In this document: positions 1-64,000 of the stretch, one piece after another
How the letters are laid out: every line of letters begins with the position of its first letter
Numbering within the stretch: position 1 is the stretch's first letter
Assembly: GCA_965285935.1 (NCBI GenBank)
Contig: OZ260664.1
Coordinates: 26,846,001-26,910,000 of the forward strand
DNA: 64,000 bases
Direction of reading: 5' to 3'
DNA from: Ophelia neglecta
Taxonomy: Eukaryota
Notes under the pieces: generated by a model
The model's database searches: none
Seen by the model: the letters and a program-made list of their open reading frames with translations, nothing else
What the model was told of the DNA's origin: nothing
Position numbers and translations under genes: made by a program

Positions 1-1294
1 TGAAGGTCTGATAGTTGAGGGAGAAGGCTGGAGACCCTTTCTTTGGGCCACCTGCCGAGGGCCGCTTGCTAGGACCCTCCTTCTTACCCCCAGCGGTTCC
101 TTTAGCTGGACCAGAATACAACACAGGAGGCAGCTTCTTTTCATCGGGTTTCTAAAATATATATTTAAAAAACATCACTATTGTATGTTATTTTATTGAT
201 ATAACCAACTTGGTTTCTTCTGGAAATGACATGTTTTGTCTTTAGGCCTAAATATATATATTTGATTCAAGTGGTCTCTACACGTACAATTGCACTAACT
301 TTGAGTCCCGGTGGGATCTTGCTTGGTGGTCCAAACCAGGATGGTGTGTATTTCCCAGGCAGGTTCTTGTTTGGCAGCGATGGGTTTATCGGTTTCTTTT
401 TCACCCCAACAGCACGATGTTTCGGTACAAGATTGTCTCTAGGGGTGAGTACTCCATTTCCCTCTCCCTGCAGAAAGTAATGAATTTCCTATTGCAGCTA
501 TCTAAACCAATTGCAGTTTTTATCACATATGAGTACAGTCTTTCTATTGCCTACTTCAAATATATCGGCACATAAGAACCTTAGGGAGGTCGCTGTAGCT
601 GTATAGGTCACGAACTGAAAGACGCAACTCGTAGTTTTTTTGCAATTCAGATTCGTAGAAACCTCGACTACGTCTCAGTTTAACTCCATCTGAATCTCAA
701 ACAAAAGCTCGAGTAACCCTTTATAAAATAACATTGTCGACCATTGCTGTTTTAAGTAGATTGCTTGATTTACGTGCAATGACTTTTATATATACAGTGA
801 AACCGGCCTTAAAGACCACCTCTATAATCAGACTACCTGTCAATTCAGACCACTAATATGAAGACCGTGATGTAAACTTTCAATTCTAAATAACCTGTCT
901 AAACAGACCATCTCTGAAATCAGACCAGTATTTTCCAGTCCCTTAGGTGGTCTTAATCCACAGGTTTCACTGTACATGTAACTGTAATAATGATTAATAG
1001 GATTTCGATAAAATAACCACCAACCTCTGTTTCTATCTCGGAGAGTATTCCGTCCGCCGAGATGGATGACAAGCCTAGCTTGGGTTCATGCTTAAGCAGG
1101 TAGCTGTCACTGTAGTTCGGGGCGTAGGAGAGCGTTCTTCTGCACTGCGGCTGGCTGAAGACTCGGGGTAGGGTTATCCTTGTGGGACGATTCGGCTGAC
1201 GGGAGGCAGGGGGCGCTCGAGTAATGTGACCTCGACCGCCCGTACTCTGCTGTCTGGCAGGCGGATTCTTAGATGAATTGGTCGATGACCGCAT
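1..1294 (-). CDS. Uncharacterised Pro/Lys/Gly-rich protein, 5' part (coding exons 1294-1025, 467-300, 151-<1); gene continues beyond the left edge
   Basis: ATG at 1294 in caacaaaATG context with an in-frame upstream TGA and an acceptor (cccag|) at 1311. Donor GAG|gttggt at 1025. Acceptor tttctgcag| gives a 168-nt open exon (GEGNGVLTPRDN...KYTPSWFGPPSKIPPGLK) ending AAA|gttagt. Acceptor attttag| gives an open exon KPDEKKLPPVLYSG...GSPAFSLNYQTF. All junctions are phase 0 and stop-free. Confidence 0.8.
795..972. mobile_element. MITE of Tc1/mariner-pogo (Tigger-like) type in an intron of gene 1
   Basis: Imperfect ~27-bp terminal inverted repeats (cagtgaaaccggccttaaagaccacct ... aggtggtcttaatccacaggtttcactg) flanked by TA on both sides (793-794, 973-974); internal agacca subrepeats; no ORF. 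Confidence 0.8.
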
Positions 1295-4200
1295 TTTGTT
1301 GATTGTTCACCTGGGCATAACACAGTATAAATAAAGGGTTAGCATTATATCTTAAAAGTATGATATTGGTATTTGCATTTTACTTAAATAAGGTAATTGG
1401 CACATTGCTGATTAACAATGATTATATTGCACAAATTTAACGTGTTCTGGGCTTAACTGTATGGGATTGAAGATTGTCGTTGTGGTCATAATGCTGGCGG
1501 CGGTTTCGGAGGGTTTCGGATAAATTAAATGTGCTAGGCCTATGTCTGATTAGGCCTTATAATTCCGCTTTGTCTACCGGTAATCAATGTTTACTCTTCT
1601 TTTTTTGTGAAGAGCAAACACGATAAAGCTCCCTCCTAAATTATATTAGTACATGGAGATGTATGTCTTTGTTAACAGTCATTTTAGTTGTTACTATCTA
1701 ATAAATGTCTTAAATAAGTGGTTTTACGCCGGGTCAGTGAAACTCATTTGGTTTGGTTTGGAACCGCTAATAAAGGTAAACAATAATTATTGGCATAGAT
1801 CATGCACCATTGGTCAGCAAAGGAAGGCAACGCAGTAGTAGGTTCCTGGCGTGACAGCGCCTAAAGGTGTAGGCCTAGACTTCTAGCTCTTGATAACTGA
1901 TCACGAGAGTGTGTGCACCTATCCCTTCTTCTGATACTATTATGTTTATTGTATGATAACTTTTACTTGATTCAAAGTAAAAAAAAAAATTATTCTAACT
2001 TACATGTAAATCGATCCCGGTAAGTCAGGATTTTTAAATTCCCAAATGCTTTGCGGCAAAGAAAATAATGCATGATATAGAACGTATCAAAGTATTAATG
2101 TTCCCCTTTTTTAGTAGTGTCTTCTAGTTTTTCAAACAGGGGCGTTGTAAGTATAACGAAATGAGATATGGCGAATGGTAGGTTACCGAGCAAGATGAAT
2201 AACGGAAATCGTCAATCATTCTGGGAATTGAATAAGGTTCTTCATGCTAATGCTTTTTTGGCCAGAATGATGACAGTCATTATACTAAACCATTCTCAAG
2301 CACTGAAAAGATATGACGGCTTAAACGTTCATTTTTATTTTACCCATTTTAATAATATACAAAAGGCACCTTGGTAAGTAGCCGTTGAGTAAATTGGCGT
2401 TTTCAATCATTTTTAGGATTACTGCAGGTGACTTATTTTAATAGATAGGAAAGCGTTTTTCTGAGACAGAAGAACTTTACATAAACAAAAACATCACTCC
2501 GGGACATCACTTTCCTTGTTTCCAGGTTGGACATTTGGCATATGATATCTAGATGAAGCCTTTTGCCCAAAGCAAGAACACGCGTAACTCTGTACACGGC
2601 AATACCATTATACGAGTTTTATCTTTGTCTCCCCTACAGGGTATTTGTTCCTCTACCAATAAGGATTGATTGCAGCCTGGATCAATAAAGTTTATGTAGA
2701 ATGTATTGCGAATTATATAATATACTGTTTTCTACGATTGTATTATATAGAAATAAGGCAGGGTTCATTGAACACTCTGGATTTCTGATTGGTCTATAAT
2801 TATGTCGGTAACTGTGTTTTTTATTAATAACTGTATACCTGTACATATACAGGCCTATGAACAAGGAAATATTTTGGTGCACATAGATTTAATAGCATAT
2901 TTACTTTCCAGTCATGAAGTATTTACATATAGGCCTAAGCAGTCTAAGAAGATAATGTGGCAGAAAGTTGACGATGCCCGTATAGTTTTTGTTGAGACCA
3001 AATTGCAATCAATGTTTTCCAATGCTTCAACCCACGTGAAAAAACGAGCGTTGGCAGAGAACACAGCCACCAGAACTGTGGCGCCCATTTTGTGTATGAT
3101 AACACCGTCAGAGTCAGTATTACTGGAAAATAATTACGGACTAGAGCCTATACATAGCCGAAGTTCCGTCATTATTTTCTAACATGCTGATTTGTGAGGG
3201 CATTTGAATTTGTACTATTGTATATGCATATAGCTGAGTGCAAAGTAGAGAACGAATATACCCAAAAAGGACAACGTCAGCAACTCAACAAGACAATACA
3301 CTACATTACCAAAGAGATAACTTGTATCAGTGGAGAATAAACACGATTAACTGATTTTATGAAATCAATCATACCACTTAGCACAATTTATAAAGATCAT
3401 GTTTGAACGAGAGGCTTTGATATTCCAAACTATAGAATAACAAATATTTCTAATTAAGGGCCATATATCGACAGAGCATTGTATGCCTACAGGCTGCAGA
3501 GTCGATCATTATCAATACAAAAAGTGTTTTAGTTATTAGTTCGTGCATGTCTTACACTATTTCTTTGAGATATGTTTTCTTTAATATTGAGTTTACAAAT
3601 ATAGTGTTAGCTCTTTTCAACTAAAACTGCTTCTACGTTTACCATTATATGCTATCCTTGTGATAAAACATCATATCACTTTTTGCAATTTCGATCGGCC
3701 TTGCTTAGAGGTAGAAGCGAAGGTTTACATTCAATTTTGCACGGTGTAGACAGTCACACTTCAACCAGACGAAGTCTCTCTTATACCTATACAGGCTCTT
3801 AGAATGTAAGCAAACTGTGTGCCGCTTTTGAAAAGTAAATCATATTAATATGTAGTTCGATTTAGACTAATAGGCCAATAATCAGTTCTTACCGCCGTGA
3901 TATTAAATATTCATGGGATCAATTGTGCTTATATGAAATCACATTTAAATGTATGTGACAAAGGTATTTGATTACAATATTATTATTAGTGTGAGTCTTA
4001 GTTTCTAGTCGAACAAAGAAGCCTATTAATGAAATCATTGCAGTAGGCTGGTAATACAAATCAATACACTCGCGAATATTGAGCAATCTGTCTGGCTCTA
4101 GGTCTGCAACTATTAATTGAACAAAACATGGAAAAAGAGAAATAGAGAGAGGGACAGTGTACGTTCACGTTCAGTGACAGGTCATTCCCGGATTGTTTGG

Positions 4201-5444
4201 AATCAAGAACCCACAATGGGAGGATTAACGGGCATGCTGTTCGTCGATCAAAGTGACTAAATAGTGGCAGTTTACCAAATCATGGCTAAAACTAAGTAAA
4301 TTATGGCTTATACACAAAAAATCCATCGATCAGACGTAGTAGTTATAAAAATGACACAATATATTCCTGTTTAAGTACAGAACTGACATGGAAAATAACC
4401 CACTGGGTCATTTTCACAGGATCTGGAGAACCCTTTTTGTTCTTCGTGGTAAATAAAAGAAGATATGGGTCGTCTGCCCGCAGAAATAACGAGTGATACT
4501 TATTCCTTGGAACTCTATGCGAAGCTTGGACTAAACCATGCCAAAAGACCACATAACCAATCGAAGGATTTCATAGTTTTCAGAATGTTTACAGGTTTTG
4601 TATTTCTTAGTATTGCTAACCGTATGACGATTTATATCTTGTTTCAAATTTTACCGAAATACATCATTTATTCTACATCGTATCCATCGACGTTTTTGGT
4701 ATTGTTTTCATCAAATGATTATCGATTCCGTGATTACACGCACATTAACACTTTCTATCGATCGGTGTAAATTATACATGTAAAAATACTTTGCACCAAG
4801 ACATTTACATCAGAAAATGTTGTTGATAGTGGATTGACATAATTTATACCATCTAGTAGAACCTCAGGTATAATAAATGTCAAAGCATCGAAATAAGCCT
4901 TGAAGACCTATTTCTCTGACGTTACGTCTTTGTTCGAGAAATTCGTGTGCACGAACATACTGAAATCTAAACGTTCTTGACATAATATGATGTTTGCTTT
5001 TTCGCGTAAATATATACCAGGCAGCTATAACAAAAGTACCGTAAAACGGACAGGACCTGTGAAAGGCAGGATATGAAACAAAATTATAATAATGTATCTC
5101 CACATATGTGTATACTTCAGTAGCCTCTCCTAATTTTAATTTTTACTCTTTTTTAAAGCATAAATGGAATGTCAGTCAAAGTCGCCCATATCAACCAAAC
5201 CAGTTGGCGCTGCAATCGTCCCTCCTTGTAGGAAAAAGACCAAAGGCAGAGATGCAATCAATTATTCAGAGAAAAAAATCCGGCATCAAGATATGAATAA
5301 TTGTGATTATTCTTCTGCAATATTAGAAGGCAGCACAGCAATAAGTTTAATTGACATCCGGTACTCGGAAGAAAGATTTTCATAGGTAGACAACAAACCT
5401 GCAATGAGCAATGCGATCGATTCCCGACCAGACATGAGAGCAGG

Positions 5445-7007
5445 ATGAGGCGTCCTTCGGTGATGGGAGGCAAATACAGGATGCTCCCTGGACAAGATGT
5501 TTCAAAAAGATTGTCATTTGATGGGAAATCACTTGTGTATACTTACAAGAATCTTACATCATACGCCCTTCCGCAAAGTAGTTTTATATCGGCAAACTTA
5601 CCGACCGATGTCCACTACCTCAAGCAAAACAGTCAGATAATTATTCAGCCCAGGCTAAGCGCATTTGGATCGGATTCTAAGAGGACAGCTGAACTTCACG
5701 TGTTAAATAAATATAGTCCAAGAATAACTAAAAATAATACCATCATATTACCAAAACTTGCATTAACAGATGAGTTTGAGGCAGAAGAACGTTTGAAAGA
5801 AGCCCTTGTATTAGGGGGCAACAAAGAACAAGTCAACAAAGAACCATGGTGTTCTTTTGAAGCCTACAATGGCCATACCCAGCAGAAAACCGGCTCGATG
5901 AATCCCAAACACCGCAGATTCAATAATTTTATTGCTGATAATGAACGGAAATCTGGAACCGTTGCCCAGAAGACAATTTCAAAAGTGGGATATTTGCCAC
6001 AATTTGACAATGACTCAAACTCGGCAGCTGACACAAATAAATTGGGAGAGACTAGAAAAGAGGGACAACGCTCGCTGGATGTAACACCAAGAATTACTAA
6101 AAAGATGAATTCATTATATTTCGAAGGGAATTCGTCAAGGAGCCCTTATGAGCATCAGAGTAAAGGCACACAAGGGATTTTCCTTGAATGGACAAAACAA
6201 AGGGCTGAACAAAGGCGTCTATTGGGTAACGCTCATAAACAACAAAACCCAGGCCTGCCAAGAATGCCAGGCAGGGACGGAATGCAGGAAACCCCAGAAG
6301 CGACCATATCTAGATGGCAGAGTTCCAATTTATTAGGACACCGAGAAAACGCTGGACATCATGGATTGAAACAATTTAAAGCCCGGTTAGATATGGCTAA
6401 CACAATAAAAACGATGTCACTGGATGGCACACATTTCCCTTCAGATGAAGAAGCCATTTCAAAGTCTGACAAATATAATTTTGCTAAATTCAAGCACAAT
6501 AAAAGTCAGAAGATGGTTCGGGTACCGAATTCCATTGCCGATGACGTCACTCGGAATAGTCAGATAGCCCAGTTACCTAAACAAGTTCCACATTATGAGT
6601 ATACAGTCGTTATGGATCCTAGTCAAACCGTTCGCACTAAGCCAACATCGCAACCCGACTCAGCTACTTTCGGTTATCGCGAGCCCCTCACATTTCGTTC
6701 TTTTAGAGACCAACGGAGTAAAAGCTACGAAATGTATGAAAAGGCATATGCGATGCGGGAAAAATTGGAACAAGAGGAGCGAGAAATGTTCTGCAGTATG
6801 AAGCGAAATGAAAGTGTTCCTCAATATGAAGAAGTTCATATTGATTTGAAACCAGAGAACATCGAGCCCATGTCCTACCACACTGGCAACCGGAGACCTG
6901 CAGTGAAAAATCCATGGGAACCGCACCAATGGCAGGAGCTGCCCCCAACACCTTATCTCCCCATGAATCCTCCTCCCTCGGCAGCCAGCTGTAACAGGGA
7001 GATGTAA
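5445..7007 (+). CDS. Uncharacterised 520-aa hydrophilic, likely intrinsically disordered protein (single coding exon)
   Basis: 1563-nt ORF in AT-rich DNA with an in-frame upstream stop near 5352; candidate acceptor ttttttaaag| at about 5158; S/K/N/Q/E/P-rich with a short charged helical segment (YEMYEKAYAMREKLEQEEREM) and a Pro-rich C-terminus; no recognisable domain. Confidence 0.75.
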   Translation: MRRPSVMGGKYRMLPGQDVSKRLSFDGKSLVYTYKNLTSYALPQSSFISANLPTDVHYLKQNSQIIIQPRLSAFGSDSKRTAELHVLNKYSPRITKNNTIILPKLALTDEFEAEERLKEALVLGGNKEQVNKEPWCSFEAYNGHTQQKTGSMNPKHRRFNNFIADNERKSGTVAQKTISKVGYLPQFDNDSNSAADTNKLGETRKEGQRSLDVTPRITKKMNSLYFEGNSSRSPYEHQSKGTQGIFLEWTKQRAEQRRLLGNAHKQQNPGLPRMPGRDGMQETPEATISRWQSSNLLGHRENAGHHGLKQFKARLDMANTIKTMSLDGTHFPSDEEAISKSDKYNFAKFKHNKSQKMVRVPNSIADDVTRNSQIAQLPKQVPHYEYTVVMDPSQTVRTKPTSQPDSATFGYREPLTFRSFRDQRSKSYEMYEKAYAMREKLEQEEREMFCSMKRNESVPQYEEVHIDLKPENIEPMSYHTGNRRPAVKNPWEPHQWQELPPTPYLPMNPPPSAASCNREM

Positions 7008-7586
7008 AGGGTCGATTCAAAGGTTTAACCCGCAAGACAAATAAAGATTTGGTCATCACACTTATGAAAGACCTAAATACTGTTATGCGTTTAAGAATGG
7101 GTTTAATATGAAACTCTAACTGTGAAGCTCGTGGCCACCGTCCTTGGCTTAAATGACCTATCAATAATCCTTTTTTAAGCACTTCAAAGGGGAAAAGATG
7201 TCTTGAATACTACTTCAGTTTATGCAATTCAAAGAAGAAACAAATTGAGCATACTAATTTTGCATTTTTTTCCCAAGTATCTTACTAGTTAAATTGTGTA
7301 TACAAATATACCAAGCATTGTTCCTGAGAGTTTGTTTATTTCACTATAATTAATATTTTGTCTGCAGTCCCATAAAGTTTTTGGTACATGTTTTTCTTTG
7401 TTCACTGTTCACTAGCTTGAATGACATACACTATAAAACAGTCCTACTCTGATAAAGTGAGATGAATCATCATTATCCGATATATTGAATTATGATTGAA
7501 AATCACACATGCATAGAAATATTCTTTCAAAAATACCTTTATTTCTTGTGTGATACGTTAATTGTAAGGAAGAGATTTAGACGCTT

Positions 7587-7686
7587 GTAAATTATACTTT
7601 TACATTTGTAAAATAAATTATACTTGTACATTTGTAAGGTAAATTATAATTTTACATCTGTTAAGTAAATTATACTTTTACATATG
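7587..7686. repeat. AT-rich tandem repeat, ~26-bp unit x4
   Basis: Repeated taaattatacttttacatttgtaa.. units. Confidence 0.7.
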
Positions 7687-9202
7687 TCTATTTATCATTC
7701 GAAGAAAAATATCCATTTCGCATGAAAATTATTTTTATTATAAAGCCGCTAACTACCCTAAAGGAATAAATAATTTTGCTGATTTGAAAAGGGCCAGTAA
7801 CGTTTCCGCTTTCCTGTCAAACGATTTGTAAGAATAAACAAAGTATTGTTTGAATGACTAGAATTCATTTCTTTAGGTTATATAAATTCTATAAACTATT
7901 ATAATTCTAATTTCTGGAGACAGTGAGTAAGTTCGTTCCATACCAAACCAGTCTATATTCTGGCAGCAGTCCAGCAGGCCCTTTAACTCGCAGACTAGCT
8001 TCGCGCATGCGTGGCTGCTTTCAATGCAGCTGATGCAAGTTGGTATAAGAAGTCGATCAAATGCTCCTTTACACTAAAGGGTCGGTTTAGACTATGTCAG
8101 TTGTATTAAATATTCAAATTTACAATTTCATGCTGGCTTGTTGAAAACTATTGTTAATACCTAAGACAAAAGAGTCCTCAACTTTATTTGTTGAAATGTC
8201 GTTTATCGGTATTAAAGAAGAAGTTAATGACGGGCGGTCGGCGCTAGGATTATAGGAAGGTTTCTTTTATCGAAAACTCAAAAGGGTACGAAACTTGCCT
8301 CCTTTGTATCCCTGCTGAGTGCCTCGAAAACCTCGAGAACTAACCTAGAGAAATACTTGGTAATATCAGCACCATACTAAAGTTACGTGTCTATTATACA
8401 TATATACTGTACATCTACTTGAATTTGATTAGTAGTCGAAACTCGCTATAATTTTCGTATATTGTAACCCCAGTAGCAACTGCCAGTCAGAAAAAACCAA
8501 CTACAACTACCTTAATAAAAGTATCACTATCTAGATCACATAATATCAAAATAGAAATGTATTGTGGGTTAAGGGAGCTTTAACTTAATTGTGTGTTAAA
8601 AGTTAAAGTACAGGCAAATTTCCTTGTTCGTTTTTTGGTCCTTAGATTCGCTATTTCCTTGCTTTTTTTAATGTGTGATTATGGTAGGTCAGGGCAAAAA
8701 TGTTTTCGAAAACACTGTAGAACGGAGTTTTTGCATGCACAAAAGTTAGCGAATATTATTCCAACATGACCATTGTAATATAATCCAATACCCTAACGTT
8801 TGTTCGCGCATTGTTATTCTCATTCGATAGGTACCTACTAAACAGATACAATCATTCACACAAATTATGGGAATCCCGCACTATTAACCTCAAGTTTGAG
8901 CACTGATATGCCAAAAAGAATCTGAATAAATAGCACATTTGGGCCCAGAAGTGCTAAAATTGAACGTACGCCTCATATATAAAAAATAAGGCGGATCTAT
9001 TTTAGTTGTACTTTATTAGTTTAGCTAGCAAGTCTTCAAGTATTAGGAATGAGAACTTGAAAAGTGTTAGAAACAATTAAGCGCACCCCCATCACCCCCC
9101 CCCCCCCCCACGTAGAACGAGTATAAACACGACAAGGTGAATGCTAATATGATCTTACTGCTTAATTTGTAAAATTAGATGGACTAAAAAGTTACTTCCA
9201 TA

Positions 9203-9335
9203 NNNNNNNNNNNNNNNNNNNNNNNNNNNNNNNNNNNNNNNNNNNNNNNNNNNNNNNNNNNNNNNNNNNNNNNNNNNNNNNNNNNNNNNNNNNNNNNNNN
9301 NNNNNNNNNNNNNNNNNNNNNNNNNNNNNNNNNNN
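9203..9335. other. Assembly gap (133 N)
   Basis: Run of N. Confidence 0.99.
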
Positions 9336-11327
9336 TGTCAAAGACATTATGTGTCCACTTTGAAATGGACAAGCGATATATTTATTTTACTCACATTATC
9401 CTTTTTCTAACCGCTGTATATATAATTATATATATACCATTCTTACCTTATTTAAGGCAGCTGAACTTAAGTATCCTAAGTAGGTCCAACTAATATTTTG
9501 GTACTTCTTGCAACCAACAAACTCTCTTCTGTTCGACACCGCTCATAATATTGCAATAAATACCCGTGTTTGTTTCGTGGGCGCAATTGAAGATGAAATG
9601 TTAGTCGGCTTAGGGGCCATATGCCTACAACTGTTGCGGCGTTTCCTAATATCATTTTCCTATATATCTTATTTGCCATTTAGAAGATATCCTTCCAGCA
9701 AATCTACACGCCTCATCATAACACATTTCTGCGTCATACAGTGCCGGAGAAATCTAGAAAGCTTTAGGCGTTTCCCAAGTTAAAAGCCACTCAAGGGCAA
9801 TTCGTATTTAGATACACCTTCAGATGGTTAAATATTAAGGTACGTCATGGTTAATAACAAGAACTTAAAAACAATCCTAAACATATGTGGCCATTTTGGG
9901 TACTTAAAGGCTATAAACCTAACGACATCACACTCCCGTGAAGATACGAGATTATGATTTGGTGGCAGATATGCATTTTCAATGGTTGTATTGAAAAAAA
10001 AGTCTTGACAAATGCACCAGGAGGAGGAAACTCGTTTGGGTTGTAATTGCACAAAGGCAACACTCTCATTTGGTAAAGTAATTCCAGCCTTTAGTTTGCT
10101 GTAACCCCGTTTCGCCCCCAGCATCCCGTGTAGGCCTACCATTGATTTCGCAATCCACAACTGGTTGCCTCGTTCATGATCATGAAGAAGTTTCTATCTT
10201 CATTTCCTCTTGTATTGCACCGATTCAGAGAACATTAGCCAGCTAACAGCATTCTCCGCCTACCTCTTAGGTCTTTTACCGTGAGCCAGTTGTGTTTTTT
10301 TTTTTCGCGTTTAGCATTTTTATTAAGCCAAGCATCTCGTTAATGATTCCGTCCTAGAGTTACGGAGTTTTCGTGTGAATGTTTTGTTCTTTTTTATTTG
10401 CGCCTGACCACTGAACAATCGTAACATATCTAAGTGTAATTCACGTGATCTTACTCTTTCCTCTAAGGGCCTCTGCCTTGTAGGACTAGATTGAGTTCTG
10501 GCCATTTCAATGGTTGTTGAGAGTCGGCTGTAGACATTACATCCACAAACTCTTCCAATGTGATAGATTTCCATTTATGACTTCGGGTACCAATCAACCG
10601 ACGTACGTTCATCTTAAAACATGCAGGTCTTCTGTAACTTCACACACAACAGTCAGTTGATCCCTATCCATATCAGTACATATAACCTGGTCTCCTTTTC
10701 ATCCACGGATGATATATTACAGTTACTGTGTTTGTTAGTGAATCCTTTAAGGGACTCGGCAACAATACTACTTACAGATGAGGTCTTAAAGGAAGTCCTG
10801 TAGTACACTGACTTCTCTCAGATCGGGAGTCAAATCATACTTAATCTCGCCACTGTTGCAAATTTGAAGTCGGTCGGCCGATGTTCGGATTATGGCAGAT
10901 CACATATGGAAAAACAGCCTGGTCGTAAACAGGCAAGGGTATCTTGTCTAGGAACTTTTTTCATACCATGCATTAGCAACCTCAACAACAGTCTGTGTGC
11001 TAAATGACTGGCTACTGCAGATGATGATACGGCTTGAGACTAGACAAACCAGCAATATAGCAACCTTTTCTAGACCATGCCTGTACTAAATATACATTTT
11101 ACAGTGTACAAGGAATCTGTCATATCAAACTCAGTTATTAAACCTTCATGTCTTATTTATTTTAACAATAGTTTTAAGTAGGATGTATGTGCGTTATGTG
11201 GAAATCGAACATAACGGCATTGAAACGGGTAGAGTACAGAATCAATGTTTTAACATGGGTGCACATGTATGATAAGCCCTAGTGTTTGATAATAGGTAGT
11301 CTTCCGTTGCTGCTCCTGCATGTATGA

Positions 11328-11562
11328 CAGTGGCATAGGAAGCGGGGAGGCCGGGGGGGGGGCACTTTAAAAAGGGGGGGGGGCATAATATGTTTTGCCC
11401 CCCCCCCCACTTTTTAATGATGACCCTCTAACTTTGCCCCCCCCCCTCCAATTTAAAAAAGTAGGGGGTCATCATATGTTTTGACACCCCCCCCCCCCAC
11501 ACTTTTTATGCCGCTGATGTCAAGTTGGTCCCCTCACTTTGATTTTCCTTCCTACGCCTCTG
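11328..11562. mobile_element. Non-autonomous DNA transposon/MITE with G/C homopolymer core
   Basis: Inverted ends cagtggcataggaag ... cttcctacgcctctg; internal alternating G and C runs with a duplicated atatgttttg-C-run block. No perfect TSD (tatga / gatga near-match). Confidence 0.65.
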
Positions 11563-13174
11563 GATGAACGAACGAAACTCGTACACCTGAATACATTACA
11601 CTAACTAAATTAACACGATCAATAAAATAATCATGTGTGCGCGCAACAAGAATAATCGTTCAGCCTAGAAGTAAACGATATCACTAATGTTTGGCCAATA
11701 CCAAATGAAAAATAATTTGCCCGTTTAATCTTTTCGAAACACATTCAATTGGATCGTGGCACGAGGATTATGATTATGTCCAAAGAGCGTATAATTTATA
11801 TCAATTCATATGCCATATCATGTGCGTGTAATTGTTTGGTATTCATTCCCACTAAGTAATCACAAGATTTAAAGTTAATGCGTGCTATTTCAATCGTGCA
11901 CTACAGAACTAACCAATTACACGCTAGTTTGACTTCATGCCAAAATGTGATCCTGAAACTTCTAGCTCCGCACTGCTGTGTCCGAACATTCGTTGTAGGC
12001 TTAAGGAAATATGAAGGTGTTGAACCCCTCAGAAGGAGCCATTACTTTTAGGATCAATCTGAATATATGAGGTCTTATACATTCAAGAAAAAAAGATGAC
12101 TGATAGATCAATTTGTACACACCATCTATCAATGGGTAATACCATTTTGGCTGGGTTCCTAATGAAGGCTGGCTGTCATTAATGCCGAGTCTAGAGTTTT
12201 TTTAAGGGGGGAAGGAGGGAGGGGGCCATTAGTTTCGGTGTGGGTCTCTTCTCCCAAAAACGGGATGACGAGGTAACCGAGAGCCAGATACCCTAGCTGT
12301 CCCCTATGGGAGGTGACCCCCCCCCCCCTCGAGACGTTCTATGTGCCAACTTGAGGTAAGAAAATATTCGGTCCAAGCATCCATATCTCCCATCTAGATC
12401 CGCCGAAACAAAACATCGAGTCAGTTTAAAAATCCATCTCTGGCATTACCATTCATGCGGTATAGCACGTCCATCGGGCATAGAAATTGATATCCAGGAT
12501 ACTTTAGATATATATAGCGTTAAAGAGAATCTATTTGCACAGCTGTGCATGAATCAATCTGGACTCTACAAATAAGCGCCTAGAGATTTAAAGAAAGGTG
12601 AGCGGTTATTACTATGATTCCAACTATATAGCTTATTCGGCAGATAATAACCAGACATACTACTGATGTGTATGTATATAATATGTATATTTGCTAACAG
12701 TCGGATTGTTATTAATTTCTCACAGTACATGAACAGTTATAAAGCCTAGCAAGTCTGAAACGGGAGAAAAGGACGATTATATTAACAAAACAATTAAACC
12801 TATAGTTGGTAAGCCTATAGGATTTTTTCAGTGTCAATACAAAGACCCGGGGAAAGGCTACGAAAATAATTCAAGACTTAATTATCTATCCCCTTAGTAT
12901 TTTTTTTATAGTCTATAGGAATTGTCTATAGGATTTATACTAGGCTGTAACTTTATAGAACCACTGTCTGATCCGTACAAGCCATTTATTGGATGTTCCT
13001 TGTAAAAATATTCTCAATAACAACTTTATGATACCTAACTCTCAGTGGTTTTCGGTCAGCTACTCTGATATACTAACAATTCGATAGTATAGCGGTGTTC
13101 AAGTAGGCTAAATTGGGACAATAAAGGTAAATATAGTCGATTTAACATTTCATTCCTACAGCAAAGCGTTTTAC

Positions 13175-13188
13175 ATTACCATGGTAAC
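13175..13188. promoter_or_regulatory. Candidate RFX X-box upstream of gene 3
   Basis: attaccatggtaac is one mismatch from the palindromic X-box GTTNCCATGGNAAC, about 1.1 kb upstream of the ATG at 14319. Confidence 0.35.
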
Positions 13189-14318
13189 ACTTTTTCTGAA
13201 CAGGTGGTTGAGTTGACTTTAATGTCCCTTGTAAAGAGGGGCTTTTGTATCATACCGTAGAAGTGTGACAAGGTGAAATGTGTTCTGAAAAAGATTTTTT
13301 TTCCCGAAGCCACGTCATCTGCATGCATAATCTTCATACAATTTGGCAGCAAAATTACATAGATTTTTCAATCGTCCATGCCGAAGGACAGAACAAAAGA
13401 GCAGCATGGACTAATAAATAGAATTCCTTTAGATAAGTGATGCAGTACGGACACTTGTTTCGTTACAATAATTATACAACCCCCAGTTCTCTGAGTAGAC
13501 GTCACTTTTTTTCGGAATAGAAGCTCATTCACGCGTGGGAATTACAGGAAGCCCATTTGGTTTTTATTGTGCTATCCTACCTGCAATCCCCAATCAAGTT
13601 GTTGGTTACCCACTATATCGAGCGCAACTTAACCTACAAATTGTAAATTCAAAGGCTAGCTCTTCGCTTTATAATATTGATTTTTGCCGTAATTGCAGCA
13701 AGCCTATAGGCCTATACACAGACATTATAACCTGCCGTTAGATTTATCGACAAGCTAGCATAGCTTATTCGATACGCAATAAAACTTAATGTATATATCA
13801 AGCTTTTAATGGAACCATGGTTGGCCGACTGCTATAGCCCGTAAGGAGAAGACCATCTGTCAGATGGTAAGCAAAAAGCGTTGGCGGACGTCAGCTCAGA
13901 AAATAGCCCCGTTCATAAGGAACGAGTGCCAACAAGCACTCTGTGCGTGTGAAGATAGCTTTAAATAATTCACTGTCACGGAATCCTGGCTACTTTAGTG
14001 GAAGGCATATCTTAAGAATCAAGACCATAGAGCAGGCACGGTGAGAAACGGCCACGACACTAGCTACAGTAGGAACCGTTTTTTCTCATGCACCTTTGTA
14101 AACAAATTATATTTCACACGACAACTGATCTCAATAGCTTGATACTTCGCTGTCGTGAGGAGGGCCAAATCAGCATTAATTACACAGAGTATATAATACG
14201 TGGATCCAACCTTCGCTGGCTTATGACCATAGTACTTTGTAGAATGTATTACGTGTGCCTAAATTTTGTATGATCAATGAAAAGCGTTGATTGATTTTGC
14301 AGTGCGTAGTTGCTATAT

Positions 14319-15804
14319 ATGATGATGAATTGTGGATTAGAGGACAGGGAAGCCAAGCCTCGAGTCACGTTTAAAGACTCGTTGGAGGAAAATGCTGAAG
14401 TCGGAACAAATGAAATGGACGCCTTGGACACCCTGAACAGCATGATTGACCTCAGCTTAGATGAAGGTACATACATATTTAGCTTATAGGCTACTCAATT
14501 ATGGCCGGAGCTGCCTTTCGAAATTAATGCATTTCGTCAAATAGTTTTGGATTCTATGTAGGGCTGGTCATAAAAGATTCATCAATAGTTTTAATTCTAA
14601 AGGCAACAGGCGTAATAACACCGGGTTCAACTTTGTATTTTAATTCCCTGTGGAAAGACATTATTGATATTTTTCGATATAGGATAAGTCTATGTACAAC
14701 GTTTTCATTAGTTTATCCCATACCAGCTAACGTTATTTCGAAATGCTCATTTCAGTGTCAACACCACGGCCAGCTAGCACGGAGCAAGTTCAGATAGGAT
14801 ACATTGGCCCTGGGATAAACAGTGACCAATCTGAGGATGTCATTGTTACAACATGTTCATCCGCTGCCCGCCCGTATCCTGGTGGATCTAGTAGCACCAA
14901 CTCCGGCAAGGAAATCATGGCGAGAGAAACTAGATTCGGACGTCCAACAAGTGGTCTGGCACTAGAAGACCATGGTGGAATCCAGTACGAGGGTAGTGTC
15001 AGCCTTAATGAGCCTCGCGTGTCGAATACTAATAATTATTTGGCACACTCCATATCACGCCAAATGACTTCCACGCGCTTGCGCCATCCGGCGGATATCC
15101 GTCTTATTAACGGCGTGTCTCAGCACTCCGGCGAAGAAACATGGCAGATCACATGGAAAACAGGAGTTCCTTTGATAAGTGCCTATATGGCTGGTGTAAC
15201 GTCATTTATTGCCTTTTTCCACATGCAAGATGGTCTGTTGCCGAGGTTAAAATACCCATTTATTGGAAACCTATTGGATTGGAAGCAAAATGTAACTCCT
15301 TTGGTATGGTGGGGAAATGGTGCCGTGCTGGTTTTACTTTTGTGGTGTATCGCTTATGCACGACGATTTCTGCATATAGTACTCTCTTTGGCCCTAGTTA
15401 AGCCTTACCGCCCAGTAGGTGAGAAGTCAGTGGGGCAGACAACATGTACTATCATCACATGCGTTGTCATGATAACCTACCACCTAATCATGGGGGCATG
15501 GCTTGGCTGGGCCAGTAATATATACCTCGGGTATATGATATCTGACCTTCAATATGCTGCAACCGGATTTGTACTAATGGCTGCTGCTGAAATAACTTGT
15601 GTCATAATGACTGTGCTCACCCTTAAGAGAAGAAAGCAGCGAAGTTTACGATATAAAATTACGAAAAATATTTTAGATTTTATCTCGTGGTTAGGTTTTG
15701 CTCTAGTTTCTCTTACTTTGCCAGCTTTTGTTCACTTATTGGTTAGAATAATCATTGTCTTTATTCTCTTGAAGTCGGATCAAGCGAGACCATCTTGTTG
15801 TTAG
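14319..15804 (+). CDS. Divergent TECR/steroid-5-alpha-reductase-like multi-pass membrane protein, probable pseudoenzyme, 398 aa (exons 14319-14466, 14756-15804)
   Basis: Exon 1 MMMNCGLEDREAKPRVTFKD...LSLDE ends phase 1 (GAA G|gtacat) and joins the phase-1 acceptor catttcag| at 14756 in the 14743-15804 ORF frame. The C-terminal half aligns block by block with the 17865 ORF (YPFIGNLL/WPLIGNLL; WCIAYARRF/WGIHFSRRF; GAWLGWASN/GLWNGWSLN; ISWLGFALVSLTLPAF/ITWVGFAVATMTLAAF). AATAAA at 16077. Confidence 0.8.
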
Positions 15805-17864
15805 AATTTAGGATGATTGTGTAACAACCAGTGCAAAGATTGAATTTATATACTTAACACAATTACAGTATCCATGTGGGTTTAACTATATTATAACATG
15901 ATATCAAAGATTCCATCATTTATATGATAAATGCCAACATAAGTTTGTGCTAATTTTAAGTTTCCACAAACGCATATCTGCCTCATTTTCAATCATTTTC
16001 AAGACTTGTCTTGCGAACGTAAAAATTGGCGTTTATCCAATTTTATTTTGTTTGATCTTCTAGGTTTGTGTGTTTGAATAAAGAAACAATTGGAATGCAA
16101 ATGTATATTGTTAATTACCTGTACATTGCCTAATGTACCTATATGAAAATTTATTGACCATCACTGAGATTGGGTTAATTTGATGATAAACAGGCCTGCT
16201 GTCATAAATTCCCCACAGATTATATAGGCATATTTGTTCTATACGAGACGAGCACTGGTGTACGATGTTGCCGTTGTTTAAAGGGCCCTTGAAGAGCAGA
16301 GATATCCGAGATATGCGATCGGTTGTTTGAACTTGTCGTCTGGCAGGTCGAAGGTTACACGACCTAGTCCTACCTGTACAGTACCTCCAACGTCTATACC
16401 TATACCTTAAGAGGCTATAGTTAGCATTGTAGGGGTCGACACAATAGTAGTTGGTGTGCTTAGTAATTGGAAATTGTCCAACCTCTAATGAACAATACAC
16501 GCTTCATAATGCTTGAAAGTTCTTAAACAAATGTTCAAAATCTATCAGGAGTTTCCATGCTTTATTTTGAAGTCAAATTGTTTATATGAGGTTAATTATC
16601 GGCCGATTGCGGTAAATAAATCGTCAGCACATCCACGGTATTTTGAGACGATACGTCTCTCGTAGTAAACAAGCTATACACCACCAGTGTCAACGAATGC
16701 TTTGGGGCCTTGCAATAGAACAATCTGTGAATGGCATTAAGTAGGCTGGAAACTTTACAAGCCCAGGCTTAAACCTGTATAATGCAAGTTATATCTGAAT
16801 GAAAACCTGTGAGGAGAATATGTAGGATACAACTAGAAGGAAGAAACTCCGTGGAAGATTAACCACTGATTGCAACAACTCCTGACAATATTTGGACGTA
16901 TTCGGTTTAGCCAAGGTTGTCACTTAACAAAATATGGACGGGAAACTTGAATCAAGTTTGAATGGTGTCCGATGTGAGGGGGCGTGTGTTGTTTCCAGTT
17001 TTGGACTGTACACGTTCATATGATATTATCGGTATGCGAAAATGTTTAAGGGCATATCATCGATATAACCTTAAACCTTATAAAGGGTAAGTAGCCTTTA
17101 TACTTGTGCTGTGCATATAGCTTACTGCCACACTGTGGTTATACTTAATTATTTAACAATGCCTTTTAATCAGCAAGGCTTTGGGCTACCTCTTCATTTT
17201 GCATTGCTTGATATACATACATAATTAAAATGCATCAGAATGAATCGACTTGCAAATTAATGTCATTTGTAATACTAACAGGTCAGACTTAACTCCTGCT
17301 AATGTAAGTCATCTAAAGATATGTCATGAACGGATCACTACTTTATAAGTTAATTTTAAGTAGAAGTTTCAGTTGTTTATATATTAACGAATCAATTCAG
17401 GTTCATTTTTTATGACTTCTCGTACAGATAGCAGATTAATATTCGACTTGATTTTTCACATTAGGCTAGTGTACATGTCTTTGAAGTGTTACAAATTGAT
17501 AAATGGATTACATTGGTCTTGCTAATGATTGGGCACAAAGTACATACAACAACTTGTAGGGATAGTGCATATTTGATGCCTGGATGACAGTATAATTTAG
17601 CATCCTACACTTTGTATTAACCAAAGATTTCGTCTTAAAAAAAGTTTAATATTGATCGATTCATTGAATGTTTTCAGTTGAATTTCTGATCACGATAGGT
17701 TACTTCCACTAATAATTTAATGCTCTTTTCTGTTGCAGATTTATTTATTCGTTCAGAAGAGGATACACCTCAATTGGAAAAAAATACTTTTTCCTACGTA
17801 GTAGTCATTAAACTTTTTCCTAGTAGTATCTATCAGCCCTACGTCAAAGATACGCATTACCGGA

Positions 17865-18683
17865 ATGGAGCGACAGTTTATGCGGGAGCAAGTGCGAGAG
17901 TCTCGGCGGTACCTGACTAGGAGTAGCGGCATTATACCCTACCGACCGGAAGACAATGGATGTTATCCAAGACTTTCTATCTCCTTATCCGCTTTCGGGG
18001 CCGCGTTCTTTTTTCTACTTGGAATAAACCTTGACTATATGCCTGTTGTGCCATGGCCATTAATAGGGAATCTGCTCCCTTTAGAAGAACTACTGGAAAG
18101 TGAAACTATAGTTGTCATGTTTATAGTTATGTGGGGCATTCACTTCAGCAGACGATTCGGAGAGGTTTTATTGCTGCATGATTATAGGAGGAAAATGAGT
18201 TATCTAGAAGCAATAGGTTGTAACCTATACTACTGGATATTTGGTTTGTGGAATGGATGGTCTCTGAACTTTATGCGAGATAAATGGTGGTATGCCCCAC
18301 CTCCAATTTTGTTGGTTTTAATAGGAACTTTACTTTTCGTAGTAGGTCAGATAGGTAACTGTGCTAGCCATATTAAACTTTATCAAATAAGGAAGAAAGC
18401 AAGTTTTTATGATCAAAATATTGTCAAATCCCAACATATCATTCCGAGAGGGCCCCTTTTTAAGTACATTTCCTGTCCACATTATTTATTTGAGTCTATC
18501 ACGTGGGTAGGGTTTGCTGTTGCCACCATGACATTAGCTGCGTTCGTGTTCATGCTGTGTACTATCATAACTGTGTCTGTCTACGCCTTCAGACGACACA
18601 AGGCATACCAGAAGGAATTCGATGGTCGTAATGGCAGGCAAAGGTATCCCGAAAGGAAAGCATGTATCCCTTTCATATTTTAA
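17865..18683 (+). CDS. 3-oxo-5-alpha-steroid 4-dehydrogenase family protein, trans-2,3-enoyl-CoA reductase (TECR/Tsc13/CER10)-like, 272 aa, intronless CDS
   Basis: Family motifs HFSRRFGEVLLLH, YYW, GQIGNxxxHxxL, IPRGPLFKYISCPHYLFE, RRHKAYQKEF and YPERKACIPFIF; several hydrophobic helices; in-frame stop at 17802 upstream of the ATG. Confidence 0.92.
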   Translation: MERQFMREQVRESRRYLTRSSGIIPYRPEDNGCYPRLSISLSAFGAAFFFLLGINLDYMPVVPWPLIGNLLPLEELLESETIVVMFIVMWGIHFSRRFGEVLLLHDYRRKMSYLEAIGCNLYYWIFGLWNGWSLNFMRDKWWYAPPPILLVLIGTLLFVVGQIGNCASHIKLYQIRKKASFYDQNIVKSQHIIPRGPLFKYISCPHYLFESITWVGFAVATMTLAAFVFMLCTIITVSVYAFRRHKAYQKEFDGRNGRQRYPERKACIPFIF

Positions 18684-21419
18684 AGTAAATTAATGTTTTA
18701 CAATTATAAAATATGTTCAGTTTACTATAAGACATTTTACAAGTTAAGAGCTGTGTTCAAGTTGTGGGTGATCTAATCGTTTAATCTTAGCTAAGGATAT
18801 CTAAGTCATCATTTGGTTATATATTAATTTTGTTTATTAAGAAAAAAACGTTCATCTTTAGGTTTATTTAAGATATATTAGAAAAATAGATCAAACTGTT
18901 GCTGAGTGCAGTATTTTTCTGTCACAATGTGATCAAATCGTATTAATTATCATACATAAATTGTTCAATGTTCGTATTTTGACGAACAGCCATTTGCCCA
19001 ACAATGACATGGGTCTATGTGCGCACCGTTTTCATAGAATCTAGTTGATAGCGAATGTTCTTGACGTCATGACTGCCAAAAAGTGAAGATGAAGTTAAGC
19101 GACAGGCGGATATCAAGATTGAGAGAAAGCACAACATATATTAGCAGATTGGCTATATGTTTAACCGACGTGCCATTTTCCCTTCCACAAGTCATTGGGG
19201 GGAAACGTTTACCTGCGAGGAAAAAGTGAACGCATGCCAAATTTATTTGATATATGTTTCAATGGAGTGGCACAAAACTTGCTGCACTGAAAAGAACTCA
19301 ACTTCAATGTAAACGGTTCCGAAAAATATCACATCAGGAAAATATTACCACATTAATGGATTTTAACCCACATAAGAATTTAGAAGACAGCATATCAGTT
19401 GCCTAGAGCCTATTGCCTCAGGATGTTTTTTCCTTACACCTGTTTTTTCGGTTTTCTCATAGAACAATCGCCTGCAAGCTTACATACCTAATACTACCGA
19501 ATCACATTAAAAGCAAGACAATAGAAGTGCTGGTAAGAGCAAATACATAATAGTAAAAAAAAACAACGCTGTTTGATGATATACAAATTGTACCTCCTTA
19601 CGTCCGTGCGAATTCCACTTGTAGGTTAAGAAATAAAGTTTCCTGCCAAATTCGTATATTGAAGAAATTCCTGTTTTTAATCTTAAGGTAACCTTTTTAT
19701 TGTTTAATAGCCGACATTGATTTCGTGATGTTCCTTATAGATTGTTAATCCAGTGGTGTGTGCAACATTTTAAATCCATATAAAAACTGTCAATGTCTTT
19801 CAGGAGGCTGAAAGATGGTGTTTCGATTCCGTGTTATGGTCCCGCAAAAATTATGATATATTCAGTCACGAATTTTGATATAATCATTGGTATTTTTTAT
19901 AAGTATGGTCATTGGGTATTTGGTTGAAACTTTGACTAAAACGTTCTTGAAATTTTGATAAGAGTTTTCATCCATTTGAATTTTTGTTACAAAATACCCA
20001 CGTTTTGCTGCCTCCTTATTTGGGGGTGAAAATAAAATAAAATAAAAGTTAATACTTCATTATGACGCCCCTGGCGCTATTTAATTTGGAAAAATGATGC
20101 ACAAATAGGAAAGAAATGTATGCCCTGTCAGTATTTGAATATCACATGATTTAAACAATAATTGATTTATCTGTAAGTTATTTTGCTCAATGGATTTTTT
20201 TCGTCCTATTTTTAATCATTCAACCAAATTACATACGGTCTTTTGCAGATCACAGATATGATATTCTTTCACTTTCATGCATGAACCGAAGGTGGTTTTT
20301 TATGGGTCGGTCGATATACTTCTTACTCACAACATCTGCAACCAACTACTGCCAAAAATTCAAATAACCATTCGAAAAGTAATGTATGATACATATCATC
20401 CTTTACACTTCTCCGCAAAATATCACAACCATATTCCGTTGAAAATATTGTGGAATCTCCTTGGGCAGATGTGAAGTGCTCCCTTTCATATACATTTGTA
20501 CGTAAAGAAAATTCTTGTGTGCATAAATATACATGCCATTGGTCTAAGATTATATGCATCATACTATTAACACTAGCTAACTGTGTGGTTGACGACCGCA
20601 AATGAGAGAGGTACCACCGACCAAAATGACTAAGGTAAATGACTCCATAACACGTATATTACGGTGCTTGTGAGAAGCAGTGTTGATCACGACCAGAATC
20701 GGATGTAGAAATGTGCTTTAAACTATAGTATCTTAGGCCCATGCGTACATTCGTTATACTTATTTCTAACAATGTATATCAGTCACCATTTGAGGAAGTT
20801 TGTCTAATAAAACATGTGTTTACTTTGATTTGGTTTCATGGTCCTGAACGAGAACGTGGAACTCGGTCTGTGCGGGTAGGCATTTGTTACAGTGAATGGT
20901 TTTCAAAAACGCACAGAGGCCTACAATCAGTTAAGTGTATTCACTGTATGGGATGTGCACATTAAATCGCCTCCCTCTGTTTCTGACAACGTCAGTTTTG
21001 GATAAAAGAAGACCAGTTAAATTTGTTTTATAGACATAAAACTATATGCCTATAGTTTTAACGCTTTAAAGGCCTGACATCTTCTAGTCGGAAGCAGTAC
21101 ATCTACCGAAGGTAATTCTTGTAAATAATTGAACATGATACTTGTTGACATTACATGTACACGACACAGCGACGCCCAAAATGTCACTTGTTAATAGTGC
21201 TATAAGACGGCCCATAGTTTATTCCTATATGTATATGGTTATTCTATCGTGGGTTAAGTAGCCACTTATTCAGGTCTTATATTAATCGAAATATGAGGCA
21301 TGCAACATATCTAAAATGTACAGGGTTTCTATTAAATACTTATCAAAAATTATTTTATTTTTAAGTTTTTATACGCTCAGTAGTTATCATCGCCCGGATA
21401 ACACCGCTTGGACTCGGCC

Positions 21420-22229
21420 ATGGTGTCTTCTGTGACGCTGGAGAACTACTCAGAACAGGAAGTGGAAGTACTAGTTACGGACCACCAAGGTCATCAGGTG
21501 AACATCCCGCTGGACCCGCAGGCTAAATCATCGATAGCTATAGCCCCGGGAAAGGTATATTACGGGACAAGTTTAACTGTTTTTACTGCCAGTTTTCAAT
21601 TGCATGGCTTTTCAATTGACATTTTGAGATAACCAGTTGCCAATTTAAAGTTTATCAGATCTAATACATATATAATTATGACAATGGTTCACATCGATGA
21701 CTAATAATCTTGGAACCTTATTCTAAGTCCAGAACGTTATACTTTAAGGGCCATGGGCATTGGCTGCTGGCAACCTACGTCAAATCCGTGACTCCCACTG
21801 ACTATGGCAATTGGCCCCCTGAACAAATTTTAAGCCTCACCACTAATTTTAAGGATATTCGGAATTTACTGGTTTAGCCTTCCTTTTTATAAATAAAATA
21901 CAGTTTAGAAAAATAACGAATATGATTTGTAAACTAAAACTTAAATTTTAAATCTACATAACTTTTATTTTGATACTGATTAAGGAAATTGCAATGAACA
22001 TGCAAGCGAAAGCTGTCGGAGTATTAAATAGATCTACAGGCGGATATCGTATAACGTCTGACATCCATTTTCCCGTCAGGTGTTTCTGAAGCTATTCCGT
22101 CCAGGTTCCCGAGGAGGCCGAGGTTTTGGAATGAGTCTAATGAATGCGGATCTCACCACTGCCATTGTAGACAGTGGACATAAAGTTATCATTGTCAATG
22201 GAGCTTCGGGACCAATTTTTCAAAAATAA
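21420..22229 (+). CDS. Small uncharacterised 94-aa protein (exons 21420-21554, 22080-22229)
   Basis: ggccATGG start; phase-0 donor AAG|gtatat at 21554; acceptor ttttcccgtcag| at 22080 gives an open exon VFLKLFRPGSRGGRGFG...GPIFQK* ending TAA 22227-22229; AATAAA at 22342; both exons are GC-richer than their flanks; candidate 5'UTR acceptor at 21380. Confidence 0.75.
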
Positions 22230-23815
22230 CTTCGGAACGACAAGTAGAGACGGGTCATCCTCTTGCAAACTAAAGGACTCCTGAACATTTTTATACGAAA
22301 CTATATTTGATAGTTGCCGTTAGCTGTGTCTATTGAAAATCAATAAAAAGGCTAACTACACGTAAATTGGCACCACACTTTCAAACTTATATAGGCCTGA
22401 TATTATATAATTGTTTTTTTTTTAACATATTAGGAACCTGATCACGGGATAAAAGAGAAAACAAATTTTAAAGACTACTTTGTAACACATATTTTATTTC
22501 TATAATGATGTCATAAGGCAATGTGTTTCAAACATCTTCTCTTGTAAATTAGAAATTCTGGAAGATTTAGGAGTAAGAACGGTATAATTAGATAAAAAAT
22601 TATTGCATTAAACAAAATTTACTCTTGGAGGCACTTAATCAATATGCATGCAGCTGTTCAAATACACTGAAACCGACAAGACAACTTTTTTTATTAATAT
22701 TGTATACGTTGAATCGGTAAATTGACCGGACAAAAACAATCTTAAACATATTTATAATAATCGGTTTATGATCTTGGACCATGGGCAGTCATGTAACTCT
22801 ATCTATGAGATAAAGGTTTATATCCTATTTATTTCGTCAGCAATATATTTATACTGACATCAACATATTGTGCATAATAATATAACTATGACTGTAGACT
22901 AAATGAACCTTTTTTCGGACCTTAACCAAAACCAGTTGTGTTGCCCAACATTGTAGTTTGCACACTTTAAGATACTTACTGCTATTTTGCCTATTAGTGT
23001 CTTAAATACTCTTCTTTCAGGTTTTATCATAATTATACAAGACTCATATTATGGTACTTATCAGTTGGTGATATTTTGATACGCAAAAGAAAGAGCAAAC
23101 TGAATACAAGCAAAAATCGCATATTTGATATTCACGACCATTCCGTGGCACAACCTCAAATTTGCCGCAAGTTTATCATAGCTAAGACTGTAGGCCTATA
23201 ACCTATAGGCCTCTGTATACCTATAACCTTAAGGCCTATGGTACTTATATATATTTAAGTGCTATGTTAATAAGGCATAATACAATAAAAACACATATTT
23301 AAATATGGAACTGGTAGGCCTAGGCATAGGGGATATTAAGAATACCCTGTAGTTGATGGGAGTCCCATAGTGAGAAATCCAAAGTTAATATGGCCAAACC
23401 CTTATCCAATTAAAACGCATTTCCTGTCTATTTTGTAAGAAATTCAATGTCGTTAGCTGTAGAGATTTGTTATCAAATAGTTGTCAGTTTTCATTTGACA
23501 AAGCGATGACTTGTTGACAAATCTCACTCAGGATAAGGGTAACACAGCCAGGCATGTGATGGGTCCCAGGGAACAGATCATTACAAGGCACAGAAAAACC
23601 TCAATGTCACGTGTACACAATGCTACTCATTCTTTGGTTGGCATGCAAAGTTAGCCCAACACAAGAAACGTATAACCCTGCGCTTTTCACCTTCATTTTA
23701 TAATGAAATGATAAAATAAGTATTTCCGGTAATATATTCTACTATAAGCACATACCTAAATGTCCTAAATATATAAACAGAAATAAGTTCTGTGTCAATT
23801 AATATACATACTGTA

Positions 23816-23960
23816 CAGTGAAACCTCCAACGAGAGGCGTCCAAAAAGTAGCCCTTTTTCATAACGGCCTCCTTTGCACTCCAACGTGTTTGAACACTTA
23901 ATTAATCATCACTCCACTTTTTAGTCAACTATCTGGTGGTCACTTATCAGGAGTTCCACT
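23816..23960. mobile_element. Degenerate MITE related to the 795-972 element, in the presumed receptor 3'UTR
   Basis: Begins ta|cagtgaaacc and ends ggtggtcacttatcaggagttccact; termini are eroded. Confidence 0.4.
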
Positions 23961-24698
23961 ATGTTTAACTTGACCTACTAGATAATAGTGGCATATGTCA
24001 TACTAGTAAATGGCATTTAAATTGCATACACATTTCTATTAACATTTGACCAACTGACTTATGCTTTAAATATCACACTTTCCCCTGCTCTGAGCCCAGT
24101 ATTACGTGATATGATTATTGCATAAAGCATTTACTTCTAACACACTAAAAATGTTCTTACACGATATGATCTACTGTCAGAGCTCTAGGTACTATCAAGT
24201 GGTTAGTTATAATAAATTTACTCCAAGACTAAGAGACGGCCTATAGATAGCTCTCTTCTGTGCATTAGATTAGTGTACATTTCTTACATTTTAGGTGTGC
24301 TCACCGCAGAAAATGAGACAGGCAAAACCATCGTATCAAAATATAAAGTAATATCTTTCAAATTTAAGTCCATGGTTGAGTAAGTGTAAAAAAATGTAAT
24401 CCATTCCTTTTTTCATTTTGATATCAGAAGGTTTGCCCATCTCTTTTATAATAATGTGTATTTCATACAATTCTGGTATTTATACCAAGTGCAGTACAAG
24501 GCTAACGGCGTGAATAAGGAAATTACATAAAACAAACATATAATGCATGGAGATACCCTTTGAATGTGTCCGTTTAACGGTAATGATCAGGAAACCTTCC
24601 CCATTAGGCCAATCTCCGTCCAGTCTAACGAGAATTATTGTTCCCAAATCATTGCACATGCAAAGTTCATGATGTCCGATGATCAAGGCTTGATAAAA

Positions 24699-25288
24699 CT
24701 ATAGTTGAGATGGCGGCGAATCAGAGTCTAATATTGGTATCTTAAAATATTTGCTGGTGGTGATTGGGTGAAAAAGAATGAGAGTTGTGATCAGGATGAA
24801 CAGAAGGCACAGCCAAAAAAAGAGTCTGTCGCAAACAGCTGCCACGTGGACCCACTCCTTGGCATAATCCGGCTTGTTATTGGTCTTATTTTTACTGTCG
24901 GAAGAGAAATTCCTCTCGAGTGGCTGTAGAGCTGGAGAACTGGCCGAGTGGCGGCGCTCGCGAGGCAGCTGCATGAGTGGGCTTCGTCTATCACGTGACC
25001 GATCCTCGTGAGATTCGTCATGTGAGGAGGAAGCGACCGGTTCGTGCATCATCACAAGTTTATACTTATGTTTGGACCTTGGCCTCTGGCCTCCTTCCGA
25101 GTCCTTCTCCCGGGCGTCTTGCGTTGGCACACAGTTACACATACAAAGTATCCGGGCAAGATAAATAACAAAGACTTTCTTGGCCCAGATTGGCACGGGT
25201 TTTTCCTTCATTCCGTACAGGTTTAGGACGAACACTGTTGCTACCATAGCCAGAGTGGTGATGGCCATCGTACAAGTCAGATAAATTC
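24699..25288 (-). CDS. Receptor last coding exon: M3, intracellular loop, M4
   Basis: Acceptor ttctttacag|GA; GIYLTCTMAITTLAMVATVFVLNLY...PVPIWAK...EWVHVAAVCDRLFFWL; TAG at 24701-24699. Confidence 0.93.
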
Positions 25289-28200
25289 CTGTAAAGAAAA
25301 CACAAACAACACTAATTATTTCTGTTTTTATCATAAAAACACTGAAGTCATGAACACTCCAAAATTGACTTTGGCATATGTATCATTAAGAGAATTATTA
25401 TGATTAAGATGCTAAACGAAAATACAAAATAAATTTGAATGAGCATTTCTGCAAGTGTTTTACCTAGTAAAGGCACATGGTCGGAGGTCCTTGGAATGGT
25501 GTCAGCGACATTAAGTAGGAAAAGTCTAAATGATAGCAGAGCTGCCACTCCAATGTGGACTTTTTGTGTGGGGGTGCAGAAAAAAATGCTTAACAGCACT
25601 GCCGAGGTCATTATTCCCGGCAATATCACATTCATTATGTAAAAGGTGTGCCGCCTCCGTAGCGCAACACTAAAGCCTATGTTGGAGAATCTCTGATTGG
25701 GACAACACTCGAAGTGGAACTCTCGGCGTTTGGTGCTCGTAGAGAGTAACTCCCACTCTCCATTCTTCTCGTAGTTATCTCTGACCGAGTAATACATGAA
25801 GTCAGTTCTGATCTTTAAACGAACGATTTAATATACTGGGTGCCATTTGAAATACGTTTGACAACTAATTTTTTATTGGATAGAAATATATTCAGACAAT
25901 GAGAGAACTCACTTATTGATAGTAGTGCTAGTAGTTGAAAGATTCATTTTGGTCGTGTAGTAGCTCCAGGCGCCGAAAATGAGCTCACACGTTTGCTCAT
26001 CGAACGGGTAGTAGGTGATATCGATGTGACACATTGTCTTAAAAACCCCGCCGGGTTCCCATCGGACCGAGCCGTCCGGGTGTAACACCGCCTGGAACTC
26101 CGTGTACTCCCCATAAATACTCTCAGCCCTAGTGACAGAAATATAAATGTTTGACTTATAGTACAAGATAATTCTAACTAAACTAACCGCGCCAGAATGT
26201 CACAAAATACAAACTACATGTAACCTTACTATAAAACAAAAAACAAAGACAGGCAAAATATGTGCCGTTCGATACAAATAAGAATTGTTTTAAGTAAATC
26301 AGGGTTACATGGCTTCTCGAATTAAGGATCTATAAGGTGAAAACACTGGGACCCGTTGAGCTTACTGCGGAAATTCTTACTTTGTACAAGTGTAAGGGGT
26401 ACTTGATCATGTAATGCATTTTCTTTCGTGAGTAATTACAAGAAATATGCCTTTGATGTGTTAGCAGTGTCCTGTATTACAAGGCCAATTTGTCTTTAAT
26501 TATTTCAATGAGCCATACGCTACACAGTGGAGATAGTGATGACCGTACAGGGAGGTATGTCATGGACATAGGAGAATTTCAAGGTAAATTCATTCCTCTG
26601 ATATGTCTGTAGCAGCACAATATTGCGGAACAGAAGATAATGGCAACTTGTTATTAGTAATCATGGGCAATAACAATATTAACTATCACACTGCTATACG
26701 TCGTATATAGCACCATAGAAAATTGACACGATGACCATTCAGATCAAAAGACCCATTCCTGGCATCTAAACAAACTGTACGGTCATCGCCCCATTTGTAG
26801 TATTCCGCGATATGACCTTGAAAAGAGGTTTTGCTTTATTTAAACAGAAACATTCAATAAGGGACATCATTATCCAAGGTTTCTTACAGAATAGAAACTG
26901 ATTTGATAACTGGAAATGACCTACCAGATGTGTACATTGTCTATAAAACTTATCTGCGGTTATATCGAATGGGCATTTAATTTACCCGTTAATGACAGCG
27001 AATTCCGGCCTCCATATTTTTTTTCCGTCGACGACGATTGTGTCCAGGCTGCTGATTTCTCTGTCCCAGGTAAGACGTTCGTCCTTCCATTCCTAAAGAA
27101 AGTGATAATAAAGGAACATATCTACAGTCTGTCGTATCAATAGATCAATATATTTATATCGAAATAGCTTAACGTTATTGGGATATACAGAGATCATGAC
27201 TTAAAGGCGTATAGGAGTATTGGCGTGAGTATCTAATTGTGGGCAGTGGGAGGTATGACCCACTGTAATAACGGCCATCTATTCGACATTTGGAAGCAAA
27301 ACAATCACGTCACTTGGCTCTTCAATTTCACAATGTGAATAAAATCATACATTCGAATATAAAATTACCCTACACTTAAACCTTAAGCCATTGTAGAATT
27401 TAAAAGTAAACCAATGTCACTCCCTTTTACCTAGCGGTGTTGCATAGCATATATGATAGGCCTACTTTGGCTGAGCGATATGCAACAGAAAGAAAATCAC
27501 AAAAACGGAATTCACGTGGATGACTACTTTTACTCGGACAGCATTATAGAGCAACTTATGGATGTGACGGTACTCCTTAAAAGCATTATTTATAGACCTA
27601 TTGCCCATGAAGCTGCACATATTCTTGGCAGACAGTGAAAGCCTTAATAAATGAATTTAATTTTGAAATCTTTTTTCTGCTCTTATTCCAATAACTTGAT
27701 TTGTGAAAATAAACTTCCCCAGATAAAATGTTATCATCATTCGCGTTGAAGTAAAAAATCGTGCTTCAACCCCTCTGGCATTTCTTAGCTATCTAGAGAC
27801 TAATGTGGCGTGCTAACCAGCACAACTCACCAGACGCGGAGTTTCGGGAACACTAAGGAGCCTCGTCTCTCAGAGTAGCCCACCTCATTCCTGACGCGGC
27901 TTGGGTACAGGCTTAGATATAAATTATTTTGATAGCAGGCCTATAGATGAGTCGGGCAAAAAGTACGTGCATGAAATGTGTCTTGGCTGTCAACCTTCCG
28001 ATGAGCTCACAGGGGTCTTTTTCGAGTAGCAAGGTTACCAGTTATCACTTATTACAATGTTTCATTGACTATCAAAACGGGACCATATCCTGATTTCACC
28101 ATTGCAGGTTTCTGGCAAGGTTTCCGACAATGTTCGTCATAACAAGATAAGAAGTTGTCACAACAACTTGCAAAACCATAAACTACCACCACCTCACCAA

Positions 28201-31200
28201 CGCAGTAAGTCATAGGACAAGAAACGATTCCATTACAAAGTTAATTAGTTATAAGAAAGAAAATTGTAAATTCTCCTTAGCACACATTTGCATCTATTTG
28301 AGAAAACAAACGCAATATATGAAAGCTAATTTTTTCTATTTACTCCCTTGCCTAAACATTATTGCCTGTTTATATAGGCCTTACGTGCCGACTTCTATAA
28401 TTAAACATGTTGACCTGAACTATACAATTTTTAAAATGTGATAGTATAAGAAAGTAACGGATGTGAAAAAATCATCAACATTTAAAATTGTATTTTTAAC
28501 AACAGTTGGCCTATAATTCTTACATGCCTATGTATATCCAAGTAGCATTGTCAGTGCTATAAAGGACATATTATTCAAGTTTTTTATGACTATAAAGAGT
28601 TGGAATCTACGGTAATGGATATCACTCCGAAATCTCTGTGCCAAACTAACAGAACAGAATGAAGGGACACATCGAAAAAGGTGTTAACGTTTTTAATGTA
28701 AATATATACGATGGCATACGCTGAAAAATTATGCGAAAACACCAGAAAACAAGCTGTTAACAATAATTGCCCTGCCACAGTCCATGCAGGGGCTCTTATA
28801 CAGCCAGTCTAAATTACCTAGTATTTATAAAAAATACTTTTAAGTATTCATTTTCCAATGTGCATCATGGTTTATTCTAAGCTGACAGACAGTGGCATTT
28901 TCATTTTATTGACCGGCAAACATTGATCCTTCTCAAAGTATGTTGAACAACATGTAATGTTTATTCTATCTGGGGCCTAAAACCTAAAAGTGCTCGGGGA
29001 ACAGTATAATCTATTGTAAATATGTGCATTCATCAAGCCCTCCCATTTCATCCGTCTAGACAGAGTGATATAAACATGCAAATTAAATGGGTAAAGAACA
29101 GAGATTGCAGTAGTTTAACCTCAGGCAGTTTTACTATAAAATGCAATATCTGATATTTAACGAAATCGTTTAAGTTAAGTATGAAGCACTAGTTAGTATT
29201 AGTTCAAGCATTAGTAGACGGTGCTGTTGTATGTCGTCTGCTGCTTCTTTTCAGCTCTTCAAAGCAGCTTGATAAACAATGAAAAACGGGATTGGACAAC
29301 CGCAGACAAAGCACAATCAAGACTTTTTCATTGAGGGTGTTCGAAATCACGAGGAACCAGCAGCTAATCAAGGGATTGGGCTGATGTTGAAATATGTTCG
29401 CAAAAACAAAATACACTTAAGTTCATAGCATTTATAATACATAACCAGTAACCCCCTGGTGATGTTTAGCACAAATAACGACAGCATTCGAGTGGATTTT
29501 CATGCGTGTATTGAACAAATTTGCATAAGGACTTTAAACCTGGCGATATCGTCTCTGTTGCTCTCATTGATTTTGGATTATGGGACTTCCCCTCATGTTT
29601 ACGAAAACCATACAAGTCAAGTATCTCAAAGTCTGGTAATTGTACTCGGAAAATACACTGGAGGAATTGATGGTTAGTCCCAACAGCTGTGTCATTCTAT
29701 AGCCGCTCACTGTTCAGATTGGCTATCAGTCCCGCGGGTCATTTTTTTTATTATCGGAGCCACATCTATATTGTGTGTTATTAAAAACAAACAATCCTAG
29801 CTGGATAAAAATCGAAATTCCTGACATACTCGATACGTCAATATCACTGTTATCTATTTTAAACCTAATAACAACTGAGCTATCGGGATATTATATGAAC
29901 ACGTTCTCTTTTACATTAACTTCGATTTAGTTGTTTTCAAAACGTACAGTTTTCCAAATGTGTGCATCGAACAATCGATTCAAGATATATAAACATGGGC
30001 ATGCATGTCCCTTAATAATGGTTTGCCTAGAATTCGTCGATCCCACTGCAAGCGGCAAAGGAAGGCGTTGGGGGGGGGGGGGGCTTTTTGTGAATTGTTC
30101 AATGAAATTTCCCTAGCACGAGTAGAAATTTTGTCAGAAAGGAAACCAAATACGATTAAAAATAGGTTTAGTCCTATCAGTTTATCCAGTAATGCAAATT
30201 ATATAATTATGATTCATTGTCTTTGGCATTGACATATGAATTCTTAATATAGTGCATTTAGTATCTTATTTGCAAATGAAATTATAATGGAATTGACTAG
30301 GTCTAAGTTAGTACTTTTCTATTCCAGTTAAGGCACACGGTCGGATGAATTTGCAATAACGTCATTGATATAAAAAAGGCGAAGTTTAGACGATAACAGA
30401 GCTGCGATCTTATCACATTCTGTGTCCACATAGGCCTACGTTGTTTAGACGATAACAGAGCTGCGATCTTATCACATTCTGTGTCCACATAGGCCTACGT
30501 TGTTTAGACGATAACAGAGCTGCGATCATATTAGAAATGTTATCATTGTTTCCGCGACAAAAATGTAAACTGTCTCGCGCGCCTCCGGTGACGCAAGAGT
30601 AATGTTACTGTCTGCTGGGTAGGTGTAGGCAAGCACATGTTAAATTGTCTGTGTTCGGATTATGATCTCTATTTGTTTTCAGTAACAGTTCAATATCTTG
30701 GTAGTTCTGTGAAATGATCTATTATCACAAAAGGTACTCTCTTGCTGGCAAGGATTATACGTAATTCGTGCTAGTTGGTTAGCACACTATATTATCGAGC
30801 ACACATGTTTACATAGCTGATAGGTAAAGCCAAGGATGCACAGCATGCGTGCATCACGTGACGGGGCTAAATGCCTCCTGAGTTATTCATGGACATAGTT
30901 TATCATATTTATCTATTCCTGGTCCAGTCATTGAGGAAAGTACATACCATTATCAAAAGGCCGGTAGAAGTAAGAATCTGGCTCCGCACATTCTAAAATG
31001 ATAAAAATTTGGAAGTTGTTTAATAAGACAATCTTAGAGTACAAACTCCATATTGACAACATTAGTACATACATAAATAATAATTACACAATGCTGCAGA
31101 TTTCAAGAATATATATCAAAATTTAGACGTCTTCCAATACATTGTCACCTTAATCATGAAATATTTACTGAAGAGTATTCAGCAAGATGACGTTACAATA

Positions 31201-34200
31201 ATGATCCCACTTACCAATTCTTGTAAAAGGAGCAGAGAAAACTGTAGATTGACTTGAACTGTCTTCGATGAGTTGAGAACAGGCCTGGCCGACGGATTGT
31301 AGTCCTGAAACAAGTACTCGAGCAACTTCTCTTCGTCCGACTGTACCTTGTACGTTAAGCTAATAGCTCCTGAAATTAAAATCGAACTTATATAAGCAAT
31401 TGGGTGAAGTCTTGTAAAATCGCACATCCGGCATATAAACTGCGCAGTTATTGGGCTTCTTCCGCGCTTTTTTTAAAGGAAGGGCCTTTAAACCAAAGTA
31501 CCCGACTTTATCCTACTTGAATATAGTCCCTAACTTACTCACCTGCTTTGTCAAGACGCCATTTTAATTTTAATCTATACTCATATTGGATCATTATAGC
31601 ATCTACCCTGGATAGGCTGAGGGTACTTGGTCCACATAGGGCTGCTTTTGCCCGCAAGATTAGAATTAACTGTGTTTAAACCAGGATCGCTAGTCCAACT
31701 TGTTTTAGCGTACGTTTCAATGTTTCTGGTTTAACCATTGTTCTGATTTATCATGATTATTCTTGTTAGGAAGCCGAATGCCAAAAACTTGTGTATGTTG
31801 GTGAACCCACCGCTGATTCCGGGCCAAACTACAAAACCATTCTTTCTAGGAATAACATGTGTAAGTGTCGATCGGTTCTACCAATGTAGTAACTCTATAA
31901 GGCGTGGTCTAATATATATATTTCTAAATCCTATAGTATATAGATATACAACGTGGATCCCCAGCCCTCCGACTAGAAGTTCACATACTAACTTTTTCTA
32001 AAGAAGAGGTTTGGTAATTGTGTGCACTTGTTGTTCAACATCTACAAGATAACTTTTTTCCGTTTTCAGGTTTCTTTACCACGTTATTGACATTTCACTG
32101 ATTGCTCCGAGTGTTCAACACCTGCGTCGAATAAATGTGGGGTATACAAACAAACCCGGTTGTTGTTCAAAGAGTCTTTGTCTTAATGTATTGCAGTGAC
32201 TTGCCCATCTAGGACAGCCGGAAACGATAGGGGTCTGCTGTCAGGGGGGGGGGGGGGGGCTCCTAGTCATCTCAGCGCTCTGCGATTTTTAAACAAGAAA
32301 GTTTCTATTGGCAATTCTCTGCCAATTAGAAAAAAAAGAGTTTAGAATGATTGATGGGCAGTAAAGACAACTTATTTTTTCATTACAGTGTAGATGATAA
32401 TCATTTGTCCACTTTGGTACGATATATAATGTAGGGTAAAATTATAATTAAATACTTAAAGTAATTTATCTTAGGTAATTATTCAAGGGAAGCGCTTATA
32501 TTATGAAGGCCTTCTTCTATATATGAAAAATATATAATACATTTGAAGCAGGTTTTTGGCTCAAAAAGGGAACACTGCTGGGATATATTTTCCATTCATT
32601 TCTGAGAAAGGGGATAGGCCTATCATTTCAACGCCTCTCTGTATGTGTGAAATGTGTTCACGTTGTTTTGAAAATGCAAATGGAAACGGGAGTACCACCT
32701 CGAAAAAAACGGCTACGACAGGCTAGACCCTTCCCAAAGTATAAATGATAGATTGGTATTTAATACAAATGTCAATGAAAGTAAACGCTTTTGTTTTTTC
32801 GAGGCACCAGTCTATAGTTGCATTTGTTGAAAATGGACAACATAAAATATAAACGACCTCATGTTTTGATAAAAAATATTTCCATGGATGGCAGCTGGTC
32901 AGAGCTTACGAGATATTCATGTGCCGAAGAGACTATAACAATCTGTTAAATGATCTAAATCCGAAAGCGATGGAGAAGTGCACAATTAACACATGCACCC
33001 CAAAGGGGTAGAAATAGCGCGATTCATGTGTCGGCATCCATGCAGAAGCTTGTTCTGCTGGATCTGCATTCGTCGCAAGTATGTTAATGACCCAGGCTTC
33101 CAACACCTTCTCATACGATAAGAAACAACCGATATGGGCCCTGAACGATACAGTGATAAATTACCAGGCCTGTTGAAACATTTAATAATAAACTGGTGAC
33201 CTACATCAAAGAAAATTACTCAGCGTCTAATTTTCCGGGCGGGAATATTTATCTATACATTAAATGTTATAATTTAGAACACACTTTGGAATGCTTGTAG
33301 AATTTTCTTCTCGAGGAACTACATTAGCAAAGGTTTGCTTGAAATAGATTAATGCAGAAAAAATAAAAATGTAATGCCATCTGAATCATTTCAGGGATGA
33401 GTAAGTTTTCGAGGACCAATCAAATGTATTATTTTTATACAGTGAACCCAGATATAAAACATATATAAGTTGGTACATCTTATACCAGTCCCTGGTATAA
33501 GATATGACACATGGGATACCGTATGGGCCAGTGATGAACAGTTCCTGGTAGAAGATATCACTCTTGGGATTCCGTGTGTGTCTGTGATGAACAGTCCCTG
33601 GTTTAAGATATGACACTAGGGATTCCGTATGGGCCTGTGATGAACAGTTCCTGGTAAAAGATATGACATTTGGGATACGGTATGGGTCTGTGAAGAACAG
33701 TTCCTGGAAGAAGATATCACTATTGGGATTCCGTGTGTGTCTGTGATGAACAGTCCCTGGTATGAGATATGACACTAGGGATTCCGTATGGGCCTGTGAT
33801 GAACAGTCCCTGGTAGAAGATATGACACTTAGGATACGGTATGGGTCTGTGAAGAACAATTCATGGTATAAGATATGACACTAGTGATTCCGTATGGGCC
33901 TGTGATGAACCGTTCCTGGTATATTTGGACTGGCTTAATGGACTCTTCTTGCCAGCTGATTTTAGTTGTCTATACAATATTGCTTTCAAATAATTTTAAT
34001 ATTGTTATAAAATCCATTTTTCCCACTTTTGTACCAATTATTAGTTCACAAAATCTAAGAAACAATCACCATTTCACCAAATGGTAACTCAAATGGATTT
34101 TTGCGAACTTTTCTTTTGAACTGCAGTTCATTCAATCTATTATTTTCTTACAGAAGCGGTGAAATAATATGGCCAACAAACGTATTTTCTACATAAATAT

Positions 34201-37200
34201 TCTTCGCCTTTTTTTTTTTTTTACAGATGGCGCGTCTCTTATAGTTCTGCTCATATTATATATATTTCTTACTAAAGTTCTGTTCATATTATATACATTT
34301 CTTACTAAAGAACCGCCCTGCTCCCGTTAACGCACCAAGGGGATTACACACAAATCCTTAGGAAGAAGTTCAATATTCAGAATTTATGATTTCGTAAGTT
34401 TGTTCCAAGGAGCTCTGCCAATGATGACACACTTTTTATACGATATGCAATTTAGCCGATAACCAATGAAACTCAAGAAGAAGTGCAGTAACATGGTCGA
34501 ACCTGTTCACTTTCAACGCCAGAATTTTTTTAATCCTCTGTTGCTGTGAAATGTAAAACTTTGGAAGAGATACACAAATAAATTTCACTCTCTGTGGTAT
34601 TGTCCGTGACAAATATGTTCTGTTTTGAAACCCATGTGAGTGGGGTTAGCGGAGAGACATAATCACATTAGGCATATATTCATTTGCTGACACATGAGTC
34701 GACATACCCTTCTAGGTTGCACCCAGCATTGTCCAGACGCACAGAATTTTCAGTGATCTGGAAAGACACATCAAGATTGCCTGATTGAATGTGTAAATGC
34801 CCTTGTCGTACCAAAAAAATACGGTCTTCTGGCTCTTCGTACATTTTCGAGAAAATGTCTCTCGATTGACGACCAGATATCACCCACAGATATCAAAGTC
34901 TCACCAGGATTTGTGGTACGTCGCATAAGTCGCATAAATCAGGCTATCATCAGCGTAATTATGGAAACTAAGTCGTGTTTTCTTATGGTATCCTCAAGGG
35001 TCATGGTATAGGTCGGTAATAATATGGGGCCAAGAACTGACCCCTTGGGAACGCCGCATGCATTTGAAGCTGAATCAGATCTGGTACCATTTACAGTGAC
35101 AGACGGTGTACAAACTGACAGGGAAAACTCAATTCTCTTGATAGTAGCACGAGACACTCCGACATCTTCCCGAAGACGATGGGTCAAATGACGCGGGTCT
35201 ACCGTATTGAATGGAGGCTCGAACTTCATATATCATTTTTGAAGTAGTCGATACCAACAGAACGGGTCTTCCTCTGGGCAAATTAATGTCCATGCTTCTC
35301 TGGTTTAGGCAGAGCAAGGCGGACATGCACTGCTCAGTGTTCTACAAGATTTGAATCAACCAACCTCGGTCATCAACAAATTGTTGGGAAGATCTTGATA
35401 TTAATGGACCAAGTATCTTTCCCCGATCATCAGTAGATTACTTGATGTATAATGTGAAACGTTTACTATTTATCTATCTGACATTGTTGAGGTGAAAGGT
35501 AATATCTCCAGTAATATGGTCGTTCTCCTTACTAGAGGGAAGAGTGCCTAGCATGCAGAGGAATACTTTTCTAACGTCTTGTTGATTGTATGGCCATTCT
35601 CAGATGAAACAGGAGGTCGGTTAACTGTCACAATGTGCTGTAAGACGCTGTAAAGAGGAGAGCCTTCAGTGGTGATATGTTTATGTTCATTTGTACACGA
35701 GACCCCTCGAAGTTTCGAATTCGCATTGTCGTTGGAAAAAATTTCACTTATTTGTTTGTACCCGGTTATTATATCTTTACGATAGGCTGCCTAGCGCTGA
35801 TCTAGAATAAAATACTAAAACAGAAAATGTCGGCTTTACCTTCTCTAAACGATGCATTAGTTTTTGTCTACTACGTGTAGCGTGAAACAAGAAATATTTC
35901 ACATTTGTAGTATTTGTTCAGTCATCGAACCATAATTCTCTCCTTACGGAACTTGCTGCACTTATTTTTTTCTAAATGGCCCATAAAATATTTGGTTTAT
36001 AAGGTGGTTTAAGTGATTTACACCTTAAAAATTAAATTTCGTGTCAAACGGATATACATTAGTATATGGTAAATTGACGATAATTGGCGTTGCGCAAATA
36101 AATCTTTATTTTAATTGAAAGCGAAGTATACATCATGAACTTGTCAGCGCGGGAAAATCCTATCGTTCCATTCATAACTTTCGTAGACTATGGAATCTAT
36201 GTAGGGCTAAAAGATTTATTTGTGGCAAATTTAACTATTGTAGTGATACAATGTTTTACGTGCTGCATTTATTGAATGGCCTCTAACTTAGACAATAATT
36301 GTGTTTTTGAGGCACAGATTCTCCTTAACCCAAACTACTTTCTAATGTGATAACAGTTATACAGTGTAATTTTTAAGGGCTTATATTATGAATATCTCAA
36401 CCTTGCCAAGTCATATTCTAAAAGTCCGGAGACATCAGTCCTTGGTCAATTCTATCGGATTTGAGCAGGAGGAAGAAATCCGGTGATAGTATATCACCGG
36501 CCATCAAAACGGTATGAATAATACTTTACCGCTCTGAGATACGTTACTCATCAAAATATTTTAGCAATTGAGCTTTATTTTCAATACAAGTACTAGAAGA
36601 TTTATCGGTAGCAATCTTATGGTGCATATTACCTCATATTTAACAAGCAATAAGTTTGGGAAGTATGATTAAAGAGTGTCCTCTCGACATGATCTTTATT
36701 GTTGCCGGTGCAAGGCGGGCGAGGTCACCATTAAATAGGGACCAAATATAGATTGAATAAGGTCCATATCATCTGACCACACGTTGGAATTATGTTATTG
36801 GCAGCTGTTAGTGACGACACGTGGGATTCAATCGACTGACTGACATATAGCCTGCAGGATGCATAAAAAGGCAGTAATAGGTATCATCTGGACGATAAAA
36901 TCGATGTTTATATCGGATAATACCTTATGCTTTACTTCATAGCCCTTTGTAATAAAGATGATGTAGACAAGAAATAACCTGTAGTTATATGCAAACGTTA
37001 ACAGGCATCAAAATAATATTCTGCATGCTGAGGACAAGCGCAAGAAATTGTGCGCAATCTCGAGGCTCTCAATATCTACTCGCATATTCGGTTATCGATG
37101 ACTATAACGTGAGGAGGGCAGCATATCAAGGTTTTATCAGCTCGCGGGTTGTCATCCAACCGATCAATGCTGTTTATCGACTCATCAACACGTCGATTAA

Positions 37201-40200
37201 CTACCAATAGATGCCAACTTCTCCCAGTGGAACCCATCACGTGGTCGGTATGCTACCAATCAATTACCAGCGGATTCGGCTGTCAAGCTGCTAAGCCGTG
37301 TCCAATAAACAACATTACGGCGTCTGACAGAATGAAATAACAATTAATTTTATACTAAGGCGCTTTAATTTGTCTGTGTTTAATGGCAGGCATGTTAACT
37401 TTCCGTGCCTGGTCTTCTTATTTCTTTTTTGGCGGGGGGGGGGGGGGGGTTGTGAGGAGCTGGGGAGGGGGGGGGGCACAATTCGTGTGAATATGCATTT
37501 AACTTGCAATATTATTTATATGGACATCACACTACCTGCAAATCGTAAAGGGGCCCACACGTGTGACCAGTTCCCTACATTTTCCGATAATGGAAATGCC
37601 AGTTGATTAAATCATGACCAAACTTCCAGCTCCTATGAACGTTTGCATTTACTGAACACGACCGGAAGATCCTGTTAATGTGCAGGGGAGAAAGAGGAGG
37701 TGCCCTGACCGGAAATAGTTTTCTTGCCCTTCCATGTCCGTGTTAATACGCTGGTTGAACAAAACACCTCAGTTTTCAGAATTGCCCTGCGAACGCCAAT
37801 TAACTATATTCCTATAGTAATCATATCTATTCAATAAACGAGTTATGATGGCTTGTTCTTCGTCTTTGTCCATAAAACGTATGGTCGATGACAAACTACC
37901 TTACCATCAAAACGGTGGCATGAGGCCAGTCGAAACGGTAGAAATAAAGTCAATATTTTAAGACAGTGATTTGGTCTTCATATACGTGGCTGCTAAATAT
38001 CTTCCCTTACTAGGCGTAAAGAACATTGCAACCTCTTATATGTTTTAGCCAAAAAAAAAAGAATAAAAGATACCCGGCGGTCAAACCAAAATCGAAAATT
38101 GTAGTCCACAAGCCTTCAGATAATACCGGCCCCATTAAGTCTGGAGAATTTCCGTTCCAAATTTAAACTGGTCATGTGATGTCAGAAATCAGGATGCCTA
38201 ATGATCTAACTAGAACCATCAAGGCATCATACCACCTTTCAGCGGGACATTGTGAGGGTAAGACTGGTACAGGAAACCTGTTGCTTAACGAGCCGGCGCC
38301 TTAGACCGGGTCGTAGAAGGCCACTTTTGGGAATAAGGTGCCAGAAGATGCATCGTGGAGAGGAATGCAGCAGACATGTTTAACCCACTCCCTCTACCTA
38401 TTTAAATATGTGTCAAAACGTTTGACCCCCTCCCACTTAATTAGCAGCCTCTTGGATGTTCAGAACGACCCCCTGGGCTTAGCGATCAATGTGTTACCAG
38501 GATGCCTTCTCCTGATGTTCAAAGTTAGCTCCTACCCGGGATAGCTGCCAATTAAATTTAAAAAACAGTCAGAATTCTCGGCACAAATGACAGCCGGGAT
38601 GAAAAAGGATCAGATAGGCCTTCGGAGGCTACCAATTACATTTACTAAATACAAGATGTGTCCTCCAGGCTCGTATAAAACAGTGAAACTGATCGGGAGC
38701 GGCCATATTGAGCACTACATTTTTCAAATGATAGGAACAAGTTTTTTTGGTATACCAAACACCATACAGTTAAAAACCGCCAAACAAGTCGTTGGGAGTA
38801 TGAATTCTTGGCTTATTCGATACCCTTGTCAGCATGGCGGGGTAACTAGTTGTAGAATTATGTACATTCACCAAACCTTTATGCCGACTAGCTATTGAGT
38901 ATATAGAATATTCCCGGATTTCTACAAAAATAATGGTGGTTCAATATAGCGGCATAAATAAATGATGGCGTCCGAAGAACGTAACTTCGCGAATATTATT
39001 TGTTCACGCACTTATGGGATAACGTTCTGAATGAGGTTGATTTTTTCAAAACCAAGCCAATAGTTGAGAGCCTTTGATTACTGTCAACTTACTTTAAATT
39101 GTTTAGAAGTCAGGCAGGAATATTATTATCGTTAAAAGTGGACAAGTGAAATGGTCATCAAATCAACAAATTTCTTCATTTTATTCCGTTTAGTTTAATT
39201 AAAATATAATTAAAATATATTTATTAAGAATTATACACTGATATTTCAATAGTATTCAACTCTTCGCGTGCGGAAGAAATAAACCCACATACAATTTTAT
39301 AAGTATTATAAGTATACCCCTATAGGATGAGGTCGCTTATTTTGGAAAGCTAACGATTGCCTTATATCAATGACAAAAATATATTGCACGTGTGCGTATA
39401 TTATGTTTACTATAAAGGGACATGGGGCAGCTGTATTATCAGAGACTGGTGGGTCAAGTCTACGGCTTCCATCAGTTTTATATATCGCCGATTTTGGCCA
39501 GGGGAGAAGAATATATACAAAAATATAAACATAACTGCCCTATCCCCGCGTCATATCATAATATATATTCGTATATACATAAATACATACATAGGCTATT
39601 GTGTATTATTATATAACACAGAATAATACAGAGAACTTGAGAATGCATGGAGGCTATTATATAGAAATTGTTATGAGTGGATCATGCTTCACCACAATGC
39701 AAGTATAGTTCAGGTGTATACATTGTATCGTATTCGAGGTTCATTGACGTGAAAAAAAGGGTTATTTGTCTTTATTTGTCAGACATTTGCGTGAACAACC
39801 CGACAGATGCAATGAAAGAGAATGGGTGCTGTCAATTTTCACTTTCGGTAGGCATGGAAAAGCCATTGCCAAGTCGCCCTCAAGTCTGCTCGGCATCAAA
39901 GTACCACCAAAGTTTTCAGTATTTAACTACGCGGCCCGCCTTAAATCAGTTTCCTATCAGCTCAGCGCATGTTCTCTCTAATGTATTTTCCAATAGTCAC
40001 GATTGTAAGAGCAAGGGCTACAATCACGGGCTATTTTCAGTTCTTGGAACAAGCCTTTAAAAGGCGTAGGCCTATAGGTGTTGTTCAGGTGTCTTATTGT
40101 GTGGCCAATGCTATCATTTCGAAATCATTTGCAACTTCGAATTATCTAATAAATAAAGTTATTTTTCTGTGTATTTGAGTAGGAAGTACCATGTTGGGAA

Positions 40201-42900
40201 GGGCAAGGAGTCTTAATACACTTCCGGTAGGAATTTAAAGTTAAGGCCACTACCCTTATTGCCAATTCTAGGCGGCAACGAAGTAAACTAAGAAAGCTGG
40301 TGTTTAACGTCTAGTAAACAAATTCAGCCCAATGTCAACTCGGCCCAATTTCAACTCAGCACAAAGTCAGTTTTATAAAAGTGAAAGGAAATTCGCGCTA
40401 GCTAAAGTGGCCATGGTATATACCATGAAAAACTTGCAAGATACAATTTTCAACACTCATTTTAGACCGGGTCATTGGAAGTGTAGCTGCATGCAGGTAT
40501 TTGGGTTTTGATATATAAAGAGCCTATTTCTCGTATTATTAACTTTAAGAAGTTGGATAAGATACGTTTTAGCAACTTAGGAGCCGGGTTCCGTTAAGAT
40601 TTGAGTACCGTTGCTCTCACTGTAAAGGCGATAATTGTTAAGAATCTAATTCCACTTCCTGTCACTGTTTCGAAAAGGGAAATCCGAAAAAGCGACCCGG
40701 TAGGAGCATATACATGTATGCGACGTCATACAATAGTTACGTCGCTTCTTTTATTGGGCACCAAATGTCGACAAATACTGTAGTCCATGCATTGGTTGTT
40801 TTGATAATAGAGAACTCCAGATAGTTTTTGATAATTTGGCCCATGCGTGACGGCAACTCTACATTCATAAAACAAGACAGGCACTATAACTGTTGGCATA
40901 GTTGAATGTTCTGGACCAGCTAAAGGATGTCTCTACATGTTTCTCTGGATCTCTCTTCGAATCGGGGCAGCAATTTTATCCTGTCGAATTAACGTTGTGA
41001 GAACTATAAGATGTAGCTGTTTCAAGGCAACTGTCCTTTCTTTTGATTTAGTGTCCTTCTTTCAATAGTAAGTTTATTGTTGCTTTGGGTCCCATTACAG
41101 TATGAGACTAATGACCCCGGCATAAAGTGCTCTGCATACCAACAAACATGGAACTGCCAATCACCACGAATTCAATATTCCCACTAACCTTGCCAGGACT
41201 CCCCGCGGGCATTTCGATTGGCACAAAATAGTCGAACAAGACACTAACTAATATCAATGTAAATTGCCAGGGGACCACCAACATAATTAACTGCGAGCGG
41301 CCGATTAGTATGCTACTTACTAGTCATAATTATAACAAAGTTACGCTCTCAGCCTATGGCTGTCATTTCATATTGTTCGGTCTTGGCCAATGGGTTGGCT
41401 GATGTGAATGTCAATGTTTTGGCCGAGAACAGTTGCGATGGGCGTTTTAAGCCAGCTCAAATGACAATTGGGGGGCATAAAACTGGCATAACGGCCGTTA
41501 TCGCCAGGCAATTCTCCCAGTTTATGAGTTTCCCTGTCCACAACAATAGCGAGAACAAAAACTTTTAAAAGTTCGTTTATGGAATAGTCTTGAATAGCAC
41601 TTGTTGTTTGGCCTTTTGGTTTGTATTATATACAATAGCCACCCGGAGGCCGTTAAAAGGACACAGCAAAAACAAATATAGAGCGACGGACCCTACATAG
41701 ATTTAAAGGCTATTGATTAAACCCGGACGTGCGGAAGCTATGCGTACGCGGAGGTCATGGGTATTTCAGAGTGCCAGGAAGCAAAAAAGCGTCAACAAGG
41801 TTAGGGTTAGGGCTGAGGGTTAATTTCAGGGTAAAGGGACGGGTTAGAGAGATGATGATTAGGTCTTGTGCTCTGTTTTCATTTCGGGATTTACCTCCGC
41901 AAGGCTCCGCGCTTCTGCTTATACCAAAGCCGATTTGAACAAATCAAATGAACCAGGTCACGGCCTGGCACCGGAAACGTACATAAAACGTTACCGTATT
42001 TCCGTTACCAATGGTAGACCTACTCAACACAGAGTTTATCTTGACTGTGCGCCAGTTTGCTGCTAGGCTGCAGCCACCTTTTCTCCTGAAAAGATCTCAA
42101 GAGGACATAATATCCTAATGGCACACGTAACTTGATTGCGAGTTGAAACGCAACGGTTAGAAAAAGTACACAAAGTACTTTATTTCCAGTATTGTGGAAG
42201 TTTAAACCATTCACTATAGACCCACCAATCCCCAGGTGCACATAAAATAAGAAGCAACTGTTTGTTGTTCCTGGGTGTTAGAGCGACAATCGTCGCCTAA
42301 AAGGTGTGCGCCTGATTAAATTGGACCTACAGCTGGCGACACCTGTTTCTTTTCTGGAGTGTCTGCTACAAACTTTAGCTCATCGGTTACAAGCTTGATT
42401 TATTACTCTGAGGCAGCAGACAATACTGCTCAATCTGACGAAAAGATCCCATTTGTTTGCTTCAAGACTAATTTTTTGTCCGATAGATTTATCAGACGCT
42501 AAATTTCATTTGGTCCCAATGGCAAGCGAAGCGGCTGAAATTCAGTCAATAAATGGTGAGGGCGCAAACAACAGATCGCTGCAAATATTGAGTACATGTA
42601 CTAAATAAGAGCTTGTCCACTATTTTATGGTTAGATTGTTGAGTGTTTTCAGCCGCAGGCATCATAAAAAATCTTGTCCATGTAAAATCACGTCATCGTG
42701 CCAAGGTACTTTCCCACTTCACAATGTTTAATATATCTTTTTAACATCTTTATCTGATTTTGATCAACTCTAGTAACATTAAATATTGCTTTTATCCTCC
42801 CCAAGAACGATTTTAACCACTTACCGTGAACAAAACACAGCAGGACCAAAAGAAGAGTCCAAGACAACACCTTTACGCCCTGTTGTGCCCCAGGATTCAT
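24699..42900 (-). CDS. Nicotinic acetylcholine receptor alpha-like Cys-loop ligand-gated ion channel subunit, 501 aa, 7 coding exons (42900-42825, 31369-31215, 30992-30948, 27092-26986, 26128-25913, 25780-25464, 25288-24699)
   Basis: Signal peptide; EEKLLEYLFQDYNPSARPV; WKDERLTW; IWRPE; Cys-loop CHIDITYYPFDEQTC; loop B FGAWSY; NGEW; vicinal CC in loop C; M1-M4 with EWVHVAAVCDRLFFW. All junctions are GT-AG and phase-compatible (1,0,0,2,2,1); the total of 1506 nt equals 501 aa plus TAG. Confidence 0.93.
25464..25780 (-). CDS. Receptor exon: loop C, M1, M2, M2-M3 loop
   Basis: DNYEKNGEW...FECCPNQRF...LRRRHTFYIMNVILP...PRTSDHVPLLG|gtaaaa. Confidence 0.93.
25913..26128 (-). CDS. Receptor exon: Cys-loop and loop B
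   Basis: DGSVRWEPGGVFKTMCHIDITYYPFDEQTCELIFGAWSY; cactag| acceptor and |gtgagt donor. Confidence 0.93.
26986..27092 (-). CDS. Receptor exon: WxD motif to loop A (not in ORF track)
   Basis: EWKDERLTWDREISSLDTIVVDGKKIWRPEFAVING; ttctttag| acceptor and |gtaaat donor. Confidence 0.9.
30384..30527. repeat. 59-bp tandem repeat, ~2.4 perfect copies (intronic)
   Basis: gtttagacgataacagagctgcgatcttatcacattctgtgtccacataggcctacgtt starts at 30384, 30443 and 30502. Confidence 0.9.
30948..30992 (-). CDS. Receptor 45-nt micro-exon (loop D; not in ORF track)
   Basis: NVRSQILTSTGLLIM, phase 0/0, cattttag| acceptor and |gtatgt donor; matches the conserved 45-nt nAChR exon (DEKNQVLTTNIWLQM in alpha7). Confidence 0.88.
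31215..31369 (-). CDS. Receptor exon: N-terminal helix to beta1
   Basis: AISLTYKVQSDEEKLLEYLFQDYNPSARPVLNSSKTVQVNLQFSLLLLQEL; aatttcag| acceptor and |gtaagt donor. Confidence 0.92.
33486..33923. repeat. 53-bp minisatellite, ~8.3 copies, with 3-unit (159-bp) higher-order periodicity
   Basis: Unit cagtYcctggtaNaagatatgacactNgggattccgtatgggcctgtgatgaa; diagnostic variants recur every third copy. Confidence 0.92.
34243..34310. repeat. 33-bp tandem duplication
   Basis: agttctgYtcatattatataYatttcttactaa x2. Confidence 0.8.
34680..35640 (-). mobile_element. Decayed non-LTR retrotransposon (L2/CR1-type LINE) reverse-transcriptase fragment in a receptor intron
   Basis: Frameshifted remnants FNTVDPRHLTHRL (cf. 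AFDTVDHxILLxRL) and VTVNG...CGVPKGSVLGPILL..YT...DTIRKH (cf. GVPQGSVLGP); YADD not intact; boundaries approximate. Confidence 0.8.
42825..42900 (-). CDS. Receptor first coding exon: signal peptide
   Basis: MNPGAQQGVKVLSWTLLLVLLCFVH-G ending in the phase-1 donor CAC G|gtaagt, compatible with the phase-1 acceptor at 31369 (11.5-kb intron). Confidence 0.8.
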
Positions 42901-45489
42901 CACGAACGGAAACACCAATCACCTGATGCGGACAACGGTCACATTTGAATTTAAAGTTTGTATGTTTGTTACTTTGCTATGGCAAGATATGTATGTTTCT
43001 TGGTTATTATCCATGTGGATCGTTGTCATGTGGCTCCGGCTAATAGCACACATGTGTGTCAGAAAGAACTACTGCCTGGAATACCCCTGTTGGAGTTCCA
43101 TCACATCAAGCACGCCGTTGTTTGACCGCCTTTATGCGCACATGTGTGTGAGTCAATACCTGAGGATTTGAATAGTCCAATCACTACCACGTGTTTGGTA
43201 TGGTGAACTCTGCCGCTGGACCACCCGCTTTCAACAGATAAGCTACGTACTAGATACGCTTGATAGGTCTGAAGGTTGTTCCAGTTACCCAGGATTCCTG
43301 TCCCGGTATTTGAACTTTCTGCTACTGAAGTAGACAGGAGTGTGAACGTCACTTCCAGATCTGCTCGGCTTTGATGGTAGTTATCGCCTCGTGCCCCGAG
43401 CAGACTACCACCACAGTCTGACTACAGGTTGTGGCCAGACCGATGGTACGTACGTGTGAAGGTTAACAGGGGGCAACAATCAGGGCAAAATTGTTTCGGC
43501 GAACGTAACCGTGTGTTTAGAAATAGTTGTAGTCAGTAGTGGCGCAGTGGTAGGCCTAAGAAGTCCCTGGCACCGGAGCGTCTGGGCGTGGTGAGATTGA
43601 TCAGGCGGAGGCAGTTGGTAGTGGAAGTAATGAGGTCGTGAATCTGTTCACGGGAGACACGGCACCACACATGAGTCCCCTCTCCATGTGGCCTGAAAGT
43701 ACGCAATTAACATCTCAATTATAAACTAAAAAAATTGTTAGCGACATCATCAACTGAATATTATTATAGGCCTATACTTTGCAAATCAGAAGATGCATAT
43801 AGGCCTATTCAGCACAAAACGAACCCATTAAGCTGCAATGTAAAATATATTTCAGTATGTCATCCGCATGATGAAAGACGAAACGTTAGGAAGAACATTC
43901 ACTTACACAAGTGATGCACTTTAAAGCTGACAATGATACCCTTGAATCAATCTAAAGGATGTCATCACAAGGACTTCGAAATGGATTATTTCCATGCCGG
44001 TCGTTCGATAATGGGTAAAATACATCAAAAGATGATCTTTTTTTTTCTAAAAATCAACTATAAGGTTTTGAAATGTAAATAATCCGTACAGTTTCCGCCT
44101 GTTAAAAATGTTATATTTGAGATCCGGAAAGGCAATACTGAGTACGTAGAACTGTGAATATATAGAGATGACAGAATGGACAAATATATAGGAACCGTGC
44201 AACTATCTGAAACTGTATTAATTTACCAGCGGTCCACCATTATCAAGACAGCTATAAATACCGATTCCTCCTTTAAATTAAATGCGAAACTATGACAATA
44301 TACAATGTATGTTACATAATTCATGGTGTTTTTCGAAAACACACATTCCCAAAAATGAACTCAAGTATAAATATGGTATCACATTCCCCAAAGCTGTCTC
44401 AACATCTACCAAGCCTTGGTCGATTTGACGTGTCTTTCCTTCTCTTTCAAAGCGTTAAGTTAAACGATTGTCAGTGAATATTTTATCACGGCTGTCAGAC
44501 GCTCATCTAAGTCCGGGAACTTTACTTCCCATAAATCCTCAAAGATTCCATAAGATTAAATGGTCCATTGACTACAATGCGATAACAAGAGATTGCACAG
44601 TTCAGCACCTGACATAATGCTCGTAGTCATGCTTCCCCGCCTTCCTTGACGACAGCTAGTCTCGCGAGACTTTTTTCTAATGAGACTTGTCAGTACTTCC
44701 GGTTCCATCAATATTACTCGGTAGCATGATCTGTTCCATCATCAAAGTAAAATCGACCTAAACGAATCGATTTAAAGGTGACTGAGGAAAAGCGATATCA
44801 TGGTGGTGAATAATGAATCAAACAAAAACGGAAAATCAGTCATAACATGATAGAATATAAACAATTATTAGAACGAATCGCAAACAAAATATGTTTACCA
44901 AGCTTTTAGCAGAATTGGAAAAAAGGCACACAAGTCGAAGGGTAGCGGATCGATCATTTCAAACTAGATGTTGTCTTCACAGTAATCCACGGGACACTAT
45001 CCAAGACCAATATTTACTATCTACAATTGACCAAGATTACTAAAGGGGGTAACATGCTTAAGTTGATTTTAAATGATGATTATGTTGTTATATGTTCGCA
45101 AAAACAAGAGTTATTCCAATTTAAAAAGTTGACAGGTGATATTGCTGCAGAAGGTCACCAAACAACGTTTTGCATAGATGGCGTATTTGGCTACAATAAA
45201 ATGTTTTGTTACGCGACATGAAAATTTAACATCAACATTTAGCGAACAATCATTTTGCAGCAAAGTGGGAGCCTATGTTGGTGGAGGAAGGCACCGGATA
45301 TGTCAATAAGAAAATTTACTGACAACGGAAGAAGGATATGGGTATTGCTAGCGCGTCGGAGAGTGGGTGCTGCCGTGGGCTTGTGCCGCCCCAGGCCGGG
45401 GATTATCTATAGCCATTGGGAATTCTGTTTTTATTTATTTTTTGGGAGAAGGCCCATCGGGGCAAAGAGTCTGTCATATTTTTAAAGTA

Positions 45490-46445
45490 AGGCCTCTCGT
45501 GGCACAAAAGGAGTTTCTCCTAAATTAACGATAAACCTCTCGAGGCACAAAAAGGATTCTATACAACACAGCAAAATATATAGGGCCACTGAAAAGTCTT
45601 TCTTTAAAAAGCAGGTCTCTCCGGGCACAAAGGAGTCGCTCTCACATAACAATGCCTCTCGCGGGACAAAAGAGTCCCTCTTATATCATGAAGCTTCTCG
45701 TGATACAAAGGAGTCTCTCTTCCCTATACCTCTTGCGGCACAAAGGAGTCTGCAATATACAATAAAGCCGCTGGTGGCTCAAGGGAGTCTATCATATATC
45801 TAAGGCCACTAATATGTCTTTAATTCCAGAGGGGAACTCTCGCGGCACAAATCAGTACATTTTATGCCAGGAAACCATTCGTGGTATAAAGCGTCTCTCA
45901 TCTAAAGTAAGGTATCTTGTGGCTCAAGAGAGCCAATGTTAAATGAGACTATGCCTCTCGAGGCACAAGGGACTGTCATCAAAATTGAGGCCTCTGACGG
46001 CATAAGGCAGTCTACATTATATAACGAAGTCCTAGGGCCTCTAGGAAGTTTGTATTTCAGGAGGAGGTGTCTCGCGGCACCAAGGAGCACTAACCATTAA
46101 GGCATCTCGTTGCACAAAGGAGTCAGCCACAAGTAAGGCCTCTCGTGGCAAAAATGAGTCCCTCTTATGTCATTACAACTCGCACGGCACAAAGGAGTCT
46201 GCCCGCATTTGGTGGCTCTAGAGGGTCTACATTACATTGATTTTTGTACCTAGGGCCACTGTGTCGTCTGTTTCTATAGAAGGCCTCTCGAGGCACAAAT
46301 AAGTTCCTCTTGTGACACTAAGCCCCACGCGGCACAAAGGAGTCTGCAATTCGAAATAAGGTCTCTTGTGGCACTAAGGGGTCAGCCACATCAAGTAAGG
46401 CCTCTCGCGACACAGTGGATTCTGCAATACGCCACAAGCCGCGTA
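45490..46445. repeat. Degenerate minisatellite array, ~20+ copies of aaggcctctcgcggcacaaaggagtct with variable linkers
   Basis: Core motif recurs about every 35-42 bp, interrupted by ta(g/a)ggcc(a/t)ct segments near 45580, 45801, 46033 and 46251. Confidence 0.85.
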
Positions 46446-47489
46446 GCTGTCATACGCAACCTAAAACCTATCAGTTTGCGGGCAATTGATTTGAAAGGGA
46501 AACAAAACATTATTGTAGATTTGGTGTTTATTGTTCAGAAAATAAACTTGATACTGTCACATCCATCGTCGGGTTTCCATTCACATAAATCATCCTATGT
46601 GGCTTAAATAAATTATTATCATTGTCGCCAATAAACGCATAATGTCGATTTTAATAAAATACCGGGGTTAATTTTATTGAACACATGTTCAGCCGATGAC
46701 ACAGATTCTGCGATGGTGTAGGATAATTTGTACTCACGTTTAAAGAAGCCTCGGGGGGTTAGGTAATTGCTTGGTCAATCATCTACACTTAGCAAACATA
46801 AGAATAAGGTAAAGTGGCATGATGTTTTTGTTGTTAATGTATTGCACATTTTGCGAAATGTCACAATTTATGTGTGTCCTTCGCATTTCATATGGGCATT
46901 TCTATACACCTTACACCAAACTGTCCTTGCTTATGTAATACAAACTAAATATGAACCAGTCTCTAACATTACATTTGTGTTCAACAAGTCCATCTAGAGA
47001 GTAGCTGCAGCTTAGTGCAAATTAGTACGTTCAGTTTCCGTCGGTAAAATTCACTTAGTGAAATATTGGACTGTTGTGTGTCAACAGTCTATCGAGGTGA
47101 AGAAAATTCCTAGAGGTTACCTACATGGAGAAAACATCCTGTCTCCATCCATGCTCAGTTATTATTTTCTGAAAGCACCGGAAATGGCCGATCAAGTCTC
47201 TGACTTTGCCAGTCTATATACCATTCCAAGCGGAGTTAGCCCTGTTTGTAACTATAAGTTGGACGACACTCTTGCTCATGCTCCCTTCACTGAAGAAACG
47301 CATGAACGTGTTATGGCGGGGAATATTATAATTTGGAAAATGCAAGCTGACTCAAATGTAAATGATCTATAAAATGCATTGGTGTCATTATTTTACATAT
47401 TATGCATAGAATAATCCACATTGGTGAACCGTAAGTTCAGATTTCTTATCATTTTCTATCCCTGCTCCATGCATGAGCCTCTCTCTCTT

Positions 47490-49645
47490 TCGTTCTCTTT
47501 ACGACAAGCACCTCATAATTAGATTATAAGACGTGGTATTGACAAATGCTCCGTTCCTAGTTGTCTCTCTATGTGGCTTTCCCACGAACAATGAGACTAG
47601 TGTTTGTCAAATACTATCGGTCACAGATGCCAAAGAGCAGTTCCCGCGCCGAGTGTTTATCCTTCACGACGACTATCTCTGATGTATACACGTCTACCGG
47701 GAGCAGGCGACTATCGCCGTTTGAAAAGGCATGTTATATTGGGTTATGAATATTGTACTCGGTCGACTTTGTAGGATGTATTGACCCGACGAAAACTGTT
47801 CTCCAGGCCAGTGTATTTTGGTAGAAAATTACCTATAGCGAACACTTTTGTATATATTAAGTCATCCTTGAAGTCTAATAGGTCATTTTTACATAACTAA
47901 ACACTTTTTAGTTGTGTTCGCGCTCGGTCTGCAGGATAAAGAGATACCTGGTGATCCAATAACTAAAGATTTGTTTTTGCTAGAGGTAGTCGCATTGGCG
48001 GCGGGCCTTGACTTCAATTAAGAACCAAATAAATATCTAAGGAGAAGGTGCGGTGTCCCATTTAGCTAGTAGTTAGGCCTACTTACACCCGATTCCAATT
48101 ATACCAGCAGCATAAAGTCTGGAGACCAGTTATGCGAAAAAAAAATACTCGAAGCATTAAATATGTAATTTATGCATGTGTGACGCGCTCACATGGTTAA
48201 CGCTGATTGGCCCAGAAAGCAAATGACGCTTGGCCTGCTTTCGGCGATGACGTTACCACCAGAAGGCAGCGGCACCCAGGGACACAGTGCTCTAGCAAAA
48301 CGCGTCACTTGCCTTCGGGTTTAAATAGGCCAAACGTCATACATAGCAAACCAATTAAAGGCAGCCTTTTTTTAACACATTAATTACACATAGACAATAA
48401 ATTGCGTCAGCAGTAGCTGATGCACACTGTTTTCTAGCACCGTATGATTTCAAACCTTTTTTTTCTGAAAGTCTCCAGACTTTTTGTGGCTGGTATAACT
48501 GGTTCCCAATTAGCTATTAGTTTGTTCAAATGAATTAAGTCCTATTGGTTTCTGGTTCCCAGTTAGCAACTAGATTCTTTTCACAGTCAAATTGGTTACT
48601 GCTTCCCACTTTGGAATTAGTTTGTCATTCAAATTAAATTGGTAAGTGGTTTGGGCGCTTATGAGTTGAGCGCCAATTTTACGGACCACGTGGTGACAAA
48701 CGGGACAAGTTTCTTACTGTCCATTAAATTATCTTCTTCCTGTTTCCCTATGCGACATGTGTTACTTATTCTATTGAGGCAAGCTGTTCGGTGTTTCTCT
48801 TTAGTAGACCTTGCTAACATATCAACCCAAGCCTTGGGAAGCAGCTACCTGACCTCACTTTACAGTAGAAGCAATATAACGAAACAAAAAAAGGACGGGT
48901 CCCATAAACAAAAAGATGATTTCTAATCATTGGGTTGATGTTATACCGTTTGCAATGATGATACACCGAATTATTGTATTGCATTTATCTACATAACAAA
49001 AGCTATGTTTATCCTCTAGGGGGCAGGCATAACCGCTAAGTCCTGACAAAAACTGGATAGAATGGCACATTTATTGCGCATTAGGAAGGAGAAATAGGTT
49101 TGCTGAAAGCTGTTACTTACTGCTAGCTTTCAGGCGCCAGTTTTGGAACTTTGCAGGCTGGCAACATGACGAAAGCTAGTTCCTAAGTGGTGGGAGTAAC
49201 CATTAACTGAAATTTCAGATGTTTTTTAATATTGCATTGATAAGGTTTAAAGTTTTATCAACGAATTAAATCCATGGCAAAGAATGTGCCACAGGCATTA
49301 AGTCATCTTACATTGTTTTCAGATACTGGCAAGAAAAAAATGTGCCATGATTTCCCGAACCATAAGCGTCATGCTCATTGCATGCCCCCCCCCCCCTTTC
49401 CCCTCGCCCTCCCACACCCACACACGCCTCTTTTTACAAGTGCCTCGTAATGAGATTACAAGACAGTATTGACATATGCTCCACTTACAGTGGTCTCTAT
49501 GTTTGGCTTCCCAGCCAACTACCAAATATAGTGTTGGTCAAATACTATCGGTCACTGACGTCAGAGAGCAATTCCAGGGTCCAGTGCGTCTCTTTCCTGG
49601 CCTCTATCTCAACTTTAGATGCTTCTACAGAGGGCAAGCGTAACC
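47490..49645 (+). repeat. Pair of diverged direct repeats (~220 bp; about 47490-47715 and 49430-49645)
   Basis: Shared core gtcaaatactatcggtcac plus flanking agattaYaagac..gtattgaca.atgctcc in both copies. Confidence 0.75.
48095..48502. mobile_element. MITE-like element with ~32-bp imperfect terminal inverted repeats
   Basis: ccaattataccagcagcataaagtctggagac ... gtctccagactttttgtggctggtataactgg; no ORF inside. Confidence 0.7.
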
Positions 49646-52600
49646 ATAGCTGAACCATCGTGGAAACTTCACTGGCTTCAACTAAAATATTAACCACGTT
49701 ATTACTAGATGTCAGAGAACCAAAACGTTTCTTTTCTTAAATTTCTTCTTCACTAACAATAAAGGAAGGATTTGTGTGGAAAAATCCATTTCAGATCCAA
49801 TAAAAAGCAATAAATGGTTTAGCCTAATTTTGATAAAGGCAGGCTTGCGATTTATACACTTTGTTTATATTATTACAACAAGTAAAAAGATAACCTATTA
49901 GCAACATCTGCTTTGATAATGGGAAGCAATTTTCAAGTAGTTTTAAAATAGAAGTCGATAAAAAGCAAGAAGAGATACACTCCGTTTTTGAAATGTAATG
50001 AGATTCGTTTATGGGTCTGAAGCTGAAGGTTTGAATTTAAAATAGGTCATTCCTGATTAGCTATTTGGTAATGTCTGCCGGGTATCATCTCCCATTTGTA
50101 AGGCATAAGTAGGCATTCTCGTAAACGGAAAGAGAAACCAACTGGACTCGGATAAGTAATATGCAATTATTTACGAATACTATTATTTAATAGCTGGGCC
50201 CTATAATACTGATAAATATAAAGTTTTGAGCCAGCCAATATGGGCAGGAAGCATAGACATTATATATTTGGCTCGGCGTTTCAAGCTGAGATATAACTCA
50301 GGTTTATACTAAAGAATACTGGCTTGACACAAGACAAAGTGTCGCAAAAGCATATTAAATGAAATACATTTTGGAATTAGTTTCTTTCAATTATCGGACT
50401 GATGGCCAAGAGTATCTGCACAGGCTTAGTGAAATATAACAGCCAATGCATGATTATTCGATTGGTGTTTTCGCTTAAGTACGACCGTGTGTACATACAG
50501 AAATGAAGCCCGACTATACACAGCCTAGCACCTTGGCGTAAGAAAGAACCGAATAAATGGCATGACATGTCCGCATGTTGATCTGCATTCTGGCGGCAAA
50601 TTAGTTACACTGTCCATTGATATGCTTCTCAACAAGCCTCGTGGAGGACACACGGACGACAAAATACACACTCTGGGTTCCTCAAAAACGCACGACATTC
50701 TAATAAACCCTGTAAGATGCCTTTGAAGAGAATTTTACTCCTTCTTCTTGGCATGGGCGGTAGATTGCACCACATTTTTAGTCATGAAGTATAACTCTGC
50801 TGTCATCTTTTCATGCGTGGTTTCTAGAAAACTACCTTGGTGCTTTTCTGACTTTGTAATTCTAAAGAATGCTTACAAAAGCACTTGCACAACACTAGAT
50901 AACTCTACGAGTCGCCCACATGTAGCAACATCCAAAACAATAGTAGGGATTGTTTTATGAAGTAAAACGCGCTTTCATTGAAACAAACTGTGTAAACTTT
51001 TGTATTATAGAATGGAAAAGTATGCTTTGAAATTACATTATGGAAAAACCCTATAGAACTATATGTTCGTATTTTATGTTTGACTTTCACGTTATGATGT
51101 CAGGTGCATTTACACGTATTCAGTTATAAATCAGTTTCTGATATGTTTAGATCGACGCATATATATATATATACATATGGCAAGGGATCGGTCCTAGTAA
51201 CTCTCTGGTCATAGCCAGTCTACGAGGATTGGAAAAACGGGAATGGATCCGTTGCAGACAAACCATAATCAGTGACCGGAAAGAAGACATTTAATCGGTT
51301 AGATTTCACCAGGAGCCGTCAGCTAACTCTCATGAACTAAGATCTGCAGTAGCTCCCCCGGGTGGTCTGAATGTGAACTATGACACTGCGATCGGACTTT
51401 GCGGTAATACGATTACTCGTTTACCTGTTGCTAGACACATACGTTGTCATGGAACCCATTGGTTTAATATATAGATCCTGATGACATACACATACACCTT
51501 TATAGTACAAACGTCCTAGACTCAAATCGAAAGCAATATATATTAGTTTTCTCTTTGAGGGTTGTCTCCCTGATGTCAGTGCATGGATAATAGCAATTCT
51601 CAGAAACTGAAGTATGATAAAAAGGAAGTAATTTACCCGAGATTATGGCACGAGCACTTTACTGGTACAAATTATCTTTCAATTTCTGTGACTGGCGCTA
51701 AAGCGATGGCCAAGAGAAACCAGTCTGTAACTTTGAAGTGCTATTAAACCCATCTCTCACAAGGGACCTATACCTGGCAGCAAGGGTGTTAGGCGTTGTC
51801 AAGTCGAATACATTCAACCTACGAAAATTCACTACATTCGGTAATTTTTCACAGCTGATGCCACTAGTAAGCTCATGAATTCATCCCATGACACGTTTAA
51901 AGTAACCACTTTGCGAGTGCAAATCTGCGCTGTTCGTCTAGACGTGAGTGTCACTCGTCATAAGGAGGGATCGTATTGCTCGTATACCACACTTGCTCCA
52001 TAGGCACCCAGCTAGCCGATAGATGGCACTCTTGTATTTAGGTCATCGCGTTGAATTTGTCCCCTGAATAACTGTCAAACATTATTACGTCTTCTGGTTT
52101 CAGTAGCCGATGTTCAATTTCCCCAATCCAGACTGTGATTACGCAAAGGGGTGATATACTCGCTAACAAGAGGGGCGAGCTGGCTGTGGACGATGTAATC
52201 GGAAGAGAAGAGGAAATATACTAAGTAATATTATCTGTGGCATGTGGGATGTGGATTCCGACGGATTTTCAAAATGATGTTACATAACAGGCGATTTGGG
52301 TGGTAAACGTGGGATTGATTTATTAGTTTATCATTTTAATTGAAAAGAGCATCAATGTTTTGCCGTTGGGTAGACATTCCTGAATGGCCGCCAATGAATG
52401 GAGTTGTCTTATTAGATTAAGCAGTTTTAGGCAACAACTTGTTCTCACAAATCGGTTGGTTAGGCTTTGCGTAAAAGTTACCTTCGCCCATAGAATGACA
52501 AAGTGCTCAGCCTGGCCGAAGAATCTGATTTTACATAAAATAATCGCGATATGGCAGCAACATTTTTAACAATGTTGTTATACGTTAGATGCCTATAGCA

Positions 52601-55600
52601 CTGGTGATAAGGCGAAATTCCACTTGGTATTTGGCACAACTGCCAGACAAATAGCAAATATCTGCATCGTTGTTTCATTTCATCAAAGAATGCAACAAGA
52701 TTCATATGTGGGTCATTGAAGGTAGAGGGAAAATATCACATAGCTCCCATTTCAATATTTCTGTTTGGATGTACCCGTAACTGTAATTGAGCTTGAACCT
52801 GAACGCCTGCTGTTGAATCCTTTCCCTCGGTTGGAAAGCCAGATGACCCTCGAGCCGGACCGGAAGTACAAGCGGCCCTGGATACTCTCTGTCAGTGTTT
52901 TCGGTCCATACCTCCTAGCCACACAGCTAGTTTACGGATTTTCTTTGGGCCGTCATCGCGTGGCTATCATAGGCCTATATTAAATAGTGTTACTCTAGAA
53001 CCAACATTATATGGTGTGATGATGGCAGTAGTGCTTCCAGCTACAGGCTTGTAAACGATGGTTTAGTTCATTTTTGCCAAGGGGGGTGGCTGCCCGGAAG
53101 TGCCTTTATCAGGCCCCTGTCCCTACTCCGAACCGACCGGGGTCCCCCCTTTACCAGGCTACGTTAAACATGTAAAGTTATACTGAAAACCTCCTGTAGA
53201 AGCCTCGTTGATTATATATTAATGCCATTTCCTCTTTGATAGTTCCCGCATAAATCTAATACCCGACCTCATCGCCTTGGGTACTGCTCATCGCGCAGGT
53301 CTACCCTACATAAAAGGCAGGCAAAGATTTGACCTTTGACCTTCAACCCCTGATGCAAAGACGACCCACATCCGAATTCAACAGGAAACACTTGTACAGT
53401 CAAACCCTTCTTAACGAATTAGCTATTAGCAAGATACTTCAAATTAAATTTAAAAACATATACAATGACAACGAAAACCAAAGGTCAAAAAGCCGACATC
53501 TCCATTAACTTTTCATGCTTTCCTATCCCTTATTCAAAATGAACCACCCACTTCTCCCTCCCACCAACTTTACTTGCCTTTTAGTCGGGTCAGCGCACCC
53601 TTAACAAAAGGCCCCGGAGTATAAAATGGCATTGCTACAAGAAGTCAATAACCTGGGAAAATCAAGTCTTTTGTTATACAATTGACGGAGAATTAGCTAT
53701 TGAGAATGGAATTAAGTTTATGATAGCCACTCACGAGCTCGATGGAAATTACCTCACTCCAATAGAAAAGGACAAATTCGTTTCAAGCTGTGTATTAAAG
53801 AGTTCTTCATTTAAGGTATCCCTGCGTTCCTATTGCAAATAGTAACAGCGGCTTAAATTCGCCTACATACCCCTTCAACGTATAACCGCGAACAATTCTC
53901 AAAGATGCGCCCATTATTATTGGCTTCGACATTGATGTTTTAGTATAGGTTATCATGACTTATTAGGGAAGCTTCCCACACAGACGTGCAGAAATCACGT
54001 TTTGTCAGGAATCTATTTGCCTGGTTGCAACCGACCTACATTGTTGGACAAAGTGCGAAGGGACCGAATTAATCCTACATTTAAATTATAAGCTTATTTT
54101 TCTTCTTTTAACCACGAACTCCCTTCCACCCATCACCCTCCTCTCCCTATCTGGTCCGCATCTTGATCGCCTCATTTCACACGACATCAGGATGACAAAC
54201 GACCTTGTTCTGCCGTTCGCAGAGGCAGCCGACACCTTGTGTTGAGTCTCCTGTTTTCGACCTTATCGAGTGCGAGGGGCGGGGGACCTTGCAAGAACGA
54301 CATAGCTGGCTGATGATTCGGGCACCACGACAGCAACCTTGAGCTTCAAACATTGAGCAATCCAAACAGTAAGACAAGTGATTGTCAAACGGTTAATGTT
54401 CTCTATAACTCAATCATTTATGACTAGCAATGACTACATGTGTTAGGATGCATGGTATTGTATAAATTGAAGGAAGTATCACATCCAGTGAGTGTAATTG
54501 TTTTTAGCAATTTTTGTCTTCATGAAAAGTAGCATAGAAGCAAACAATGGTAAGTGAATATAGATATTGTGCGATGGTACATATAAAAGGCCTATTTCGA
54601 GCAGGTACCAGTGTCATATAGGCCTATGCATAATATTCCATTCTGTACGATTCAGTGAAATAAAATGGGATTGTCTCCGTTGTCAGTTATTTCTTGTACT
54701 TCTCGTCTGGAGAACTAAGTTAACTGGAGTCATTTGAACCGAATGTTAGCCGAAGATGTCAGCTCGATGGCTACACCACAGTGCACGGGAACAAATCTCA
54801 ATTGTAATTAGTATAGGATTATAGCTCTGACCGACGTTATGTCACCGGGCCATGTCTTTATCTCGTTCCTTTAACGTACAAAACGCTAACTCGGTCACCA
54901 TCATCACATTTCTTCCGTTCAAATATGTATCTTATTTACAACAAAACATTTTTACTCATGTAACCTCCTAAGTTTTATCTTATCTTTATATGTCCTTAAG
55001 CCTAATCTAAATGTGACAAATTAAAAGCTCGTTCGATAAAAAACGAATGTTTCCTTATTTTGGAGTTCTAGCTGCCCTTGAAAGTACGAAGAAAATGTAA
55101 AAATAAATAGGTTTTTCTTGTTCCCAATCAAATGTGCTAACAAGTTTATCCGTCCTCTATGTCTGAAAATTGGTTATAACAAAATATCGTTTCATGCCAA
55201 CAAAAAAATGATAGCAACATAATTCGAATACAACTAACTTTTTCAATTTCGCAGGAGAAATATGAGGCAAGTCTTCTGAGACACTTATTCCATCTCCTTC
55301 AGTCGGTCCGGACACTAATGCCTGCGGTCCAAAATCTAATATAAGGAGAGGCACATGAAAAGGAAAATGACACGTGAGGATTGTCTTAATCAAATTCCCA
55401 TCATATGTTTCTTATCAAATTTCTAGCTAATAAAATGTGATTTTCATGTCTTGCAGCAAGTTGATAGCCAATCTCAGGAGTGAGGAAGCATTTGGGTGTC
55501 ATTTGTTTCCCTTGCTGGCGCACCCGAGCCCCTGCCGGAGTCTCGAGGGCAGCGCCAAGCCGTTTATTGATGATACTAGATAGTTGCCTCAAGATGGGCT

Positions 55601-58600
55601 TACTGTAGAGCCCACGGGTGATAAATTATAACTATAGTGTGATTAGGATGGGAGGAGACAAGAAAGCAAGCAATCGGTTTATCGATTTGATGTTTTGCTC
55701 TTTGAAATGTGATTTACCTTAATTATAGGCCTACATTGGATTGTTAAAGGGCCTAAAACTGTGTTTCGTGTAAACCAAACGCACGGGTTCCACCAAACTT
55801 GACCACTTTTTTTAGGAAAGTGGTGGGGGAATGTTATTAATGATCCATACCGATAGCAATGTGGTATGTAGGTATTTATACACAAATATGACGTCCGCCA
55901 TTGCAAAGGGAACAATACACTTTTCATCAGGATTTCCCGCTTACCAGATACAATTTGGTTATTCAATACCTTGGTATCCGAACCATATACAGATAAATGA
56001 TAGACTCAAAGACCAAATAGCACTGGAGGAACACCAGTGATGCCCCGGGTATTAATTACGACTCAGTATACAAATTTGATTATTAGGTGGTGGCTACGCT
56101 GCCGGTTGGCAAGGCCGGCGATGATGATCAAACCCAGCTGTTAAATTGTGGTTAAATCATTCCGCTGCAGGCTGTGGGCTGCACTGGCAACACCAAGGCA
56201 TAATATTTCAATGAAAAAATTATTTTACTTGGACCTTTACTCGCTCTTTGTCGAGAGGCTGAAAACCCGTGCAGCAGATATCCGACTATATCAAGGATCA
56301 CATAGTCTGCAGACTGCAGATATTGGCATTTCCCCCTACCAAAACGACATTAACTCAACATCCGGATGTAATATTACATATTTACATAGCGCCATTTTGT
56401 TGAAGATGGATGCAGATGTATTTTTAGATGATCCGTTATATAAAACATTTAGACCTTATCAATTCTATTTTAAGTTGTAAACAGAATTATTGCGCGGCAG
56501 GAGGGGTCGGTAGTCCCAAATGGGGTCATGTTTAAGCGTCGGATTATCACGTGACAGTTGCCGACGCGCAGTTTTCAAGCATTGAAGTTTACCGAAGAAT
56601 AAAAATTCAGGATGATTGTTCATTTTTCAACGCCTACCAGCCGCAGATATTAGATTTTTTGAAAACAGGGCTTATGCAAACTGATGTGGCGAAAGATATT
56701 GTGATCAGCTTAATAGTAAAAGATGCTTTGGGCAGTTCTATGTGATACCCAGAACCAATATCAATATTAATAACTTCATCCTAGCAGACGATCTTCCAAC
56801 GCAAGGGGGAAGATGAGAAGTTCATTGTAAAGATAACCTGTGGGCACACCATATATTCGCCAGTAATCTACGTTATCTCAACCACGGGCCGTCTGAATAA
56901 GACTCTATCAAAGTAACCATAGCCTATACATCGGAGTTTTATCAGTAGTTTTGTACAAACCAGAAGGCAAGCAATGGTATTCTTAGATAACGAATCCAGA
57001 ACAAACGAATTCCATGGAGTGTTTAAGCTTAAAAAGCAAGCGAAAATTGGTAGACAGCCTCTACTAGACTTGCCCCTATTGTCGAAGGACTTTTTAAGAA
57101 GTAAAAAACCCATTGTGGCGATTGATTTCACTAAATGCAGTGTCTGCTGCTGGAAGGCTGGGTGTTTCCTCGAGATACCGTTCAGCCGGTTGCTTGTTGT
57201 TGGTTAGCATTCCTGCCTATAGAAGAAATGGTAATAATACAGAGATAAACCAGGGGCTGGAGACCATGAATGGTCTGATTATGACAAGACAATCAGATCT
57301 TAACCCCTGTTGCTGCCTGTCAGCCAAGGTCTATGATATTCATCCCTAGTGATGAACGACACCACACGACTAGACTGGTATACCTCGCTAGGTCAAGGAA
57401 AGTAAGACTTTTGGTTAGTGTGCACGCGACTAGATTTTGCCTCACATTTCCCTTACCACACACTTGCCTTTGGCCTTTTAGTCAATGAGATTAGGAATCT
57501 CGCTGACATTTGTTTGTTATGCTTAAAGGGTTAAGGTTCGATCAATTTACATATTTGTGCTGTAGGCCTATGTAGTCGTTCCAGAAATTATGGAATTTGT
57601 ATTGTTTTTATTTGTTTATGAAATTAACAACGCATATGTTACATATTACTTTTTGGGAGCCTTGTGCGGATGTGTTTACTTTTTGCCCTCCCTCCTGTAG
57701 CGTTTTCAGTAGTATTGCTGGGACGCTTACTAATGTTGCCACTTTTATGGCCTTATAAAGGGTGCAAATTAGTTTGCTTAATCCAGTCATTTTATGCAAC
57801 CCTTAAAAGTTATTTTAATGGCTCATATATATAATGTAAACGGCCCATCTCAAGCCACGTGTCAAAAATATATTGCCCTGCCTGCATCTGAAATCACCTT
57901 TGTTTATGATGGTTTAACCCAGATATCCGATTGATTATCAGACAATGACATGGAGACATGCCAACATGCCACTGGCTCTTCTGGATTAAGGGCCAGTTAA
58001 TACTATTGAGCGTAGATATCCAGTCCAACTATTCTTCTTTGTTGTTATGGGAATGTCGATACATCCATCTGTCTTGAGATTAGGGGCCTATTTGTAATAT
58101 TTGTACTCGAATATACTAGCTTCAACTTGTATACACAACTGAGATCAGAGGAATTGGGAGTCTTCGACTGACCTTGAATACCAATACTCAGATAAGTCCC
58201 AATTATCATTATGAGGGTTTATCACGTTCTTGTCCCAATGAATGCCGGGAAAACTCAGTAAACAAACTATGTCTGACACCTATACGGACAAGAATCGTGA
58301 GAGGAAAACATTATTGCATTATTTAACGACAAAAGAGACATACGCTTGTTGGGCGGAAAGTGTAGGAATCCATCAGATCCCCCATTCGCAGATAAATCAG
58401 CTAAAGCAAACAGTTTGGAATAGCAATATGTCCCTAATACTGTTTGTCTGTGGGTCTTCCTTGAACAAATATACTGACAATGATATCATACTTATAGTGT
58501 GGATGCATTAGTTGGACCGTCAAACCATGAAACGACTCACTGCCATTTCCAAATGCATGTGACTCCACCTTCCATAATTGGAGGTGTATGACTATATTAA

Positions 58601-59713
58601 TTGTCGATGCCTGTATTTATTTATTATTCCTATATTCTGCTAAATATTGGGGATTTAATCTGACTGATCCCTAGTCGTCCAATCGGAACCGGTATAATAG
58701 CGCTCACGCCACTAGATAATGTATAAGGATGGTCTATGAAGAACTGCAGCAGACGACAATTCAGGACAAGAACACAGCAGATAGAACCCCTTCAGTGGTG
58801 GTATTGCGATGGACATATTTAAAGATAGCTTAAAGATTAAGACAGGAACTGTTTTTTGACAAGTATTTGTTCTTATCATATTAGTCACTCGAGGTCTGTG
58901 GCGCTACACATCTGTAGCATATTTCAGATTCAGCACGATGGAGGGGATTGTAGAATATGATACTTCACACAAGACGCCGAATAGAGCTTTCCAAAACGGA
59001 AATGCAGTTTGCGAAATTGTAACGACCTGAGGATGAAGTGGTGTCGATCTGCTAAAAAAAATCGTCTTAATTAAGGCTGATAAATCTTACTAATCGGGGA
59101 TAAAAAGTCCTTTCTGGGAAACCTCTAAATAAAATAAGTGAAAGTCAAGTCAAAAGCCCTGTAATAAAAGAATTCACAACAAAAGAGATTAAGGCAATTA
59201 CATGTACCTTATGATTACAGTTACTGTCTTGAGGTAAATAATCCAAAATTATCACAGAACCTGAAAGTGAATTTGAGCAACTCGTGTAATAAAAGAGGGC
59301 TGGGCAACATGCATGATAACAATTGCTTAACAGTCAAGAGAGTCAAGAACTACAGTAAAGATAAAAACCCAACCTATTGCTTTCGTGATAAATTCAGAAA
59401 AAGAGCTTTTAAGTTCTTAGTTAAAGCTATCGAGCTTTTCTATTTTATCTCTACGATACAAGAGTCTAGACTGTGCAGACTATCTTAAGGGTAAAACTTA
59501 TTCGACATTCTAAAACTTTCTTTGGTCCTAGCCTATAGTTAGTTGTTATTCCTGTTCAGTATTCACACATGGACGAGACATGACCGAGCGACAGGTTAAT
59601 TTGCATGTTTCATAAATAATGACCTTTTTTTTTCCTCCGACGATGTATAGGAAGTCCTGGTCGAGTTACCCAGCATTTTAACATTCAAATGGTATTAACG
59701 CACCTATATTAAG

Positions 59714-59955
59714 TGAGACTTCGAGTTTTCCTTCTGTCTGGCCCCAATACTTAGTGATCGAGACTTTAAGTTTTCCTCCTGTGTAGCCCCCATATTAAAT
59801 GAGTCTTAAAGATTTCTCCCTGTGCAGCCTCAATACATCGTAGACACAGAGCCTTACCCCTGGCTGGCCCCCATACCTAAAGAGACTTCGAGCTTCAAAA
59901 TTGTGAGTCCTCATATATATAGTAAGACTTCAAAATTAACCCCTGTATGGCCTAT
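59714..59955. repeat. Degenerate ~43-bp tandem repeat, ~6 copies
   Basis: Recurrent gagacttcgagttttcc..ctgt.tggcccc..ata units. Confidence 0.65.
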
Positions 59956-62900
59956 GCGATATGCGAGAAAAAAACAATTACATAGGCCTATGCAGATAAT
60001 GGACTTGAGCCCGCGAATCGGTTATTGGTGCAAAACATCATTTAATCGTACGGTGAGCAAACTAGCGTATTACATAATTTATGTGTTTTTTTTGCAGCTA
60101 ATCACACAGGATGTCTCGTTATACTCGTTATAAGGTGGTAAGGAGGATGTACCATACTCCGGCACAAATTTCTCACTTTGAGTGAATGGGGGGTGGTCTT
60201 TGTTGGATTTAGAAAAAAAATGCCTTTTTAAGGGTTCTTTCTTATACAAGTAACTTCAGGCACGTAACAAGGAAATTATAAAGTTGTACGGGAATCGTCC
60301 CACTATTAACATACATAAAAAGTCATTATAATTTTATTGTTTGCAATATATCGAGAAAAAACAAATTGTCATATCGCGTGATAAAGAAAGTAAACGCCGC
60401 AAACGTTTTTTGCTTAAATGGGTAGCCAAACCTCAAAACTGGTGGCTTTTTCACTCATTTATACTCTGTTATTTGCGGCGGAGTCGATTGGTGTTACGGT
60501 GTACTTGCATATTATTCAAATGTGCATGGTCTGGTAAACTTGAAAAACATGCGTCCGCTTCTCATCCAAAGTTTCTGTCGTCCTGAGCTAACTGAATGGA
60601 GAAGCTATTGTTAAAGCAGATTCGTGGCTATGAAGCTGGATAATGAAAGAATGAAAAACATACTGTCGATATTATCTGTCAGTCTAATCAACCATTATTT
60701 CATTCGGGTAATCCCATATACGTGAAAGAAACACGATATCTGTCTGCCCCAGTATGTTCATGTGATGGATTGTATCATCAACAACCGCCTCTTCAGTATA
60801 ATTAAAACTGGGCTTTGTAAATATCGCAAAGACATAATACCAGTTCATATATTAAAGCAACTCTTCTCTCCGCTGTAGTGTTACCAGGCATAAAACCCTA
60901 ACCCAATAAGTCCCTAAAGGTTATGAGAATGGCATTTTTCATCAATTTTACATAATGCATCATAAAATGTCCCAACAGCTTAGGTCCCAAGTACTAGATT
61001 ATCCTCTCACCAGGAAGAAAATACTGACTCTCCAAGGAACATAAGGATCCAATATATTGTTCGACATGTCTGACTGTTTCCGTAACCTAGGCGGTGTTTT
61101 CCTAGACAGAGGCATGGCGTATAATGATCCCTCTATATCGGTCTGACAAGGGAATTATGAGCATGGCGGGCATGTCAGCGGTCCCTCACCACATTGGAAC
61201 TTTTAACGGCTCTCTCCGGAAAACTAATGGTACTATGTGTCAGAGGATAACTTTGTTAAACAACGAACGAAACAAGACATGCTGGCATAAAATAATCTAA
61301 TACGCAGTAAACCTAAATAAAGGAAATAAATATCTCTACAAAGAACCTTAATTTAATTTAGTTCATTTAGGTTTGTCGAAAATAATACAAATTATATGAT
61401 ATAAGAACTGCTTTTGCATGAACTTAGCCGCTCTTGCATATTCAAGCCACATGTTCAAGTCCGATGAAAATAGATTTGACACACTAACGCTCGTCTTCTA
61501 CCACCAGAAGGTAGGCAAGAGTGGTATAAAAACGAGATATGATAGCACAAATATACACCTAGGAATATGTAAAAACACAAGTCCCCAAAGCAAGTTAATT
61601 TAGAGGAAGGCTTTTTCAGTGGCAAAATGAGAGTTCCAAGCCTATTGCTCACGCTAATCAAATATTTTCAGGGGCTATAGTACCAAACGAGACTTCTCAG
61701 AAGCAGTTTAATTTCAATGTGTACTTGGAAATCAAGGTTTTTGCTTCAAATGTCGGAGTTTTTTTCACATTTGTCATTTTTATTGCATACAGAGGAAAAC
61801 ACACTCTCTTACATTGCTTCAGTTCATAAGATTAAACAATTTGATCAATCACGTCCAGGGCGCACGGTTTGCTAATTGGTAATTTAGCCTGTAGACGATA
61901 CCGAGGCCAACTTCCTGAGATACACCTGAGGGAGGCTGTCAGACCCTGGTAACGAACTTGTGCTTCCTAGTTCGCCTGAGCTGTCAAACAGGTGAACTTT
62001 TAGTATACTTGCTTTTCCGCGAAGCAATCAATTCCAACACCACTGATCATCTAACAGGGTGCTGGGGCGAAGAACTCACCAAGGCAAACTGGCTCTTCCC
62101 AACTTGAAGCGAGACACGAGGGCTACAGTCGGAATTTGTATATATGCATCAAAACGTTGCTTTGGACGCACACGTAATCCTCGGCTTTTAACACAACAAG
62201 ACAGAATATATGCTTGTCGAAAATATTAAGCAACCATCAAACATACTCCTTGCACAACTTGTGAATTCTACCACTATTTGCGGGTAACGTTTCCGCTCCC
62301 ACATAGGCATTTTCTGGTATGCAAGTATGCATACGTATTTATTTTTTAAGGAGATCAATAACCACAATTATAACTACATCTACTACATTTACATAGCATA
62401 TCCCTTCGAAGATAGGCTTAATTACAAATTAAAACATACCGCTCAACCACTGAACAATGAGATACTGTTTTGAAGTCTAACTAAAAACTCTCCACCGTCA
62501 TCGCAAGATATCCTGTGGATCTATAAATTGATCAAGGTTCAGTGAGCCACTGTCGGCAGTTTTTAGGAGGTGGGGGAGAAAACATTACATCAAACTCTAG
62601 GTAGGTGAGAGGGAAGTTAAACCCTAAAATTTCTCCATTTTGGTTGCTTGTCTATTTTGTCACAGTTGCATAAAGTAAGATACATGAATTTGAATTGTTC
62701 AAATTATGGTTATCTATCTCCTTAATAGTCTAAGACGGTAACTATTGAATTTAATTCAACATTTATAGCTAGTCGCGTGAAATTATGTTTACGATTAGGA
62801 CAATGCATGTTTCAAATTGTCCTTTCGAGTGTTTACGCAGGAATGCCAAGAATTAAATAATTCCTAAGCCTAATCGTCTTCTATAATCAAATACCTTTTC

Positions 62901-63894
62901 TTTCAAATTTAATAATATTGGGAAGAAGGAAAGCGATTTGGCAAAGGCATGGAATATCCACAGATTTGGTCCACTTCACTGAGCCTGAACAATGCGTGAA
63001 GTATAATGGTCACTTTAAACGAGGTAAATAAACAGAATAAAACCTTTTTAAAACCATTATGCTTGGTAATAAGGATAAACTTGGGGTCATTTGGAAATTG
63101 GAATGTGGATTGTTTGATTAATTAATTGATTTTTGACTGATTGTTTGAATTTGCCACTAGTAAAGCATATACATGTAGTATATTTTTAAAATCAAATGCA
63201 GACATGTAAAACATAGATCTTAATATATAAACATTACACACACGTTTTACTTATTGCACAGCCTAGCACAACAGATAAACATAAACTAGTATATTGTATA
63301 ATGTGTCCAGCGTCAATATATGTATGCAAATAACTGTGACAGGATAGCGTCATTAGTATTTATACAGACATATTTCCAAGACGGTCTCTGAAATAATAGA
63401 AGTAGACTATAGACGAAACAAGTACTTTACCGACTGCTACCCTAACGAGCAGATTGTTATTTTTCGCTTGCTGTCTGTTATTGCCCGCTCAACATATCAG
63501 ACTACAGAGGTACTAAATAAAGTAAGTAATTCAAAAAAACCATTAACAATCATGGCTTCATGAACAAGGTGCTTATAAGAGATGGTATGGAGGAAGGAAC
63601 CACTGAGATATGTCTATCGAATCAGCCTGCATCCAGCTAAAAAGGCCTCTTAGGAGTTGCCCAGGCTCCCTTTTCCGCTTGGCCACCCCGGCTTAGGGAG
63701 CTTAGGAACCCGGAGTAAGCAGAGAGTTGCCAGTTGCCAGTTCCCTATTCAGCCAGACCGGAAGTTATCTGATAACTCCCAATTGGTAGTTCCCTATTCG
63801 GCAACCAGCCATAACATAACTTAGCTGACAATACCAAGTGAAATGTTCGAAAATAAGAAAATAAATAACAATTTGAAACAATTAAAGACGGGCT

Positions 63895-63955
63895 ATGTAT
63901 ATATGTATACCTGTATGTGTGTGTGTGTGTGAGGGTGTGGGTGTGTATATATTAT
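63895..63955. repeat. (TG)n/(TA)n microsatellite
   Basis: tgtgtgtgtgtgtgtg and tatata tracts. Confidence 0.7.
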
Positions 63956-64000
63956 ATCTAAGTTTTGAGTGTTAAAATTACGCCAAATTGAAAGAAAAGA

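What the first reader, a model, noticed from the sequence alone, without database searches (positions are those of the whole stretch)
14319..18683. Tandem enzyme plus pseudoenzyme pair of the TECR/5-alpha-reductase fold
Seen: the 398-aa protein aligns helix by helix with the 272-aa reductase 2 kb downstream but has lost essentially every family hallmark. HFxRRxxE becomes AYARRFLH, GN..H..L becomes TC..T..T, the IPxG...SCPHYxxE loop is deleted or replaced (YKITKNILDF), and the C-terminal H..Y...F..YP..RK..IPF tail is absent. The ORF nevertheless stays open for 1.2 kb and has gained a ~180-aa disordered N-terminus. Established: these motifs form the NADPH-binding and catalytic site in TECR/SRD5A enzymes. 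Inference: a maintained, catalytically dead paralogue repurposed as a lipid/steroid-binding scaffold, sensor or regulatory partner of its neighbour.
Basis: partly seen in the sequence, partly recalled or inferred. Interest (0 to 1): 0.8.

Follow-up and report, generated by a model that had tools for sequence, protein, structure and literature searches.

The report
Conserved dead-reductase paralogue beside TECR-like gene
Next to an ordinary-looking membrane reductase gene lies a very divergent copy that keeps the membrane fold but has lost the parts that hold the cofactor NADPH. It belongs to an old, unnamed, selectively maintained family whose named members are all annelid worms, so it is a real pseudoenzyme of unknown role, not a decaying duplicate.

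Summary
ORF B (17865-18683, 272 aa) is a clear Steroid_dh/PF02544 reductase. ORF A (14743-15804, 353 aa uninterrupted) has no Pfam hit but is a true homologue: profile-profile probability 99.9%, E 7e-35. Its AlphaFold model best matches a steroid 5-alpha-reductase (Z 13.0).

A lacks the HF..E, GN..H and IPxG..SCPHY..E motifs and the whole C-terminal tail. Its first ~130 residues are disordered.

New here: A is not a private duplicate. An exhaustive search found 14 A-like proteins; those with a source name are annelid hypothetical proteins. They form one clade (100/100) that lost the same motifs. The family is under purifying selection (omega about 0.13-0.21, against 0.17 for B-like genes; omega=1 is rejected).

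The A-B tandem is kept in two other species but is absent within 10 kb at five other A-family loci. Constraint has moved away from the cytosolic NADPH loops to the membrane core and luminal loops, with new invariant residues.

Expression could not be tested because no RNA runs exist. The A-B binding prediction gave no answer. This scan had not noted the pair before.

Verdict: a real, conserved pseudo-reductase family; its mechanism is inferred only.

The parts
14743..15804 (+). Gene A: uninterrupted ORF of 353 aa plus stop. It is a divergent, motif-less member of the SRD5A/TECR fold.
   Evidence: ORF. No Pfam hit. Unique in the genome. Homology to the B family by hhalign 99.9%. Fold match to 7c83, Z 13.0.
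14743..15129 (+). A residues 1-129: disordered, poorly conserved N-terminal region. It is inferred to be cytosolic.
   Evidence: pLDDT below 50. Mean column conservation is 0.18. Codon-position identity to L013 is 45/52/28%.
15130..15774 (+). A residues 130-344: six-helix membrane domain homologous to TM1-TM6 of B.
   Evidence: Helices 130-159, 193-218, 232-257, 269-295, 302-323 and 326-344, with pLDDT 80-95. Alignments.
15790..15801 (+). C-terminal PSCC. A cysteine-rich end is conserved in the A1 subclade (PMCC, PHCC, SCCC, SCLC, SCMC). It is a candidate S-acylation site (inference).
   Evidence: Alignment A1; ORF in L013.
14319..14466 (+). Unsupported.
   Evidence: ATG and frame. Donor GT at 14467 and acceptor AG at 14754-14755. 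No similar peptide in L013, L015, L017 or L019. No RNA data.
16077..16082 (+). AATAAA 273 nt after A's stop codon. It is a possible polyadenylation signal and would mean a separate transcript from B. Weak evidence.
17865..18683 (+). Gene B: 272-aa single-exon Steroid_dh family reductase with complete NADPH motifs and no ubiquitin-like domain.
   Evidence: PF02544 at 2e-26. PDB sequence matches: CeTECR 2.4e-18, PbSRD5A 9e-14. Model pLDDT 83, TM-score 0.69 to 7c83.
18141..18164 (+). B residues 93-100, HFSRRFGE (cytosolic end of TM2). R97 aligns with the NADPH ligand R141 of C. elegans TECR.
   Evidence: alignment, table, PMC13464631.
18345..18371 (+). B residues 161-169, GQIGNCASH (TM4). In A this is AEITCVIMT.
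18444..18494 (+). B residues 194-210, PRGPLFKYISCPHYLFE. Y207 and E210 align with the NADPH ligands Y248 and E251 of CeTECR. This stretch is deleted or replaced in A, except that E210 corresponds to D312.
18591..18680 (+). B residues 243-272, C-terminal tail RRHKAYQKEF..YPERKACIPFIF. It aligns with CeTECR K285 and Y289. A has no counterpart.

Best explanation
Gene A encodes a non-catalytic ('pseudo-reductase') member of the SRD5A/TECR membrane reductase superfamily.

Shown:
- It descends from a B-like TECR-type reductase by an old duplication. The duplication was probably tandem, since A and B are still adjacent in three species.
- It keeps the six-helix bundle.
- It has lost three of the four sequence blocks that hold NADPH in solved relatives.
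- It has been under purifying selection since, as one clade whose named members are annelids.

Inferred:
- It can no longer bind NADPH in the canonical way, so it does not reduce a double bond.
- It sits in the ER membrane with both ends in the cytosol, as TECR does.
- It uses the retained intramembrane polar pocket (R207, R208, H247, N259, E283, D312, R335) and its conserved luminal loops (N176-L177-x-D179, W190, Y264, S267-D268) to hold a lipid-like ligand or a partner protein.
- The disordered cytosolic N-terminus and the cysteine-rich C-terminus provide regulation and membrane anchoring.

My preferred mechanism is a non-catalytic subunit or regulator of the B-type reductase or of a related ER lipid-modifying complex. 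The paradigm is a dead paralogue that partners or tunes its active relative. I put about 0.85 on 'conserved, canonically inactive paralogue' and about 0.35-0.4 on the partner/regulator mechanism.
For: - Homology: hhalign 99.9%, E 7e-35; BLASTP E 4e-8.
- Fold: the best PDB match of A's model is PbSRD5A at Z 13.0 (rmsd 3.3 over 168 aa). The next matches are the sterol reductase 4quv and ICMT, which share the fold. B's model hits the same entries.
- Lost motifs are family-wide. NADPH ligands are as defined for CeTECR in PMC13464631. The equivalents of Y248, K285 and Y289, the GN..H block and the whole cytosolic loop are gone. The catalytic Y168 equivalent is His in 12 of 14 members.
- The family is old and monophyletic: 14 A-like proteins among 22 hits, clade support 100/100. 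The named members are from Capitella and Paralvinella.
- Selection: omega is 0.13 for the family and 0.21 for the A1 subclade, against 0.17 for B-like genes. Omega=1 is worse by more than 260 lnL. Codon-position identity is 53/68/36%. There is no intergenic DNA similarity to the syntenic contig.
- Synteny: A-B adjacency in the window, L013 and L015.
- Redistribution of constraint: cytosolic loops and the tail score 0.03-0.28 in the A family against 0.43-0.59 in B. Luminal loops and TM3 stay at 0.5-0.6.
Against: - No evidence of transcription: no RNA run holds the stretch, and the laid runs are genomic contigs.
- No evidence of A-B contact: complex prediction gave no answer.
- Five of eight A-family loci have no B-like gene within 10 kb. 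An obligate pairing with the neighbour is therefore not indicated.
- Some cofactor-contacting positions persist (R207/R208, D312/E). A conserved His and Arg appear in the pocket, which leaves room for altered chemistry.
- omega estimates rest on saturated synonymous sites and are imprecise.
Confidence: 0.5

Rival explanations
1. A has a function of its own, unrelated to B or to reduction. The old scaffold would be re-used as a luminal- or extracellular-facing binding protein, receptor or small-solute/ion handler, working through the newly fixed acidic luminal motifs (D179, S267-D268), W190 and the buried H247/R335.
For: A-family-specific invariant residues lie in the luminal loops and the bundle core. 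The cytosolic elements are unconstrained. Most A-family loci are not next to a B-like gene. The stem branch to the A clade is long, 1.53.
Against: No similarity to any transporter or receptor family: Pfam gave nothing and the atlas searches gave nothing. The topology is inferred by homology only. Adjacency with B is retained on both branches of the A1 subclade.
Confidence: 0.27
2. A is still an enzyme. It would bind a nucleotide cofactor or another substrate in a non-canonical way and catalyse a different reaction, using the conserved R207/R208, H247, E283, D/E312 and R335.
For: Several pocket residues are invariant across the family. The superfamily (SRD5A, sterol reductases, ICMT, PEMT) already spans different chemistries on one fold. 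omega is as low as for B.
Against: Three of four NADPH-binding segments, including the whole C-terminal tail and the loop before TM5, are deleted. No replacement segment is conserved on the cytosolic side (conservation 0.03-0.28). There is no match to methyltransferase families.
Confidence: 0.13
3. A is a decaying duplicate (unitary pseudogene in the making) whose ORF is open by chance, or the A/B similarity is a chance resemblance of hydrophobic helices.
For: No expression data. No Pfam hit. dN is twice that of B against the same species: 0.52 versus 0.26.
Against: Intact single-exon orthologues exist at 10 loci with saturated synonymous divergence. omega is 0.13-0.21, and omega=1 is rejected by more than 260 lnL. 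There are 13 invariant columns over 14 sequences. The profile-profile E-value is 7e-35. No polymorphism was seen in A in three DNA runs.
Confidence: 0.03

Closest known systems
TECR / Tsc13 / C. elegans ART-1 (very-long-chain trans-2-enoyl-CoA reductase; PDB 22of, paper PMC13464631)
   Same: B shares the six-helix core, the HY/F-x-(K/R)-R-x-x-E motif, GN..H, SCP(H/N)Y..E and the C-terminal K/R-H..Y..F..YP..RK..IPF tail. A shares the helix bundle, the RR/RK pair and the acidic residue equivalent to E251.
   Different: Neither A nor B has the N-terminal ubiquitin-like domain. B carries a family-specific luminal PxPLxGNLLP motif. A lacks the equivalents of Y248, K285 and Y289, the GN..H block and the tail, and has His in place of catalytic Y168.
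Steroid 5-alpha-reductases SRD5A1/2 and bacterial PbSRD5A (PDB 7bw1, 7c83)
   Same: Best structural matches for both models: A Z 13.0, B TM-score 0.69-0.70. The B-family profile matches PbSRD5A at E 3e-43.
   Different: SRD5A enzymes have seven helices; A and B align from TM2 onward. In the profile-to-PbSRD5A alignment, no Glu is conserved in the B family at the place aligned to the ELP Glu of PbSRD5A, taken from memory as the counterpart of SRD5A2 E57. The position is also not conserved in A. A has no Steroid_dh HMM match.
TECRL (vertebrate TECR-like protein of unknown activity; PMC5167130 listed, not read)
   Same: A lineage-restricted extra paralogue of TECR with unclear biochemical role.
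   Different: From memory, TECRL keeps the Steroid_dh domain and its motifs; I did not check this here. A has lost them and is not detected by the Pfam model. The two are unrelated in origin: vertebrate versus annelid clades.
Pseudoenzyme partners in membrane lipid pathways, for example NgBR/Nus1 with DHDDS, or iRhoms and Derlins among rhomboids (recalled from general knowledge, not tested here)
   Same: A dead paralogue of a membrane enzyme, conserved under selection, that has lost catalytic or cofactor residues but keeps the fold.
   Different: No interaction or regulatory role has been shown for A. I found no report of a pseudoenzyme clade in the SRD5A/TECR superfamily (search found none).

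Membership tests
Pfam PF02544 Steroid_dh (SRD5A/TECR reductases): gene B | Match to the family HMM above the gathering score | tested here: met
   93.2 bits against a cut-off of 22.6, E 2e-26
Pfam PF02544 Steroid_dh (SRD5A/TECR reductases): gene A | Match to the family HMM above the gathering score | tested here: not met
   No hit at E<=1. Only 2 of 14 A-family members give marginal hits, best 0.0084. Homology shows only at profile-profile level.
SRD5A/TECR reductases: gene A | Multi-helix ICMT-like reductase fold | tested here: met
   AF2 model against PbSRD5A 7c83: Z 13.0, rmsd 3.3, 168 aa. 4quv gives Z 9.2 and ICMT gives Z 7.3-7.7. Unrelated chains score 6.5 or below.
SRD5A/TECR reductases: gene A | NADPH-coordinating residues (CeTECR R141, R150, R219, Y248, E251, K285, Y289; the GN..H/D block of TM4) | tested here: not met
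   Kept: R208 (aligns with R141) and D312 (aligns with E251). Lost: Y248 becomes N309, K285 and Y289 have no counterpart, GN..H becomes TC..T, and the loop before TM5 is deleted.
SRD5A/TECR reductases: gene A | Catalytic Glu/Tyr pair (CeTECR E95, Y96, Y168) | tested here: inconclusive
   The Y168 equivalent is H247, His in 12 of 14 A-family members. The Glu position cannot be aligned with confidence and is not conserved even in the B family.
SRD5A/TECR reductases: genes A and B | NADPH-dependent reduction of a lipid C=C bond | not testable with these tools
   Needs an enzyme assay or complementation.
TECR proper (Tsc13/ART-1 orthologue): gene B | N-terminal ubiquitin-like domain followed by the six-helix reductase domain | tested here: not met
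   B is 272 aa. Residues 1-28 are disordered and TM1 starts at residue 35. Five other multi-exon PF02544 loci in the genome are candidates for the canonical enzymes.
Pseudoenzyme: gene A | Homologue of an enzyme family, key catalytic/cofactor residues lost, sequence kept under purifying selection | tested here: met
Pseudoenzyme: gene A | Expressed protein that lacks the ancestral activity | not testable with these tools
   No RNA runs for this organism. Activity needs a bench assay.

The most novel reading that the evidence does not exclude
The A family is a previously unrecognised, annelid-centred clade in which the TECR/SRD5A reductase scaffold has been turned into a non-enzymatic membrane protein. 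Its working surface would have moved from the cytosolic NADPH site to the luminal face and the bundle core (new invariant D179, W190, H247, S267-D268, R335). That would make it a lipid or ion sensor/receptor, not a mere inert partner of the neighbouring enzyme.
Probability: 0.25. Interest if true: 0.65.

Novelty: new variant of a known kind. Interest (0 to 1): 0.5.

Why it matters
The SRD5A/TECR superfamily is medically and metabolically important: steroid activation, very-long-chain fatty acid and sphingolipid synthesis, and dolichol synthesis. As far as my literature search shows, no pseudoenzyme branch has been described in it.

A conserved clade has shed the NADPH site but kept the membrane core. 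This gives a natural experiment on which parts of the fold serve lipid or partner binding and which serve catalysis. It may also point to an unknown regulatory layer of lipid metabolism in annelids.

The family is currently annotated only as 'hypothetical protein' and is invisible to Pfam. Defining it would improve annotation of lophotrochozoan genomes. Its narrow known range and the lack of any functional or expression data limit its immediate impact.

Tried and rejected
- Word-based protein search with A alone found nothing. With the A-family alignment it returned only one known member, because the candidate list was swamped. Neither says anything about family size. The exhaustive search is the basis for that.
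- RNA evidence: no RNA run holds the stretch. The three runs laid are genomic contigs of one sample, probably the source of the assembly, and show no joints. Neither expression nor the proposed intron could be tested.
- Logan contigs that carry A-family genes (L025, L027) are colinear with genomic DNA or end in adapter sequence. They give no evidence of transcription.
- Complex prediction with B 29-272 and A 126-353: no answer (score 0.00, controls not run). It is neither support nor evidence against binding.
- ESM Atlas feature search and shape search returned only unrelated low-score clusters.
- Pairwise dN/dS (NG86, LWL85, YN00) failed because dS is saturated. I replaced it with codon-position identities and an ML codon model.
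- Looking up accession numbers in the paper library to name the source organisms found nothing.
- The decaying-pseudogene and chance-similarity readings were considered and rejected (see rivals).
Full report
**What is there**

The window is part of a 762-Mb animal genome, contig C7. It has few long ORFs and a Cys-loop receptor exon nearby.

- ORF A lies at 14743-15804 (353 aa) on the + strand.
- ORF B lies at 17865-18683 (272 aa) on the + strand, 2.06 kb further on.
- B matches Pfam Steroid_dh (PF02544) at E 2e-26. A matches nothing in Pfam even at E<=1.
- A is unique in the genome.
- Five further PF02544 loci exist and are split into exons. B is therefore an extra, intronless paralogue and not the only reductase of this family.

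**The gene model**

The join uses a GT..AG intron at 14467-14755.

The splice sites are plausible, but three things count against the model:
- The exon peptide has no counterpart upstream of the orthologue in the syntenic contig or in three other related loci.
- A-like genes elsewhere are single exons of 292-354 aa.
- No RNA data exist.

I searched the exon and the main ORF separately. The supported model is the 353-aa ORF.

**Is A really related to B?**

Yes.
- Pairwise BLASTP gives 25% identity, E 4e-8.
- An exhaustive HMMER search of 1.84 billion representatives with A found 22 proteins. They comprise 14 A-like and 8 B-like sequences.
- Profile-profile comparison of the two alignments gives probability 99.9%, E 7e-35. 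It covers A 137-344 and B 32-242, which is every membrane helix.
- The AlphaFold model of A has pLDDT 80-95 in six helices and below 50 for residues 1-131.
- That model's best match among 48,161 PDB representatives is the bacterial steroid 5-alpha-reductase 7c83: Z 13.0, rmsd 3.3 over 168 residues.
- The next matches are a sterol reductase (Z 9.2) and ICMT (Z 7.3-7.7), which share the fold. Unrelated chains score 6.5 or less.
- B's model (pLDDT 83) hits 7c83 and 7bw1 with TM-scores 0.69-0.70.

**The lost motifs**

NADPH ligands and catalytic residues are defined for C. elegans TECR in PMC13464631: R141, R150, R219, Y248, E251, K285, Y289, and E95, Y96, Y168. I mapped them through the B-CeTECR alignment and a joint alignment of both families.

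B keeps the following:

| Feature in B | CeTECR equivalent |
|---|---|
| H93 | none named |
| R97 | R141 |
| E100 | none named |
| Y123 | Y168 |
| G164-N165..H169 | none named |
| loop 194-204 | none named |
| P205-H206-Y207..E210 | Y248 and E251 |
| tail 243-272 | K285 and Y289 |

A differs at these places:

| Position in B | Residue(s) in A |
|---|---|
| H93 | A204 |
| E100 | H211 |
| GN..H | T285-C286..T290 |
| loop 194-204 | none (deleted) |
| P205-H206-Y207 | T-K-N |
| tail 243-272 | none |

These losses hold for the whole A family. Only the closest orthologue still has GN.

What survives in A:
- R207 is invariant and position 208 is R or K.
- E283 is invariant.
- An acidic residue sits at 312 in 13 of 14 members.
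- The TM3 motif GxWxGWxxN is kept.

What is new and conserved in the A family:
- H247, in place of the catalytic Tyr, in 12 of 14 members.
- R335 in TM6, invariant.
- D179, W190 and S267-D268 in the two loops that are luminal by homology with TECR topology.

Per-segment conservation shows where constraint sits in each family:

| Segment | A family | B family |
|---|---|---|
| Cytosolic loops and tail (NADPH-binding in B) | 0.03-0.28 | 0.43-0.59 |
| Luminal loops and TM3 | 0.5-0.6 | about 0.5-0.6 |

**An old family under selection**

- Named members are hypothetical proteins of the annelids Paralvinella palmiformis and Capitella teleta.
- A named B-like protein comes from the annelid Lamellibrachia satsuma.
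- I infer that the window's organism is an annelid. I could not name it.
- In a maximum-likelihood tree the A family is one clade (100/100) on a long stem (1.53). It has two subclades with different C-terminal ends: a cysteine-rich '-CC' type that includes the window, and a '-S-x-V-F / -A-F' type.
- Synonymous sites are saturated and pairwise dS is undefined. Intergenic DNA shows no similarity to the syntenic contig.
- Even so, A keeps 44% identity in its membrane domain with its orthologue. Codon-position identities are 53/68/36%.
- A Goldman-Yang codon model gives omega 0.13 for ten A-family genes and 0.21 for the five A1 genes, against 0.17 for six B-like genes. Fixing omega at 1 costs more than 260 log-likelihood units.
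- These values are imprecise because of saturation, but they exclude neutral decay.
- Three genomic runs of one sample show no variant inside A and one synonymous variant in B.

**Linkage**

- The A-B pair is kept in the same order and orientation in contig L013. There B' is 60% identical, A' is 39% identical overall, and the same receptor gene lies downstream.
- It is kept as a convergent pair in L015.
- These two cases sit on both branches of the A1 subclade, so the adjacency is probably ancestral. That fits an origin by tandem duplication.
- No B-like gene lies within 10 kb of the A-like gene in Paralvinella, Capitella or three A2-subclade loci.

**How it most likely works**

Shown: fold kept, canonical cofactor site dismantled, purifying selection, constraint moved to the core and luminal loops.

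Inferred:
- No canonical NADPH binding and hence no reduction.
- ER membrane location with both ends cytosolic, by homology with TECR.
- The disordered N-terminus and the cysteine tail act as a cytosolic regulatory region and an acylation element.

I favour a non-catalytic subunit or regulator of the B-type reductase or a related ER lipid complex, at about 0.35-0.4.

The main rival, at about 0.27, is an independent binding or sensing function on the luminal face. It is favoured by the new luminal invariants and by the frequent absence of a B neighbour.

Residual or altered enzymatic activity (about 0.13) cannot be excluded, because several pocket residues are invariant.

The only direct test of A-B contact available here gave no answer. 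Expression is untested.

**Comparison with what is known**

- B is a divergent TECR/SRD5A-type reductase without the ubiquitin-like domain. As a single sequence it is closest to CeTECR (2.4e-18). As a family profile it is closest to PbSRD5A (3e-43).
- No Glu is conserved in the B family at the place aligned to the ELP Glu of PbSRD5A. From memory, that Glu is the counterpart of SRD5A2 E57. B's substrate is therefore open.
- A fails the Pfam membership test and the cofactor-residue test. It should not be filed as a reductase. It is a homologue that works, at most, like a pseudoenzyme.
- A literature search for TECR together with pseudoenzyme found nothing.
- The earlier notes of this scan on this genome do not mention the pair.

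**Verdict**

The new point is that A represents a conserved, unannotated, motif-less clade of the superfamily, not a local dead copy. Interest is moderate (0.5). It is a clean new variant of a known kind, but it has no expression or functional evidence and a narrow known taxonomic range.

Noticed in passing
window 5445-7007 (+): A 520-aa open reading frame with no Pfam family, polar and low in complexity. It is one of only four ORFs of 200 aa or more in the 64-kb window.
   Followed up: partly
window 24699-25334 (-) and L013:17375-18067 (-): A Neur_chan_memb exon (PF02932, 1.4e-18) lies downstream of B. The same kind of gene sits in the same relative place in the related contig, which confirms synteny.
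   Followed up: partly
L015:4920-7043 (-): In this related species the B-like reductase lies in one 720-codon open frame. It is preceded by about 450 residues of P/Q/R/G-rich, probably disordered sequence. It ends in ...IPRIC instead of ...IPFIF.
   Followed up: partly
L024:10001-10837 (+) and 15103-16089 (-): Two complete B-like genes with all NADPH motifs lie in convergent orientation 4 kb apart, in a genome near Lamellibrachia. The second has a ~110-aa N-terminal extension and an 'NVLDW' loop reminiscent of the A family. This suggests repeated local duplication of B-like genes.
   Followed up: partly
L013:6346-7497 (protein P0006): The database protein for the A orthologue (383 aa) is a metagenome gene call that reads through stop codons; it ends ...CCWV. 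The real ORF is L013:6502-7491 and ends ...PMCC.
   Followed up: yes
window 18036-18059 (B residues 58-65) and the B-family alignment A2: The B family keeps all NADPH motifs. It has no conserved Glu at the place aligned to the ELP Glu of PbSRD5A, which from memory is the counterpart of SRD5A2 E57. Its substrate and catalytic acid may therefore differ from those of TECR and SRD5A.
   Followed up: partly
window 16509, 16619, 17258, 17407, 17484, 18101: Single-base differences appear in genomic contigs of the same sample. Five are intergenic and one (18101 T>C) is synonymous in B codon 79. None falls in A.
   Followed up: yes

Follow-up and report, generated by a model that had tools for sequence, protein, structure and literature searches.

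Does a subunit that keeps the vicinal cysteines of a nicotinic acetylcholine receptor (nAChR) alpha subunit still bind acetylcholine (ACh) when most of its aromatic box has been replaced? This question is raised by a minus-strand gene in a 64,000-nucleotide stretch of the Ophelia neglecta genome (the window; contig OZ260664.1, positions 26,846,001 to 26,910,000). The gene has lost three residues needed for ACh binding, together with the pore glutamate of cation channels.

Gene structure

The locus consists of six GT-AG exons, which join into an open frame of 475 amino acids closed by a stop codon; with a probable signal exon joined in frame, the product has 501 amino acids. The full gene spans 31369-24699 (-), plus the probable signal exon at 42900-42825, and exceeds the 25687..30992 of the original prediction. 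The predicted first coding exon, encoding the signal peptide (42825..42900, -; 76 bp, phase-1 donor), is the best of four upstream candidates: its hydrophobic core is the strongest of the four, and its donor, GTAAGT, is perfect. The exons that follow encode the N-terminal helix and beta1 (31215..31369, -; AG/GT ends, Pfam Neur_chan_LBD 1e-05), loop D (30948..30992, -; 45 bp, with splice sites), loop A (26986..27092, -), loop E, the Cys-loop and loop B (25913..26128, -; Pfam 1.1e-17), then loop C, M1, a shortened M1-M2 loop and M2 (exon 5; 25464..25780, -), and finally M3, the intracellular loop, M4 and the stop (24699..25288, -; Pfam Neur_chan_memb 2e-18). For exon 5, an alternative acceptor at 25807 is likewise in frame, and homolog lengths favour 25780. 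The 45-bp loop D exon is present in 7/7 paralog loci examined, with Leu in six and Trp in one.

The product has a C-x13-C Cys-loop (Cys at residues 161 and 175; codons at 26031 and 25989), a beta-sandwich ECD and four transmembrane helices, and it matches PF02931 and PF02932, which places it in the Cys-loop pLGIC superfamily. The vicinal cysteines in loop C make it formally an nAChR alpha-type subunit. Neuronal nAChR alphas rank first among the PDB matches listed, in both sequence and fold comparisons (26-29% identity), and a model of the close homolog P0011, of modest confidence (pLDDT 62.7), matches nAChR structures. ESM Atlas matches were to generic nAChR/LGIC clusters only. The top match for exon 5, a "glycine receptor fragment", was set aside for its low recognition score, and a comparison with 5-HT3 was dropped because the sole 5-HT3-like protein considered (P0232) is too divergent.

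A pseudogene or assembly artefact is ruled out by the open frame, the conserved orthologs and the read-derived contigs. These contigs, from three read runs of one sample, span all bins with zero exon indels and carry three exonic allelic variants, all synonymous; introns are covered evenly, and the reads are uninformative on splicing and expression.

Ligand-binding pocket

The aromatic box TyrA/TrpB/TyrC1/TyrC2/TrpD reads Ile/Trp/Phe/Phe/Leu in this gene (codons 26993-26991, 25968-25966, 25713-25711, 25689-25687 and 30959-30957). The loop B Trp is the sole canonical residue at the five sites, and the vicinal Cys-Cys (from 25707) is retained. The substitutions and retained residues listed in the original prediction are real: they can be read from the minus-strand codons and hold in alignments of window exon 5 to alpha7 and of P0011 to alpha4, the latter placing Leu opposite the loop D Trp and Ile opposite the loop A Tyr. 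Further replacements are Glu for Asp in loop A (27005) and Ile for the beta7 Lys (25980); loop E carries Glu (26058), and loop C also carries Asn. Summed over the five classic positions, three hydroxyls and one indole are gone; three aromatics and the new loop C Phe persist in the pocket.

According to the accessible text of PMC4006026, TyrA, the TyrC1 hydroxyl and the loop D Trp have roles in ACh binding; their absence supports, by inference, the earlier claim that the gene probably does not encode an ordinary ACh receptor and is an orphan. For TyrC2, the cited passage holds that just the ring counts, so Phe at this site is neutral; Phe is also common there in other sequences (49/184 rows), an ordinary change by itself. 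The pattern as a whole exceeds background: among 99 rows from outside the gene's clade that have the vicinal Cys and a residue at each of the five sites, 82 retain at least four canonical residues and only 2 retain at most one. Here and below, rows are database clusters rather than independent species.

Within the clade, the altered pocket is conserved. The loop E Glu is near-invariant (64/65 rows), as are the loop A Glu (20/20), the loop B Trp (53/53) and the new loop C Phe (59/61), and the beta7 Lys is kept in 3/53 rows only. This near-fixation of new residues on both faces suggests that the pocket is a site in use.

Pore

The cation-type GEK motif is absent, as position -1' is Gln (25566) in a P-T-Q-K motif with Pro at -3'; the PAK/PAR motif found at -2' to 0' in AChRB-type anion nAChRs is absent as well. 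Lys 0', His 2' (25557), Leu 9', Arg 12' (25527), Asn 17' (25512) and Asp 20' follow along M2. An alignment gap shows the M1-M2 loop to be two residues shorter than in alpha7. When rows were divided by ECD identity alone, Arg 12' was present in 69/69 rows at >=55% identity and in 1/185 rows at <45%, whereas the -1' Glu was present in 0/69 and 165/185, respectively. The distance from the M1 Pro to 0' is 19 in 65/65 clade rows and 21 in 163/179 other rows. Leu 9' is invariant (65/65 clade rows), 13' is Leu or Ile, and His 2' marks the gene's own branch (40/90 clade rows), the other branch having Gln.

By the usual numbering, 12' lies outside the central pore-lining positions, so its Arg may be uncharged or in part buried. 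In the consulted passages of PMC6800317, the known switch from cation to anion selectivity includes removal of the -1' Glu, a single M2 Arg can confer chloride conductance, and alpha7 further requires a Pro insertion and V13'T. Judged from the sequence, the channel is likely anion-permeable or poorly selective, and the pore could remain cationic in a heteromer with GEK subunits.

Phylogeny and conservation

The altered box is the hallmark of an old subfamily. Its 17 named members come from annelids or Intoshia, and it is apparently confined to annelids. The O. neglecta genome contains five paralogs of the subfamily, four besides this gene sharing its pore motif; the altered loops A and E are common to eight of its genes. 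One-to-one-like orthologs occur in Capitella, Ridgeia and Helobdella (64-70% overall identity), and members in other annelids rule out a species-specific oddity.

Placement by phylogeny, which the original prediction had proposed, recovered a distinct clade that stays monophyletic after removal of the trait columns (16 rows, 100/98). It is nested in a divergent lophotrochozoan nAChR radiation (37 rows, 100/100) that joins molluscan "alpha-10-like" rows (98/98), in a tree holding no cephalopod chemotactile receptor (CR) sequence and none known to be DopC. An annelid sister clade has the same loop A, D and E changes, yet retains GEK and Thr 12'. Because this sister clade combines the new pocket with the old pore, the change in the pocket likely preceded that in the pore. 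Both the conserved clade as a whole and its rewired pore had been overlooked in the original prediction.

A literature search found no publications characterising the clade, and supplements of PMC10338036 (four files) and PMC6896357 (seven, one unreadable) gave no motif or ID matches; very likely, published trees with Capitella and Helobdella sequences already contain the clade without a name for it. Just 13/33 oyster alpha subunits have a full principal site (PMC6896357), and an altered box by itself is common among the expanded nAChRs of lophotrochozoans. What sets this family apart is its phylum-wide conservation, with both the new pocket and the new pore signature fixed. Together, the clade and its sister form a natural test case for how a pLGIC can change its charge selectivity without a PAR motif. 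With members on record in leech and Capitella, the clade is a defined deorphanisation target, and work on it could bring to light a new ionotropic transmitter system of annelids.

Proposed function and alternatives

Our preferred reading, held tentatively and at somewhat short of an even chance, is that the gene encodes an intact Cys-loop subunit of an apparently annelid-restricted nicotinic offshoot, in which an endogenous small amine other than ACh would open a likely Cl- permeable or poorly selective channel, probably formed with paralogs. From the observed gene model, residue changes, clade and conservation, we infer a ligand, a gating and a pore step. A cation-pi site would still be provided by the loop B Trp and the two loop C Phe. 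Loss of TyrA, of the TyrC1 hydroxyl and of the loop D Trp would open the pocket, and the conserved Glu of loop E, which lies on the complementary face, would bind a protonated amine. In ACh receptors, a Lys/Tyr/Asp triad couples loop C to gating; here the triad as a whole is replaced by Ile/Phe/Asn. In the pore, -1' lacks an acid, and Lys 0', His 2' and also Arg 12' are present; this combination would remove the cation filter and add positive charge, though not through the Pro-Ala-Arg/Lys motif. Related alpha9/10-type offshoots such as DopC have switched to monoamines, as the available text of 10.1101/2025.04.02.646353 describes. Box residues are nevertheless poor ligand predictors, because DopC changed its ligand with the full box intact (10.1101/2025.10.31.685654, available portion). 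Evidence against an amine-gated anion channel also includes the shorter clade loop and Leu or Ile at 13', whereas the alpha7 anion switch took a Pro insertion and V13'T, and the survival of loop C tyrosines, both of them in paralog locus L005 and TyrC1 in 36/90 clade rows.

An improbable extension is that an annelid fast inhibitory family arose in two steps, from a non-cholinergic amine pocket shared with the cationic GEK sister clade to an independent chloride switch in which the loop shortened, the -1' Glu was lost and Arg 12' became fixed, without PAR. If true, a single transmitter would act on a matched pair of excitatory and inhibitory receptors. Leech neurons have a fast serotonin- and dopamine-gated chloride conductance, for which no source was retrieved in the literature search, and the clade could underlie it.

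Among the rivals to the amine-gated channel, a rather unlikely one casts the product as part of a heteromeric ACh receptor, in which it would be accessory or contribute only principal faces, tuning kinetics or permeability with no new ligand. Vertebrate alpha5 retains Cys-Cys without the binding tyrosines, and the related locus L006, which keeps the loop D Trp and GEK, could provide complementary faces. A non-aromatic loop D is typical of principal-face-only subunits in the portion of PMC4006026 consulted, and the annelid orphans Alpo1, 2 and 4 were silent in 33 test conditions (PMC4801368). The near-fixed residues on both pocket faces, however, and the eight genes sharing the loop A and E changes argue against a purely accessory role. 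A receptor with low affinity for ACh or choline, perhaps an inhibitory one, is a doubtful candidate: the gene retains the loop B Trp, both loop C rings and the vicinal Cys-Cys, and an inhibitory transmitter role for ACh in leech is reported in the accessible part of PMC6054404, but TyrA, the TyrC1 hydroxyl and the loop D Trp are all gone, and annelids already have orthologs of PAK-type ACh-gated anion channels (10.1101/2025.04.02.646353, in the text available).

The original prediction's alternative, a chemotactile-like sensor with a hydrophobic pocket for lipophilic environmental compounds, draws on the lost hydroxyls and indole and on the family's position within the divergent lophotrochozoan radiation. 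A lipophilic ligand is improbable given the near-invariant loop E Glu and annelid-wide conservation of the pocket down to its fixed acid, whereas CR pockets are positively selected and CR genes, unlike this one, lack introns. Least likely of all is a channel that is modulated by pH or stands constitutively open as a leak, its pocket being vestigial or modulatory. The 2' His ring of the gene's branch would fit such a channel, as would slow-channel gain of function from muscle-receptor substitutions at the Thr that is Arg here (numbered 13' in 10.1101/2024.12.13.624530, 12' here), but Leu 9' is invariant, the pocket is conserved, and the other branch has Gln at 2'.

Comparison with known receptors

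Vertebrate alpha7, alpha4, alpha3 and alpha9/alpha10-like subunits share the fold, Cys-loop, Cys-Cys, loop B Trp, Lys 0' and Leu 9' with this gene. Unlike them, it has four of five box residues changed, a gained loop E Glu, no -1' Glu, an M1-M2 loop shorter by two residues, Arg 12' and Asn 17'. The ACh-gated anion channels AChRB, LnAChR-B and SmACC are likewise nAChR-derived and without the cation-type GEK; they have PAK (10.1101/2025.04.02.646353, as far as its accessible text goes), whereas the clade has P-x-Q-K, a shortened loop and a lost ACh box. Alvinella Alpo1 (Alv-a9) and Alpo4 are also annelid nAChR-like orphans, and Alpo1, as in the clade, lacks the -1' acid. Alpo4 differs from the gene in its F/W/Y/Y/W box and absent Cys-Cys; Alpo1 probably lies outside the clade, its closest homolog being reported at 36% identity, too low for a member.

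Cephalopod CRT1 and CRB1 resemble the clade as nAChR offshoots with a remodelled orthosteric pocket, and neither was seen among the best 60 of 90 PDB matches. In the sections available, CR genes are intronless (PMC13174522) and the CRT1 pocket is built on positively selected aromatics (10.1101/2025.03.03.641191). CRs are expanded and diversifying, whereas the clade is intron-bearing (six to seven exons here) and conserved, with an acidic pocket residue. Like the clade, DopC is nAChR-like and alpha9/10-related; it is not gated by ACh, a property that is only predicted for the clade. According to the text available of 10.1101/2025.10.31.685654, DopC has YxCC, both loop C tyrosines and a required loop B Asp before Gly, none of which is present in the gene, and DopC is cationic, whereas the clade is predicted to be anion-permeable or poorly selective.

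Gene structure and neighborhood

Every motif named in the original prediction was located on the minus strand by six-frame translation of the window. Six coding exons with AG/GT ends, at 31369-31215, 30992-30948 (45 bp), 27092-26986, 26128-25913, 25780-25464 and 25288-24699 (all minus strand), join to encode 475 aa with no internal stops. A putative signal exon at 42900-42825 (minus strand), the best of four candidates in the upstream window, combines a strongly hydrophobic core with a perfect donor; we infer that it belongs to the receptor gene, and its addition extends the frame to 501 aa. Neur_chan_LBD or Neur_chan_memb was matched in all five exons scanned (the 45-bp exon was left out of the scan). 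Read-derived contigs, from three runs of a single sample that may be the same source as the assembly, cover 30 of 30 bins, with no exon indels and three exon variants, all synonymous. Intronic repeats comprise a multi-copy element over which contig depth is raised (~26430-26900), a short tandem duplication (~30390-30530) and a minisatellite (~33480-33880).

Other features were also noted. A Steroid_dh ORF (3-oxo-5-alpha-steroid 4-dehydrogenase; 17805-18683, plus strand; Pfam 2.2e-26) lies 6 kb from the 3' end of the receptor gene. It may form a tandem pair with a divergent relative at 14731-15804 (plus strand; 26% over 172 aa, E 5e-08), for which no Pfam match was found. A 550-aa open frame at 5355-7007 (plus strand), with no Pfam or NCBIfam match, resembles a low-complexity large exon.

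Binding pocket

The ACh-binding aromatic box residues (TyrA, TrpB, TyrC1, TyrC2, TrpD) take their names from the loops, and M2 positions follow the prime scheme with Lys as 0' and Leu as 9'; both registers were taken from tool alignments. All substitutions originally listed were confirmed on the minus strand in the open gene model, which encodes Ile (A), Trp (B), Phe (C1), Phe (C2) and Leu (D) together with the vicinal Cys-Cys. Such a box is rare outside the gene's own subfamily, the Arg-12' clade: Cys-Cys is present in 99 of the 142 non-clade rows in which all five sites are filled, and of these 99 rows, 82 retain four or five canonical residues and two retain at most one.

Pocket conservation was counted over 65 clade rows, many of them partial. 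Loop B Trp is invariant (53/53), as is the loop A Asp-to-Glu change (20/20), and loop A Ile is found in 21/24. Loop D is Leu in 14 of 19 rows and Trp in none. A new Phe two residues N-terminal of C1 (59/61), C2 Phe (58/62) and the post-C2 Asp-to-Asn change (50/62) are common, and the beta7 Lys is kept in just 3/53. At the loop E contact position, where alpha4 has Thr, 64/65 rows of an enlarged row set have Glu. C1 differs by branch, with Phe in 39/40 rows of the window gene's His-2' branch and Tyr in 35/49 Gln-2' rows. The exact I/W/F/F/L set occurs in 8/20 complete rows, counting the window gene.

Pore signature

The original prediction overlooked changes in the pore. Compared with alpha7, exon 5 has a two-residue gap N-terminal of M2, and M2 itself carries -1' Glu to Gln, His 2', Ala 6', 12' Thr to Arg, Leu 13' and Asn 17'. 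When rows are assigned to the family from ECD identity alone, and with rows that are clusters rather than species and include the window gene, Arg 12' occurs in 69/69 rows at >=55% identity, 5/6 at 45-55% and 1/185 below 45%; the corresponding counts for Glu -1' are 0/69, 0/6 and 165/185. The distance from the M1 Pro to 0' is 19 in 65/65 clade rows, and 21 in 10/10 rows of an annelid sister clade and 163/179 other rows. A distance of 19 is also seen in eight of the other rows: four truncated clade members and four that resemble register shifts.

Alpha7 is reported to become anionic when -1' Glu is removed, a Pro inserted and V13'T introduced, and a lone M2 Arg at the gate to give chloride conductance at positive potentials (PMC6800317). 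Selectivity determinants sit at the intracellular end of M2 (PMC5715906), where the window gene lacks the acid and has Lys 0' and His 2'. However, PAK, a known anion motif of nAChR-derived channels (10.1101/2025.04.02.646353), is absent, and the M1-M2 loop is shorter rather than longer, so selectivity is not readable from the motif. On the sequence, the chances that the pore is anion-permeable or non-selective are roughly even. Since changes at the same Thr position in muscle receptors cause slow-channel gain of function (10.1101/2024.12.13.624530), Arg 12' may, by analogy, act on gating rather than selectivity.

Distribution and phylogeny

The search with exon 5 yielded 57 proteins among 331 candidates (best identity 80-85%), and that with a full-length homolog 36 among 5847; a profile search over 1.84 billion representatives listed the best 150 matches. 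Of the clade members collected, 17 have an organism name, 15 from annelids (Capitella, Helobdella, Dimorphilus, Ridgeia, Lamellibrachia and Paralvinella) and two from Intoshia, an orthonectid taken as a derived annelid. Judged from these 17, a minority of clade members, the clade is likely confined to annelids. The two members in the highly reduced parasite Intoshia linei are P0061 and P0079, one Gln-2' and one His-2'; their retention suggests an important function.

Exon 5 has 87 matches in the Ophelia genome, and the four at 65-70% identity share the pore motif. The loop A and loop E changes also occur at three further loci, which instead carry the cation-type GEK motif (-2' to 0'). Loop D is Leu in six of seven paralog loci and Trp in L006. 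This locus (L006 / L039; G000:C2:66529734-66530264, minus strand), not among the tree rows, is an intermediate paralog with clade-like loop A Ile and loop E Glu that retains loop D Trp, TyrC1 and GEK. A sister-clade paralog (L008 / L043; G000:C2:17983227-17983763, minus strand) shares with Capitella P0226 and Helobdella P0227 a Tyr at the loop B Trp position; TyrC2 is the paralog's sole canonical box residue, and Cys-Cys and GEK are retained. Near-identical non-alpha nAChR-like genes (L016, L020-L022, L024, L025; G000:C2:27.08-27.16 Mb), without Cys-Cys and with PY in the Cys-loop where PF is usual, form a tandem cluster. It is a recent expansion, for which a chemosensory role fits better than for the window gene.

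From ~230 proteins, 63 rows were selected for a maximum-likelihood tree (LG+G4, 282 columns) with pocket and M2 columns removed. The Arg-12' clade (16 rows) is supported at 100/98, the His-2' branch (7 rows) at 97/87 and the GEK sister group (7 rows) at 99/92; long-branch warnings concern rows outside these clades. Among the tree rows, which included no known cephalopod chemotactile receptor, DopC (dopamine-gated channel) or AChRB (ACh-gated anion channel), both clades fall inside a 37-row divergent lophotrochozoan group (100/100), which joins "alpha-10-like" rows (98/98). The sister clade has pocket changes yet keeps GEK and Thr 12', suggesting that the pocket changed before the pore, although the two clades are joined at just 86/67.

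Ligand and mechanism

For ACh-type agonists, the hydroxyls of TyrA and TyrC1, the ring of TyrC2 and loop D Trp are reported to matter (Lynagh and Pless, PMC4006026). Three of these determinants are lost in the window gene, so it probably does not form an ordinary ACh site, as originally predicted. The prediction had offered another amine or a lipophilic ligand; because a cation-pi site is retained and an acid gained, a protonated amine is the preferred ligand class. A lipophilic sensor is an improbable rival. These changes should be read with caution, since DopC switched ligand with its box retained (10.1101/2025.10.31.685654) and altered boxes are common in the lophotrochozoan nAChR radiation (PMC6896357, PMC13174522); 13 of 33 oyster alpha subunits have a complete box (PMC6896357). 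A weak ACh or choline receptor is, with three determinants lost, just as improbable.

Our tentative proposal, somewhat short of an even chance, is a pentamer of the window subunit, probably with Gln-2' paralogs, that would be gated by an endogenous amine other than ACh and would conduct chloride or both ion classes. The window gene could instead encode an accessory subunit of a heteromeric ACh receptor, which we consider unlikely, or a pH or leak channel, the most doubtful reading.

Comparison with known systems

Sequence and fold searches found no close PDB relative among the matches listed, which were only vertebrate nAChRs, 5-HT3A, DES-2/DEG-3, ACR-23 and Alpo4. Alpo4 differs from the window gene in its box and lacks Cys-Cys (PMC10338036). 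Alpo1, like the window gene, lacks the -1' acid, and it is reported to give no response in 33 test conditions (PMC4801368). Its closest homolog is reported at 36% identity (PMC10338036), and this figure argues against placing Alpo1 in the Arg-12' clade; should Alpo1 belong there after all, its lack of response would already count against the gating of simple homomers by ACh, monoamines or pH. No description of the clade was found in the literature searched, which left most subscription papers outside its scope. The window gene belongs to an old, conserved and apparently uncharacterised annelid nAChR-like subfamily in which pocket and pore are jointly rewired.

Follow-up and report, generated by a model that had tools for sequence, protein, structure and literature searches.

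A nicotinic-type receptor subunit of Ophelia neglecta and its short-linker relatives, whose ion pathway may have been rebuilt

Can a nicotinic-type ion pathway that carries neither the cationic nor the anionic selectivity filter be a genuine and conserved design, and what would such a pore conduct? The question is raised by one short segment of the 64,000-nucleotide stretch of Ophelia neglecta DNA analysed here (the window). The reverse-complement translation of positions 25501–25584 is FFCTPTQKVHIGVAALLSFRLFLLNVAD, exactly the peptide given in the preliminary description. A phmmer comparison of the surrounding exon (exon 5) with PDB chains recovered human alpha7 (E = 2.5e-20) with a two-residue gap in the M1–M2 linker, and the alignment pairs Gln with Glu at −1′, His with Ser at 2′, Ala with Thr at 6′, Arg with Thr at 12′ and Asn with Leu at 17′. 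The linker two residues short, Gln −1′, His 2′, Ala 6′ and Arg 12′ that had been claimed from the letters are thus borne out by HMMER alignment to solved alpha7 chains. The pore features are located as follows.

25501–25584, minus strand: end of M1, linker and M2 as far as 20′ (translation; alignment to alpha7)
25561–25572, minus strand: filter, Pro(−3′) Thr(−2′) Gln(−1′) Lys(0′) (alignment to alpha7)
25566–25564, minus strand: Gln −1′, CAA (codon read directly)
25563–25561, minus strand: Lys 0′ (codon read directly)
25555–25557, minus strand: His 2′, CAC (codon read directly)
25525–25527, minus strand: Arg 12′, AGA (codon read directly)
25510–25512, minus strand: Asn 17′ (alignment to alpha7)

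The canonical nicotinic filter is Gly-Glu-Lys preceded by two extra residues, whereas the window gene has Pro-Thr-Gln-Lys. The −1′ Glu of the cation type seen in nicotinic and 5-HT3 receptors (Gly-Glu-Lys/Arg) is missing, with Gln in its place, and so is the Pro(−2′)-Ala(−1′)-Arg/Lys(0′) of the anion type, to which GABA-A, Gly, GluCl, AChRB and ACC channels belong, with Pro(−3′)-Thr-Gln-Lys instead; 20′ is Asp. Measured against the cationic Gly-Glu-Lys and anionic Pro-Ala-Arg/Lys motifs described in the available parts of two sources (bioRxiv 10.1101/2025.04.02.646353; PMC9874803), the earlier statement that the pore fits neither filter holds.

The segment belongs to an intact six-exon gene on the minus strand (31427–24699; 495 codons), the product of which is a nicotinic-type Cys-loop subunit. 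Every splice site is GT-AG, and the phases are compatible.

31215–31427, minus strand: exon 1, with start codon, signal-like hydrophobic stretch and start of the ligand-binding domain (ORF; tblastn with orthologues P0162/P0160)
Past 31215, minus strand: exon 1 donor, GTAAGT; PF02931 positions 1–39 lie in exon 1
30948–30992, minus strand: exon 2, 45 nt, loop D region with Leu for the usual Trp (tblastn; AG acceptor, GTATGT donor)
26986–27092, minus strand: exon 3, 107 nt, loop A region with Ile for the usual Tyr (tblastn; splice sites)
25913–26128, minus strand: exon 4, 216 nt, Cys-loop and loop B Trp (ORF translation; PF02931, E = 7.1e-18; splice sites)
25464–25780, minus strand: exon 5, 317 nt, loop C with vicinal Cys-Cys, M1, short M1–M2 linker, M2 and M2–M3 loop; houses the unusual pore
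24699–25288, minus strand: exon 6, 590 nt, M3, cytoplasmic loop, M4 and stop codon (ORF; PF02932, E = 1.4e-18; tblastn; acceptor)

The CAG before 25780 is the only exon 5 acceptor in frame with the exon 4 donor; the 11 residues upstream of 25780 are intron and aligned to no match in the searches. An alternative start at an AG near 25812 was rejected, being out of frame with the exon 4 donor and unlike the orthologues. We also discarded as chance an M2-like piece in intron 2 (30331–30408; tblastn E = 0.07–0.28), which lies inside a 59-nt tandem repeat. The window contains no second receptor gene. Throughout, the queries were single exons of the window or orthologues from the database. Exon 5 is reproduced by contigs from the only three runs that contain the stretch. 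All three come from a single sample, which may be that of the assembly, and represent DNA because their contigs continue through introns. These contigs differ in exons 5 and 6 only by synonymous third-base changes at 25537, 25672 and 25194. We can dismiss almost entirely the idea that the gene is misassembled, a pseudogene or a duplicate in decay: the reading frame stays open through all six exons, the splice sites are canonical, the read contigs agree and show only synonymous coding variants (3/3), and orthologues from other annelids are 81–82% identical across exon 5. The unusual pore residues are neither error nor decay, and the refutation foreseen in the preliminary description (that they would prove to be assembly errors or unconserved) failed, as the residues are kept across annelids.

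Domain profiles were applied exon by exon. For PF02931 (cut-off 26 bits), exon 4 is the sole exon above the threshold (65.3 bits); exons 1 (24.4 bits, E = 2.3e-5) and 5 (17.9 bits, E = 0.0022) fall below it singly, and the domain is present in the full-length orthologues. For PF02932 (cut-off 28.1 bits), exon 6 scores 68.4 bits over profile positions 60–233 and exon 5, below the cut-off singly, 24 bits (E = 5.3e-5) over positions 1–59, the two jointly spanning positions 1–233.

We then asked how widely the pore recurs. An exhaustive HMMER search yielded 3402 matches at E ≤ 0.001, 16 of them at E ≤ 1e-30; 290 matched proteins were taken and 203 parsed, the other 87 (fragments without M1 or M2) being excluded from all counts. 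The distance from the M1 Pro to 0′ was 19 in 88 parsed proteins, 21 in 114 and 25 in one. We define a clade by a distance of 19 together with Gln −1′, Lys 0′, Leu 9′, Arg 12′ and Asn 17′, and the window gene carries every one of these features; among parsed proteins, all 88 with the short linker belong to the clade and all 114 with the long linker are canonical relatives. At −1′ the clade has Gln (85/88) and the canonical relatives Glu (113/114). Position 0′ is Lys throughout the clade (88/88), −3′ is Pro in 53 of 56 clade proteins, and 2′ is Gln (58/88), His (29/88) or Pro (1/88), against Ser, Thr or Ala in 112/114 canonical proteins. Likewise, 6′ is Val or Ala in all 88 but Thr or Ser in 108/114. 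Arg 12′ (83/88 compared with 0/114) and Asn 17′ (83/88 compared with 1/114) are similarly partitioned, and Arg 12′ is absent from all 25 other nicotinic-type loci taken from the Ophelia neglecta genome. The −4′ acid is missing in 88/88 clade proteins, in which Thr, Pro or Val replaces Asp or Glu, and 24′ is Lys or Arg; residue 20′ varies (Asp 63, Gly 15, Ala 4, Glu 2, Lys 2, Asn 1 and Arg 1; n = 88). The Pro-Ala-Lys/Arg motif occurs in none of the 88 clade pore strings (56 + 32). The mean net charge per subunit from −5′ to 24′ is +2.07 in the clade (n = 88) versus −1.66 in the canonical proteins (n = 114).

M2 is near-invariant across the clade, and M2 and the filter form the best-conserved part of the protein. 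A second clade-specific His occupies the M2–M3 loop (19/22 rows, versus none among the three commonest outgroup residues), M1 carries a Thr peculiar to the clade that does not vary (22/22 rows), and within the clade three positions co-vary strictly, as 2′ His/6′ Ala/13′ Leu or 2′ Gln/6′ Val/13′ Ile. The pore features are far beyond chance because they recur in 88 related proteins and in four further Ophelia neglecta genes. The existence of a whole conserved clade goes beyond the preliminary description, as do two parts of its signature, Asn 17′ and the missing −4′ acid.

Named clade members come from the annelids Capitella, Helobdella, Dimorphilus, Ridgeia, Lamellibrachia and Paralvinella and from the orthonectid Intoshia, and the next named matches (chiton, Owenia, Octopus and others; 30–36% identity) all have the canonical filter. 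In the Ophelia neglecta genome itself, five of the 30 nicotinic-type loci taken combine the short linker, Gln −1′ and Arg 12′ (one His-type gene, that of the window, and four Gln-type paralogues), and the remaining 25 have Glu −1′. The two types occur together in Ophelia neglecta, Capitella, Helobdella, Dimorphilus and Intoshia, that is, in every genome with a named His type; this side-by-side presence of the two subunit types had likewise not been part of the preliminary description. A quick tree of exon 5 alone, supported by SH-aLRT values only, unites 22 labelled clade rows and the window exon in one group (SH-aLRT 100), with a His-type subgroup of 12 rows (support 99) that includes the window gene; the canonical lophotrochozoan alpha10-like group branches immediately beyond the clade and its closest sisters, and five rows, including Intoshia P0014, sit on long branches. 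Four orthologues (477–593 aa) lie on contigs of only 1757–2741 nt and are therefore probably transcripts. In the parts of the literature available, we found no account of the clade or of its pore; uncommented members may be present in the tree and alignment of 1197 channels of an octopus preprint (bioRxiv 10.1101/2025.04.02.646353), which include Capitella, Helobdella and Platynereis, as well as in the figure supplements of PMC10338036. Literature searches with six member locus tags returned 0 papers.

Outside the pore, the Cys-loop in exon 4 has two Cys with 13 residues between them and a Pro-Phe-Asp core, and none of these Cys, Pro, Phe and Asp residues varies in the clade alignment. The loop B Trp is also kept and invariant. 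The vicinal Cys-Cys of loop C is present in the window gene and missing from the Dimorphilus, Helobdella and Intoshia orthologues. Loop A has Ile in 16/18 clade rows versus Tyr in 16/20 outgroup rows (column 110 of P0162), the loop D Trp pairs with Leu (orthologue P0154 aligned to alpha4), and the loop C aromatic-box positions, usually a Tyr pair, are Phe. The acetylcholine-type aromatic box is thus incomplete, two usual aromatics (the loop A Tyr and the loop D Trp) being replaced.

How does this architecture compare with known systems? Receptors of the alpha7 and alpha9-alpha10 kind share with the clade the fold and domain order, the Cys-loop, the loop C Cys pair, Leu 9′ and the M2–M3 loop; in contrast to them, the clade has a linker two residues shorter without the −4′ and −1′ acids, His or Gln at 2′, Ala or Val at 6′, Arg at 12′, Asn at 17′, and replaced loop A Tyr and loop D Trp. 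The engineered alpha7 selectivity mutants, reportedly made by Galzi (1992) and Corringer (1999), as cited in PMC2217203 and PMC10338036, are said to have had the loop lengthened by a Pro and 13′ made polar, whereas the clade has a shortened loop, Leu or Ile at 13′ and an added Arg at 12′. Common to both are an all-Gln or neutral −1′ ring and a changed M1–M2 loop geometry, which together form the laboratory recipe for moving alpha7 from cationic towards anionic, according to the available part of PMC2217203. The same part of that source gives the natural −1′ ring of the muscle-type receptor as 'four Glu and a Gln' (PMC2217203); there, Gln occurs in one subunit of five and M2 is otherwise canonical, whereas in the clade Gln is typical and is accompanied by many pore changes.

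That the nicotinic branch can switch charge selectivity is indicated by the AChRB/ACC subunits (Lymnaea AChRB, Octopus AChRB1 and Schistosoma ACCs), for which the available parts of bioRxiv 10.1101/2025.04.02.646353 and PMC9874803 describe a Pro-Ala-Lys/Arg filter and a distribution in molluscs, flatworms and annelids. Like the clade, these are nicotinic-branch subunits without −1′ Glu; unlike them, the clade has Pro-x-Gln-Lys, a short linker and a mid-helix Arg, and was found only in annelids and Intoshia. Membership of the AChRB family was rejected, Pro-Ala-Lys being missing. Alpo4 of Alvinella pompejana (PDB 8bx5 and others) is, like the clade, an annelid orphan of the nicotinic branch; according to its description (PMC10338036), it retains Glu at −1′, Thr at 2′ and Asp at 20′ and is taken to be cationic. 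A kinship with Alpo4 was also rejected, as it is no closer to the clade than human subunits are (E = 1.1e-49 versus 2.3e-66 for alpha4).

The best explanation overall, to which we give an even chance, is that the window gene is the sole His-type member in its genome of an old nicotinic-type subfamily of Annelida including Orthonectida, and that the ion pathway of this subfamily was rebuilt once and then frozen, with loss of the classical cation-selective pore. The sequences themselves show that the M1–M2 linker is two residues shorter, that both inner acidic rings have been lost (−4′ Asp/Glu to Thr/Pro/Val, and −1′ Glu to Gln), that the polar 2′ and 6′ rings have changed to His or Gln and to Ala or Val, and that Arg 12′, Asn 17′ and Lys/Arg 24′ have been gained; the charge of the stretch per subunit, about −2 in canonical proteins, is about +2 in the clade. 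Cation conduction is driven by the negative potential that the −1′ Glu ring sets; the absence of this ring and the net-positive pore wall suggest that channels built from these subunits lack the classical cation selectivity of nicotinic receptors. An anion-permeable or weakly selective pore of low conductance would be the likeliest outcome; if so, the route would be distinct from the Pro-Ala-Lys/Arg filter that marks every anionic relative known. In the available accounts of engineered channels, an all-Gln −1′ ring in alpha7 cuts cation conductance drastically, being necessary but insufficient for anion selectivity (PMC2217203), and a single −1′ Glu turns the glycine receptor cationic (PMC2233820). 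As both types are kept in every genome with a named His type, His- and Gln-type subunits may co-assemble, a proposal founded on this co-occurrence.

Several observations count against a reversal of selectivity. In alpha7, the Glu-to-Gln ring on its own does not reverse selectivity, and the wild-type 0′ Lys ring scarcely affects permeant ions (both from the available part of PMC2217203). All anionic relatives known so far have Pro(−2′)-Ala(−1′), which the clade lacks, and an acidic 20′ residue is retained in 65 of 88 members. Helical periodicity suggests that 12′ sits at the margin of the stripe that lines the pore, and the Arg may face the neighbouring subunit and not the lumen. A fuller reading, which we offer tentatively, would make the clade a private annelid and orthonectid class that is anion-selective or controlled by protons or metals through the short linker, the all-Gln −1′ ring and a mid-pore Arg ring, that forms an obligate 2′-His/2′-Gln heteromer, that is gated by something other than acetylcholine and that constitutes a third independent solution to charge selectivity; such a route would be unseen in nature or the laboratory. 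Among the functions proposed in the preliminary description (altered or anion selectivity, pH or Zn2+ sensitivity, or an accessory role), conservation and the reversal of pore charge favour altered selectivity.

The clade subunits could instead join canonical Gly-Glu-Lys pentamers as accessory subunits, tuning conductance, Ca2+ permeability or gating in channels that stay cation-selective, which we consider unlikely. The natural four-Glu, one-Gln ring of the muscle receptor offers a precedent, several orthologues do without the loop C Cys pair, as non-alpha subunits do, and canonical partners are plentiful in the genome (25/30 loci taken). However, the whole pore face and the linker length have changed and not one residue, so that M2 helices of the clade are less likely to pack symmetrically against canonical ones; five clade genes in the genome suffice for pentamers of their own, the strict 2′/6′/13′ co-variation suggests partners within the clade and, in our judgement, a near-invariant M2 is a constraint unexpected of a merely modulatory subunit. 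A pore controlled by protons or Zn2+, with a 2′ His ring at the narrowest part of the open channel as the key novelty, seems improbable: the 2′ His of the His-type branch and the second His in the M2–M3 loop are consistent with it, but the filter of the Gln-type majority is otherwise the same, so that His cannot explain the design of the clade, and a complete five-His ring would never form if the types co-assemble. A 2′ His ring could concern no more than the third of the clade that is of the His type.

Finally, we give little credence to a non-conducting or non-channel role (binding, scaffolding or intracellular), in which hydrophobic 6′, 9′, 13′ and 16′ might keep the pore dewetted. The uniform Val or Ala at 6′ would suit it, and none of the ligands tested evoked a current from several nicotinic-like orphans of annelids, Alpo4 among them (PMC10338036); nevertheless, the best conservation falls on M2 and the filter, which is unexpected if the pore never conducted. 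Leu 9′, the Cys-loop and the M2–M3 loop Pro, all retained in the clade, participate in gating.

On the preferred reading, a rebuilt ion pathway, the clade probably conducts ions unlike any studied nicotinic-type receptor. The choice between cations and anions in pentameric ligand-gated channels is still argued from two natural filters and a few engineered mutants. The clade represents a different evolutionary experiment, very strongly constrained across annelids and even in the gene-poor parasite Intoshia, and bears on whether the −1′ Glu ring and linker length suffice and on the effect of a natural mid-pore Arg. The shared two-residue deletion is, in addition, a rare genomic change linking orthonectids to annelids. 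If these channels are anionic or not gated by acetylcholine, fast transmission in annelids would have a component not yet mapped.

The window gene belongs to the nicotinic branch of the Cys-loop superfamily and is encoded on the minus strand by six exons (1488 nt, 495 codons), with GT–AG at all introns and compatible phases:

31427–31215, minus strand, exon 1
30992–30948, minus strand, exon 2
27092–26986, minus strand, exon 3
26128–25913, minus strand, exon 4
25780–25464, minus strand, exon 5, bearing the reported pore stretch
25288–24699, minus strand, exon 6

Pfam assigned PF02931 and PF02932 to these exons, and the Cys-loop and the vicinal Cys pair of loop C are both present. No second receptor gene was found within the 64-kb window; a weak M2-like tblastn match at 30331–30408 was rejected as a chance product of a 59-nt tandem repeat in intron 2 (30384–30560; three copies, two of them identical and the third at 61%). 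Positions 26557–26763 in intron 3, where read contigs are stacked roughly threefold (~83 versus 27) and many of them end loosely or skip short stretches, look like a copy of an interspersed repeat. Linked intronic variants at 25311–25361 (three substitutions and a 1-nt deletion) and 26376–26426 (five substitutions), each on an additional contig with roughly half the depth in three of three runs, are probably two haplotypes of a single individual.

Reverse-complement translation of 25501–25584 (the end of M1, the M1–M2 linker and M2 up to 20′) returned the same peptide as the preliminary description. With exon 5 as query against all PDB chains, phmmer matched 91 distinct sequences, best among them alpha7 chains (E = 2.5e-20), and this alignment upheld the unusual pore: a two-residue gap marks the shortened linker, and Gln −1′, His 2′, Ala 6′ and Arg 12′ pair with alpha7 Glu, Ser, Thr and Thr, respectively, and an Asn with Leu at 17′. 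The stretch was present in only three sequencing runs, all DNA and all from one sample, the contigs of which reproduce the exon letters, although this sample is possibly the assembly's own source and thus weak as independent support. Three differences in exons 5 and 6 (25537, 25672 and 25194) are each synonymous, third-base changes. Sequence error is unlikely because of clade-wide conservation, a stronger argument than the read contigs; the conserved pore residues also rule against assembly error or unconserved residues, which had been named beforehand as a refutation.

Searches were run with single, unjoined exons or with database orthologues. When 1.84 billion representatives were searched exhaustively with HMMER, 3402 matches reached E ≤ 0.001, of which 16 reached E ≤ 1e-30; word-index searches gave 59 matches at E ≤ 1e-20 with the Dimorphilus orthologue and 112 at E ≤ 1e-30 with a 21-sequence profile. 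Of 290 proteins, 203 were parsable over the span between the M1 proline and 24′; among these, the distance from this proline to 0′ was 19 in 88 (the short-linker clade), 21 in 114 (the canonical set) and 25 in one. The clade pore is strongly conserved: −1′ is Gln in 85 of 88, 0′ Lys and 9′ Leu in all 88, 12′ Arg in 83 (plus one Lys), 17′ Asn in 83 and 24′ Lys or Arg in 82, and none of the 88 has an acid at −4′. Position 20′ is Asp in 63, Gly in 15 and another residue in 10. The 114 canonical proteins have −1′ Glu (113), −4′ Asp/Glu (99), 20′ Glu/Asp (109) and 12′ Thr/Ser (100), with 12′ Arg in none and 17′ Asn in one. Mean net charge from −5′ to 24′ is +2.07 in the clade (+2 in the window gene) versus −1.66 in the canonical set, a swing of almost four per subunit. 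Within the clade, 2′ is Gln in 58, His in 29 and Pro in one, and 6′ is Val in 60 and Ala in 28; 2′ His occurs with 6′ Ala and 13′ Leu in 25 of 29 (His type, as in the window gene), and 2′ Gln with 6′ Val, 7′ Val and 13′ Ile in 56 of 58 (Gln type). Exceptions are P0017 and P0159, with Met at 12′ and a four-residue deletion near 20′, and P0169, with Pro at −1′ and 2′.

Exon 5 matches 69 places in its own genome at E ≤ 1e-5. The short linker, Gln–Lys and Arg 12′ are common to five of the 30 places read, the window gene included; its four paralogues, 64–70% identical and with three of them on the same chromosome, are marked by 2′ Gln and by Val at 6′/7′. Glu occupies −1′ in all 25 remaining loci, and 12′ is never Arg there. 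Two Gln-type paralogues on the window's chromosome, L002 (G000:C7:60667387-60667707) and L004 (60629721-60630038), share a strand, are separated by 38 kb and are probably a tandem duplication.

Judged from named matches, a minority of members (two word-index searches and one exhaustive search), the clade is restricted to annelids (Capitella teleta, Helobdella robusta, Dimorphilus gyrociliatus, Ridgeia piscesae, Lamellibrachia satsuma and Paralvinella palmiformis) and the orthonectid Intoshia linei, itself placed within Annelida by a phylogenomic study (PMC6543705). The next named matches (chiton, Owenia, Octopus, bivalves, fluke, sea urchins, barnacles and fish) are 30–36% identical and have the canonical filter. 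A quick maximum-likelihood tree (43 rows) united 22 clade proteins and window exon 5 (SH-aLRT 100), with a His-type subgroup of 12 rows (support 99) holding the window exon and Capitella, Helobdella, Dimorphilus and Intoshia proteins; wherever a His type was named or located (five genomes), Gln types also occur. Both Intoshia proteins, P0014 and P0174, have the two-residue deletion of the linker and group within the annelid clade on long branches, each beside a Dimorphilus protein; as a rare change, the deletion fits a position of orthonectids inside Annelida. The contigs that carry four full-length orthologues measure 1757–2741 nt, too short for an intron-bearing gene of this kind, and we therefore infer that these orthologues are transcripts. 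In loop C, the window gene and its Capitella orthologue have the Cys pair, whereas the Dimorphilus, Helobdella and Intoshia orthologues (P0154, P0163 and P0014) lack it yet keep almost identical pores.

The window gene does not encode a canonical acetylcholine-binding, cation-selective subunit, given that Tyr of loop A, Trp of loop D and Glu at −1′ are missing; in the window gene and the clade, loop A has Ile (exon 3) and loop D Leu (exon 2), leaving the acetylcholine pocket incomplete. Membership of the anionic AChRB/ACC group was rejected because the Pro-Ala-Lys/Arg motif is absent, so that the pore, as proposed earlier, fits neither filter type. Changes of ligand and charge selectivity within the nicotinic branch have been reported for DopC1 and AChRB1 (AChRB1: bioRxiv 10.1101/2025.04.02.646353), as have unusual filters in invertebrate nicotinic-like subunits, such as Val-Lys-Lys in one schistosome gene (PMC9874803).

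Published work suggests, by analogy, that the clade channel most probably passes anions or is weakly selective and that His-type and Gln-type subunits would partner each other. Replacing all five −1′ Glu of alpha7 with Gln reportedly lowers cation conductance drastically, and this all-Gln ring is described as necessary but insufficient alone for the switch to anions (PMC2217203, citing Corringer 1999); a single Glu at −1′ is reported to turn the glycine receptor cationic (PMC2233820). A clade-only pentamer would lack the −4′ ring and the −1′ Glu ring, whose negative potential drives cation conduction, and have a positive pore wall, and would thus not be expected to form a classical cation channel. 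This reading is weakened because the clade lacks the Pro-Ala-Lys/Arg motif shared by all known anionic relatives, because 20′ Asp is mostly retained, because the 0′ Lys ring is reported to have almost no effect on ions in wild-type receptors (PMC2217203) and because Arg 12′, which helical periodicity puts at the margin of the stripe facing the lumen, may instead contact the adjacent subunit. A candidate partner for this Arg is a clade-specific M1 Thr of the neighbouring subunit (22 of 22 clade rows; Leu/Ile in 20 of 20 outgroup rows).

The main rival is that clade subunits are accessory members of otherwise canonical cationic receptors, for which the muscle receptor offers a reported precedent (PMC2217203); there, however, a single subunit carries Gln, whereas −1′ Gln is near-universal in the clade (85/88). 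Any pH or Zn2+ role of the 2′ His would be limited to the His type. The candidate pore functions listed in the preliminary description are plausible. In the article texts searched, as distinct from supplements with large channel trees likely to list such genes, no description of the clade was found. Specialists would be surprised by a nicotinic pore that occurs naturally, is strongly conserved and combines a short linker with an all-Gln ring and an Arg in mid-helix; it makes the question of charge selectivity directly testable.
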